Below, in pieces: positions 1 to 64,000 of a stretch of DNA of 64,000 nucleotides. The notes below the pieces were generated by a model. That model saw only the letters and a list, made by a program, of their open reading frames with translations. It was not told the origin of the DNA and did no database searches. A program made the translations under genes and the position numbers. The DNA lies in the NCBI GenBank assembly GCA_047495785.1, contig JBLDXI010000045.1, forward strand, positions 620,001 to 684,000, written 5' to 3'. Position 1 is the first letter of the stretch; the number at the start of each line of letters is the position of its first letter. The stretch comes from Lepidodermella squamata. Taxonomy: Eukaryota; Animalia; Gastrotricha.

Positions 1-415
1 CCGAGCCGTTTTCCCCGCAGATTTCGGATTTATTTTAGATTCTCGGTCAGCAGATTGAGGCACATTGTGCGAGCGTTGGTCAACAAAGGCTGATAAAGCG
101 TGGAGAAGCAGCAAAAACCTATAAAAGGACTCTTGTAGCTGAGATTACTACATCTAAAAAATTTAGTTTATACCGATCAATAAGCAGCTCTAATAAGGCT
201 GTTTGGATAATCAGTTCCTCATTTTCATCATCAGTCAAGCGATACTTTTGCAACTGATCAGCAATGTTGATATCGTAGCCATTGCGATCTGGATATTTCC
301 AGGAGGTTTGATGCAGGGGCCCAACACGCGAAACAATATCAAGAATGACACTGTGAACATCTTCGATATCGGCTTTTAAAAGCTCCACTTGATATGATGC
401 AGCTGAGCCAGTCAT
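1..415 (-). CDS. CCDC157: Coiled-coil domain-containing protein 157, 5' part (exons 415-174 and 118-<1; runs off the window)
   Basis: LKADIEDVHSVILDIVSRVGP..TSWKYPDR and LLELLIDR|FLLLL resemble the CCDC157 N-terminus (LRKDLTDLQ..VFSRAGPVRFPSWKFPDR..LLELVIDRLLLLL). A 55-nt GT-AG intron at 119-173 restores the frame. Confidence 0.8.
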
Positions 416-3400
416 TTTGATCTTAGAGCCCTAACACAAGGAAAATCTTGAGAATATGAAGCACAATCAAAATGACATAAAAGCAAGAAAAAAAGTTCCA
501 AGACTCACACAAAACGCTTAGTTTAAAAACGATACGGAAAAACGAGACAATAATCACATCGTAATAGCCAGTCGCCTCCGAATAATTGATTCTTGCATGG
601 CTCGATAATGAACTAAAAAATGACTGAGAGCTTTGGGTACAATCAACAGCGCGATCAGTTCGACCGGGCGACATCGGGGACAAAGTCCATTTTCTTGGCA
701 GTCCACAATATTTGCAGTTTTTTAATTGTCACCAGAAATAAACTTTATTATTGTTATCATTTTTTATATGTATTTTATTTGATTATCGAAAAATAATTTT
801 TGCTTAGCAAACGACGCTATTGATCGATACATCGGCATCCGTTTATGTCCTTTGAAAGCCAACCAGCCATTCATGGTTCGTTAGAATAACATGCTTTTGT
901 CTTCTATCAGCTGTCACGTCGCCCCCATGCCGTGAGATGCTCCTTTACCGTTAACATAAATATTTCTTGTTTTTCACTTCATTTTGGATGTGGGACAGTA
1001 ATTGGCAATTTATGCATAATAAAGAATAGCAAGTCAGTAATCCCTATCTCGCTACATATTTGGCTGTTTGCCGCCGTTAAATATTTTTATCAACGTTTCG
1101 AGTTTCCAGTCGTTGCAATAAATGTAGTTTGAAATATTCCGCATGAGTTCTAGCTGATAGATCGTTTACTATCGATCATTTAATTTAATTTTATGTATCT
1201 AGGAATCTCAAACTCCAATCTTCCCAAACACCAAGCTCATCGAAATTAAATATCAAACCAAGAATCTTATACTTATTCTCCCTGGTGACTTAAAGATTGA
1301 CGGTCTTCTTAGTTATCTATTTTTATGATGCATTTACAGCCTGCGAATCACGTATTTGATCTGAGTTGTATGACTTAGGTGAACTGCGTGAATTAACTGT
1401 TTTAAAATGTGTGAATAGCTATAATCTAATAATGCTGAATGCTGAATGCTAATTACGCTCTATTCGCTGACCTTAAAAATGTACAATTTGCGATTTACTT
1501 TCATGAGTTATTTAGGTACTTGCAACGTCCTGCAGAACTCTAGAATTCTCCGCGTTTAGTAGAAGCATCCCGATTAAATGTAAAATTGAGCAAAGGTTTC
1601 CCCATGATAACTGAAATATCCACTCAGATCATGGAGTTTTGAGCCTGGATCATACCAAATGCAAATGCAAATGCTGCGATCTGCAAATCTCGAGACTGGG
1701 GCGGAATAGACGGAGTAGAAATTGTTTCGCCAACCGCTAATTTTATATGTTATACATTTTTTCTTTAAATTTTAAATTTCTTCGAATTAAGATTAGTCCG
1801 TGGCATAGCATGCTTCTTCATGTCGCTATCATAATAGTTGAGGTAACTTGACACAGCGACGTTCTAACAGCAGGTCTTATTTTAAATATATACCTGTGCA
1901 AATAAGAACCACTCTAAAGAAATATATTAGTTGAAATAAATAAGTCCGTGTGGCTCGCTATTGCTACAGAAATAAGCCTGTCATTTTCGATTATTTATCA
2001 GTTATTTGACCGCTGCTCTTTTCGTGCAGTTCTTAAATCATTATTAACACACACTTTTCACCTTTGTAATCCACAGATGCAAGATACGACCACGATAGTG
2101 CAAATTTTGTAGGGCGCAATAAATATTATTACTTGTCTGCACTTGGCACCGAAGGTCTGAAGTTCATTGTTTAGTAGTGGCTAAATTTGCCTGATTTGTT
2201 ATTATTTCCCCGCTCTTCATATTACTGGCAATGCCCAGCAGACAGCGGGCTAATTTGGAATTCAGAGCGGTAGGTTGCACTGACCAGCAGACTTGATCAG
2301 TTTGCGCCCACAGAAGCACAGTATTGCTGTAAATATGTTAGGACATATTCTTAGTCTTTAATGCTCGATAGCGTGGCCGCTAACACGCAAGGTGGGTGTA
2401 CGTGCATACTAGCACAACTTGAAACCGCGCCAAAGAAAATCGATTTCTACTTCTCTAGTAATTTCTCAGGTTGCTCAAATTATGTTTTCGCATGCTATCC
2501 ACTTCCGCTTGTGTCGGTAGTATTAACACGATTTGTTGACGCTTCAAATGAAGCACTTCTCAGGTAATTCATAGGGACTTCATTCATATGTCATGATCAT
2601 TACTCATCAACGGCGCTAAAAAATGCACGGCATTGCGAACTGTACTTTGTTTAATCGAAAACCATACATTTTTGTCCATGAATGGGCAAATTATTTGTTC
2701 TGACGTGAACAATGTTAGTGGTGTTAGTTTCCCTTCCCAGGATACATTGTGGTGGCTCATTAATCAGTATGCCATAAAAAACTATCGTAGCTAAATTTGA
2801 GATATATTCTGATCATATCCTAATTTAGTAAGGATGTCTTTTTATTTAGCATAAAAGTGAGACAATTATACATGGGCTCAACTGCGAAGTGCGCAGTCGT
2901 AAACAAGTGGCCGTTTGAATGCTTCGAAACTCCTTTGAGCGGCCATCGTTCTAAATACCTGAATACACTAATGCAATGCCTTTTGCCCTCGATTTCAAGT
3001 GTGATACATCGTTCTTTTATTACTTTGCCGCCTAGCGGAACTGTAAGTCGATAATAAAAAACTTATTGCCCCTTTGGTTTTTACCAGCTAAATTATGTGC
3101 GCAGTGCAATGAATGGCATTTTTCGCTAAAATAATAATAATACTTTTCACATGTAGTAAAGGTATTACTGCGCGCGGCGCCTGCTTTCAATCCGCACGGC
3201 GAATTGTATTGACTAGTTTTTGATCTTTTCTAACACTTGGCATGCCTCTAGCTCCCCTGGGTTTACCTGTTCCGACACATACACATGCAGCGCCGGTTTG
3301 CGTGGTGACGCTTTTTCATTCGGCTGCCTGCTGCCGGCGCACCCTTCATAAACGCAAAAATGTATGATTACCTATGCTGCTGCGGCGAAACATCAAAAGT

Positions 3401-3753
3401 ACTACCTGTTCTTTCACACGCAGCTACAGTGCACAAATGACACAGCGCGCAGAAATTTTATAGATTTCGCTCGCACGCGGCATTGATGCGCTGTCTCAAT
3501 AATGTGTTATTATTTTGCAAGCCGTTCAATATAAGCAAACCAACTCTTTGTGTTTTTCGTCGGGCGTCTTCGATCACATGCGAAAAAGAGTACAAGACTC
3601 ATCGTGGTAATAACTGCTAAATGCCATTGATATGCATACTTTTATAGATTTTACCACACTCAGTTACAACACAATGATAAATCGTTGTTTTCGCCACTTC
3701 GCACCTGAATGCTGTCCAGATTGAGCAGCCTTCGCCGCCAAATCAATTAGGAC

Positions 3754-6700
3754 ATGGCGTTGCAACACAGCAGCTATGAGCCATCGTCCAACTTCGGAAG
3801 TTACGGCGCTCGTTACGGAGCCGGTGGTTTCACGGGTTATGGCGGCTATGACGCCAGTTTACCGTCCACCGCCGCTTCAACAACGTCGAACGGCTTTGAA
3901 GGCTCGGGCTATAACGCCACAATGTCGTCTTTCACTAACTCGGCCTTGGTACCGCTCGACGAGCAGCAGATTTACGAGAGATTAGCCGATCAGAGTTACA
4001 AATCTAGATCGGAAATTCTCGACCACCTTCGCATCGTACTGCGCCGTAGTGCTACCGCCCTACCCTACAACAACCCGGAAATCGTGTTCGATGGCCTCGC
4101 CCTTGCGTTGACTGACTCAACTTGGGACGTTCGTCAACAAACCATCCAAGTTATTCGCGACGCGCTACCGAAATTGGGCGATCGGCTAGTACCCTGCATG
4201 ACTATAGTCATGCCTTTACTTATCAACAACATCGGCGACCGGAAAGCAACGGTCAGAAAAGGTGTGACTCAGGCCCTTCATTGTTACCTGAAGCAACCGA
4301 AAGCCGACGCTTCGTTATGTTTGAATGCCTTGATAGCGCATGGCTTCAACTCGAACGATACAGAAGTTGTACGGGAAGTTGTAGCGATCGTTCCGGTTTT
4401 ATTGACGCAAGAATTTGCGGATATGATCGATATTTCTCGGTTAATGAGCGAGCTTATGAAAAAATTGCCCGCCGAGGGTCAGCCTGTTAAGGACAGACTC
4501 GAACAACTCGCGCTAGCTGGGTTGGAAAAAATGCGAAGCGTCGTCGGTGAGGCGAGATTTCGCGATGCCCAAAGCCGATGCCCTCGAGCCCTAAGAAGGC
4601 GCTATAACATTTTGCAACCTGAAAACACCGGTATGGATGCAGACAGTGATCACGAGCCTGATGCGGTTTCATCCCGCCTTCCTGTGAGCCAAGGCAGCGT
4701 GCGTAACAGCTTCGCTACTGGTAATACTGACTCAGCGGCTCCGGTGAACAACGCGGTTCCTGTCGCGTCTTATGCGTCTGTTGTAGCGCCTTCAACCCCA
4801 GTAACACCGGTCACGGTTTCAAATGTCACCGAGTCAAAGTATTTTGGCATTATTCCAGGAGATGTTTACGCTAAGGTTTGATATTTTGACGTTTTCGATT
4901 TTATCTCTCAGTTATTGTTTTGAGGCTAAATTTTTCGCCCAATTTGTTTTGAATTCCCTCTAGATTCTAGGTTCTAATAATTTGAAAAATTAACGAGTAA
5001 TGAATTGCGGTAAAATGGGCTCGGGATGATTAATTATGCACACATTTCCAAATTGGCCAGTTTTTACAGTTCAAACCAAAAATATTTACGCTAATTGATT
5101 CAATAATTAATGAAGGGCTCGTGGCGTAAATTTTCGTCAATTTTATGAACTTTTATTTTTCCGCAGTTGATGGACGATAACCCGCGCGCGCGTCTCGAGG
5201 GCGCCGATGAGCTGAAGGCGATAATAACGCGGCTGCAATCGGGAATAGCGCTTCACTCGAGTCTTTCCGATCTACTGCGCTTTCTGTCCGATTTTCTCGA
5301 CGATGCGAATTTCAAAGTTGTAACAACAACGCTTGAAATTTTCCTCCTGCTCATCAAGACCGCCGTCGACATTCGCTCGCACGTCGGCGCCATCGTCGAC
5401 GCCGTCGGCCGGCGCATGAGCGACGCCAAGCTGCTGATCCGCCAGGGCGTCTCCAGCGTCATGCTGCAGTTGATGCGCCTCGTCAGCGCCATGCCCGTCA
5501 TCGAGCTCATCTCGGCGTATTTCCGCCACAAAAACTCACGAATGCGGCAGGAAAGCGTTAATCTCGCCATCGCGGCGCTACTCAGTTTCCCGAAGGAAGA
5601 CTTCGACTTCGAGTTTTTGTCCAACGCCGTTGTCCCGCTGCTGCTCGACTCGAAAGTTCAGGTGCGCCAGGCTGCGATAGAATGCGTCTCAGTCATCGCG
5701 CACCTGCTCAACCCGAGCGAGGTTTCGGTGCTAATGCGGGCGATTCACAAGGTCGAGGACGCGAACCCGACCGAGGGCGAAGGCCTGGCGGCGGCGGTTA
5801 AAGTTCGAGCTGCTCGCCACCAACTGCCTCATTTGAACTCGGACGGGCTGGTCGAGTACTCAGTCGCATTGCCGGGTTCGGCCAGCCAACGCGCAATGCG
5901 CCCGATGCCGGCCGGTTCGGACACTTCGCTGATTTTAGCCGCGGCAGGCGGCCACTCGGCGGCCCGGCCTTCACAATCAGTTGCCGTCTTCACGGGAGGG
6001 GAGGATTTTACGGGTCCGAGAACCCCGCTTTCTGGAAAAGCGCGTCTGCCCTGGCAATCTGCTCAACAATTTCCGCCTCAGTCTGACCAGGTAATTCAAT
6101 AATTCAAAAATGAGAAAAAAATTAAATTAGGGAAAAATGTGAAGAATTAGGTTTTCAGCATCATTATTCAGCTGATTTTTAAAAATTCTACTCAAAATTA
6201 GTCTGGCGATTTTCACATTTTGCGGATCTTGAAATTTTTCTTGAAATTTGTTTGACAATCTTTTCAAGTCATTTTAGCCGCTAGGGCTCAAATCCCGGTT
6301 TTTATGTTCTCTCGATTTATTTTTGTTCGTCTTTTTTATTGGGACGGAATTTGGGCGAAACGAGGCTCTCAAGTTTATTGCACCATTTTTCAATATACTT
6401 TTCGCCGGGCATTATTAACGCGACATCCGTTGTGTTGCTTGTCACATGACTTTGTCGCCGTTGGCTCCCTTTTTTTATACCGGCTTTTTGCCTCACCTGC
6501 GTACACGTCATAAAAATGTTCGAACTTGGCATAGGTACAGCGCACGCCGCTTGAGTTTGATTATATTCTTTCGAATCGAACTATACACACCTGTGTGTCT
6601 GCATTTCATTGTTTTACACCGGCTGCGTGCGCGCTTGCGGTCTTCTTATATTATAATTATTATTTTCTCGGCCTCGAGGCGCGTCTGTGCAGCGCGGTGC

Positions 6701-9700
6701 GATTTTTTATTAAAAATGTATTAGCTATTGTTGTTCGAGCGCACACGCTGCGCGCTTCGCTAAGCTTGCGGTGCATATGTTTCTTTAGCTTTATTATTCC
6801 GATACTACTACTATACACTAGCTCGTCTTGCGGCGCGGAAGTTTGTCAGTCCTCGAGCTGGCGCGCACGTGTGGCCATTTTGCTTGTCATTGTTGCAAAT
6901 CGAGCGATAGATTTCCTCGATCCTGTGACGGAAATAACTCACGCGATCGATGCAGACGGAAAAAACGGGAATGAGAGGGCCATAATAACCGTCATTAATA
7001 TCACTTCCGGACAAAATATTTCGTTCCTTTTATTTTTTCCACAACCTGGCAATCGCGGATGTTGTAAATATGTGAGTCACTTAACTACGAAACCCCTCGT
7101 GGCCGAAGAACCAGGCACTCTAAGTGGGCCAGTGCACGCAATTTCTCCGGCGGTATGGCTTATGAAATGATGAAAAAAAGGCACGCTGACCTTGAAGAAC
7201 TATTTCCCTGAGGCGTTGTTGTGCGGTTTGCCGCTCTGATTTCCGCCCTTGTACCTACCGACCAGGTACATTTCAATAAAAAAGTTGTAGAAACAATAAT
7301 AGAGCTGCTCATCTGTTTGATTTTTCCTATCCTAAATGGCCTTAGTGTTGCCGTACATCAGCCAAAAACAGGTAAAACTAGGCATTGATAGAAAAAAATC
7401 AAATTACAGCGGATAAGTATATGGGCTTTGTTTGTTCGAGGCGCGCGCGCTTTGATCTGCGTCACTAAATAATAATAATTATTATTTGATTCCAATCGAT
7501 TTGTTTTTATTTGCTCTTCTCCTTACTTATACTGAGATTGAATCAAGCCACCTGCCGTTTATTCATGGGGGTAGCTCTCGAAAACCTATATTTGCACTGC
7601 TATAGTACTGAATGATGAGGCTTTATTTACGCCAATAACTGTTTGTAAATAAATGCCTTGCACGGGACAATTTTCTGTCAATTTTGGATTTTCAACATGA
7701 TAACGCCGCGTTTCGGGCGTTTGTTGCCACTTTAGCAAAGTCTAGGCGCCACGTGGCCCGGACATGGGCGCTAGCTGCTCGCGGGCCCAGGCGCTGGAGC
7801 CACCGCGAGTCCCCCCACCAACGCCCATCCTTCATAGGAACAACATAGAAAACGAGATATTTGATCAGATATCCGCGCAAAATCAGGTTAATATTTACGT
7901 TTTAAGGGTCATAAGTGCGTTCGATTTTTATTACAAAATGGTCTCGCAACACCCGCGAGTTGTCGCTAATTTCATGTTATTCTCACCTCAGACGGTTCCG
8001 TTCAACAAGCGCGGAAACAACGCCTTTTTCGATGCTGATGACATTGAGGAACTTGTCCCGAATACAATTATTCACGGCAAGTTAGACCCCAAGCGCAACA
8101 AACAGCCGGAAAATGGCGGTTATTACAAGCAATACCTGGAAACGAGCAACAAACGACAGCTGGCCTTTGAGAACGGCAACAGCAACAACCATGGCAACCG
8201 GTTAAACCATCAAATGCCTGGACATATGTGTAAGTTCAAGTCGAAATCTCGCCGGAAAATCGTTCAAAAAACGAATTTTTATTAGCTTCCTCAACTGAAG
8301 TTTTAAACGCACCTCGAAGCGAAAGCCCAGCTGTTGACGTGTGGAGCTACGACGATGCTGGTAAATCAACTTTTTTTCATGATATCATAGCAAATTAATA
8401 TGCGTGATATAAATTGTAATAATGACCTTCTTGTAAATAACGTGAATCACGCTGTTTCAGCTTTTTCAAGCTGGATCAATGAACTAACAAAGAAGGCCGG
8501 GAAATCTGGTAAAGTTTGATGTTGCGAATGATGTGTAGTTCCCTTGATTGTTTGGAACCCTTGGAATGTTTGACAAATTTTGGCCTTGCAGGGAAATTAT
8601 CCAAATTAATTCGATACGGATTGGAATTTTCTCTTAAAATTCAAACTTTATTTTCCGATGTAAATGTTGCTTTTTTATTTATGATTTCCACGCAAATTTC
8701 CGAAAATATTAATATTTTTTTTAATATTACAGACCATGTTGGACGTCGCGCCCCTCCTCAGCCGAAACATCGAGCCAGCCAGGCGTTGATGCGACCAGCT
8801 CAACTAGCCATCAATCAGAACTCTTATTCGGATAAAGAGCAAATGATGTCCCAAACATTGCCGCAGCCTCAGCATTCGAAAAAAGGCCCGTTGATGGCGC
8901 CAAACGGGGCGGCAGTTGCGCCGAAACAGCTCGCCAACTCGGTTGCGTTCGAGTTGTCGGCGAAAGCTGCCCTGGACCAGCAGCAGGCGTCGGTTAACGG
9001 CTCGTCGAACCACCTTTCGCCACCAGAGCAGATGAAACAGCGAGGCAGTGCTTCGCAACGCCGAGCTCAACGCATTTTCGACCGACTGGAATCGGAAGAC
9101 AGCGGCGTGGGCTCCGGGTCTCACGGCCAGAGCGGCCCGGGTAGTAACAAATCATCGGCTGGCAAGAGCCTTGCTAATGAAATCGACGAGCTGTCGCCTA
9201 AAATGCCTCATCGCAAAGTTCCTGCGCTCGAAAAAGCTTTCTTCGTTGACTTGTAAGTTTTTCATTAGAATGACTGAAAATTTTAAAATATTTAAATTTA
9301 AATTTTGAATTTTGAATTAAATTTTTTTTTAATTAAAATTTAGTTCAGTGGAATCAAAATTGAATTTAAAATAAAATTGTGTTTTTTTCAACAATTTCGG
9401 AATTTTATAATAAATTATTAGAATCCAAAATAAATTACAACATTCATGCATGCATTTTTTTAATTTTAAAATTCTTTATTTCAGTAACGAAGATAAGCCT
9501 GTGAAAGCTCCGCCAAAGGCGCGACCAAAGCCTGTTAAAACTAGCGATTCGCCCCCTCGACTTCCCGACAATGAATCGATGATGTTCGACGACCAACCGC
9601 TGGCTTCGGATCACAACCGTCGTCAAAATAGGCAGCATCAAAATAACAGTGAGTTGGCTAAATTCTGTAAACTTACTCGAGTAATCTCAACCCCCTATGC

Positions 9701-12700
9701 ATGATCTTTAAATGTGACCTGTTTTACTGATCTATTTTTGTTAAAAAATCTCAAATTTCTTGCATGTGGCTTATTTCACCTGATACTAAAGGCATGGCTG
9801 TTATGGATGTTGAATCTGACCAACCTCCCGCTTCGAACCATGATAACAAAAACGATACCGCTGATGATAACACTGCACAAAACGGCAAGGATTTGCCCGT
9901 ACCAGTTCGACCGGGAAGACCGGAGCGAAAATCACTGCCTGGTAAATATTGGGCTCTTATATCGCAAAATCAAAACACCGCTTATTTTATATCAATTTTA
10001 ATTTCCTCTTATTTTCTTTTTTCTCATCTTTTCTTTTGTTTTCGTTTCGCCTCGTTGCGTTGCGTATCAAAGGTAATCCTCCTCCTCCGCCGTCAGACGA
10101 GCGTCAAAGTCAAAATGCAACGCTGAGCCAAAATCAAAATAATTCAAATTCGGTTAACCTGTCTGCTGACGCGTTTAGTCACCCTATTAATCAAAACAAC
10201 AACAACACCAGCAACAACAGCTCACCGGCGATAAAGCTGATATCGACAGCTAGCTTTTCTAGTAATAATAGTTCAAATTTCAATTCGCTGACTTCTCATG
10301 CAATGCAAATTCACGTTCCTCACGCCCCGCCAAACTCGCAACGTTCGAACATCCCAACTTACCAGTACCCGAACGCCAGTAATCAACTCCTTCAGATGAG
10401 CAGCAACAGTCACAATGGAGATGGTACTGAATAAATCTTATAGCTTGATTCGCATTTTTAGTCACCTATCACATTTTTCGTTGTTACGCATGACCTATCC
10501 CAAATTTTTTTGAACGATCGACCGTAAAAATTAATATTTTTCCATAATTTTTCAGCTCTAATGGAAGAAGATGGTTTGAATGGGTTTCAAAAGCCGAGGA
10601 AACAGCCGCCGCCTATCAAACAACCGGTCATCGCTTTGGGGGCGATAAACAACCGAGGCCGGGCTGGTTTCGAGGTTGGCGAACCCAACGAGCCGTTCAA
10701 CAACAGCTTCAATAACAGTATGAATGGCAACAACGGTGACGAGCCGTTCTTCACCAAGTCTTTACCGAGGCCGAAACGGCAGCAACAATCAACAGATCAA
10801 GCCGCGTTTGAACAAATGAATTCGTATCGATCTCCGAACCACGCGCCGTCAGAACCAGCCTTCCCCGGAAACGCCACTTATTCCTACCTGGCGAATCTGG
10901 AAACAGGTTCTAGCAGCGGAATCGGGTCCAACTCGCCGCCTGGCCGCACTGATAACAGTCTGATTCGAAGTGGAATGGGCTTCCCGAGCCGCGAAGATCT
11001 CAGCCGGCAATCTACGCACAGCTTGATGGCTGAGGAGCGGCTGAGAAGTGGCGACGAGCGGATGATTGAGAAGTACGAAGAGCTGAAGCGGCGCCAAAAG
11101 GCGTTTCTTCGAGCTCTTTCGGCCAACTTCGCGTCAGATGTCGTCGCCGCTGAGCATCAATCTATGAATGCGACGATGAGCTCGGGCAGTCTGAGCGCTT
11201 ATGATCACAAGTAAGTTGAAATGTTATTCGTCCTAATGATTTTTTATTGAATGAAGTTGAAAAACGTGTCACCAGTTCGAAGGAAAAATTGTCTCTGGAC
11301 AGTTAAAAAATTTTAAGGCGAAAATGAAATTCTAATGATGATTCACTCATTTTATCGAATAATTTCAGTCATAAAAAAAATTCCTTTCATTTTCGGTTGC
11401 GTGTAAGCTAGCGCGAGTCTCTCGCTTTTTGCGACCCGGCAAATTCGTAAATTTTCAAGTCAATGTCGGCGCTTTTTTGCCTCTTGTGATGACTGTCGCG
11501 TTGGATCGGCTACTGCCAACAGTTCATCGACGAGCTTGCGGCGAAAGTCCGCCGGCATTTCTCTCTTGTTTCTCGGATTTAAAGCTCGCCAAATGATGAA
11601 GGCATTGTTCATTGCAGTTTCAAAGCCCCAGTAGAAAACAGTTCGCGTCCATTTCTGACCAGGCCGAGCGAGTTGCAAAGTTAGGATTTCTGTCAACTCG
11701 CGATCTATTAGAAAGAAAACTCAAAAAATTTAAGATCCTACCGCCAAGTCCTTTAACCCACTTTCGTCCCTGCCAATCAACTCGAAGTCATAGACGTACT
11801 CGGACTCGGGCGTAGATAGCACGTTAAACTTGATGCCCCGCCTATTTTGCTGCGACTCAGTCATACACCTCCATCCAGCCAGTTGCACTTCTTCATCCAT
11901 CTTATCAAAATTCGAAAATATTAAAAACCAAAATATTTGAAAAAATAAATTGCCTTATTTTCAGGATTGTAGCAGCGCTTAAAGGCCTCGCGTAATTTTT
12001 CCAAAAAATCGTTAACCTTCGCGGCTCTATGACAGTAAAAATCTCCTTGAGGCGCGGTCGCGTTATTGTCACCCAGATGTAGATAGTGGAGAATGGCAAA
12101 AAATCGCTCGCCGCTCATAATTTTAGCGATGAAAGCTTCGAAAATAACGAAAATAAAAAGTAATTCAGACTACCTATGCGAAAAAATACCGTTGTAGCCT
12201 ATGATTGCAGACTTATCCCAGTACAATGACATGTCGTATATGACAACCAGAGTCATGGCGACTAAAATAGCGAAAAAACTGTTAAGTTCGGCCTCGTCAA
12301 TATGCATGAATTGCTGCATCCCCGGCTTCCAAACTTGCATCGAGTAAATATTAGTTTGCAAGGTAATTAGGTCAAAAACCGGGAAAAGCGATTTAAAAAT
12401 CGCCAGCCGGCCAAGCTTGCCCTCGCTATGCATAGCAGCTTTATAGGCATCGCGTACTTCTTGCGAAGGTCCTGGCCGTTCTTTCAACGCTTGGCGAGTT
12501 TTAAGCGCTTGCTCAATTTTTTTCCAACTTTCTCGCTTCTTCAACTGCAGTGCCGCATCCTCTTCTTCATCGTATTCTTCCTCGCTCGACAATTCTGTAT
12601 CCGTATCGCCGATATCATCGCGAAAATTATTGCTACTAGTTGCCGTGCAAAACATTTCTTAAAAAATCAATGCTCAAAACCGCATGAAAATAAAAAATAA

Positions 12701-14697
12701 TTCCACTTTTTTCACGCACCAATTATTTCCATCTTAATTGTTGCGCAACAGAGCCCGTTTATTGCGTAATAAAATTAAGAAGTTTTTATTCCAATTTTGT
12801 TAACGGCTCTTTTTTCTTGTTTTGCAGTCGCCAAGGCACAGCACCGCCTCAACTCGATGGAATCGGATCCGCGCCACCTAAATTCGTTTCAAGGCGCCCG
12901 CCAAAGCTCAAACCAGTCGCACCCCCTGCCGGCTACCAGCCACCTCAAAGGTCAACGCCTCGACGCACACCTGGAGGCGGCGGCGGTGGTGGCGGGGTGG
13001 CATTCACCACATTCACTGTAAACACCCAACTCCGCGCCGCTGATCTCGCCTACGACCTACTTCCAGAGCCGCAAAACGCCGCTAGAACCCTAACCGACGC
13101 TGGTGTCGCCCTGACCAATGACGATTGGGAGGTAAAATGCGAAGGCCTCAACCTCTTGAGATCCGTCGTAAAATTCCAGCCAAGCGCATTGACCGATGGA
13201 AATCAGCTGCATCAAACGAATCTCGCAATGATCGCCGAGATGAAAAATCTCCGGTCCCAGGTCGCTAGATTGGCGATTCAAGGCATGCGAGAGATGTTCC
13301 AGCAGCTGAAACGAGCCATGGATATCGACGCGGAGAACATCGCAAAGGTCCTACTCGCTAGGTCGGGTGATACAAACCAGTTCTTACGCGCTGACTCTGA
13401 AACAGCGCTAACAGCCATGGCGCAATCGATCAGCCCGGTCAAGGCGCTGACCGCCCTTCTCCAAAACGGCCTCGGTCATCGTAATGTCAGCGTTCGGCGT
13501 TCAACCGCGCAGCATTTGCTCGAGGTCGTCGAACGCATGGGTGCTGCTAAGGCGCTGTCCGGGGTGCCTGAGATCACCGGCCAGCTGATGCCGGCCGTGC
13601 TTCAATTTTTGATGGACGGCTCGCCGGAAACGCGCTTCTACGCCCGGAAATTATGCCACATGCTACTCAGCCACCCTGATTTCGATAAAATGGTTCAAAA
13701 ATTCTGCGCGCCAAACTTAATCGCCAACGCTAGGGACGTAGTCGAAACTGTCCGGACGAAAGGCCCGGGCGAGTTGACGTCGATAGGCAGTAGCCAGCGG
13801 CTGACAGACTACAGCGCTACGCCGAATTCGATGAATGGCGTCATCACGCCGTTGGGCAGCGCCGGCCATAACAACGCATCGTCGGCTGTTGCCAAGCCCG
13901 TGAAACCATTAAGGCGGCTCGATGAAGCGACGCTGGACACGGTTCGCAGCGTTATCGCGCAAATGTCGTCGAACGACTGGCGAGAGCGGTACGACGGGAT
14001 AACAGCCCTGGTTCAGATGACGGAGCATTCGCCGGAGGTAACGTCGTCTCAGTTGACGAAGCTGTTCGACAAATTCTGCCCGCTGCTCAAGGATATGAAC
14101 AGTAAAGTCAATCTATTCGCGTTACAGGCTTTGCAAACCATGCTGCCGATGATAAGCAACGACGTCGGGCCGTTGATTCCGCTGATTATGCAACATTTAA
14201 CGATTAATTTGTCGTCGAAATCGCACGAGATACAGCAGGCCGCTGCTGGGGCGATGCACTCAATGCTGGCCTACGTCGACCCGGCATCGCTGCTGCAACC
14301 GTTCGCTAATCAGACCCAAACGGCGAATTCTAGGAATAAAGCTTTCATGATCGATCGGCTATCGGAAATTGTCGATTCGGTTTGCGATCGGAAAATGAAG
14401 CAAGTCACGCTGCACATTCTGCCGCTGTTGTGGCACCTGTTAGGCTCGGTCACCCAGTCGGGTTCGCTGCCGGGTGGCGCTGGCAATATCCGCCAGTCAA
14501 CCGCGCGCCTCGCCATGGTGCTGCACCAGCACATGGGCGATGATTTGATGCAACACGCGGGCGCCGCCAGTTTGCCGGAGAAGAATTACCTACTGCTGCA
14601 GGAGCTGCTTCGAAGCTCTGCCGGCCCCGCGGCGCCCAGGTCACGCAACGGGCCAACAATTGGCGAGGACCTCGATCAAGCCGTAGTAGCTAGATAG
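3754..14697 (+). CDS. TOGARAM1: TOG array regulator of axonemal microtubules (crescerin/FAM179B/CHE-12), about 12 exons
   Basis: Two N-terminal HEAT/TOG domains (3754-4875, 5167-6090; LDDANFKVV, HKNSRMRQE), a long low-complexity linker in short exons, and two C-terminal TOG domains (12828-14697; NDDWEVKCEGL, KNLRSQVAR, SNDWRERYDGI, DMNSKVN). The linker exon boundaries are less certain. Confidence 0.9.
11460..12655 (-). CDS. piggyBac transposase-derived protein (DDE_Tnp_1_7-like), 4 exons: 12655-12190, 12135-11954, 11900-11762, 11704-11460; 343 aa; nested antisense in TOGARAM1 intron 11211-12827
   Basis: The spliced product has piggyBac motifs in order: acidic N-terminus, QTNIY, ELNSFFAIL, YWDKS..FIAKIMSGERFFAILHYLHL, CYNPENK-MDE, GIKFNVLS..YVYDFELIG, KWTRTVFYW..AMNNAFIIW, FRRKLVDELL. 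Three introns of 54, 53 (GC-AG) and 57 nt keep the frame open. Confidence 0.8.
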
Positions 14698-15433
14698 CAT
14701 GAAATAACAGACGCTAAACCCCTGCGTGCCATTGAAATAAAAAATTTGATTCACATTTTTTTAAATTATATATTTTCTTAATTAAATCTGCTAATTTGTA
14801 TAGCTAAAATATCTTGTGTACATTGATTTATATAGCCGAAGCAGCCATTTTTTAATTCGGTGATCGTTGCGCGTCTTCTTCAGCTCTTGTATTATAACAC
14901 CTAAAATAGTAATTATATCGGCCAATTACGTGCCTATCGAATTGCTAATTCCTATGATTTTAGGTGATAAAATTTGCACCAACTTCTGATCTCTTATTTG
15001 ATAAAAAAAATTGATTATTATGTCTCGTTTCATTTTGTGGATTTTTAAAATAATGGTCAGGCTGTTTCACCGAAAATGTAAAATGATTATTTATTTATTA
15101 TTATTATTTGTTTGATAATTTGATGAAATAAAAAGGCGAGAAATGCGTTCAATCGTTTATTTTCCTTTTTTCATCTCCGGTCGAAAGTCGAATAAGTGCT
15201 TTTTTGATAAAATACCTTTGATCGTTGTTTTTGTTTTTATAAAATTAACTGAGCCATTTTGAAGACATCTTCTCATGCGTTCACACAGTTGAAAAGCGCG
15301 TCGCTGGTGTTGTTGTTGTCGCGCTCTCATTCGCCGCCGTAAAATATAAATGATGTATTTTGTTCAAAATCTACTTGAGCGCGCGCTGTTGATAAAATGA
15401 TGCTGATGATGATGATGATGATTAAGATGCCGG

Positions 15434-17414
15434 TTAATGAGATATAATTAGTGAAACTAGCGCGGATATCGACAGAGCAGCGATTGTGAATGCCGCTGCT
15501 ACCGTTGCGGCGGCACCGCTTTGAAGCACCCTGAAGCAGGCCGACGGCCGCGTTGCGCACACTTTCCGCGTGCTTGAACACAACGTGCAAACCAACGGCG
15601 TTTGGCACAGTCGGTACGACTGCGTTGGGTCTTTAGGGTTCGGCTCCGAGCACGTTTCGCCTTCGCGGCCGAGGTCGTAGGATTTCGGCACGCACGCCGT
15701 TTTTGTGACGCATCGCACCGGAACTGCGTCGAAGCTCGAGTAACTCACAGGTGTCATCGAGTAATAAGGCACCATGCGAGACGTCGAGTCACATGCGCAT
15801 CTTCCCCTATAAAAAAGAACAAAAACCCAAGATTATAACAATATTATATCTACTGAAGGATAATTCGAAGTATAAAGAAGGCGCATGGTGTGCTGTGGAA
15901 CTTTCCACGATAAACAATGTGCAAATCAGGCGAGGGCTGTGACCTTAAATGGGAATCCTATAAAACTTGAACATGCAGATTTTCAAAAAATTAAAGAAAA
16001 TGCATGAAAAAAATTGAGACTCGTTTTATCGTTGGCAAGTTTCGACCACCATCCAAATTGATTTTTGATACATTCGGACTTATATATTAACAACCATGCA
16101 AATGATTTAACCAAAGAACTGACCTTGAGAGAAAATCCTAAAACTGAAGAAGATGCCTAGAAAGTATGATGCCTCAGAACAAGGCGGTTGGCACGCTACT
16201 GAAATAAATTGTCTGGTGTCTGGTTGGAATGACCAAACCAATTTCAGAAATAAGGCGTGCCAGGCGTGACAACTTCTAAAAGGATCCTGATCCTGTATGG
16301 GGCAATTGAATTACCAAAGGTTCGGAGGTGATGTAACCCTATCTTATCAATCCTATCGAAAGCAACGAATCATATGAAATACTTCGCGCCTGAATCAGTT
16401 AGTTTGCTGGGTTTTTAAATTTCTAAAATTCGGTTTATTTTTAATTAAAAATTCTAGAAAATGCTTAAAATTTCGAAATGTATAAAGAAACAGTTATCAT
16501 GTCATAAATGTGTCAAATGGCACTCAGCTTAGTTTCTATCTTCTACCATTTAAAAGCGTGTGATTTTTAATTAAGGCACATGCGCAGGCAGGTAATTTCG
16601 TTTATGCGCGTTTTTTTATAGACAAAATAGCCTAAATGTTGGTGGCCGAATGATAAACTACAACCCAATTTAAAAGGTTAGTAAAGTGACTTTGGTATCG
16701 AATCTAGGTAATTTTCGCTGATAATACTTCTAAATCCAGCTTATAAAATTAAAGTTTAATTGAGACATATAAAGTTTAATTCTTCGAAAAAAATCAATCA
16801 GAAGGCAATGTTTAAACTTACTGAATACAAGCCGTGTTGGGTGCATTGATGCAATCGCTGTTACTTGAACACACATCGCCGTAAGTTTTCTTCACGCATT
16901 CGCAGCAGCCTGATAGAGTGAATTCAGGGTAACAACCACACCTAAACAGGTTCCGAGTAAAGTTTCAGTGAAAATATTTTGATATTGGCGCTTACTTGTT
17001 TTCAACGCAGACAAGATTGCCGATGCATTGAACGCTGTCAAAGCATTTCTCGCCAGCTTTTTTGTTCTTAATAATAGAAATGCAGACGCCACCGGTTTCG
17101 GAAGACGAAGTGTAGCCAGGTAAGCATGAACAAACGCCGCCGCTGCACTGCGTGTTCGGGTCGACGCAAACGTCCCTAGTGCCGCACATGGCGCCAAGCC
17201 GCCGCGCCGCCACACAGGCTGTGCCGTTCTGAATGAAACCAGGCCGACAATCGCACATTCCAGTTCCGCAGGTCGGCGAAGGGTAGTAACACCAAGACTG
17301 GTCGATGTTACCGCATTTATCGTTCGATGAGCATTTCTCGCCGAGAGACAATTGGGCAACGACCCAACCGAGCTGCCCAACAAAAAGCAGCACCACCGCA
17401 AAGAATCCACTCAT
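15434..17414 (-). CDS. Cysteine-rich EB-module repeat protein with signal peptide and GPI-type C-terminus (exons 17414-16996, 16941-16822, 15806-15434; 303 aa)
   Basis: Hydrophobic N-terminus, repeated (L)GExC..C..C..CxCxxGF/Y units, and a C-terminal SGAAATVAAAFTIAALSISALVSLIISH. The phase-2 introns join in frame. Confidence 0.75.
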
Positions 17415-18495
17415 TTATTCTAGGATGGATTCTCAGTAGTTGTTGGATCTTTGTGAAAAAAATCTAGGTAGCAAAGGATTAAAGGTCAATCATTATTAAT
17501 CCGGACGCAATTAAATCATTCCGATTTGCTTGTAAAAAACTTTGGCCTGGAAGCAAAAAAGAAAAATTTGCGGCGCACGACATTTTGCGAGCATAACACA
17601 CATCAATTTATTTATTTCGTAATTCGCCGTCATTTATCGTGGGGTCGCGGAAAAACGCGCGCAGGTAGGCGGGCAATAGCAAAAAATTATACGTATATTC
17701 ACGCGCGCATGTTTTAGCTAGCCCGGGATGAGATTTTTTACACGCCGCGCGCAACATCCAGCATCCGCGCGCTTTTGACTTTTTCAGTGTTTATTGTCAT
17801 TTTTGCGGACTGCGCGAAAGCCGCGTTGTGTGACAATATTTGAAATTTGCGCTTTCCTACCACCAAGCCAACCATTGTTCTACGTGTCGTCAAAGTGAGC
17901 GCGCGCTTTTGCCTGCCCGAGGTTGGTTCTTGCAATGTTTAATTGCTTATTTTTTATCTATATAACTATTATTATCAATTTTCGCCGTCGACTCGAAAAA
18001 GGCAACTCGCTTGTGTGATTATAATGGGAAGTAATATAACTTGACCGTGATGTGTTAATACAAGATGAAGCCTAAAAGCAAAACAACTAAAAGCTACCTC
18101 ACCTCTTATATTAGCTCATCAACCAGTCGAAGTGTTACAATCTATTTACCGCGGCATTTAATGTTAAGCAAATGGATGTATAACGTTGCAGCTGAACGCA
18201 AATTGCATTCATTCTCTCCCTCGAGCAGTAAAACAATCATAAACCATGCGGTTTTTTCGCGTTGTTTTTGTTTTGTTTTCCTCCATCATCATAATCCGTC
18301 ATCGCTGTTATTTACTATAAGTAGCTTATTAGCCAACCGATGCAATGAAGGCTAGAGATATCAAAAAATTGAGCCACTGTTGTTCAATGTTTTATTTAAA
18401 AGTCAGAAAATTTGAAAGGTTCAACTTAAACTTCGATTGAGATATTCAATGCAAAATGTTTATAATTTAATTTAGCCCTTATATAGGATTCTTCT

Positions 18496-18997
18496 TCAGA
18501 CCCAGAACGCGGCCGGAACTAAAGCACCAGTTACTTCAGCGTCAGATTCGGAGTTGCTGTGGAAAAGTTTTCCGAGCTTATGACGTCTGTCCTTTCGATT
18601 GATCCGGCCGATCTTAGCTCCAATGCGCGGGTTGAACTTGAAACTGCGGTGCCGGCGGTTTCGCCTGTATTTCTTGTTTTCCATTGAGCTTCGCCGGTTC
18701 TTCGTTCGTCGTTTCAATTTGCGGCCCGATTCCGAATTCGAAGACTTTGAAAATGATGGGCGACGTAAATGTCTTTTGGCATGAGCTTTTCTGTTCCTCA
18801 GCCGCGTATCACGCATGCTTGAGAAGTCTAACGATGAGTCGTGATTCGAAGCACACTTTTGGGGCTTTCTAGTCTTGATTCCATCGATTTCAGTTACAGC
18901 TAAAATGAGAAATATTTAAATAGCGAAAAATTGCAAATCAACTTTTCAAACCTAGACATAGCATCAGAGCGACCGATAACGCTAGAACACAATTCAT
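18496..18997 (-). CDS. Orphan secreted Arg/Lys-rich protein (exons 18997-18952, 18899-18496; 149 aa)
   Basis: Exon 1 encodes the signal-peptide-like MNCVLALSVALMLCL. A 52-nt GT-AG intron (18900-18951) splices it in frame to the highly basic ORF. Confidence 0.7.
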
Positions 18998-19274
18998 CTT
19001 GATACGATGACGTGGATGTTGAAACAAAATATGTTGTCAGAAGAAAATATCAAATGAGATGAACAAGAATGAAACAACAAGAAATGTCACGAATCTTAAA
19101 TGAAATTGAAAATTGCGTCGCTAATTTCTAGAATATAAGGGGAAGATTTTATTGCGCATTATCGTTATAATAATTGTATTCATGTGAACATAACATTTCG
19201 TCCGTTATACGAATATCCTTCGACTCAAGATTTCTTACGCAATCGAACGCAAAGAAATTGGCATAGATCAGAAT

Positions 19275-20050
19275 TCAACCGATGCAGTGGTCTTCGCAGT
19301 CGTCGAGGCTTGAAAAGAGATTGCCTCGAATTTTCAGCTTACAATTCTATATGAAAGATTCTATAGTAAAGCATTTCAATGCTATCAACTCCACATACTG
19401 CTACGAAAGATCTGCAAATGCCTGACATTATATCGAAGGTGTAGAACTTTCGCGCCGGCTCATCAGTGGAACTGCATCGAAAGCGAACCAGGCGTTCGAA
19501 GCAAACTGCGTTAGTACCAAAAATGGGCCTGTTCACGTGACAGGCTTTTTCACATTGGCGCTTCGAGTTGAAAACAGGACCGCCACATTTCTTAATTTTT
19601 TTAAATAAAAGATATTATATTAAAAAATGGCGACGAGGAAATTACGTATGAATATGATTTGCAGCTTTTCGCGTTTTTGTCGTAGTAGTAGCCCGTCTTA
19701 TTACCGCTTTCCTTAGTGCATACTTGAGTTCCAGGCAATCCAAGGTTGCAAACCTCGGGAAGTCTCCTCTTCACACATTTCGTCACGCAAGCATCGTAAG
19801 TTCGATACAGATTGACTAGCGGACCGCAGCCCTGTTCATACTGATGTCTGAAGATGTTTGAAAAATTTGCGAAGCTTACATAAGAGAAAGGCTCGCATTT
19901 GTTGGAACCTGGTCTGAAAGTGAACAATGTCTGCGGCACTGTCTCGGCAGGGCATTTTGCAAGGATAGGTTCTAGGTGGCATTCGGATTTCTCAGTTTCA
20001 GCATAACTGATCGTACAAAATGTGGAAATTAAAAAGAATAAACCCAACAT
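19275..20050 (-). CDS. Secreted three-domain Kunitz/BPTI-like protein K3 (exons 20050-19880, 19831-19646, 19590-19399, 19346-19275; 206 aa)
   Basis: Signal peptide MLGLFFLISTFCTISYA and three six-Cys domains with aromatic-x-aromatic beta strands and CxxxC ends. Each domain has a phase-0 intron one codon before Cys4. Confidence 0.8.
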
Positions 20051-20405
20051 TTTCAATTTTGTATAATGGAGGAAAAATTAAGAATGGCGAAGAAAGCTAG
20101 CCTTCTAGGTTCTAGGGCATCATTGGGTCTGATGGTCAATTAACTTCAACCTTCAGGGCACCTTAATGTTAAGCCTCGAACTTCGAACTTTCTGCAACAG
20201 CAATCAAGCATGTCAATTGGCTAGTGCAATTGTCGTAATTTATGTCGTCCACATGAATAAATGCGGCGAAAATCCTGCTCAAAAAACGTTATACGCAATT
20301 TTATATTAAAATCTTTATTTATCGAAGAAAATTGTTCAATAAAAAAATGAAAATGGCCATATTACAAAATTTTTCACCGGTTTTTACGCGTTGGAGAAAA
20401 CGGTT

Positions 20406-20891
20406 TTAATTGTTCTTTTTCTTATCGTCTTTGCCATTATCTCCCTGATCATCATCATCACCATCAGCGGCGTCATCGTCATCGTCGTCGTCATCATCAT
20501 CCTCATCATCATCGTCATCATCGTCGTCGCCGTAGTCTTCATCATCTTCGTCGTCCTCTTCTCCATCGTCCCCGCATGTTTCCTGGCAATCGTCCTCAGT
20601 CGTGAAAACATTGACTCTCGGACCGCAAACCTTTAAAAAAATAGGGTAATAAACATTAATTTAAATATTCGAAGCTGCAAAACTCACATATTCATAAGGG
20701 ACACATTTCTTAGCTTCGTAATCGTACGTGAAGTAATTTTTTACTCCCAAGTTACTCCTGCACTTGGCCAAGGGAGGTCGCTGTGTACACTCATCAACAT
20801 CATCAGCATCATCATCATCAGCAGGGGTCGGGGCAGCATAGGCCTGGAAAACCAACCCAACGCAGACAGCAGCGAACAGAGCTACCTTCAT
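20406..20891 (-). CDS. Secreted single-Kunitz protein K2 with a poly-Asp tail (exons 20891-20688, 20630-20406; 142 aa)
   Basis: Signal peptide, acidic pro-segment, CTQRPPLAKCRSNLGVKNYFTYDYEAKKCVPYEY|VCGPRVNVFTTEDDCQETC, then a 55-aa tail with 38 D/E. The intron is 57 nt. Confidence 0.85.
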
Positions 20892-20963
20892 TTCAAAACG
20901 GCAGGTTACGATTCAACAAAACTGGCAAACAAACAAATGCCAAATAGGCGTAAAATGCCTTCC

Positions 20964-20970
20964 TTTTATA
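20964..20970 (-). promoter_or_regulatory. TATA box upstream of K2
   Basis: TATAAAA on the minus strand, about 75 nt upstream of the ATG at 20891. Confidence 0.45.
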
Positions 20971-21399
20971 ACTGCGACAATGCAGTTAGGTGTTACAGGC
21001 TCCCTTTGTAAAGATAATACAGCATTCCTGGAACTCCGAGCACAAGCGTTTAACTTGGAAGCAGCAAAAAAATCAAGTGTCGTGTTGATTTTGATAATAG
21101 GCGTGCTATGTCAACGCGTCATATACCTATAAAGATAAGGTGAGAACGTTTTTTGCCTACTCTATGAATAAGCTCTTGAATAGATACGCCTGCCTGCACG
21201 TTCTACATATTAATATGTCGCCTCTCACTTGGAAAAATGAACTTATTATATTGCAGAGTGTCTTCACGATCTTTTTAATGTCTCATTGGCATTCATATAA
21301 TCCCAACACCTGACGACAGAAAAATCAGGAAATTATATACATAGCGCAGTTGGGCAAGAGCACCGTAAATATTACGTAAAATATGGTATTATTTTTTGA

Positions 21400-21768
21400 T
21401 TAGAAAGCCTCTTCGCTGCTGAAATCTTCCGCGGCAGTATCGTCGCCATCTTCCATCTCAAAACTGACGCATTTGTCAATACAGTCAGCTTCAGAGTCCC
21501 AAATGTTTATCTTAGGCCCGCAACCCTAATTAAGGAAAAAAATCACACCTTTGAAGATAGGTCAGAAATTGAAAATTACATAGGAATATTCGACGCACTC
21601 GCCGTTTTTCCAGTTGTAAGTGTATAGCGTCTGAACCGGGGTTCCATCGACGCATTTCGCTCGAGGAGGAGGATGGAAGCAGTTAGGGTCAGCAGTGAAA
21701 TCTTCGGCGGCATAGCTTTGCAACACTAAAACCGCAACACAAATAGCACCGAATAGCATAAATTTCAT
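21400..21768 (-). CDS. Secreted single-Kunitz protein K1 with a short acidic tail (exons 21768-21580, 21525-21400; 104 aa)
   Basis: Signal peptide, then CFHPPPRAKCVDGTPVQTLYTYNWKNGECVEYSY|GCGPKINIWDSEADCIDKC, then VSFEMEDGDDTAAEDFSSEEAF. The 54-nt intron is at the same position as in K2 and K3. Confidence 0.85.
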
Positions 21769-23367
21769 CGTAAATGTGTTATCAGCTGTAACACCTATAT
21801 AATGAAAAATTGGGAGCAGGATTTAATTGAAACAAATCAAGAGGCCGAAGCTCGAAAGAAAGCTTGAAAGTAGTCGTGCTCTGCTAGGTGAATTGTTTGA
21901 GTAGCCAAGTTAACATATGTGTCTAACCGGTGTGATAATGAAAAAAATAGGTGTATATTATAATATAACCTATAGCGAACTTAGTTTTTTGTGCTAGATA
22001 AACGACATTCCCTTGATAGTAAATACAGGCAAGTGATAAGACTTGAATAACAACAGGTAGTTGATGAGACCTAGTTTCTCCCAACGTGCGCGTCTTCTTG
22101 GATTATTTAGCCGTTTAGAAAATTTTAATTAGGTGTTCAGCCTTAATAAAAAAAAACAATAATAAGTAACGCAACCCATTAATTCGTTCGTTTAAATCAG
22201 CTTACTTTAGACACTCAGGACTCGGGTAATACTCAGGCCTGTGAAAAAACGTGTCAAGGTGAGGACATATTTCTCATACTAAAACGTAGACGGCAAGTCA
22301 AGCCCTTGCAAAAAACAGAACCTGGCTCGCATATTTCTCACGGCATCTCGCCCTGTGCGTTTGATAACTCAGCTATTTTATGCATGGCTTATTAGAAAAT
22401 AAAAAGGTCATGGGTTTTTCCTTTGCGACATTACTCATCATTTGAATGAATGAAGCAGGGAGACTTCATTGCTAGACTCAATCGAACAAAGGAAATTAAT
22501 TTTAATTGTTTGTTTGCTCTTCCTTTAAGATATCGAGCGATATCACCTGTCAATTGAAAACAATAAGAAGCTCAAAGAAGTTCCAGTTCATTCCCATGTC
22601 CGTGTATTTTCGTCATTTATTCTCTAATTAAAATACCGAACAATTTTTGGCTCACAATATTGAAATGCGAGTCCAAAAATAATTAAAAGTGTATATGTCG
22701 GGCGCGTCGCGCGCATGCCGTCGCCATGGCCGAAAATGCGCCCGGTTGTCGCTAAACTTGAGTCAGGTGTATATGAAATTTTCAGCGGCGAACTTATATG
22801 ATGAATGCGGGTCAATACGCTGCACTCCTACTCCGTTGGATGCCGTTGCGACGTCATCGCCATCGCCACAATCGATAATGTACATGGACCGGATTTCGGC
22901 CGCGCGACACTTTTCTACATTCGCGCGCGCCCACCGTTCATTCATTTTGGCGCGGACTCAATGCCGGATGGTGAATGAACCCACCGTTATATAAATGAAA
23001 GAGCTAGACTAAGTGAGCGTTTTTCGAATAAAATCATTATAAAACCCACCTTGTACGAAATGCTCAGCAGGAGAAGTGTCTTGAAACAACTGAAAATTAC
23101 CGCTATTTTTCAGCGGGGCTTTAACACTTCAAACTCAATTGGTTAGAAAATCTGTTGCGCATGGCCTGAAATAACCCTGAAAAATCCTTTACATATTATA
23201 TAGTCAAAAATTCTTTTGAAAAAAATACGCAAGGACATTTTTCGCATGATTATAGTTCCACTTAATTTGTTGGTACGCTTTTAATGCACCAATTATATTA
23301 TTATCTCTTGTGAAAAGCGAATCGATCTGCATACACACTCAATTGAAGGCGCTACAATAATTTTTTG

Positions 23368-26300
23368 ATGTCGACAGCTGTTGCGAAGGCATCAAAGCAG
23401 CAGCTGCAACAACAGGCAATTTTGAACCGACGAGGAGCGAAACCAGGCGCAAAAACTGTCACTGTAGCCGAGACGCCAGAGCAAGCTGAACGCGGCCGAT
23501 TGGTTTGCAAATTCGGCTTTGAATATATTGCTTTATTGTTTCTATAGCTACAGAAAGGATTCGCTGGCACGAACATCCAATTTGTTCATTACAGTGGTGA
23601 TACTCATTACGAACCCCTAAAACTGGCAGACATTAAGGTGGAACCGATAGTTTCCGGCAAGGAAACTCTCGAGGCCGTAGTCAGGCTTGATATGCTCGAC
23701 ATCAAGTCTGAAGATGTCTACGAGAAACTTATGGCCCTCGGGAAACACCTGCATGGCTTGGCTATTCGAGATTTAGCGCTGAATTACGTTCCTAAAGATT
23801 TACAACCGATTTGGCCCAACTTGACCGCCTTGGACATGAGCGGGAATGCGCTGAACGAATTCTCCATCAGCGACGCTTTGCCTCATTTGACGCATCTGTC
23901 TGAGTTAAACCTTAATGGCAACAACCTTCAGCAACTTCCGAAAACTTTCAGAGGCCTGAAGCAACTCAAGTTTTTGTTTCTGAGCCGGAACAGGTATGGG
24001 CGGTACAATTTTTAAATGGATTTGTTCAACTTCTGAAAATTTTCAGGCTAATTACCCTCAATAATTTGGACACCCCGCTAATGCATTGGTTCGTAGCAGA
24101 TAGCAATAATTTGCAGAGTCTCGAGTCCTTCTTACTTTCAAGCAACTGCGATCGATCTCTTCAAGTTCTGGACGTCTCGCATAACGAACTAACCGTCCTA
24201 CCGAGTCAAATTCGCAATTTTCGCTCCCTGGTCGATCTCGATTTAAGCAGCAACAATATCCGCCTGTTACCTATTGAGCTATTCAAGCTTCCAAGTCTTC
24301 AGTTTTTCAACGCATCATGCAATCGCATCAGTCACGTGCCGAGCTTTTCGACTCAAACAGCAACCTTCTCGCGGTGCCAGCTTAAAACCGTTGATCTATC
24401 AGACAATGTATTATCGAAGCTACCCGAGCATTTGCTGTTTCTCGCAGATCGTGTCGATGTTGCAAATAATTCAATCAAATTTATCCGCGGCAATTTGTTA
24501 CAAAAAATTGCGTTTTACTCGAAGAAGAAATTGCGAATCGAGGGCAATCCTTTGATCTTCCCTCCAGCTAACCTTGTCGCAAATGACGGACTTCGCGGTT
24601 TGCTGAGCTTTTTCAGCGCGATTAAAAACAAAGTGAAACGGCGACAGGGCATTAAGGTGTTTGTAGTTGGTGCGAATCGGAGTGGGAAAACCAGTTTCGT
24701 TAAAAGTCTGGTCGACGAATTTCCGCACATTGCCGATGAATCGACAATGATGGCGAATTACGACGAATTTTTTGTTGATATCGACGCACCGGGAGAGCTG
24801 GGTCATTTATTAGCGGGTGATTCTCCGCCGCAGCAAGTGAATAGCGTGACCCCGTTACCGCCCGAACCTGAACCTGTCACACCGGCCCCGGTCACCCCAG
24901 CGCCGACTCCCACTCCCACGCCTACTCATCACGATGGCCACCTGCCTGATGGAAGTTGCTGCGACGGCCCTGGATCGAAGAAAGGTATAGAATTATTTTA
25001 AATAAAAAAATTTAATTATGATCGAATTTGGAAACTTGCAGTTTTAGAAAGACCCGCCGTTGTAGATAACGGAAATAATCGTACTATCGGTATTTTAAAA
25101 TGGACTGGTTTTAAATTTAAAACGCACACTAATTTTAATTTTGAATCTCTATTTCAAAGCTTGATATTATTTTAATCTTAAATTACCGTAAAATAATCGA
25201 ATAATTTTTAAGAATAATTTTTCTTAATTTAGGACTGCCTCGCGAATTTCAGGCCGTGAGAAAGCGAGTAAAGAAACGAGTTGATTCCATTGAGGCGGAA
25301 AAGGAGCTCTTAAACCCGACCCTAAAACAAAGTGACCCAGCTTCTTTATGGAAATGCGTTCAATTACCAGTTCTCGACATTTCGGGACGGGGCATGTTCG
25401 CCGCCCTACGAAAATACTTCCTAGAAGACTCGTCAATCTACATGATTGTCTTCAATTTATCAACCTTCCCCACTAAAGACCAATCGGCTTTACACGTGTC
25501 GCCAATTGGGGCTCTGTGGTACCGTGATAACATCGGCTGTTTTCTCGATGAAATTTTCTCGCTATGCAAGGAGGCTTATATCATTTTAGTCGGCAGTTTC
25601 GTCGACAAAATTCACGACCACGCCGATGTTGATAACAAATGCAACGCTGTTCTCAGAATGGCGAATGCACATCGCCAGAAGCGGATAGACACTCTGACTG
25701 ATCAGCTAAAATCTATTGAAAGTAAAACTACAATGACGATGGCCGATCAAGAGAAAATGATGGTAAAATTTTAATAATTTTTCTGAAACTTTCATGAAAT
25801 TCTTGCTTGTAGATGCTCAAAAATTTGCTGGATAAACAGCAGATAAGACTCGGAGCTCGGGTCGTCCCGTTCAGCTCGCAAGTCGAGGGGAATTATTCGA
25901 CAATCACGCTGTCGACTCTCATCGAATTACTGCAATCTGGAGCAGCTCAAGGTGAAGCCCAGGACGCATTTTTCAAACCCGCCCTAGAGCCGATAACCAA
26001 CCTCCACTCCGACATCATTGAATACATCGAAGTCCTCGCCTCATCACTGCGCTTTCCCATCGTCGACAACAGCACTTTCGAAGACATTTTCTTCAAAGAG
26101 TATCAAATAATCAGCGAGCAAATTGTGAAAAGGATACCGAAATTTCTTCATCTAACCGGGCATATCTTCTGGAGTTCGAAAACAGATGTCCTAAGTGATT
26201 TGGTCGTACTCCGACCCGAATTTATCGTCGAATTTCTAACGGCTCTTTTCGCGTTCATCTTCGACGAGAAACCCCTTCAACAATCACTGGCTAGTATGCA

Positions 26301-28286
26301 AGAAGCTGGCCGGAGGCTATACCAGTTAGGTGCTAATGACGTCCGAGATGGCAGTTTACGCTTTGTCCGAACCGGCATTCTCAACACCTACGTCGGTGAA
26401 TTGATGGTTCGGAAGGGACTGAATATTAAATCAACCGACTCGTTGATGGCCTCGCTGAATGGATCAGCAGCTGTTAACCGCTCAAGTGTCAGCAGCGTTA
26501 GCGATTTGGACCCTAGCGCTGATTTAGTCAATGATGATAGCAAATCGAAAGAGGCCGTGGCTTCAGCCCCGATTCACGTATGTGTCGAGAAGTTTTCAGT
26601 CGGTTTCCAGTTGGCATATGTTTTCGACTCCAACTCGCTTGAATATGCAACTATGTTCCATCCGAAGCTAGCTGAAATCGATTTGAAGTATCCAAGGGTT
26701 GTTGAACAGCATCAAGCTCCGCCGCCCCCGCCAAATCCAACCCCATCGGCTACGGCGAAAGACGTCAAAGAAACAAAGGATTCTGTGAGTAAACCTGAAA
26801 AGGTTCCGGAAACTCCGAAGGAGGTAATTTTTTTCCAAAATAATCAAGTTCAATTTGACAATTTTTGCTATAGAAAAAGATGGTTTCTTTTGCGGCTGCG
26901 GCTTTAAACAAGAAAAAAGAACCTAGTGGCAATAGCAATTCAAAGGGGCTAACCCTCGATATTCCAGACTCGCCAAGTACAGTCAACAGTTTTGCTGGGG
27001 GTAACACTATCGAGCGGGTCAGTTCGCCGATAAAACGCGCCGCAAGTCCGTCACGCCTGAACTCACCCAGCTACTTCGTTGAAGAGAAGGGATTCTTCGT
27101 GAAGTTGCCTAAAGCAGCTTCAGTGGTTCGGCAAGCTTTAGCCAGCTCGGCAAGTATGTCGTTTAGCCAGCAGGGTTCAGCGGGACCGGGTGGCCGATCT
27201 GAGTCGAAATCCCCGGTTTCAATGACCGGAACCGCTCAGGGCCGGAACACGGCTACGCCAGCCCCAGGTGGGTCTGGGGCTAAATTCTTGTTATACCCTT
27301 CGCTGCGGCCTGCAATCTTACCTGAAGCTTATCGACTTGCAATATCTGATGCCTGGGATTCCCTCTCGCCCGAAATGTGGATCGGAGCTTCGTTAACCTT
27401 TCCAAGCAATTACTACCCACCGTCAGCGTTTCACGAAATCGTGACAAAAGTTCGGCGTAAGGTTCAACACCTTGAATTCGGTTACGTCTGGCAAACTGGC
27501 GCCTTTGGGAAATTCATCAATTCAGCGTCGTGTTTTGTTAAATTGATTCACAGAAAAGCAGCGCCCATGAATTGCGACTTCAACTCATTGACGCCGGATG
27601 AAGAATCGAAGGGCGATAATAACGATTCGGAAAATACTCTTACTTTCGAGCTGCGAACTAGCCCGGATATTCCGTCGCCTGAATCTGCGAAACTTAACAC
27701 GGTGGCTGCATTCATGTTCAACGAAAAAACGTTACGGGAATATGTGATGAATCTATGGGAAAAGTTGTATGAAATTCTGGCTGTGGTTGAAGAGTACTGC
27801 AATGGTTTTGCGGCGTTGCTGGTCGAGAGGCGTGTTAGGTGCCCTAATTGCAGTAAGCTGGCTTTCAACGGCGAATGGACATCGCCCCGAGAGTTGCAAG
27901 CCTTCCACGAGAAGAACTGCCCGTCTTGCGGCATAGTCGTCGACACGGCTTACCTGGTCCAGCCGAAGAGTTGCCAACGCGAGTTGTGCGAGCGAATTAT
28001 GAAGGACATTCAGAAGCGAAGAGCGACTAAATTGCTGCAGCTTCAAAGCGTTGCTGATGACGATGACAACGATTCGTTGGCGAGCTCGGACGACGATGAT
28101 GACAACGCGTTTGTGCGCGGTGATGACTCAGCGCCGCCTCAGGCGCGTCGGCGCGCGCGGCGCAATGCGCAAATAGCGCGACTACCTACGAGCGGCGCAA
28201 GCAGTGCCGTGTCGAGTTCTTCGGCGAAAAGTAAAAAATCTGCACGGCTAATGGCCGATCAAAGTGAACTGTTGTCGATGATGTGA
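23368..28286 (+). CDS. Roco-family LRR-ROC-COR protein, MFHAS1-like, multi-exon
   Basis: LRRs ending in IEGNPLIFPP, P-loop VGANRSGKTS, G3-like VLDISG..YFLEDSSIYMIVFNL, G4-like ILVGSFVD, COR motif FLHLTGHIFW..VVLRPEF, and C-terminal CPNC..CPSC. Confidence 0.8.
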
Positions 28287-28983
28287 TTTTAATCAGAAAT
28301 TATAAATTTTTTACACCATTGTATTTTAGTGCCCTCTCTTCAGCACAAAAATGTAGAGAAAACGTTGAAGACACAAAAATTGGCAAACGTTTCTAATTCT
28401 CATCAGTTTCATTTTAAACCACTTTCTACATGCAGCAAATGATAATTTCGTTGAAGAAATAAAATGAACAATAATTTATATTCCGTGTGCCTCTGCAGTT
28501 TTCCCACTGGTTTATTAGTTTTTTATTATCGCGGTATAATTATTGAACTATATTTTCTGCTTTAATCTTTAGACAAACACTGAGTAGTATACGAGACAAC
28601 TGGCCGGTTTTTATCGCGTCAGCATTTTTATCGCTGGAACTTTCTCGCAGCTGAGAAAAATTCTTCGTTGATATGTAAAGGCCATAGGCGTGGTACCGGT
28701 GAGTTTATTACGGCCGGTATCATTTTTCCTAAGCTGAAAGCGTAAAAATAAAAAGAGGCACCTACGTATTGTTGGTATGGCATTGACCCTGATAATTTTA
28801 TGATGCGGTAAAATGTAATGCGAAGAGAATTCTTTTGCTAGCACTTCACACGGCTCATCTGGTGCTGAAAATTGGCTAAATTATATAATAAAATAGTATT
28901 TGCATTCCAATGAATTCGGATTTAGTCTATTACTCAGATCCTTTCCCCTCATTTTCCTAATTGATCTATGACCTTTTTAGAAA

Positions 28984-29420
28984 ATGTTTTCCTCAAAAAG
29001 TGTGAGCGTCGATTTGTCGACAGATCTTAAGCAGAAGGAGCATTTTTCCGATATAGTTTTCTACCCAGAAGATCTTGCCGAGTCGACGTCGAAAACTCGA
29101 CGAGAAATTTACGTCGAAGCACCAGGATTGAAGACTGTCACATTCCACTGGCCGAACGTTGAAGCTAATGTGGTCGTCTTACTAGGAGATTTCAACGAAT
29201 GGAGAGGCACGCCCATGACAAAAGAGTAGGTTAAATTATAATAAATGGATCAAGTATTAATTTTTGATATAGCTCCAAAGGTTTTACGACTCAAGTTAAA
29301 ATTCAGCAACCTGGTAGCTATCGATACGCGTTTCAAGTCGACGGTGTGTGGCAGGCTAACAAATTCAAGCCCGTTCTCCAGCTTCCTGATGGTCGCGAGT
29401 ATAACGTCTGCACCGTTTAA
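28984..29420 (+). CDS. Small protein with a single AMPK-beta-type glycogen-binding domain (CBM48/E-set) (exons 28984-29225, 29273-29420; 129 aa)
   Basis: VTFHW..VVLLGDFNEW..PMTK|DSKGFTTQVKIQQPGSYRYAFQVDGVW..DGREYNVCTV*, joined by a 47-nt intron. Upstream coding exons cannot be excluded because an acceptor (ttttag) lies 3 nt before the ATG. Confidence 0.75.
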
Positions 29421-29777
29421 AAAATTCACTCGTTGATGTTAATATCATGTACCTTCTACATTTTTAAATTATCGCCGGCGATCGAGTCTTGCTTGCTGTA
29501 TATCGACAGATTTTAGTCAATTAAAAGGCAATAATATTCATTTATAATTAACATTTGATTTTATTGCCACATTGATGAGTTCAGCGCATATTATATACAG
29601 GTCAGAAAAATTCGTATTAAAGCGTCATTTTTTACATCGAGACGTAACGCTTCAATAATTGAGACTGGAAGAAACAAACGCAAGAGATGACTGAATTTAT
29701 TATGGTACATACATAGAAATCGGATAAAATTGTAGCAACAATAATAATTATAATAACAATTTGATTGAGCGCGGTTT

Positions 29778-32700
29778 TCAATGAGATGCGATCCCGGATG
29801 GCGACGCGAGAGGGGCCGAGCAGCCGAATAGGGAGATGCGGACGAGCGGGCGTTCGTAGTCGTGTTGCGGCACGATCAGCTTGTTGTCGGCCGTGCGCTG
29901 CCGCACCATGTAGACGCGCACTTTCGACGCGACCACCGGCGGTTTGATGTTGATGCGCGTGTCACTCGCCGTCAACGGAATGCGAGCATCACTTGCAGAT
30001 TCGAATGACTCGGAAACTAATAGGTACAAAGTCGGTATCCGAGTCACGTTCGGCATCACAGGTCGCATATCGAATATTCGAGCAGCTCCGATCATATGCG
30101 GGCTTCCAAAATCGAACTATTCGAAAAAACACAAATCAATCACAGTTTTTACCAAATTAAAGTTTAAATGTTAAATATTCCAATGAACAAAATAATTTAA
30201 AAATAATTTAAAAAATTAAAATTGATTTTATTGATAATTAATTTTAAATGAATTTTTTTTATTGAATTTAAATTTTTTACATTTTCAAATTAAATAGAAT
30301 TCGATTTTTAAATAGATTGAAAAATCGAAAAATTTAAATTTTTTGAATTTTGAAAATTTTACCTGAACAAATGGATTGTTATCGTTATCGCTCGGCTGCC
30401 AGCAACACGGAAGTTCCACAGAGGACCGGTACCAGCCCCGTTGATCCCTGACAAATTTCGGATGGAACTGGCCCTGTTCGGACGAAGCTGATATCGCATT
30501 ATCCGGCAGCATAGCCACTAAATCGTCATCACACCACCACCACGACTGCTCACTCGGCGCCTTGGTGCTCGGCAACGGCGACCCGGCTGGAATGACGCCG
30601 GGCGGGAGGGGCCTTACGACGGGGTCTGACAGCGGAATCACAGCCGGGCCGACGGATGGAGCTTCGGCAAATACCTGGTGCATGGTTTGAAGCGGCTCGC
30701 CGTGGTTGTAGATGTTTTGCTCCTCGCTGAACGTACTCGGCGTGCCACCCATAATCGTGTACTCCAACACGAATCCGCGATGATTCCCGTCTCCTTTCGT
30801 CGGCATCGACATGAATTGAACGAAAGCGGCGTTCGATGTTGTTATCATCGTATACCCTCCGTCGAGCTTCCCGCACAGCGAGTTCAGAATCGGGTAATAC
30901 TCGCCTGGCCCATCGAAAATCACGACACGGTCCGTTGGGCACCGCTCAGATTTACTCATTGCAACCTTCGGATACGGCACCTGGCCAACATCGAATTCCT
31001 TGAAATTCAGCTGGACCTTTGTCCCACTTCGGCCGATGATTTCCCAAAGGCAAGTGTCTGACTGCGCGTAACCGCCGCGAATTCCGTAATTCGGGCTGGA
31101 AATAGTTCCTGAGTCTTGCGAGTAGATCTGCAGCCGACCTTCGCAACGAGCCAGCTGGGGCTGCGGGGCAGATGATGATTTTGGCCCCGTCAAATCGCCA
31201 ATCTTTTGCGCAATCAATTTCGGCGTAGTCTCGGCCGGAATCACGAAAAACGTCGATGGAATCGTCGTAGTCGGCGGTGTGGTCGGTTCAGTGACTGTAG
31301 TCGTTTCCTGGGTAGTTACGGCTGGCATTGTTGGAAGAGGGTTAGGTTGAAGCTGAGCGGCCATGATCATTTGGGGCGCATCAACCGATGTTACAGGCTT
31401 AGGAATCGCCCGATACGCCACTAAGAAACCAGCCGGTTTTCTAGCTTTCGGAGGAACAGACGGTCCACTCGCAAACTTTACAAATGCTTGATTGGCTTGA
31501 GTCCTAAGCAAAAAAAAATGAAGGAATTTTAATAAAAATCGTTGATCTTTATATAAATTGCGGCTCTAGAATTTGAGGCCTTCAAATGAGCCAAAATGTT
31601 CAATTTTATTAACTTATCGAGTGGTGTCAAGGGGTAACTTCGGACAAACATGTTTTTTGAAGGTTAAACAGTTTATATGCTAAAAAAAAATCTGAAATTT
31701 AAAACACAAGTGGGCACTGATATTCCTGATTTTTCTAAAAATGTTAAGATTTTTTCAATTTTATCCTGATTTTTATGGCAATTAAAAACGAGTTTGGCTA
31801 ACATTGTGCAATAAGTGGGTATAATTTTGGATGCTCATTTGCATAATATGCACGGCATTGATTTATCTTTTATGCCCCAGAGTTTTACATGTTTTATAGT
31901 TCTGGAAAATCCCAAGTTTTCTAGCCTTCAAAGTTCAAACCTGAAAATTTGATCATCCCAAGTGTCCAAGGTTACCCTTTCCACAATTACCCAGGTTACC
32001 CAGCGTTAAGGTATATTTCTTTAATAAAAAATGGCTTACATCAATCTTGCGCCTGCCGCTCCCGAATCGCGATGTTCGCCACAGAAATGGCTCAAAACAG
32101 GCGCCGACTCGTCAGGTCCGTTGAATATAGTCAGAATATCTCCTGCCGGACTCGCTTGGGCTGTATTGAACAGTGTCGACGGTGAATTCGGACAGGCGGG
32201 GCCGTCCGGGTTCAAATCAATGAGTTCAACGCGAAGTTCGACCACGGTTGCATCGTCCGGGCTGACAACCTTCCAGAAACAGACGTCATTCGACGGGTAA
32301 GTCGAGCTGTCGCGGTTCGAAAAATTAGGCGAGGCAATGCGTTTCCAAGCATTGGACATCAGACTTCGCTGCTCACTCAACAGCACAAATACCCGGCCGG
32401 AACAAGGCCCGTCGACTGTGAATACATTTTCAGCGATCGGCCGTGTCACAGCTGGCCTGGTTGTAGTTGTAGTTGTCGATGAAGTCGTCGGGGGTGTAGT
32501 TGTAGTTGTCGGCGTTGTGGTGGTTGGTGTCGCGGTAGTCGTTGTTGTAGTCGTTTTTCGGGTTGTCGAGTTCGATTTCGTGAAAAATGACTGAAACCTC
32601 CGGTCGTCGATAAATTCTTCAGTGTCCTGTTTCCGAGCGGTGGCTGAATTCAGCGTAGGATCCGGCTGTGACTCGACATACTCGACTTCGAAGCCGTAGT

Positions 32701-35700
32701 CCCCGAGACCAGGCCCGGTCGAACTGTGGAAATGCAGGGTGACTATGTTGGAGGAAGAGCGGAAATCAGCCGGGGGCATGTAGCCGCAAAACGATTCGGT
32801 GGGCGATCGACGCGCATCGGGTCCGTCGATGACAACCAGCCGGTCGCCAACGCATCCGCGGCTCTCGGCAATTTTGAAAATCTTGAACTTCAAATCAATG
32901 ACACTGCCGGGCTGCAGCAAGATTTGCCACCAACACTGCGAAAAAATGAGAAGTTATAATAACATTTTCAATCAGATAATTATCCGGCAATAAATTCAAA
33001 AAAATTCAAAAATATTCATTTAAAATCCTATTTCGAATCCCAATGATTCCATTGTATCAGGAGTATCATTAGGGTCCAAATATTTGCACCGCAAAAAATG
33101 TAAGTTCTAGCACTAAATTTTCCGATTATTTGCGATTTTGGTCTTGATTTTCTTGATCGATACCGATGCTTCCATGACATTGGCTTTTTATTTTAGCTAC
33201 CCGGTCCCATCAGCTAAATGGAAAAAAATTCGATGTTGGCTTCTAGGACCGCTGGTATCGGAAAAATGACTGATTTTGTGATATCAATACTACCTAGGAA
33301 TCGATATCGGCTCTACAGGCTCAAGTATAACTCATAAATTGACTGTTCATATCGCAAAATATGCGTAATAGCCTGATCTATCGATTGGGCATGGCAAAAT
33401 TAAAAATTAAAAAGATATTCTGGGGAAACTTTTTAAACTTGATGATGCAAAACAAATTCCGAAAAAAATTGTCACATAATTTTGCGTCATTATTTGTTGC
33501 AGATTTTAACAATTTGGTATTAGTAAACGATAATTTCTCAGGAGTAAATTCCAGAAAATAAACTAACCGAATCACCCCTTGGGTAACGTTGTCCGTTTCC
33601 GAAATTCGGCGATCTGATAACGCCCCTCGCATCCGTCAGCACAACCCTGCCATCTTTGCACCGATTCAACGCCGGAGTTATCGCAAGGAAACTCGAAGAC
33701 GCTACCGTGGTTGTAGTAGGCTTCGTAGTCGTCTGCTCTGTAGTAGTTGTAGTAGGCGCCGTCGTCGTAGTCGATGTCGTAGTAGTCGGTGTCGTCGTTG
33801 TTGTGGTCGTAGTAGTAGTCGTCGTCGTCGTCTCCGGTGTCGGCTGCGCCGTAGTCTCTTCAACTTCATTCATGCCCAACGGGTCAACCAGGGTGTAATG
33901 AGCCGCGAACCCACCCGGTACCGAGAAAGGCCCAGAGACAAATCGAATGAACAATCGATCCCCTGGACTAATGGTCTGCGGCGGTAGCTCATCCCCGCAA
34001 AACCGCCCAATCTGCGGCCGGGCGGACCCGCTGCCGATGAATAAAGCAACATGAGCCCCGATGCAATCCTCAGTCGCCGGCATGGCGAATGTCTCGAAAC
34101 TCAACCGAATTCGTTTATTATGCGGGGCGCGGATTTCCCAGAAACACATCACCCCACTTGGCAGCATATTCTCAGCGAAATCCGGCGAATTTATCACACC
34201 ACTTTTCGACGTTAGAACAGCAACACTACCGTTGCACGCCTGAACTGGCAGTAACCGTTGAGGCGGAACGGGCGGGGTGGTAATTACCGGGTAGGTCCAG
34301 ACTGGTTTAGTCGTAGGCTCCGGGGTTGTGGTCGGAGGCGGTGACGGCACGTAGTCTAAAGTGCCGTAAAGTGCCATGAACCCGACATCCTCCGCAGTTT
34401 TCGGCCTGGCATCGGTCACAAATTTCAGTAGCAACACGTTTATCGTCGAAGTGACAGGCATTGGTAGGTTATTGCCGCAAAACGTGCCTAGGATTCGGGA
34501 TAATTCCGACGAGCCGTCGTAGATGATCAGACGGTCGCGGACGCAATCTGGGCTCCACGCCACCTTAAAAACTTGGAAGCCAAGGCGGATGCGTTTCGAC
34601 GGAACTGTCCGCACCTCCCAATAGCAATTATCACTCGGCCAATACGGTCCACTGCCGAAATTTGGCGATACGACAACACCCTTGTCGCCGGTTAACAAAT
34701 TTTTCACGCCATGGCAGCCGTTGAATGCCGGGCCATTGCCGAAATTCGGCGAGTTGTCTAGGGACATTTTTGTGAAATTTCCACTTGTCGCTAAACTCGC
34801 ACCCAACTCGTTCGCGTTTTCTGGGACGTAGGAATGCAACTTCATAGGCGTATCGGGTAGCGCTAGGGTGTCGTTGATGAACCGATAGGTGATTCGAAAC
34901 CCACTCTGACGCGATGATGGCACCGGGCCTGAGGCGAATCGAACCAACAAATCTTGGCCACTCGTCAAAAATGATTCATTCGGCGTTTCAAATCCGCAAA
35001 AGTAGCCGAGGAGTGGTGATGAATCACGATCTCCGTCGTACAGCGTCAAGTTATCTACGCTGCATCTCGGCGAGGATTCAATGGAAAGTGAGTCGAAGAA
35101 GAACCGAACCCGGAAGCCAACCGGGGCGCGAACCAGCCAGAAACATAAGTCATTCGCGTAGTAGGTATTCGACGGAAAGCGGGGCGACCAGAACGAGCCT
35201 TCATGTTGCGTCATTATCTTCATCTGACCCTCGCAACGCGGCTCTTCCCTTAGGTACTCCATATCCTCAGCGCCTAATTTCAACGGCCTTCGGTTATTCA
35301 CAGTGGTTCGAGGCTGGGTTCGGGGCGGCTGGGTGGTAGGGGGTTCAGTGGCTGGTTCTTCCACCGAGGTGAAAACAGCCCTCATTCCCGCCCGCTGGCC
35401 ACTCGGCGCCCCACTCGCGAATCGAATAAAGATAGCTGGCCCACTTGATAGTACCGACTGAGGCAATTGGGACCCGCAATAAATGCCTAACGATCGGCTC
35501 GAATCAGTCGGCCCGTCGTATATAGAAACGTATTCGTGCTCACAGCGCCCGCCCGGCCCCGTCCCTGGGGATAAGTCGAAGTCTTGGAACACAATTCGAA
35601 CGCGGCGCCGTTCCGGGGCAACAATTCGCCAATTGCACATATCATCGGGCAGGTACTGGGCCCTGCCGTAGCCGGGTGACTCTATCTTACCAGTAATGCC

Positions 35701-37571
35701 ATGAATTATCGCAATTCGATCATCGCACCGCAGCGAGTTGTCAATCACTGTCGTAGGTTGGGTCGGCATGACAAATGTGGACATGTCCAAGTTGTTATTA
35801 TTGTTATTATTGCCATTGAAATTTCGGTCTTGTTGAAAATAGTAGGTTAGGGCGAAACCTGAGGATTGAACTTCGTCGTTGCTGTTGAAGAAAATCGTAA
35901 GTTGATGCCCGGATGTGACCAGCATTGGCGGCAGTTCGGTGCCACAAAATTTGCCAAGTGGCGGTGAGCCAACCGTAGGGCCGTCGTAAAGAGCGACAAA
36001 GTCCCGCTGGCAGCCGAAGCTGTCTTCAATAGCCAAAAACTCAAACACGACCCTGAAAAAATCAATAAATTTCGCTGAAATTTTCTAATATTTTAGAGCT
36101 TACTTGATGCGCTGATCATCCCTCGCGAAAATTTGCCATGTGCACGAGTCTCGAGCTGGGTAGTTTTCGCCAGCCCCGAAATTGGGTGACACAATTCGGC
36201 CACGTGGTTCAGTTAGGAGTTTCACAGCACCGCGGCAGCGCTCCTCAACCCCGCCATCCATGGATGATGAAGTCAGCTCATGCGCGTGGTCCAGCGAGAA
36301 AAATCCGGGCGCTTCCTCGGCAAAAATTTGCCCGATAAACGGCGCCATCGGTTTCGTGGGTTCCGGAGTTGTTGTGGTTGTTGTAGTCGTAGTCGTGCTG
36401 GTTGATTTCGTTCGGTGACGATGGCCGAAATGATTTCTCGCCGTATCATTGCAGCCGAAAACGCCCCATCGCAAAGTTCTACGTCAGAGACCAAAAATTA
36501 ATTTGAAGGCTTGAAAAATTTTGAAACTTACTTCCACCTATGAGCTGTTTGGGGTAGCAATCGAATGTATTTCGCGACAACGGGTGGTTCGAGGAGGTTC
36601 AACGATTTGCCCTGGGCATTTTTGTTCGCGCGGAATAGTTTTATTTTCCCATCGTATGTTTTGTAATACGTGAAATCAGCCCCGTTCAAGCCATACGCTA
36701 AGCGATACGATGTTACCCATTCGTCTAGAATATCTGAGCCTTGGGTGACTATCGCCTTAATGACTTTGCGCTCATTGAATTCGGCTTGAATGTAACTTGA
36801 ATCATCCGCCGAATTTTCGGCAGCCCAGCAGCACGCCGCTAAAGCTGTTGCTCGGTTGTCAAGTCGGGCTAACCAGGGCGGGTGGTTTCGCCACGACGAT
36901 GACGCCGTCATTTTCTGATCAGGGACATATCTCAGCATATCAACAGCTCTAAGAGCGCCATCTTCCGAGCACGTCAACTTCGCAAGACTCGCGAAATAAC
37001 CATCGTCGTCGAGTTTATCGGTACTCAGTGTCGTAGTCGCGGCGGCGGCTGTGGCCATTTCCGGGCTGATTGGGTCGTTGAGTTGCGGGTCGATATGCGG
37101 CTGGTTAAGGTGGCTGGCTGGTACGATGCTTTCGTAAAGCAACCTGAAGCCCGGGAATTGTAGCTCGTCATCTGAAACGAATTTAACGAGCAGAAAACGG
37201 CCGGAGCTTACTACCGATCTGGGCGTTTTATGGCCGCAGTACAGCCCGAGGAGTGGGGCGGTCTCGCGGCGGCCGTCATACACCGCGACGTAGTCATCGC
37301 ACTGATCCGCCCTGTCTTGGAGGCTGAAAGTTTGGAAGATAATGCGAACTTTGAGATCTGGGTCTGCGCTGGTCAGTAACCAGTAGCAAGTATCAGCCGC
37401 GTAGTAGGAGCCGTGGCCGAAGTTGGGCGAGTAGATGTAGCCCCACTTGTTGCGGACGACGATTTCCTGCCAGCGCGAGTTGCATCGCCGGCTGATGCCA
37501 ACGGTGGCCGATGCGAGGCTAATTAGCGCGGCAAGGGGTAATAAAATTTGGCGATTAGCACCGGCGGTCAT
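29778..37571 (-). CDS. Large secreted protein: CUB-FA58C-(CUB)x8-FA58C with Thr-rich mucin-like linkers
   Basis: Signal-like LLPLAALISLASA, nine CUB units (SPNF/Y..Y..D.C.W; D..YDG..LG.FCG), two discoidin domains (MTASSSW..CCWAA..AIVTQG; ISASSEQ..CCWQP..ISLFGC) and poly-Thr tracts. No transmembrane segment seen. Confidence 0.85.
31631..32012. mobile_element. Probable degenerate MITE in an intron of the CUB gene
   Basis: GGGGTAACTTCGGACA at 31631 is an imperfect inverted repeat of TGTCCAAGGTTACCC at about 31963. A second GGTTACCC copy lies near 31995, and the interior is AT-rich and non-coding. Confidence 0.4.
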
Positions 37572-38132
37572 TTTGTTGCGTTGTCGTTTTGAGGCGCCGG
37601 AAGCATCGACACACACAGGAGGATAGCGTGAGCGACGAGTTTTTCGAGTAATCGAAACTCGGAGTTGATAATAGAGCGCGCTTGAATGCGAGTCAAGTGT
37701 CTGGCGCCGACAGCCCCCCGCTTGCTGGTGACGTAAACAACGTCCGCTCGCTGTGTTTACCTTTGCTGCGCGAAGAAATTTGTAATCAATCCCCTGCTTG
37801 CGAGTGAGAAAGCGCGCACGCGGCTTATCAACATTTTAAGCTGGACATTTTTACACACACGCGACTCATCTTCAAAGCGGCAGAACCGCCGGCCCGGTCG
37901 TAAGCCGGCTCGCGCAATGTTACTTCTGCTGGTGGCATCTCAATTTCATTTCATCCATCCACCGCTATTTCGTTAAGGCGGAAATTGAAAATTAAAACAA
38001 CACCGAACGCGATTAAATAGCAAATCTTTATTGTTATTTACCAATATTTTTGATACGAACCTCAACAAGCCACCACCATCCGCGATTTTGAGCAAAATTG
38101 CACAGCTAAAATTTCAAAATTGTTATTTTCAA

Positions 38133-39163
38133 TCACTTTGCCGCGATTTTGCTGCGTTTCGCCTCGCCGCCGTCCGCTGACTCGAAAATTGCGTCAGTCG
38201 GGTCGAGCGCGTAACTGTCCTCCGGGTTGTCCAGACGTTGTTTCTGGCCGAGTTTCGTCTCGAAACGGGTCCTGTATTTCTGGCTATTCTTCATCTTCAA
38301 GAATCGTCGGTAGACAGCCGGCGAGATGTAGTTCGGGTTCTGCCACAAAATCGCGCCGCCGAAACTGCCGGCGAATATTGCGATCGGGTTGGCGGTGAAA
38401 CGCGGCCCAATTTCAGTCAGCGCCGCTTTTTCCTCATCGACAATCTGGTAGTTGCGGAACCAGATACGCGAGTCGAGAATAGACATCGAAAGAACGTGGT
38501 CGATGAACGGTTGGCTTTTAGGGTGGTGATTCGGGGTATTGAAAACTTGCGACAACAACTCGCGAATTATACGCCAGTGCGGTTCTGTTTCAAATTCTCG
38601 ACCAAAGGCCAAAATAGGGCGAGATCCTTTCAAGCAATTACCGGTCATCCGAAGCTCTCTCAAAGTGTGGACTGAAATGAAAAAAAATTAAGCCAGATTT
38701 TTAATAAAAAAAATCAATTTTTTTTACCATTTTCAATGCTGAATTTCACAGATGGACCGTTCGGAGTTGCAGCTACCCACATGTAGGCGTCGGTGTGCTT
38801 TTTCATTTCAAAGTAAACGCAGGTTTGGCAATTACGCATTTCGCAGATCTCGTTGATCGACTCGAGTTTTTCCTTTTTCTCAAGTTTAGTCTCAGATTTT
38901 GAATGAGGCAACATTGTGCGAATGTCGCCCATCAGATGCCGCAGGCGGAAGGTGACACCCCGCGATGAGAAGACTAGAACGCGGTGTCGGTTGGTCCATT
39001 TCTCCTTACGGATTGGTGGAAGGTCACTGGGTAAAGCTTTCGGACCATCGTCATCCGAATCGATTTCTGCCTTGGTCTCAACCTCACTTTCTTCCTCCTT
39101 CACTTCTTGCTTGGCTTTGGCTTTAGCGATCGGTCGCTTCTTATTCGGTCGCTGTTTAGTCAT
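38133..39163 (-). CDS. BRIX1: Ribosome biogenesis protein BRX1 homolog (exons 39163-38728, 38671-38133; 324 aa)
   Basis: KWTNRHRVLVFSSRG, LPHSK, PNGPSVKF..EN|VHTLRELRMTGNCLKGSRPIL, HHPKSQPFIDHV, IWFRNYQI, EIGPRF. Confidence 0.95.
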
Positions 39164-39237
39164 TTTATTAGTAAACGAAGGCTCTAAGATGAAGAATGAC
39201 ATTAATAATGAAATAAATTTGCAAAATAACTCAGGTA

Positions 39238-39471
39238 TCAAACAGTACGAAAATAATATCTCTTCAGAGAGGGACGCCACATGTGTAGAATCATGTAATT
39301 TTTGTTGCAAAAAGGACACTCCTCGGAATCATCTGTTACTACACCGAATCCGCTGAGATGCTTTCCAGCAAAATTATTCGCGAATTTCTTCGCCTTCGAT
39401 GCGACAGGCCTCTCACTCGACAAATCTTCAGATTCTTTGTCTTTATCTTCATCTTTTTTCGAACTTTCCAT
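39238..39471 (-). CDS. Possible 77-aa orphan small protein between TPR and BRIX1
   Basis: ATG 6 nt after an acceptor (tcgtag), upstream donor CAG|GTAAGC at 39574, charged N-terminus and a CPFC motif. No homology recognised. Confidence 0.35.
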   Translation of the reverse strand: MESSKKDEDKDKESEDLSSERPVASKAKKFANNFAGKHLSGFGVVTDDSEECPFCNKNYMILHMWRPSLKRYYFRTV

Positions 39472-39846
39472 ATACAGCTACGAAAAAATATATTCATTTT
39501 TACGAATGACTTCAAGACTTGGCCAAACAGGAAAAATGGTTCAATTTCCAGTACATTCAAACCCATAAGCTTACCTGTTCCAGCAGATCTGATCGATTTC
39601 AACAAATATAAAAATCTAAACGACAAAAACGATTGTTTTTATAAGTAGAAAACGCCTATTTTTAATGCGACGGCTTGAAAGCTTTGTGTTCACCAATGTC
39701 ATGAGCAATAATATTTTCAGCCGCACAAAACAAACAGATATTAGGTATCGTACAATTTATAACAATAGTAGAACTACAATGAAAGAGTTTCAAATCGTAC
39801 GTCACGAACAAAAAACACAGGTATTATTGATTCAAACCGGGAGATT

Positions 39847-42800
39847 CTACAGTCCGCGTCGGGGCCCACCACGCGAACCTCGAGGGAACGGAGCGGCTCC
39901 AAAACCGCGCGCCCGTCCGCTCGGGAAACCGGGCCGAGGCATGCGCTGAGGCGAGTTCTGCTGCGCGGCCGGTAGACCTTGGCCCAATCCACTCGGGTCC
40001 TGCGGTTGTTGAATTGGGGCATTCGCATGTACGGTTTGGTTTTGGAAGAACAAATTCGGCGCATTTGCCCGAACATTCAGCCGACGCCCACTCGGCCCAG
40101 CGGGAGCCGCAGTAGCCGGCGAGCCGTCCCAGACGATCGGTTCGATCCTAGGTCGCGATTGCGCCTGCGATTGGCTAGACGACGATGCCTGAGACTGCGA
40201 GGTTGTCGGCTGAGATTGCTGACCGGATTGTTGTTGTTGTTGCTGCTGTTGCTGCTGCTGAGTCAAACCACCGCCAAAGGTCCACGGGACTGATTGCTGG
40301 TCCCCGCCGGTCTGAGAGGAAGAGCCGAAACCAGTGTTACCGGAGAAACCAAGGGAGGACGAGCCTTCTTCTTGTTGCTGTAATCATTGATGAATAAACA
40401 TAGAGCAAATTACTTCCAGTCACCCAAATTCTTATAAATTGAAATCTAGCGGGTCCCCGAGCTAAACATTTCAATGGCGTCTACACCCTCTCAAAATGAC
40501 ACTATCAATCCGGAAATGTTGCAGCGTCCCCGTTTCTATGATTCATCTACAGGAGCATACATGAAATCATTGTAACTACGAAGGCTTTAGAGTGGAACTT
40601 GAAAAAACCATGAATAGAAGTCGGTATTTGGGGTTTAGGACCGTCTCTTCTCTCGGCCAGATGATAATACCCGAAATGTCTGCAAAATTGGGCTCTAGTA
40701 CTATTGAGTTCATATTGAAGATCAGAGTGACCGAATATAATAAACTCTATTTTATTCATAGGAGTGAAGGGCGGTCTTGAGAACTCACAACAGTTTCTTC
40801 TTCCTCCTCAACGCCGCCTTCCTGACCGGCATTTTCGCCCAAGTCATCTTCGTCTTCCATTTCCGACTGGCCGATAGCACCGGAATGAAGATCGGCTCCG
40901 GTATCGGTCGCTCCCATTTCAGCGCCATGGTCATGATCACCGCTCGAACCGACAACCTGGTCACCAAATCCCATCGACTCGCCCGGCTGCGAATGACCTT
41001 GGTCACCGTGTTGCGAATACTCTTCGCCTTGATCAGCGTCCTCATCTTCGTCATCGTCACCCAGATTCGGGTTCAACTCAGAGCTAATCGTCGGAATTAT
41101 GCGTTGCTGCTGCTGCTGAGATGACTGCTGCTGCTGCTGGTCTTCACCAGTCTCATAATCGAATTGTTCATCCTCGCCAACAGCGCCTTCGCCCATTTGA
41201 TTGCTCTCGTTATCCGCAGCCAATTCGTCGCCACTCGGTTGGTTAACCGCGCCGCCCTGGTCAACATTCTCGCTCTCAACTTCAGCCTGAGCAAGCGGGG
41301 CTGTTCCAGGTCCGGACTCTAACAACAAATCGTCTTCGCTCAAATGCTCAGCCGCGGCGCTGAAAGGCTGGATGCCACTGCTAGTTTGCTGCTGCAACAT
41401 GCGGCGACGTTTGTTCGACTCACTTTCTGGGTCGAGCGCACTGGACAAGTTATCGCTAGACGACCCGACAACAGATGAGCCTTCACCCGGCGAAACCTGG
41501 GTCATTCCGAATGAAGTTTGTTGCCTGCTTCGTTTCTGGGGTTGAACAGTTCGGCCGCCTGATGACGAAGACGAGGCGGCGTTAGGGTCGATTGCCTGTT
41601 GCGGTTCGACAGTGCCAGTCGCTACACCGGGTGACAGCGGCTCTTGACCAGCGGCGATCGCAGCGACTGATTCGAGCGGGGCGCTTTCTTGCGCCACGCT
41701 TTCAGATGTCGATGGCTGGGATGAAGCGGTTTCGGTCGTGTTGCTCTGCACCCGGACGGTAGGCCAAACACGAATCGGTGGAATAGGAGCAGGAGGGGCG
41801 AGGCGACTAGGCGGGGCGTGGACATTGGTCGGAGCGACTGAGGCAGTGGGTTGAGACCGTAGACGGGGGTGGACAACAGCGGCTGGGGAAACAGCGACGG
41901 ATGACGCAGAATTACCAGCCCCGGTTTGACTGGCCCCGGAAACGTCCATCAAAGGCGAGAATTCAGCCGCAGATGGCGCAACTCCAGTTATTGGGCAGAC
42001 ATTGGTTAAACCATGATTATTGCCGCCAGCCGCCGAAGTCACGGCCACAGCTGAGCTGCTAGCCGCAGCCGAACTACCGCCCGGGGTCATCGACCCAGTT
42101 CGCAGGGCTTCACGCAGTTTGGCAGATAAATCGCGATTTTCACGCTCTAAAGCGTCGTAAAGGTCGTGAAGTTCGTTATACTGCTTCTGCAGATCATTAT
42201 ACCGCCTTTCAAGATCAGCCTTAGCCGACTTTGTCTCTTCGAACTCGTCATTTACAGCCTGATGGCGTTGCATTGCCTCGCGAAGTTCGGTCCGCGATGA
42301 GCCGAATAGCTTGTTGATATCGTTGTATTTCTTCTGAACGTCTTCCAATTGCTTCTTCAACGGGCCGATTTCAGCCTTCTCGCGCTCACCTTCAGCGATT
42401 TTGGCCTGAGCTTCTTCCAACTGAGCCTTGACCCCAGCGAGTTGAGTCTCCAAGCTCGAAATCGTCTCTTGAAGGCCTGTGGCATCTGAAGTTGAGGCAC
42501 CAGGGACGGCATTTGAAACCGGAACGCCGCCGGTTTTTTCCTTCAGCAACTTGTCAGTTTCCAAATATTGCTGCTTGTACTTCGTGGCGATCTTCCGCAG
42601 CTGTGATACGGTCTCCTTTTCTTTGTCCAGCTGAGTTTTGAAGGTGGCTGCTTCGTTTTTACTCGAATCACCAGTCGAACGCAAGACTTGATTTTCAGCC
42701 CGAACTTCGTCGATCTGCGACTTCAGGGTCGTAATTTCCTGTTCAAGCTGTCGCAGCTTCTCCAATCGTTGATTCAAATTTTGACGGAGAACGTCGCGTT

Positions 42801-45800
42801 CAGACGCCGCTTTTCGCAATTCATCGATCTCAGACCGTTTCATCTGCTCCATCATGTTTTGCACGCGTTGCCGCCACTTTTCAGCCTCATTCTGCGCAGC
42901 CTGTTTCTCGGCCTGGATCACCTCGAATTGCCGCTGGAGATCGGCAAGGCGCTGTTTAGCTTGGCCACTTTCGTGGTCTTGGCCCATCTTTTCGCGAAGA
43001 TGGCTCAGCTCAGCCGAGAGACGATCGCGCTCTTCTCGCAGCATAGCATTTGCGTCCAGGACTGAGTTCAAACTCTCGAGACGGCGTTGAACCTCCGCAG
43101 TCATCTGCTGAGTATGCTGAGCAGCCGCCGCTTGTTGGGCTTGTTTCGACGGCGATGACTCGATTTTCTTCTCAGCCTGTTTACGCTCTTCGTTCAAGGT
43201 CGCTCGCAATTCGTTAACCTCACGTTGAAGCATTGTTATCATAGTCCTGGCTCTGCTAACATCCGCCTCAGCCACGTCCAACCTCGACTGGAGCAGCGAC
43301 CGTTCGCGGCGCAGGAAAGTAACAACTTCCGAGGACGAAGCACTGAGCTGAGCGGCGTTGCTAACTTCCATCGAGCTACCATCTCCAAGAGCAACCTTTT
43401 CAAGCAGGGCATCCAATTGCTGACGGTACTGATCGGCCTCAGACCGAGCGGCTTGAGCCTGGGCTTCGATTTCGTTGATTCGATGATCAGAAGCCGACAA
43501 CCGGCTGATTATGTCGGTCTTCTCGCGTTCAAGGGCCGAGATTTTCTTCTCGGATTCCGCGAGTTTCTGCCTCGCCTGGTGAAGCTGATCCAAACTAGCG
43601 GCGTGCAACTGAACCTCGCGGTCGTATTTCGACTCGGCCTCGCCAATCGCGCCTGACCACTGCGATTTTTCAGTCAGCAAATTTTCGCGCTCAGCCGATA
43701 ATTCTTGCAAAGATTGTCGCAGTTGATTGATTTCTTCCTGCAACGAATTTTGAATGCTTTCCAGTTTTGCTACCGTTTGGTCGCGTTCTGATTCTGCGCT
43801 CAAACGAGCAGCATCCAACTGACTGCGGGTGGTTTCGAACTCGGATATTTTTTCTTCCAGTTCTTGTTTCACATCGCGTAATGAACGAGCCAGATTGTCG
43901 TTGATACTGCGCTGTTCACCCAACGCGTCTTCTAGGCTCGTCGAAAAATCGGTCAATTCGTGTTGCTTCGCCTCCTTCTGCCGTTTCTCCTCCTCGAGCA
44001 GAGTCAGTTTCCGCCGCATTTCGTCCACCTCAAGGCGTAACTCAGTGTTCGCAGCAGCCAACTGTTCAGCCTGCTGTCTTCGTTCCAAGTCTAATTGAGC
44101 CGAATTGGAATCCGGAGCTAGAGCTGAAGTAGCAGCTGTCAACGCATTCTGCGTACGTTGATGCGCTTCTTGCTCAGCAGCGAGTTGTTTCTGAACTGAG
44201 CCGAGATCGAGTTCGAGCTGCTTCACCCATTCAGTGCGACGATGTTTCTCCTCCTCGAGTTTAACACGGAGATTAACAACCTCGCGATCTAGATCGGACA
44301 CGCGATCCAAAGACCTGCGTCTATCATCGCGAGATTCTTCGGAAACGGCTCGTTTTATCGACTCCATGCTAGCGAGCAACATGGTAGTGTGCTGCTCAGC
44401 TCGCCGTAACGAATCTCGTTCAGCCGAAATCTGAACATTCGTCGACTTCAATTGGTCAATCTCACGACGAGCTGTAGTTAAATCGTTTTCTTTTAGCTTA
44501 GCTTGGTGCCGTATTGTTTCGAGCTCGGTCCTCATACTCGAAACAGTCTGCTCCAATTGCGCGCAAATTGCGTCTTGACGAATCGATTTCGCCCGGACGA
44601 CATCGACCTCACGACGAGCAGCTTCAGTCCGCTGATCAGCGAGTTGCAGGCGAGATTCGGCGGCTTGCGCGCAGGCTTTCTGCTCGGAAAGTTGCATTTT
44701 CAACGAATTCAACTGGCCTTGCAGGGTCGTTAGTTCAGCCTCGCGTTCTGCGAGTCGCTTTTTCGCAGTCGATAACTCCTCCTCGACCTTTTGAAGAGTG
44801 CGTTCTGTGACTGATTGATTCAGTGTTCGATTCGGCGAGCCGATTAAGCTGGAATTCGAAGTGACTCGCGAAATCGGGAAAGGTCTCGGCGTGGACATTG
44901 CCGCGTTCTGGAAAGAAGCATTCGACGACCCAGCGGCGGCAACCATCGATTCATTCATCGTTCGGTCACCAGCGCCCTGAAGCGACGACGGGCTCTGAGT
45001 CAACAATTTCAGCGAATCACGTTGTTGAGTGATCGCGGTCAACAATTCTTGAGTATGGCGATGAGCAGTTTGAAGTTCGTCATACTCGTTTTTCGCCTTA
45101 AGCAATTCGTCTTCGACATCTTTCAACCGCTTCGCCCGTTCGTCCTCAGCCTCCTTATCGCTAGACAATTCTCGGATTAGAACTAAGAGGCGTTCATTCT
45201 GCTGCTGCAACTCTTGAATATCACGGAATTCGACCAAGTGTTGAGAAATGAATTCGCCGCTGTTGTGGAATGAGCTAGCCCCCTCCATCGGAGCTCCTGA
45301 GCTGGATACTACCATTTCATCTTCAGGAGGGCGCCGTCCCTCGGCGATTTCAACACGGAGCAGCAAGGATTGAACTTGCTTGCCAAGATCACCGCACTTC
45401 AAGCGAAGGCTAGAACGCTCACGCTCGAACGTGATCATTTTTTCGTCCCGATCTCTAATGACGCGCTGCAACCGATTGCGCTCCTTAGTCAACGAGTCGA
45501 TTTGCTCGCGGAGATTGAGGACTTCCCGTTTTGCTGATTCCAACTCGTCACGTTGGCGTTTCAGCTCTGGTCCTTTACGCTCGAGCTCCTCGGTGACCTT
45601 CGACAGAATCTCCTTCAAACCCTTCAATTCGACATCCTTTAATTGACAGGCGTCGGAGATCTCCAAAAACTTCGTGTACATCTGAGTGATTGACAAGCCT
45701 GATTTAGTCAATCGGCTCGCAATTACAGCGGCAGGTGAGAACTGCTCAACCTCACTATCGTCAATTGGCATTCCCATGCGTTTCGCCGCTGACAGTAACG

Positions 45801-46847
45801 TATTGGCATTTTCGAGCTCTTTCGCCATCGAAGCGATTTTAGCGTCCCGCTCTTGCATTGATTTCATGAAATCCGCCTTAATTTTGTCACAGTCACCCAA
45901 GACCTGCATGATCCTAGCTTCTTTTTGCTGAAGCTGAGCATCCAAGTCGTTTAACTTTGAAGTTAAATCAGCTATTTGACGGCGGTCATCCTCGGCATTA
46001 TCGCGGTAGAGACGATCACGACGTTCACTCGCCTGCAACTCAGCGGTGAAACGCTGCTCCATAGTCGCGAAATTGAGTTGGGCCTCGTGGAGTTTAGACG
46101 TCAAATCAGCGATCAATTGCTGTTGGTCTTGCTGCGATTTCGAGGTAGATAGACGAACCTGTTCGGCGATTTCGAGCTCGGACCGTTTTGAGTTAAGTTC
46201 GCTTTCCAACTGACCAATTTGCAGCGTCGTATTACGACGAAGCATATCCAACTCGGCAGTTCGAAGCTCTAATTGCTCGCTAGACCATGCGCTTTGACGA
46301 CGCAGTTGATCAACTTCGATTTCTAATTGATTCAATCGGCAATCGAGCGAAAATTTATTCGATTCCATATCGCATATCTTGCCAAGAGCTTCATTTTTCG
46401 CCAAAACAAGCGAGTCGAGTGACAAATTTAATGATCGAGTTTCCTCTGTATGAATAGACATCAGACATATTATTTTCACTCAAAGTAAACTTCAGTTTAC
46501 TCACCGTGAAGCCGATCAATCTCTTTTTGCTGAGAATTCATCACTTCCAGATATCGATTTCTTTGATCAGTCAGCTCTTCGACATTGATTCGAAAGGTTT
46601 CAAGCTGGACTTCCGCCTGCGAAAGCTCGCTGGTTTGCTGCTTGACCACATTCAACTCGAGTTCTGCAATTAACAAAAAATTGGTGAATTTCTGTACCAT
46701 TCGGCATAACATACCAGTCGAAATAAGTTTCCGGCTTGTTTCGTCGTAACCAGCTTCAATTCGTTGAATAAGCTCCAAAATATCGTTCGGAGACTCCAAT
46801 GCTGGCCCCGAAAGGCGTGTTTTGACTTGCTCAAAATACGCCTGCAT
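39847..46847 (-). CDS. TPR: Nucleoprotein TPR / Megator (nuclear basket), 4 exons; last exon 40377-39847
   Basis: Long coiled coil with TPR motifs FSPAAVIASRLTKSGLSITQMY, ISQHLVEFRDIQELQQQNERLL, AESKYDREVQLHA and FLRRER, followed by an acidic/Ser-rich tail and an RG-rich end. Confidence 0.92.
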
Positions 46848-46994
46848 ATTTAAGAACGCCTAGAATGTACAAAAAGCCATCCATTAAAAATCTTCTTTAC
46901 TGAATTTTTCAGCTCTACGAAACCATCATCATCGTAAGAAAGCACAAAATACAAAGTGAAAACGATAAGCTGACGATAAACAAGACAGAATTAG

Positions 46995-47945
46995 CTAACG
47001 GTTTTTCACAGCTGCCGAAGTAAAATTCAGCGTGGCAATAAAATATACTGTCGGCAACGGTGCCAGAAATACGGCGAATATTATTCCCGCAGGTGTGAGG
47101 GAGGATAACGTATGGACGGATGGATTCGCAGATAGAACTTCTGAGGCGGTGGCCAACAAGGCACCGGCTGTTAGAATCCAGAGAACGGGTAAAGTTAGAT
47201 AGCTTCGGAAATCACTCATGAGACATTTCATCAGAGCGATTGGGCTAGGCTGACTCGTGTTCAACGGAACAAATGCCGATATAAACACAGCAGTTGCTAT
47301 GTGACATATGAATAGGAGAATGTAGTTGTAGCTGTAATACAGCAAGCCCGAAAATACAGGATATAGTGGTGTAACAACAAGCATCATGTACAAAAAAGAA
47401 CGGAATGGCTTCGAAGACACGCCCAGAAACTTTCTTAGCAGGGGTCGAAAGATGATTGAAAATCCTACGGACAGCGCGTATACTGTCAATACAAAACTAA
47501 CCAGTGGATACACGACTTCATGAGTGCAATGAATAGTCGACGTGAATTTGACGAGAGGATTATAAAACAGCGAATAAAAATCAGAGATTCGCTGAGGTTC
47601 GCAGAATTGCAATAAGAAATTATTGCCATCTCGAGCAAAAATTGCCAACGAGCATAAAATGGCCATAACGTATTCCGCAACGACGGTAGTGATATACACA
47701 ATAAATTTCCACGTCGGGTGAGTGTGATATTTATATGCCAAGAGTGAGCTGATGATAAGCGGTATTGATGTGGTAGATACTAGAAACAGTGCAGCGTATC
47801 CAGTAAGACCGCTCAAGCAAAGTTCGCACGTCGAGTTTGCACTTGGTCGATAGCCAGGTGGGCAAGGTCCGCAATCAGAAAAAGACCCATTTGCGTATCG
47901 CAATCTCCCGCAATAATCACCATAACAGGTTCTCGTCATAACCAT
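46995..47945 (-). CDS. JKAMP: JNK1/MAPK8-associated membrane protein (single exon, about 316 aa)
   Basis: CYGDYCGR..CGPCPPG..CELC and SDFYSLFYNP..TIHCTHEVVYPL, followed by multiple transmembrane helices. Confidence 0.9.
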   Translation of the reverse strand: MVMTRTCYGDYCGRLRYANGSFSDCGPCPPGYRPSANSTCELCLSGLTGYAALFLVSTTSIPLIISSLLAYKYHTHPTWKFIVYITTVVAEYVMAILCSLAIFARDGNNFLLQFCEPQRISDFYSLFYNPLVKFTSTIHCTHEVVYPLVSFVLTVYALSVGFSIIFRPLLRKFLGVSSKPFRSFLYMMLVVTPLYPVFSGLLYYSYNYILLFICHIATAVFISAFVPLNTSQPSPIALMKCLMSDFRSYLTLPVLWILTAGALLATASEVLSANPSVHTLSSLTPAGIIFAVFLAPLPTVYFIATLNFTSAAVKNR

Positions 47946-48584
47946 CTCATTCGCGAATAAAAATCTAAAAAACGCGACATCTGTTACTTGCCGGCATGAA
48001 GTTATGACTAAAGGACATGTATTATAAAAAATACCGCTGTTTGCTCGCCGTTTTTTACTGGCAAATGGGGCGATCAACAAAACGAAAAATTAGTATCATA
48101 ACCAAAATTAGAAAGATTTCGAAAGAAATCAACTACAATGATTCTATCAACGATGAATGATCTTATAGTATGATCCGCACCTATAACCTCAGTGACCTAG
48201 AGATTATTTAAAATAATGCAAAGAAAGGGTAAATAAGCGAGTCGGTGTATTTCCTACGATTGCGCTGAAGAAGCGAGGTCTCATTTATGACAAGGCTAGG
48301 GGCTATGCGTATTTTTGCAATTTGAAGTTACGGACATCGCAAATTGGGGCATAATTCGGACGGGGCTTTATAACTGGCGAGTTAAGATAAACGAGGACAG
48401 TCTAACCAGAAGATCCTCAGCCAACATGGGTCTTCCGAACGAAAACCCACAAGAGCAAAATTACCGCCAAAAAAGTGGAGCCGGCACCAGATGCATCCAT
48501 TCAGCCTTCTCAGTTTTTAAACACAATTTTGTTGGTAGGAAGAAGGTTTATAAATCAAATTAAAACAAAACATAAAAAATAATT

Positions 48585-48598
48585 GTTGTCATAGCAAC
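48585..48598 (+). promoter_or_regulatory. X-box (RFX site) GTTGTCATAGCAAC
   Basis: Fits the GTHNYY-AT-RRNAAC consensus, 130 nt upstream of the LRR gene ATG at 48728. Confidence 0.7.
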
Positions 48599-48727
48599 GT
48601 CCACCTTTTTCGAATCTCTCCAGGCCTGAGTCGAGCTACTTTTTCGACTTTGTGATGAAATCTTCTTGATCAAAGTGCTGCTGCATTTTTCTTCAAATGG
48701 GCGTTCTAACGCTTTAAACGCTTTAAA

Positions 48728-50451
48728 ATGCCCAAGTCAGGAAAGAAAGCGAAAAGATCAGCCAAAGAGGATATCTACACGAAACCGCTGCTCGGTCTGC
48801 AGCGATGTTACTTTCAGGAGTTCACCAAAGCTGGCGTTGATCCGATTGAAAGCGTACGCCGGGCAATAAGAAACTGTCTAGAGGGTGAGCGAGGGCCAAC
48901 ACCTCTGGAAAAGCTCCGTCTAGAGCCCCCGAGTCCCCCAAAAGTAAAACCTCCTAAAGACGATGAAGAAATCATTGAGAAACCGCCTCCGATGACCGGG
49001 GTAGCAGTTTCTGCCTGTTTACCTCCTCTCTGCAATGCTATTCAAATGCAAACATTTACAATGATTAAAGAAATTCATTTTTGGGGATTTCCTTTGTCAC
49101 TGCATTCGGCCACAAAGCTTGCAGATACACTAGCAGCAATGAAATACCCTGTTCATAGCCTCGAGTTCATGGACTGTGACTTATGTCCGGAATCTATCAA
49201 TCGCATTGCAGTTTCGCTCGTTCACTGCGAGCTGCTCAAGTCAGTGTCGTTCGACTACAACGTGTTAGTTTCGGTGATTTATGTTGAGGTACATAAATAA
49301 TTGCACGAAATCGTGTTATCAGTTTAGACTACGAGGGCTTATTCAACCTCCTGCAATCGCTACTTGATTGTCGAAAGTTGACTGAAATTAGCCTGTGTTA
49401 CTGCGATCTCAACCAAAAGTGCGGCAGGTTACTGGGAAGATTTGCCGCGTCATCCATAGTTCGTAATTTGTTTCTCGACGGCAATGATCTTGGATTGGAA
49501 GGTACCTATATAGTAGCCTTTCAGTAGTTCTTATGATTCATCTTTTATATTCCATCCAGGGGTGATAGATTTTTTCGGCGAATTAATGGAGGAATTCAAT
49601 AAAATAGATGCACAATTAGAAGCCATCGCAGCAGCAGAGGCGGCAGCAGCAGCAGCTGCCGTCGCGACCTTGGTTTGAAAAAAATAGTACCTGATTTTTC
49701 ATCAATTCTAACTTTTTTATCCAAATCAACCAGGACATCGATGGAGGAATGATAAATACAGGAGATATATCTGTAACACAAACAGCAGTCACTCCAGCTG
49801 CCCAAGACGACGTAATGCCTGCTGTAAGTTTCTTCTGTACGAGTTTCTTTGCTTGACGTACCTATTGTTTTGGACTTCACAGACCCCGAAAAAGAAGAAA
49901 AAGAAGAAAAGGCGCAGTCGTTCCAGGAAAAAGAAATTGGAGGATGTGATACCTCCTCCGGGACCTTGGATGCGCAAATTACATTTGGCTGACACTTTCG
50001 GTGGCTTTTTGCAAATCGAACATTACAATGTCACGGAAAAATCAAGTCCCGATAGCGTCATGTCTTCTCAAGCTCTTGATTGCATGCGTTTAGCAAAAAT
50101 GATCGGCAAATTTATCACCAAGTGTGCCGAACTGGAGGAACTTGACTTTTACAATGACTGTAAGTCACCTGCTCTGATTGTAGATATCGATTGCATTTTT
50201 CATTGCATTCAGGGCTGGGAAATGGCGGTGCTGCTGTCTTGTTGGAAGCGTTGCAAAAGCGAGAGGCAGCTGAATTACCTCGAATGGGGATGAGGTAACC
50301 AGTAGCAGATAATTTAATGATGAAGTTATGACTGATCGATTTTTGCAGATTGAATCGCGGTATCGAGGGAACTTTGCTCAAAAAGCTATTCAAAATTGCC
50401 AGTGGAGTTAAAAAGAAGAAAAAACGACGGAAAAGCGCTAAGAAAAAGTAA
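48728..50451 (+). CDS. RNI-like leucine-rich repeat protein with Lys-rich tracts (about 7 exons)
   Basis: LRRs HSLEFMDC, KSVSFDYN, TEISLCYC, RNLFLDGNDLG and EELDFYND, joined by GT-AG introns. Ends with VKKKKKRRKSAKKK*. Confidence 0.75.
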
Positions 50452-51416
50452 CCAATGCGGTGAATTTTGTTATAAGTAATAAACAAGTTTGACGACTCTT
50501 GCGAAAATAAAAAATGGTTGCAACACTTTATTTCATTTTCAATTTTATAGCACAAAAAATTATTGCGTGCTCCTGAAATCATTATCGTCAATATTAATAA
50601 TAATTCTTCATAATAATTGCTGTGATGTACATCATTTAGTTACAATATTTATATAATGACAATAATTTCGAATAATTTCAATTGACGATGATAATGTCGG
50701 GAAGAAGGATCCAGGGGTTTAAATTAATATTCGATGTAGTTTTTCGCAAAGAATTTTAACAACGAGAGAATACAATAAGAATTATAACAAGTATGTGTAC
50801 ATAACAACAACAATCCTCGGGCATCTCAAGTCTCGATTTCAAATAATACAACCGCAAGGGAAGGACAGGTGAGCACAGGTGCAGCTCTAAATGTAGAGTG
50901 CGGATACTCGGTGGAAGTATTGCGGAGCCAATTGAACCAGTTTTAGCGCTGAAATTATCGTTATTAATACATGCGTAGCAGATCAGATACGAAAGACAAC
51001 GAAAGGCAAACTAAATGTTTGCTCTATCTATTATTATGGTGCTACGTTTCGATAAAACAGGCGAGAAGGCCACAATCTCCGGGTAAAATTGAAGTGAAGG
51101 AGGTTAACTAGCTCAGGTCTTATTCTTGAAATCGCTCAACGCGTTGGGAACAATCATATGTCGTCAATTAGTTAAAATATAGTCACAGTAAAAACAATAG
51201 CGTTTAAAAAAACTAATGAGACAGGAATACGAATTGCGTCGCTGAAGCCAAATAAAAATATTCCAAAATGTACCCGAATAGCTTGTGCCGGATTGTAATC
51301 GAAATTTTTCATTGCTCTTAACGCTACATCTGTCGCGTCTTTTCATTGCTTTTTTAGTAGAAAAAATTAAATGTCATCATGGCAAAATCATCGACCTCAT
51401 CCGCCTACATTCAAGT

Positions 51417-54400
51417 TCATATCGTGAATTGTGGCTTTTGCCGATTGATTTGGTGCAAATAGGCGCGCACTTTTTCGGCCGATGACGCAGGGTGATCGAG
51501 TTGATAGCTATCGCCTTCTTGCGCACCCAGCATTGTCGCTTCGTAATGCCGATCTGCGGCTGATTTCGCAGTCATGCCAAACTCGTGCACAATGAACTGC
51601 CGCCGCGAGCTAGGCACACTCAGATCTGACGAGCTGTGATCCTCGCCAACAGAAGCCGAGCCGCCGCTCAGCGTTGTCGAGGCCGTAGTCGCCCCACCGC
51701 TCGCGTTTCCAGCCGCTGTGAAAACTGCGCTAACACTGGCGGGCAGCGGAGCCATGTGCCGCTTCGGACGCTTTTGACCAGATTTGTTTGTACTGCTTTG
51801 CTCAGCTCCATCAATAACCGGGCGAACTGGAGCCAACTATTTGAAAATAAATTTTAATTGTCAATTTTACTCGAAAATGATTAAACACTCACCTCTTTAC
51901 CAAACGACTTCAAACGAGGCCTTTGACCAGTGGCGAAGTTAGGTTCGGATTTTGACTTGTGAGGTGGCGCTTTGAGCGTTTGACTACCAGGCTTACCACC
52001 TCGGAGAATATCCTTACTATCGCCTTTGTGGACGACTACTTTAACACCCTTTTCGTCCTGCTTTTTGCCACTGCTGTGCCGCGTGTTCTGCGGCAGAGGG
52101 CCGAGCATAGACAGGATAACGGGTAGAAAAACGAGAGAATGCAGCGCGCATAGTACGATGGTTAACGACATCATTTTGAAGAACACGACGTAGACATAAA
52201 GAGTCGAGCTCCACATGGCCAGCACGGACATGACGGTGCCAATAGCTGTTGGAACCGTAGCCGAGCCAACGTCTCGCAGGGCACCTTCTGCCTTGGCTCG
52301 AGTTGTTTTGCCTTCGTCCATCAAATAGCCATACGTGAAATGGGCGATGAAATCAGTTGAAAACCCAACGCCGATAATGATCGTAACCATAGAAACACTG
52401 TCGAGATCGATGTTGCAATCAGCCATGAAACCGAACAGGCCAAGCACGATTGAAATCAGGCAAACGGCGAGCCAAAACATGCATGACAGGTATGGGGCCA
52501 TCACACCTGAGGTGATGAGAACGGCTGCGATTGCAATCAACACGTTGTACATGCAGTTGTAGATAATTGACGCGTGTTGTTCGTAAATAATAAAATCGAG
52601 CGAGAAGGCTGCTATAGGACATAATCGGAAGCCTGCGATCAACGTTCGCATCTCCAGCAGTAACGACCTTTCGTGGTCAGGGCTTGACAAGTTTTTACCA
52701 ACAACCCAGCTAAAAACAAAAAACGATTCTATCATTGCAAATAGGCTATTCAAAGGGACATTACCCTCTAGAGCGGAGAACAGCTGTTTCATTCCAATTC
52801 CAGATTAGATCAGTGCCATAGGATTCGTACTTGGGCATGTTGAGGAATTTCGTGCGAAGCAGGTAGTAAAATTCGTCGTTTCGTGTCATTCCAACCGGGT
52901 AAGGCGTTGTTGTGCCGTTGATATTACCGTCGAGTAACACGTTCGTACCCCTATCAGATATCCAGTCGTGGTACAGAGGAAGGTAGTCAAGAAGCCAGTA
53001 TCGGGTGACCTCGCGATCCCACATGTACTTGGAAGATTCGAGTTTTTGAAACAATTCCTCAAGCTCTTCTTGCACGGCCGGATTAGCGTAGTCGAGTGGT
53101 TCAGTGAAAATAACCGGAATCTGGGGCCAATAAGACCGGAAATGGCCTCGAATTTTCAAATACCTAGGAAAAAAATAAATTTATTAAAATAAATTAAAAA
53201 AATCAAGCCACGTACCAATAGTAAGAAGTCGACTCGCGCGGGAAAAGATTTTCAGCTCTGAAACCAACTTCCAACTGTTTGATGCCGAATCCGACTCGAA
53301 CAAGATAGCCCACGTACAGCAGAAAGACAATGAATTTGCCGGCCCGAGAGAGCAGAGCTGGATTGTAACGATTGGCGAAGAAATCTGATATGGCCGAGGA
53401 ATCGGTTTCGGCGCTGTTGTCAAACCTAGGTTCCGGTTGCTTGGGCTTCGAAGCCTTTTTACTGCTAGACACAGGCTCGATGTCGATGCCGGCTGACGAG
53501 GAGCGCGACGTTGACGGTGACGTAGTCGGTGGTGTGAGCGAAAGCGGGGATGCGATTGTCGTAGTGGCGGTTTCGCTTTTTATCAACGGATCAGCGTCGG
53601 TGATATGCCGCGAGCCGCAAAAAATAGCCTCACAGACTGAATTTTTTACTGGAAAATTGAAAAAAAAACAGCTCAAAATTCGGTCATTTAATGAAAAATT
53701 AGAGACTTACCACTAATCATCGGTTGAGTAACTTTGACACAGGGCACGAGCGAATGGCGATTCGAGGCTTCGAGCCGGCCGAACAGCACGAGGCATGCGC
53801 AGAATAGAGTGAGTTGAAAGCAAAAATCCAGACACATGGCAGCCGTTGTGAAAACACTCAGCTTTTGAATGGCCGGGTATGGCATATAGGTGCCGATGAT
53901 GAAGCCGATCATGTTCGTCAGAAACGTGATGAAAATCGACGTGCCAGATTCGCGAAGCGTTTCTTCCATTCGCCGCCACACAGGCAAACGGCGGTCGGTT
54001 AGACGCCAGCCGGCCAGCAGGACGTGCATGTCATCAAGGCCAACAGCCAGGGCGAGGAAGGGCGTGGCAATAGCTATAGTAACAAAGGGCTGCTCGAGCC
54101 AGGCCATCAGCCCAAACGAGGCGAAAATCGCGAATCCGGTAATGACGATGCCGAGAAAGCCGAGAACTGGCTTCGAACTGACAGAATCACCCCAAAGTGT
54201 GGCGACCATCGAAAAGAAAGCCAGCGCAACTAGGGTAAGAATAAATAGGGGGATGAGTTTCAACGCCGTTGCGACAATTGTGGTTTCGGAGCGTTTATTG
54301 CTGTGCCAGTACAAGTCGAAAACGTGGTTCTTCTTAGACTCAGCTTTCAGGATTCGGTCGAAGGCGTTGTCCCAATTATCAGGCGCTACGTTCTCGCCAA

Positions 54401-55202
54401 GATCGAAACAGGCTAGGTAGACCTCTCGCAGCACGCCGACCGATTCAACAATACCCCAGCTACCAACAGGTGCCGAAATATTCGAGGCGGGTAGTAAGGC
54501 CGCGAAGGGATCCTCCTCAATACTTTTGTTACGAGGCGCGCGGAAAATTACCTCGGACAAAGTTGCGGCGATAAAATGGCCGTGGTAGTAAGGATAGGTC
54601 AATTCGACGCCGGTTTCGATAATCGACGCCTCCATGAAGTCGGAAAACGCCGGGTCGCTCGCCATAGCTGGGTCCATGTTGAGCAAATCGCGAAGTTGCG
54701 GGACAAATGTGGCGAAAAGCCGCATGGTCGGCCCGAAACACGCGTTATTCACGCGCAGGCAAGTCTGGTTGTAGGTGAATTTCACCCCTGGCACGCTCGA
54801 CTCAACCTCCTCGGCCCACAGTTGGTTTTCAACGGTCAAAATATCGACGAGACTTTTCAGCGTGAATAGATTGACGCCCGGTTTCGCCACGAACACAATT
54901 TCACCGTACCGGCAATTGGTTTCGTTGCCGTTATCTGTTGGTAAGGCGCCGGAGCTTTTGACCTCTTCGAACTGTTTCAGGATGACGCGGTCTTTCAGCG
55001 CCTGGCTGTCTTGCGGGGTGAAGTCTTCCATTTCGAGCGAGATCACCTTGAGCCGGTTGATGCCTGACGAGAGGAAGATGCCGAAAGCCGTAACTACGAA
55101 CAGGACGATGTAGGGATGGTGGCTGATGAAGCGGCCGTACGCCGCAAAGGTGTTCGCTATAAAATGCGAAATGAAGTCGTGTCGAACAGGACATCTTGAC
55201 AT
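51417..55202 (-). CDS. Patched domain-containing / patched-related (PTR, PTCHD3-like) sterol-sensing protein, 5 exons
   Basis: YGRFISHHP TM1, SSD with PFLALAVGLDDM (GxxxDD), ESGTSIFITFLTN, second half GVGFSTDFIAH and FFKMM..HSLVFLPVILS. Confidence 0.9.
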
Positions 55203-58140
55203 CTTCACGATAAGATTTGCGTCTTCGCACGCTACATGAAGAAAACGAAGAAGAAACGAATCAGTTAAAACGGCCCATCTCGATTTAAAACAGCAGAAAA
55301 ACGTTTCTATAATATGTGTATACAATATAATAACAAAATTTGAGCAGGTATTTTGGCTAATTACGCAAGATATGCGCGGTGTTTGTACAATTAAGGTGGC
55401 CCACTAGGGGTGCGGCGGTCTATTAGTTGACATTTGGCACCTAGGAGGCGAACGGCGAGCAAATACTTAATTTACTCACAAACACAGACGGTGCCCGGTG
55501 ATTTTTCGAGTGCCTCGGTGTCGTGTGACCTTGGGAATGGTATGGTAATAACACTATCACGTTTTTGGTGAATAACAATGGACCTAGAGATATTAGTTGG
55601 CAGGATGACAATAAAAACGAACCTTATTAAAAGCGAATATCACAACAAGCACCGGAAGTCTTAAGGCGGCAGCTCGCGTGTCGGTGTCGATGAGAATATT
55701 ATACCGGCCGACGCTGATTCAATGTTTCTATAACAAGTAAGTAAGCGGTGAAAGAATAAAAAGGCGATGGTAAGAAACGATTGGCCTTCTAAATTTCTCG
55801 AATGATGTAAGATGTAAGCGTTACCTTTCTGTTCGTCGCGTTTCGCGCGCGCGCTTGGATCGGCAAAGGGTGACGGATGTGCGTGAAAGGAGGTTCGTGA
55901 CCTTGCGACGAAAGCGGCAGTGAACGACGGCAATAACAACAATAAAACCGGTTCAATAATTAAAAGCAGTTTTCTATGTTTTCAGTGTTTCTTGTTGCAA
56001 CAGAGCTCTAGTGCGTTTTGTACGATAATAACGTGACTGTTATGATGTCTTGAGAGAATAGAAATCGTGTGCCTGTTTACATGAACGAGCGAGCTTTCAA
56101 ACGTTGCAAAGCTATTGCAACAGCAGGAGGTTTAAGATTTTGAATACAAAGCGCGCGCGCCACAAATCGTTTTCAATGCGACACCCGAGAAGAGCACGCG
56201 CGGCGAAAAGACGACGACCGATTTCGAGCGAGCGAACGAACGAACGAACAAACGCTGCCAAAGTGCAGCTCATTTAGGCGACGGCGTTGCGTAATCGCAA
56301 CGATTCATAATACAAAGGCATTGCAGATGAGTGTGACACATCGCCTTATAAATAGGATAATCATTGAATTTTACGAAAAAAGACACTACATGGCGGCACC
56401 TGATGACTCCTCAAAGCCTAATCTGCCGCTAAGGCGACTGGTGTTTGCATGATGAAATTCTGCTAAGACTGAATTAGCTCAATTTCTGACCTCCTTTGCG
56501 GACACGTGAGACCGAGGTCTCGAAAGATTGAAAGGCGTGGTAGGGCAATTTTTTTTAGGAATTTTACTGCCATGCATGGCAGATGATGAGGTCTCGGTTA
56601 CACAGGATTAACGGGTAACCAGACAGATGGATTAGCCTAGATGGCACTTGAGCCGTCGGTTTCTGAGATGACCAGACTACTTGGAGAGCGGTTTACGTCT
56701 CCTCGGATGTGTGCTGAAGGCTGGCCAACATCGGGAGAAGGGCGGGGTGACATGAGGACACATGTGCAGGGTAAACGTTGGCCCCATATGCCGTCGTGTA
56801 TCTATCACACGATAATCCCGAGTAGGTATGGATATATATTATTATAATAATGGACAGTGCAAAATCCGTTGTCTGTGTCTGACTGCCGAGGTGGCGGATG
56901 AGAGCCAATAGTAATAATGATGGTAATAATAAAAACATCGGGCAGCGAGTCACGCACGATTTTTGCCCGCCGTCCAGCCGATTCATGAGCCATCAGCGTT
57001 GCCGACACGACGCGCCGTGCACCTGTACTACCGTGTTTGCGCTCACACATGTATGCGTTCCAGCGCGCCCGAAAACCGCGACGGCGGCGACAAGACAACA
57101 GTAGCGTCTTGCTGTTCGGATCACTAACTATAAAACAAACCAATGCTGCCGCTGCTGCTCTGCCGATACCGTACCGTACCGTACCCCGGCAGAGAGTGGG
57201 TCTAACGATACCTACCGGTCGTTATAACTGGACCCTCTTGGCAATAACTACCACATTATTGTTATTTGTACAAACAATAGGCATCACGTTCAGAGCTGCG
57301 TCGTTTGGTTGGAACAAATTCACCGAAGCAATAAAAAGTAGGGTTGACGGTAAAAAGAAGGCACGATATAGTGTCCTTATTGTTTCTTTCGCTCTCCCGA
57401 CATCACTGTCAACAAATTGGCCGTGACTCATCGTTATTATTAGTACTGCTACTCGCTGTCTTTATTACCGCTCCCGCCTTTTCCGCGCTTTGTTTAAAGC
57501 GACGCTGAGCACAACGTTTCAACATAAACAACCACAATCATTCTCGGCTCGTTGCTAATAACGGCTTGTCTACTGGCCAAACGGAAAAATCTGCTGGCCG
57601 CGCGAGTCGGTAAAAAGAGCGCGCATCGCCACCACCCAGTTCTTTCCCTGCCACGACGTGACTCCGCGCTACTATTTACACTACATAATTAGGCCACTTT
57701 TTGTCAATGATATCGCTCAGGAAAAAACACCGTTAATTAGCGCCACTTCAGGCATTGTCTCCTCCCGAGTCCTCACGGAAATGGGATTAAAAACAACAAA
57801 AACAACAACAGGAAAATAACCGCAGGAAAAACAAAAAACCGCACGGTAATTAAGGTGCTTTATTAATACGTTGGCATTATCTGAATGTAATATGCACATT
57901 GTTCTGGTTGCACAGGTTTAATAAAGATTGAATAAATCAAAAACAAAAACAATAATCTCTCTTTCTACCTCGTGTCAAACACAACCAAAATATGTTTTTA
58001 ATATTGGTTGATCAATTCTATAGTAATTCAAGCACCAGAACTGGAAAAATCACCACCACCTTTATTATAATTAGAGCAAATTGGAAGCCACAAAATTAGT
58101 TTCATTGAGTCATTTTTAAGATTTTAGTCCAATTGTAAGC

Positions 58141-61100
58141 TTAACTGAGTCCAAGAATTCGACCAGACTCCAAATCCAGGTCGATATCAAAAAAGCATGG
58201 ACGAGTTGGCAGTCCAGGCATTGTGCTGATCTGAAATTCAAAATACGATGAAAAATTAGCGATTCAAAAAAATCAGACAATTAGTTTCCACGTTCAATCA
58301 TTTATTTCATAGTAAAAAACGCAAAGCTCTAATATATTTTAAGGCGGCCGAGGGTTGAAATCGAAAGGCCTTATCAATAGTTTTTTGGCGGAAAATCTTC
58401 TCAGCTTTTGAATAGGTATGAAAATAACGCGAGCCGTTCTGCATATCGAGACATCAAAAAAATCAAGTAAATTACGGGAAAATTGAAAAAAATCGACAAG
58501 TAATAAAAAAAATAGCTCACCGTTCCAGTTAGAGGGAAAACGAAACCAGCTCCAGCGGAAACTCGAACATCACGAATCGGGAGCGTGAAACCAGTCGGGC
58601 AGCCCTTCAAAGCCGGATCATGGCTGAGTGAGAGATGAGTTTTAGCCATGCAAATCGGAAGGCCGCCGAATCCTTGCTTGGTATACAGCGCAATTTTACG
58701 CTTCGCCTCCTCACTATATTCAACACCCGCCGCGCCGTAGATTTTACTGGCGACGGCGAATATTTTCTCCTCCAGGCTAATATCAAGCGGGTACAAGAAT
58801 TGGAAATTGTTCGCAGAACGTGTCGCGCGTTCGACGGCTTCGGCCAACGCGGTAGCGCCTTTGCCACCCTCGGCCCAGTTATTCGCGACAACAGCGTCGA
58901 AAGCCCCGGCCTCGAGGGCGTGTTTACGCATGATAGCCAACTCGGCGTCGGTATCGGTTTTGAAGCGATTGAGCGAGACGACTACTGGCACTCCGAAGCT
59001 CAGCGCGTTTTGAATTTGTTTCCGCATATTGACGCAGCCTTTTTCGACCAGCTCGAGGTTTTCGGTTTCGTACTCGACCGGAATCGGCGTGCCCGGGGTG
59101 ACAGACGGGCCGCCACCGTGCATTTTCAAAGCGCGGCATGTTGCGACCAGGACAACGCCGGATGGCTTCAGGCCGGAATAACGGCACTTGATGTCCATGA
59201 ATTTTTCCATGCCGATGTCGGCTCCGAAACCAGCTTCAGTGAAAACGAAGCCGTTCTCCCCGACTAGGCGGAGGGCGATGTTATCGGCCACAATCGATGA
59301 GTTTCCGTGCGCGATGTTGGCAAAAGGTCCAGCGTGAACGAAAACAGGCGTTCCTTCCAAAGTCTGAAAAATGAAGAAAAAAATATAAATTAAAGATTGT
59401 CTTAATATTTTAGCCAAAATAAAAGAAAATCGACTCGGCTAAGATATCGAAAAATTCAGATTTAGGTTTGAGTTTGTCCGAATCCAGTTCAATTTGAGTT
59501 CGCCATCTATTGGAAAACATGAGGTTCTCCATAATAACGGAGAATTTTCAACTTTTCAGAATTTTACTCTTTTGTGGTTGTAAATTTCAACAAGGCTTCC
59601 CAAATAACATTTCTTTTCGTGTCACAAATCACTGAAACTCATTGCTAGCTTCAACTAACACCCTAAACATATTCTGGCAGTCTTGACACAGTTACACCTG
59701 TTCCCTTGGAATTTCTTTTTGGCACAAAGCTAAATTCCCAGAAGTGCCCCCATTAATCTTCGTTGGTCTCTACCTCCCAGATGGCGTTTTCTGTCCCGGA
59801 ATGGCATACGTTGCTTTCAGCATAGCAAAATCATAGCAAACAACTGCTGACTGGGGCGCCGATGGTAAAGAATTAGCAGGCCCCAGTCAGCAGTCGATGA
59901 AGAACCGCTCGACCTTACCAAGCGGACGCAAATTCTCGACCAGCTTTCCGCGTCTAGTCTACCGCTAACTGCCAAAACTGCATCCGGGCTAGAAAACGCC
60001 AAACTCAAACCGCTCGCCTCGCAACTGCCACAGAGGAGTTCGCATTAGTCGCTCTGAAGCACCTGGCGAAAGACGACCCTAAGCCGCCGAAGCGTAAGTC
60101 GGGCCCTAAACCTGAAAGTGCAACTGTCGCGGCGAAGAAACGAAAGCCTGCGGTTTCGAGCAGCGATGAAGAGGACGCAGACGGTGCGGATGGGCTGCCC
60201 GATGCCGCGGATCCGAAATACGACTGGCTGGATAATTTCGTTGACAATTTCATCAACTCGAAATAGTTGTTATGTGGGATTTTTTCAATTTGTGTATCGG
60301 CGTGAATTTCCGACTGTAACCACTTGTTTTCATATTCAGGTGAAACTGTTTGACGCCAGTAGTGGCCTGCTAACAGGTCTGACTAGATTGTGCTGGGCGT
60401 ATACGACAGACTATTACACTACTGCTGCACCTCTCTATTGTTATGTGGCATTTAGTAGAGTCTAATAAAACTAATATTGCTCATTCGTGCCTCTTGTCAC
60501 GTTGACAGGTAGAGTCGCCCTGCCTTTGGGCAGAAGCACAACTCACTGTACCAACAGGGAGTGGGAACTTCCAGAGTCGGGAGTTCCAAGCCAGTTTGAC
60601 GGCTTTCCCCAACCGTTCGATCCCGAATCCGAAGGCGGACGTGCTACCGGCCAACACGCCTGGTGGATGACAATCTGGTCCGAGAAACGGAGAGTACCCT
60701 TCTTCCGCCTCGAACCAGAAAAGCGCTATTCTTTAGAAAACATGTCTTTTGCGTGTCATACTATGGTTATGCGCCTGTTAGTAACTAGTAATCAATCAAA
60801 AGGAGAAACAGCGCACCGATCAACTTCATCGACGTAAAATAAGACGAGCCAGGTCAAGTGGACGAAGCCGGCAGAAATCCCGGAAAAATGTGGAAAGTCA
60901 TTGAAAATTTTAGACCTAACAAAGGGCTCGAATATTTCTCATCTCAATGCCGACAAAACGACTGCGAAAGCCAACGAATTCAGCAACTATCTTGTTGGAT
61001 TAGGCAGAAAAGCTCCCGAGTCAATCTATACGCCTCAAAATACTGATTGATCATTTTCGACTCAAAGCCAGTCCTTACGACGCGGTTGGGAATTACCGAC

Positions 61101-63791
61101 CGATTTCAATTATATCTCCTGTTTTCGTACTTTCGATGAACGATGCCTTTCAGTTCAAATGAAGAAATATCTACGTAAAATTCAGTTCCTCTCGGCTTCT
61201 CAATTCGGCTTTAGGAAATATCATTCAACCGAGACTTGCCTTGCGAAAATAACCGTGCTATGAACAAGGGTCAAGGCATTTTCTCGCCGAAGATCGTCTC
61301 AAATGAGGAGCTCCATCGCATCTGCAAATGCCGGCCAATATCAGACTCCGCCGACTGAGCTGGCTAGGACGTGTACTGCGGATGGACGTCACGCATCTCC
61401 CCGACTTGCCCTTCGGTGGACGCCATGGACGCGCAGGTATTGACGAAGCTGCCATAGATATGTTGACTAGCTATCTTTCTGACCACCAAAATGACCAAAA
61501 AATCACCAAAATTAATGGAAAATGTTCTGAGACTGCCACCGTGGACCTCAAGGTTCTGTTTCAGGGCCTTTGATGTTCACGATTAAGGTCAATGAAATAA
61601 CCCCATCAAATAACCCAACTCGGAAGCATAATTGCAATACTTACCTGCATGAGGGTTGGCCTGATGGTGTCCTTCATCAAAACGGTGAGAGCACCTGCAA
61701 CACTCAGGTCCTCGGCAGTGACCGGGTTGCCCTGAGAATCAGCCGCAACGACGATTCGACCAATGCGCTCACGCATGTCCTTCAAATCACGCGACAGCGC
61801 CAGGATAGCCATCAGCTCACTGCCAACGCTGATATCGTACTGGCAATCGCGTTCGTGACCCTTTTCCGTATCAGCGAGACCAATCTTGATTTTACGCAGG
61901 AATCGATCATTAATATCAACGACTGTAACAAAATTGTATAAGATGGATCTGGACTCAATTCGGAATTCTCACCTCTTTGCCAGGTAATTGTAGATTTATC
62001 AATATCAAGTCGAGCGAATTTTTTAATCTCCTCAGGAGTTAGCTCACTCGGCTCGGTTTTGTTGATGCCAAATTTCTTCAACCGTTGCAACTGGCTTCCA
62101 ACAAAAACTCGCTTCCCCTTTGTTGAAGGAACGAGACGGTTAAACAACGCAGTATCACTCTGAGTAGCTTCGTGCAACATCCTGGCTTCAATCGCGGCTG
62201 ATAGCAGGTTATTAGCCGCGGAAATCGCGTGGATATCGCCAGTCAAATGCAGGTTGAACTCCTCCATCGGAATAACCTGCGAGTAACCACCTCCAGCAGC
62301 GCCGCCTTTAATGCCGAAAGTCGGGCCCATCGACGGCTGGCGGATGCAGGAGAAAGTGTTGCGTTTAACGTGGATACCCATCGCCTGGGAAATACCGATC
62401 GTTGTCGTTGATTTACCCTCACCAAGCGGGGTAGGCGTGATACCCGTGACCACGATATATTTACCGAGCGGACGGTCCTTCAACCGATCAAGCACGTCCA
62501 AGGTAACCTTCGCCTTGGTTCGGCCGTATAACTCAACCTCAGACGGTAGGAGACCGATTTCGTGCGAAAGTGAGGCAATATCCTTCGGCACATGAGCTTG
62601 AGCAATGTCGATGTCGCTCGGTACAGGGTGCTTCATTTTCAGCGACAGCGGGGTGATTGTCCACTGCGCCTCACGCACAGTTTTCGCCCACTTCGCAGCC
62701 TGTTCCACGGTGTTACGAAGCAACATAGCGACCGTCATCGGGCCGACGCCGCCCGGTACCGGGGTGATGAAGCCAGCGACTTTGGATGCTGACTCAAAGT
62801 GAACATCGCCGCAGAGTCGCTGTCCGGAGGCTTTTGTCGCGTCAGGGATTGAGTTGATACCGCAATCAATGACAACGGCTCCGCTTTTGAGCCAGGAACC
62901 TTCGACAAAATTAGCCTTGCCGATTGCGACAACAACGATGTCACCCTGCCGAACCTAAAAGAACAAAAATTGTATAAACAATAAAATTAAAATTTTAAAA
63001 ATTAAATTGAAATTGAAAATGAATTTGAAAAATTTCAAATTTTTTTAAATTTGCGCTTAGGCAAAAATTAAGGAACTCACCACATCGGGCAGGTTATCCG
63101 TCTTGGAGTGGCAGACAGTAACAGTAGCATGGTTCCACTTGAGCAGCTCAGCCATGGGCGTGCCAACGATACGACTCCTGCCAACCACAACCGCCAACTT
63201 GCCCTGAATCGACACACCCGACGATTTGATCAGTTCGAGGCAGCCGCGAGGTGTGCATGGAATAACGCAGCCTCCCATTTCTCCAGTGGCCAAGCAACCA
63301 GCGTTGAGATCAGACAAGCCATCGACATCCTTTTCGGGGCAAATCTTGTTAATAGCGTTATGGCTGTCAATGGTGTTCGTTGAATCAAGCGGCAGTTGCA
63401 CGATAATGCCATGGAAATTCGTGTCATTATTCAATTTCTCGATCAAATTCAACAGCTATAAAAAAATATCGAATTACTCCAAATTACATGTGGTCAAGAA
63501 ACGAACATCAGCTTCAGTGGTTTCTTTCGGAAGTTTGAAATGTTCAGCACGCATACCAGCTTCATTGGCATTTTTAATTTTGGCTCCAATGTAGACTTTC
63601 GAGTCCTCACGATCGCCAACTTGGACAATCGCTAGACCAGGCGTAACACCAAATTTTTCCTTACAATCGGCAACTTTCGTCTTCAAGTCGGCCAAAATCG
63701 AACTAAAACGACGATTTTAATTCATTATAAGACTCAAATTCACAATGGTTAATTACCCAGCCACTTCTTTCCCGTTGATGAGTTTGGCCAT
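58141..63791 (-). CDS. MTHFD1: Trifunctional C1-tetrahydrofolate synthase (dehydrogenase/cyclohydrolase/synthetase)
   Basis: [85 protein letters not shown] and [11 protein letters not shown]. Confidence 0.95.
59880..60268 (+). pseudogene. Decayed coding fragment antisense within the MTHFD1 intron
   Basis: An open frame from about 59958 to 60268 ([40 protein letters not shown]) with no ATG, a frameshifted upstream part (EEPLDLTKR), and AATAAA near 60464. Confidence 0.35.
60560..61620 (+). mobile_element. Decayed mosaic of non-LTR retrotransposon fragments in MTHFD1 intron 59364-61644
   Basis: LINE RT-region fragments [23 protein letters not shown] and [15 protein letters not shown], plus RTE-like [21 protein letters not shown]. 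Many frameshifts and deletions. Confidence 0.75.
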
Positions 63792-64000
63792 TTCTTGAAA
63801 TCGAACAGTGAAAAATCAACGACAAAAACTCTAAAATATTCACGATTACTTGATATAACCCTGGTCGCTGAGAAGCTTGACAGAAATGAAAACATCGGAA
63901 TATTCACCGACTTGAACTTTTTAAGCAACAAACCCTCCACCTCAATGTAAAAGACTTACTTGATTATCAAGCCAAATCGATAATCCGCCGATGTTCAAAT

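Follow-up and report, generated by a model that had tools for sequence, protein, structure and literature searches.

The vertebrate genes PGBD1-5 are single-copy, piggyBac-derived open frames fixed in the host genome without transposon ends, and to our knowledge they keep a full-length transposase-like domain. In primates, a piggyBac-derived coding sequence that resides in a host intron in sense orientation is spliced to the upstream host exons, and the product is the CSB-PGBD3 fusion. The PgmL proteins of the ciliate Paramecium and their Tetrahymena relatives are non-catalytic piggyBac derivatives that keep the overall transposase fold, act in programmed DNA elimination, and probably work through protein-protein and DNA contacts made together with a related active enzyme. 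In another superfamily, the KP-type repressors of Drosophila P elements are truncated transposases: an internal deletion abolishes catalysis but spares the parts for DNA binding and dimerisation, and the products may poison multimers or act as competitors at transposon ends. All piggyBac domestications that we know of keep the whole transposase fold, and we know of no earlier description of a form confined to the dimerisation/DNA-binding domain (DDBD), an all-helical domain made of two halves. According to one preprint (bioRxiv 10.1101/2021.05.19.444448), PGBD1 no longer binds piggyBac-like repeats and catalysis has been lost in several PGBD genes.

Here we describe a piggyBac-derived locus of the gastrotrich Lepidodermella squamata, located in a 64,000-nt stretch of DNA (the whole stretch analysed, hereafter the window). 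The locus resembles PGBD1-5 in being a single-copy open frame without transposon ends, but differs from them in having lost some 170 codons of the RNase H-like core together with the entire Cys-rich domain, and in its independent origin. Like CSB-PGBD3 it is resident in an intron, whereas its orientation is antisense and it has its own ATG. Compared with the ciliate PgmL proteins, its fold is gutted and the genome contains no active member of its subfamily that could be a partner. As judged by alignment, the locus and the KP-type elements have in common an internal deletion that removes catalysis and spares the DNA-binding/dimerisation parts; KP elements, however, retain their ends, undergo mobilisation, and occur in multiple copies. 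On balance, we favor the view that the locus is the gene of an exapted, non-catalytic piggyBac-derived protein.

Gene model and host intron

The following features were assigned, with positions counted in the window.

10561-11210, plus strand: upstream host exon, a low-complexity linker without a Pfam domain, in frame with the downstream host exon
11211-12827, plus strand: host intron of 1,617 nt, GT-AG (GTAAGT...TTTTGCAG), phase 2
12828-14697, plus strand: downstream host exon with TOG/HEAT repeats (Pfam CLASP_N, 1.7e-16; CEP104-like TOG, 5e-9)
12656-12670, minus strand: T-rich tract with AAG at its end, 2 nt ahead of the ATG, found by sequence inspection
12190-12655, minus strand: exon 1, ATG at 12655, 155 codons plus 1 nt
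12136-12189, minus strand: intron 1, 54 nt, GT-AG, phase 1, GC content 0.28
11954-12135, minus strand: exon 2, remainder of the first DDBD half (IMSGERF...LHLGDN...)
11901-11953, minus strand: intron 2, 53 nt, GC-AG (AAG/GCAATT...GATAAG), phase 0, GC content 0.17
11762-11900, minus strand: exon 3, what is left of the beginning of the RNase H-like catalytic domain, with the first catalytic Asp (MDE) kept
11705-11761, minus strand: intron 3, 57 nt, GT-AG, phase 1, GC content 0.35
11460-11704, minus strand: exon 4, including the stop codon at 11462-11460

The initial annotation had spliced three listed ORF fragments and one unlisted exon into a protein of 343 residues. Recomputing the exon and intron lengths from the letters gave the same model, an open minus-strand frame of 343 codons plus a stop in four exons (466 + 182 + 139 + 245 = 1032 nt). 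A stop codon lies in frame two codons upstream of the ATG, and the T-rich tract next to it is a possible spliced-leader acceptor, to be taken as a lead only. The GC content of the exons was 0.44 to 0.50, and that of the flanks (0.30 to 0.33) was intron-like, the introns ranging from 0.17 to 0.35. All three introns fitted the short introns inferred in the window, which had a median of 56 nt and a local range of 50 to 65 nt; only this length distribution was used, because the 57 candidate introns, collected heuristically, were too noisy a set for judging GC donors. Two of the three acceptors were of the weaker AAG type. The GC-AG type of intron 2 had been missed earlier, and an alternative GT donor (AAG/GTTAAC) was found in frame at 12016, 63 nt upstream of the intron 2 donor.

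The host intron encloses the entire piggyBac-derived gene, which is antisense to the host, and its removal joins two plus-strand ORFs in frame. The nearest Atlas clusters of the downstream host exon were TOGARAM1/2-like, with scores of 0.95 to 0.97. This TOG exon matched no PDB sequence, and an Rfam scan of positions 10400-13000 returned no match. The host is best described as a TOG-array gene: the proposed antisense nesting held, whereas the name TOGARAM1 given with it is reduced to TOGARAM-like, a family-level lead only.

Domain content, copy number, and relatives

In the genome scan, the whole locus matched PF13843 (DDE_Tnp_1_7) over profile positions 5-127 with 42.8 bits and an E value of 1.9e-9. 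When the searches were run exon by exon, exon 2 passed the cut-off of 22.4 with 29.3 bits at profile positions 73-126, while the score of exon 1, at positions 5-66, was 19.9 bits; exon 3 alone had no Pfam match. The N-terminal tail encoded by exon 1 is acidic and rich in Ser/Thr (DDIGDTDTELSSEEE...), and the start of the first DDBD half follows it. The MDE that opens exon 3 aligned with the family motif DEQ, the equivalent of the catalytic D268, and the family motifs KGR and KQY..KP had been lost from this exon through substitutions and in-frame gaps. Exon 4 consists of 12 unplaced residues, the second DDBD half (RPGQKW...NNAFIIW...FRRKLVDELL), and a terminal basic patch, KKRRH. A profile of the relatives' last exon matched it at positions 170-233 of 312 (E 1.6e-16), and only from RPGQKW onward, indicating that the DNWF motif (D346), the GVD motif (D447), and the insertion domain are absent. 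The frame stops at the basic patch of the family, ahead of its Cys-rich domain of about 75 aa, and no remnant of the catalytic core or of the Cys-rich domain was found in any frame of positions 11200-12830. These results bear out the earlier proposals of a piggyBac origin, a kept first Asp region, the loss of both later motifs together with the insertion and Cys-rich domains, and a C terminus at KKRRH. For exon 4 residues 1-12, derivation from EAGLAERIV..., with which exon 4 of the relatives begins, or from DKRVVNFL, the start of L023 exon 5, was not supported; the best ungapped placement was equaled by 2505 of 5000 shuffles.

Of the DDD triad, which in a complete transposase sits in an RNase H-like fold that also has an insertion domain, only the first Asp is present, since the lost core codons include the second and third catalytic Asp. 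Set against the domain borders of T. ni piggyBac, what is kept corresponds to the DDBD (residues 117-263 and 457-535), and what is lost corresponds to the CRD (553-594) and to the bulk of the catalytic domain, insertion domain included (263-457; PMC7351741). As judged from its coding sequence, the locus is incapable of being a transposase.

A DNA search of the 121-Mb genome returned the locus itself as the sole match, with neither a further copy nor a sign of recent movement. The inverted-repeat scan detected no credible inverted repeat around the locus. Neither TTAACCC nor GGGTTAA occurs there, and of the six flanking TTAA sites not one has CCC after it or GGG before it. The claimed absence of TTAA-flanked terminal inverted repeats (TIRs) was thus confirmed, and dispersed copies with TIRs, which the initial annotation had named as a sign against domestication, did not appear. 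The locus is an immobile, single-copy, intact frame with usable splice signals, the GC donor of intron 2 being the caveat.

The closest relatives at the protein level were transposon copies in the same genome, with 47-53% identity, and orthology to any of the five vertebrate PGBD1-5 genes was not found. Exon 1 gave no match at E ≤ 0.001 in a phmmer search of 1.84 billion representative proteins, nor any in a word search of public proteins; neither search returned even the locus itself, and public protein sets apparently do not include this genome. Independence from PGBD1-5, which had been suggested as possible, is supported by both the same-genome relatives and the unmatched exon 1. Among public sequencing runs, the only one containing the stretch was its DNA source, where it forms a single unbroken contig without joints and is uninformative on expression.

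Three sets of intron-bearing piggyBac transposons of the same genome (the L013-L016 family, L012/L031, and L023/L024) fall in the same clade as the locus and share with it the N-terminal acidic motif, which in exon 1 is common to L012 and L024, and the basic patch. Unlike the locus, they are full-length, multi-copy or recently mobile, and contain the DNWF motif, the GVD motif, and the Cys-rich domain. L013-L016 are 99.4% identical and have ends of the form ...AGAGGG/TTAA, and the intron-bearing clade is evidently still mobile in this genome. The sister family of the locus is itself decayed, in that L023 and L024 are 94.5% identical and already show indels and a lost exon. An exon-4-like match at C3:2412894, considered as a separate relative, proved to be another fragment of the L023/L024 family. 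A link between the locus and zinc-domain-only genes was likewise rejected, as the Cys-rich domain of the clade matched transposon copies only (E ≤ 0.001).

Introns 2 and 3 have sites and phases common to the intron-bearing transposons of the genome. The site and phase of intron 1 are those of intron 1 in the paralogue L023, and the intron 3 donor coincides in site and phase with that of intron 3 in both L023 and L012. The introns were thus inherited from a still-mobile, intron-bearing transposon clade and say nothing about domestication.

Conservation and alternative readings

Conservation was compared over segments S1 to S4, taken from exons 1 to 4, with limited statistical power, given 11 to 31 sites per segment and an exon 3 alignment that is gapped and partly ambiguous. 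S3, the catalytic stub, is the most conserved segment in the family. At the locus, however, family-invariant residues were kept at 14 of 20 sites in S1, 7 of 11 in S2, and 13 of 15 in S4, but at only 6 of 20 in S3; the DDBD-homologous parts together retained 34 of 46, versus 6 of 20 for the catalytic remnant (Fisher p = 0.002). Similarly, among sites conserved between L023 and L012, those changed or deleted in the locus numbered 10 of 31 in S1, 8 of 19 in S2, 21 of 31 in S3, and 5 of 28 in S4 (chi-square p = 0.0009). Relative-rate counts of the locus against its sister L023 were 10:2 for exon 1, 8:4 for exon 2, 15:3 for S3, and 4:4 for S4. Exons 1 and 2 were therefore also accelerated on the locus branch, and a clear constraint signal was confined to exon 4. 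In a neutral simulation with substitutions alone, the probability that the frame stayed open was P = 0.027 at a nucleotide divergence of 8% and fell to P = 0.002 at 15%, so drift of that size should have closed it; in line with this, the indels and the lost exon of the sister copies L023 and L024 are present at 94.5% identity. Taken together, the conservation pattern argues, indirectly, for selection on the non-catalytic parts.

A competing possibility is that the locus is a dead relic of an intron-bearing piggyBac copy, shaped by a few large and fairly recent deletions of both ends, the middle, and the tail, one of them in frame by chance; its frame would then be open only because the deletions are so young, and it would have no functional product. 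We give this reading substantial weight, although we do not think it probable. A single internal deletion stays in frame by chance about one time in three, piggyBac debris abounds in the genome (80 PF13843 pieces), and the acceleration of exons 1 to 3 is what relaxation would produce. The weaker AAG acceptors point the same way, as does the GC donor of intron 2, which could be a broken splice site given that the homologous donor in the relatives is GT (GTAGGT in L023, GTTCGT in L012). Moreover, no RNA run matched and no orthologue was found in public protein sets. A recent origin, however, requires a source family, and no copy exceeds about 53% amino-acid identity. Divergence is far greater in the catalytic stub than in the DDBD parts, the reverse of the family pattern, and a long period since the loss of catalysis is thus needed. 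Over such divergence an open frame has P ≤ 0.03 even with indels not yet counted, and the flanks bear no trace of ends or of a Cys-rich domain.

It appears improbable that the locus is expressed with a product other than the 343-residue model. If the GC donor failed, read-through would reach a stop 12 codons past exon 2, one present in the ORF list, and would yield about 230 aa comprising the N-terminal tail and the first DDBD half; if the GT donor at 12016 were used, 21 residues would be skipped in frame. Both donors are indeed present. Nevertheless, AAG/GCAATT is near the usual GC-donor consensus, AG/GCAAGT, the alternative intron would be 116 nt long and beyond the local length range, and exon 4 is the best conserved exon, which is sensible only if translation continues into it, in frame, from the exons before it. 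The same conservation of exon 4 weighs against a transcript acting solely as antisense RNA to the host pre-mRNA, a variant suggested by the position of the gene wholly within a host intron on the opposite strand.

Predicted history and significance

For an exapted non-catalytic protein, the following history may be proposed. An intron of a TOGARAM-like gene received an intron-bearing piggyBac transposon, and the loss of both ends of this transposon left an immobilised, single-copy remnant. Deletions removed the catalytic-core codons and the C-terminal Cys-rich domain, leaving a frame for an acidic tail, the two DDBD halves with a degenerate catalytic stub between them, and a basic patch at the end. 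After catalysis was lost, selection presumably preserved the open frame and the parts that encode the DDBD, exon 4 most of all. From such selection on the frame and the DDBD parts, we infer a nuclear, non-catalytic protein that would dimerise, bind DNA, or both. Its most plausible activities, which are speculative, might be binding of sequences resembling piggyBac ends or pairing with related transposases and thereby damping them. The domesticated non-catalytic protein put forward in the initial annotation accordingly retains the single-copy, TIR-less frame, the DDBD halves with the basic patch, and the selection pattern in its favor, and is borne out in part; the introns say nothing for it, and the regulator or dominant-negative repressor role named there would be a candidate only. 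A more specific version, which we put forward tentatively and rate as rather doubtful, is that the locus is a host gene of the piggyBac DDBD alone, in which the core deletion united both halves and the acidic tail and basic patch were retained alongside; it would then be predicted to encode a sequence-specific DNA-binding dimer or an inhibitor of the active intron-bearing piggyBac families.

New regulators have repeatedly arisen from domesticated transposases, and gastrotrichs are a phylum with almost no molecular data. A caution arises for this genome, namely that short, host-like introns in transposase genes come from mobile elements and not from domestication. If the gene is expressed and conserved, it would mean that hosts can recycle the DDBD module by itself, and, if this is true, the locus would offer a natural minimal construct for piggyBac pairing and DNA recognition, or a natural inhibitor of piggyBac transposition.

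The four-exon gene and its host intron

The piggyBac-derived locus was modelled as a four-exon gene on the minus strand, in which the dimerisation/DNA-binding domain (DDBD) is divided among three exons:

12655-12190, minus strand: exon 1, 466 nt, acidic tail and start of the first DDBD half
12135-11954, minus strand: exon 2, 182 nt, rest of the first DDBD half
11900-11762, minus strand: exon 3, 139 nt, about 50 first residues of the catalytic domain, first Asp included
11704-11460, minus strand: exon 4, 245 nt, second DDBD half and basic patch

When re-derived from the sequence, the exons summed to 1032 nt (343 codons plus stop) with consistent phases, in agreement with the initial annotation, which had introns of 54, 53, and 57 nt. 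These introns have a GC content of 0.17-0.35 vs 0.44-0.50 in the exons, and their lengths are typical of the window, where the other inferred short introns have a median of 56 nt. Two corrections were needed. The first is that intron 2 is of the GC-AG type, which had gone unremarked; its donor is GC (AAG/GCAATT), whereas relatives carry GT at this site, and a second, in-frame GT donor lies at 12016. AAG acceptors occur in two of the three introns. The ATG at 12655 is preceded by an in-frame stop two codons upstream. Two nucleotides before this ATG, a minus-strand T-rich tract with an AAG end (12656-12670) resembles an acceptor and may accept a spliced leader.

The locus lies antisense within a plus-strand intron of 1,617 nt (11211-12827), which carries strong splice signals (GTAAGT...TTTTGCAG) and whose splicing puts two host ORFs together in frame. 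The downstream host exon encodes TOG/HEAT repeats, and the nearest Atlas clusters are named TOGARAM1/2. The antisense nesting held, and from these matches TOGARAM-like, at family level, is a reasonable label for the gene named TOGARAM1 initially. Compared with the local median intron (~56 nt), the host intron (1,617 nt) is some 30-fold longer, and all of its excess is attributable to the insertion. The plus strand upstream carries another TOG/HEAT-like ORF along with several low-complexity ORFs (window 5167-6102 and 7764-10434); the host gene may occupy roughly 5-14.7 kb of the window.

Retained and lost parts of the transposase

Searches were run exon by exon. Pfam PF13843 recognized exon 2 over its cut-off and exon 1 slightly under it, and the whole locus scored 42.8 bits in the genome scan, in line with the piggyBac-like protein described earlier. 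The domains of T. ni piggyBac include a DDBD (117-263 and 457-535), a catalytic domain (263-457) that contains an insertion domain (372-433), and a C-terminal Cys-rich domain (553-594) (PMC7351741). By alignment to relatives projected onto these borders, exons 1-2 correspond to the acidic tail plus the first DDBD half and exon 3 to the initial ~50 catalytic-domain residues with the first Asp, while in exon 4, 12 residues without placeable origin precede the second DDBD half, and the frame comes to an end at the family's basic patch. The loss amounts to about 170 codons, with the DNWF (D346) and GVD (D447) motifs and the insertion domain among them, and extends to the Cys-rich domain. When every frame of the host intron was compared with a profile built from the last exon of the relatives, neither the lost core nor the Cys-rich domain had left a trace. 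The absences reported initially are confirmed. The contig supporting the locus comes from the same data as the assembly, which was made from amplified DNA (PMC11660948), and so does not confirm the deletion independently.

A DNA search of the genome (121 Mb, 151 contigs) matched only the locus itself, and when exons 1 and 4 were searched at the protein level, the closest relatives reached at most ~53% identity. As the initial annotation had stated for TTAA-flanked terminal inverted repeats, no credible inverted repeat surrounds the gene, and none of the flanking TTAA sites inspected has the CCC/GGG of piggyBac ends.

Relatives and the origin of the introns

The genome contains at least 80 PF13843 pieces, and the locus falls in a clade with intron-containing transposase genes.

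PF13843 relatives in the same genome (assembly G000)
L023, C61:114450-117671; L024, C46:1514198-1517434; L032, C3:2412840-2413330: sister family of the locus
L012/L031 and L018: other members of the intron-bearing clade
L013-L016, C25:878431-882207, C31:871374-875150, C36:1093041-1096817, C42:640443-644219: intron-bearing piggyBac copies

The sister family comprises at least three decaying, already broken copies. Identity between L023 and L024 is 94.5%. In L024, frameshifts accompany a loss of ~200 nt that takes in exon 2; in L023, the N-terminal exon lies 2.8 kb upstream, probably separated from the rest by an insertion. The four copies L013-L016 are 99.4% identical over ~3 kb and have a common 3' end (...CCGGACTTAGAGGG followed by TTAA), which points to an element that moved in the recent past and whose transposase gene must be spliced. 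In the locus, introns 2 and 3 share site and phase with those of L012 and L023, and intron 1 shares its site with L023. These common sites indicate that the introns are ancestral to the transposon clade. This is the second correction: inherited from transposons, they are not evidence of domestication. Separately, an isolated 87-aa open frame at G000:C28:1035976-1036203 matches the Cys-rich tail of the L012 transposase (C54) at 100% identity; it could be a copied fragment, or else a tail that stands alone.

Selection on the open frame

Paralogues were used to test for selection on the alignable parts of exons 1-4 (S1-S4).

Segment tests (small samples; exon 3 alignment gapped)
Residues invariant in five relatives, kept by the locus: S1 14/20, S2 7/11, S3 6/20, S4 13/15 (S3 vs rest, Fisher p=0.002)
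L023-L012 conserved sites, changed or deleted in the locus: S1 10/31, S2 8/19, S3 21/31, S4 5/28 (chi-square p=0.0009)
Relative rate, locus : L023, outgroup L012: S1 10:2, S2 8:4, S3 15:3, S4 4:4

S3 was the most conserved segment among relatives (47-85% identity) but the least conserved in the locus. This contrast indicates strong drift of the catalytic stub, moderate drift of exons 1-2, and none of exon 4, a pattern that would require a period after the loss of catalysis with constraint on at least exon 4. In neutral simulation of the actual codons, excluding indels, the probability of no stop was 0.11, 0.027, and 0.002 at 5%, 8%, and 15% nucleotide divergence, respectively; unselected piggyBac DNA here gains indels within ~5% divergence, judging by the sister copies. 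Together, these results favour selection for an open frame.

On balance, the locus probably encodes an exapted nuclear protein that is in essence the DDBD; the initial proposal of a domesticated, non-catalytic protein is supported in part. The main rival, less probable but serious, is a dead relic whose frame stayed open through luck. It would fit the GC donor where relatives have GT, the two AAG acceptors, a public run search with the locus stretch that matched no RNA run and only the DNA source, and the lack of a visible orthologue in an exon 1 word search and in phmmer of 1.84 billion representative proteins, public sets that apparently lack this genome. A different product owing to the GC donor is improbable.

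Since the all-helical DDBD of T. ni piggyBac maintains the dimer and makes contact with bp 7-16 of the transposon end (PMC7351741), dimerisation and DNA binding would be the most plausible activities of an exapted protein, which might compete with active transposases related to it, for example those of the L013 family. If real, the locus would represent a piggyBac-derived host gene cut down to its DDBD.
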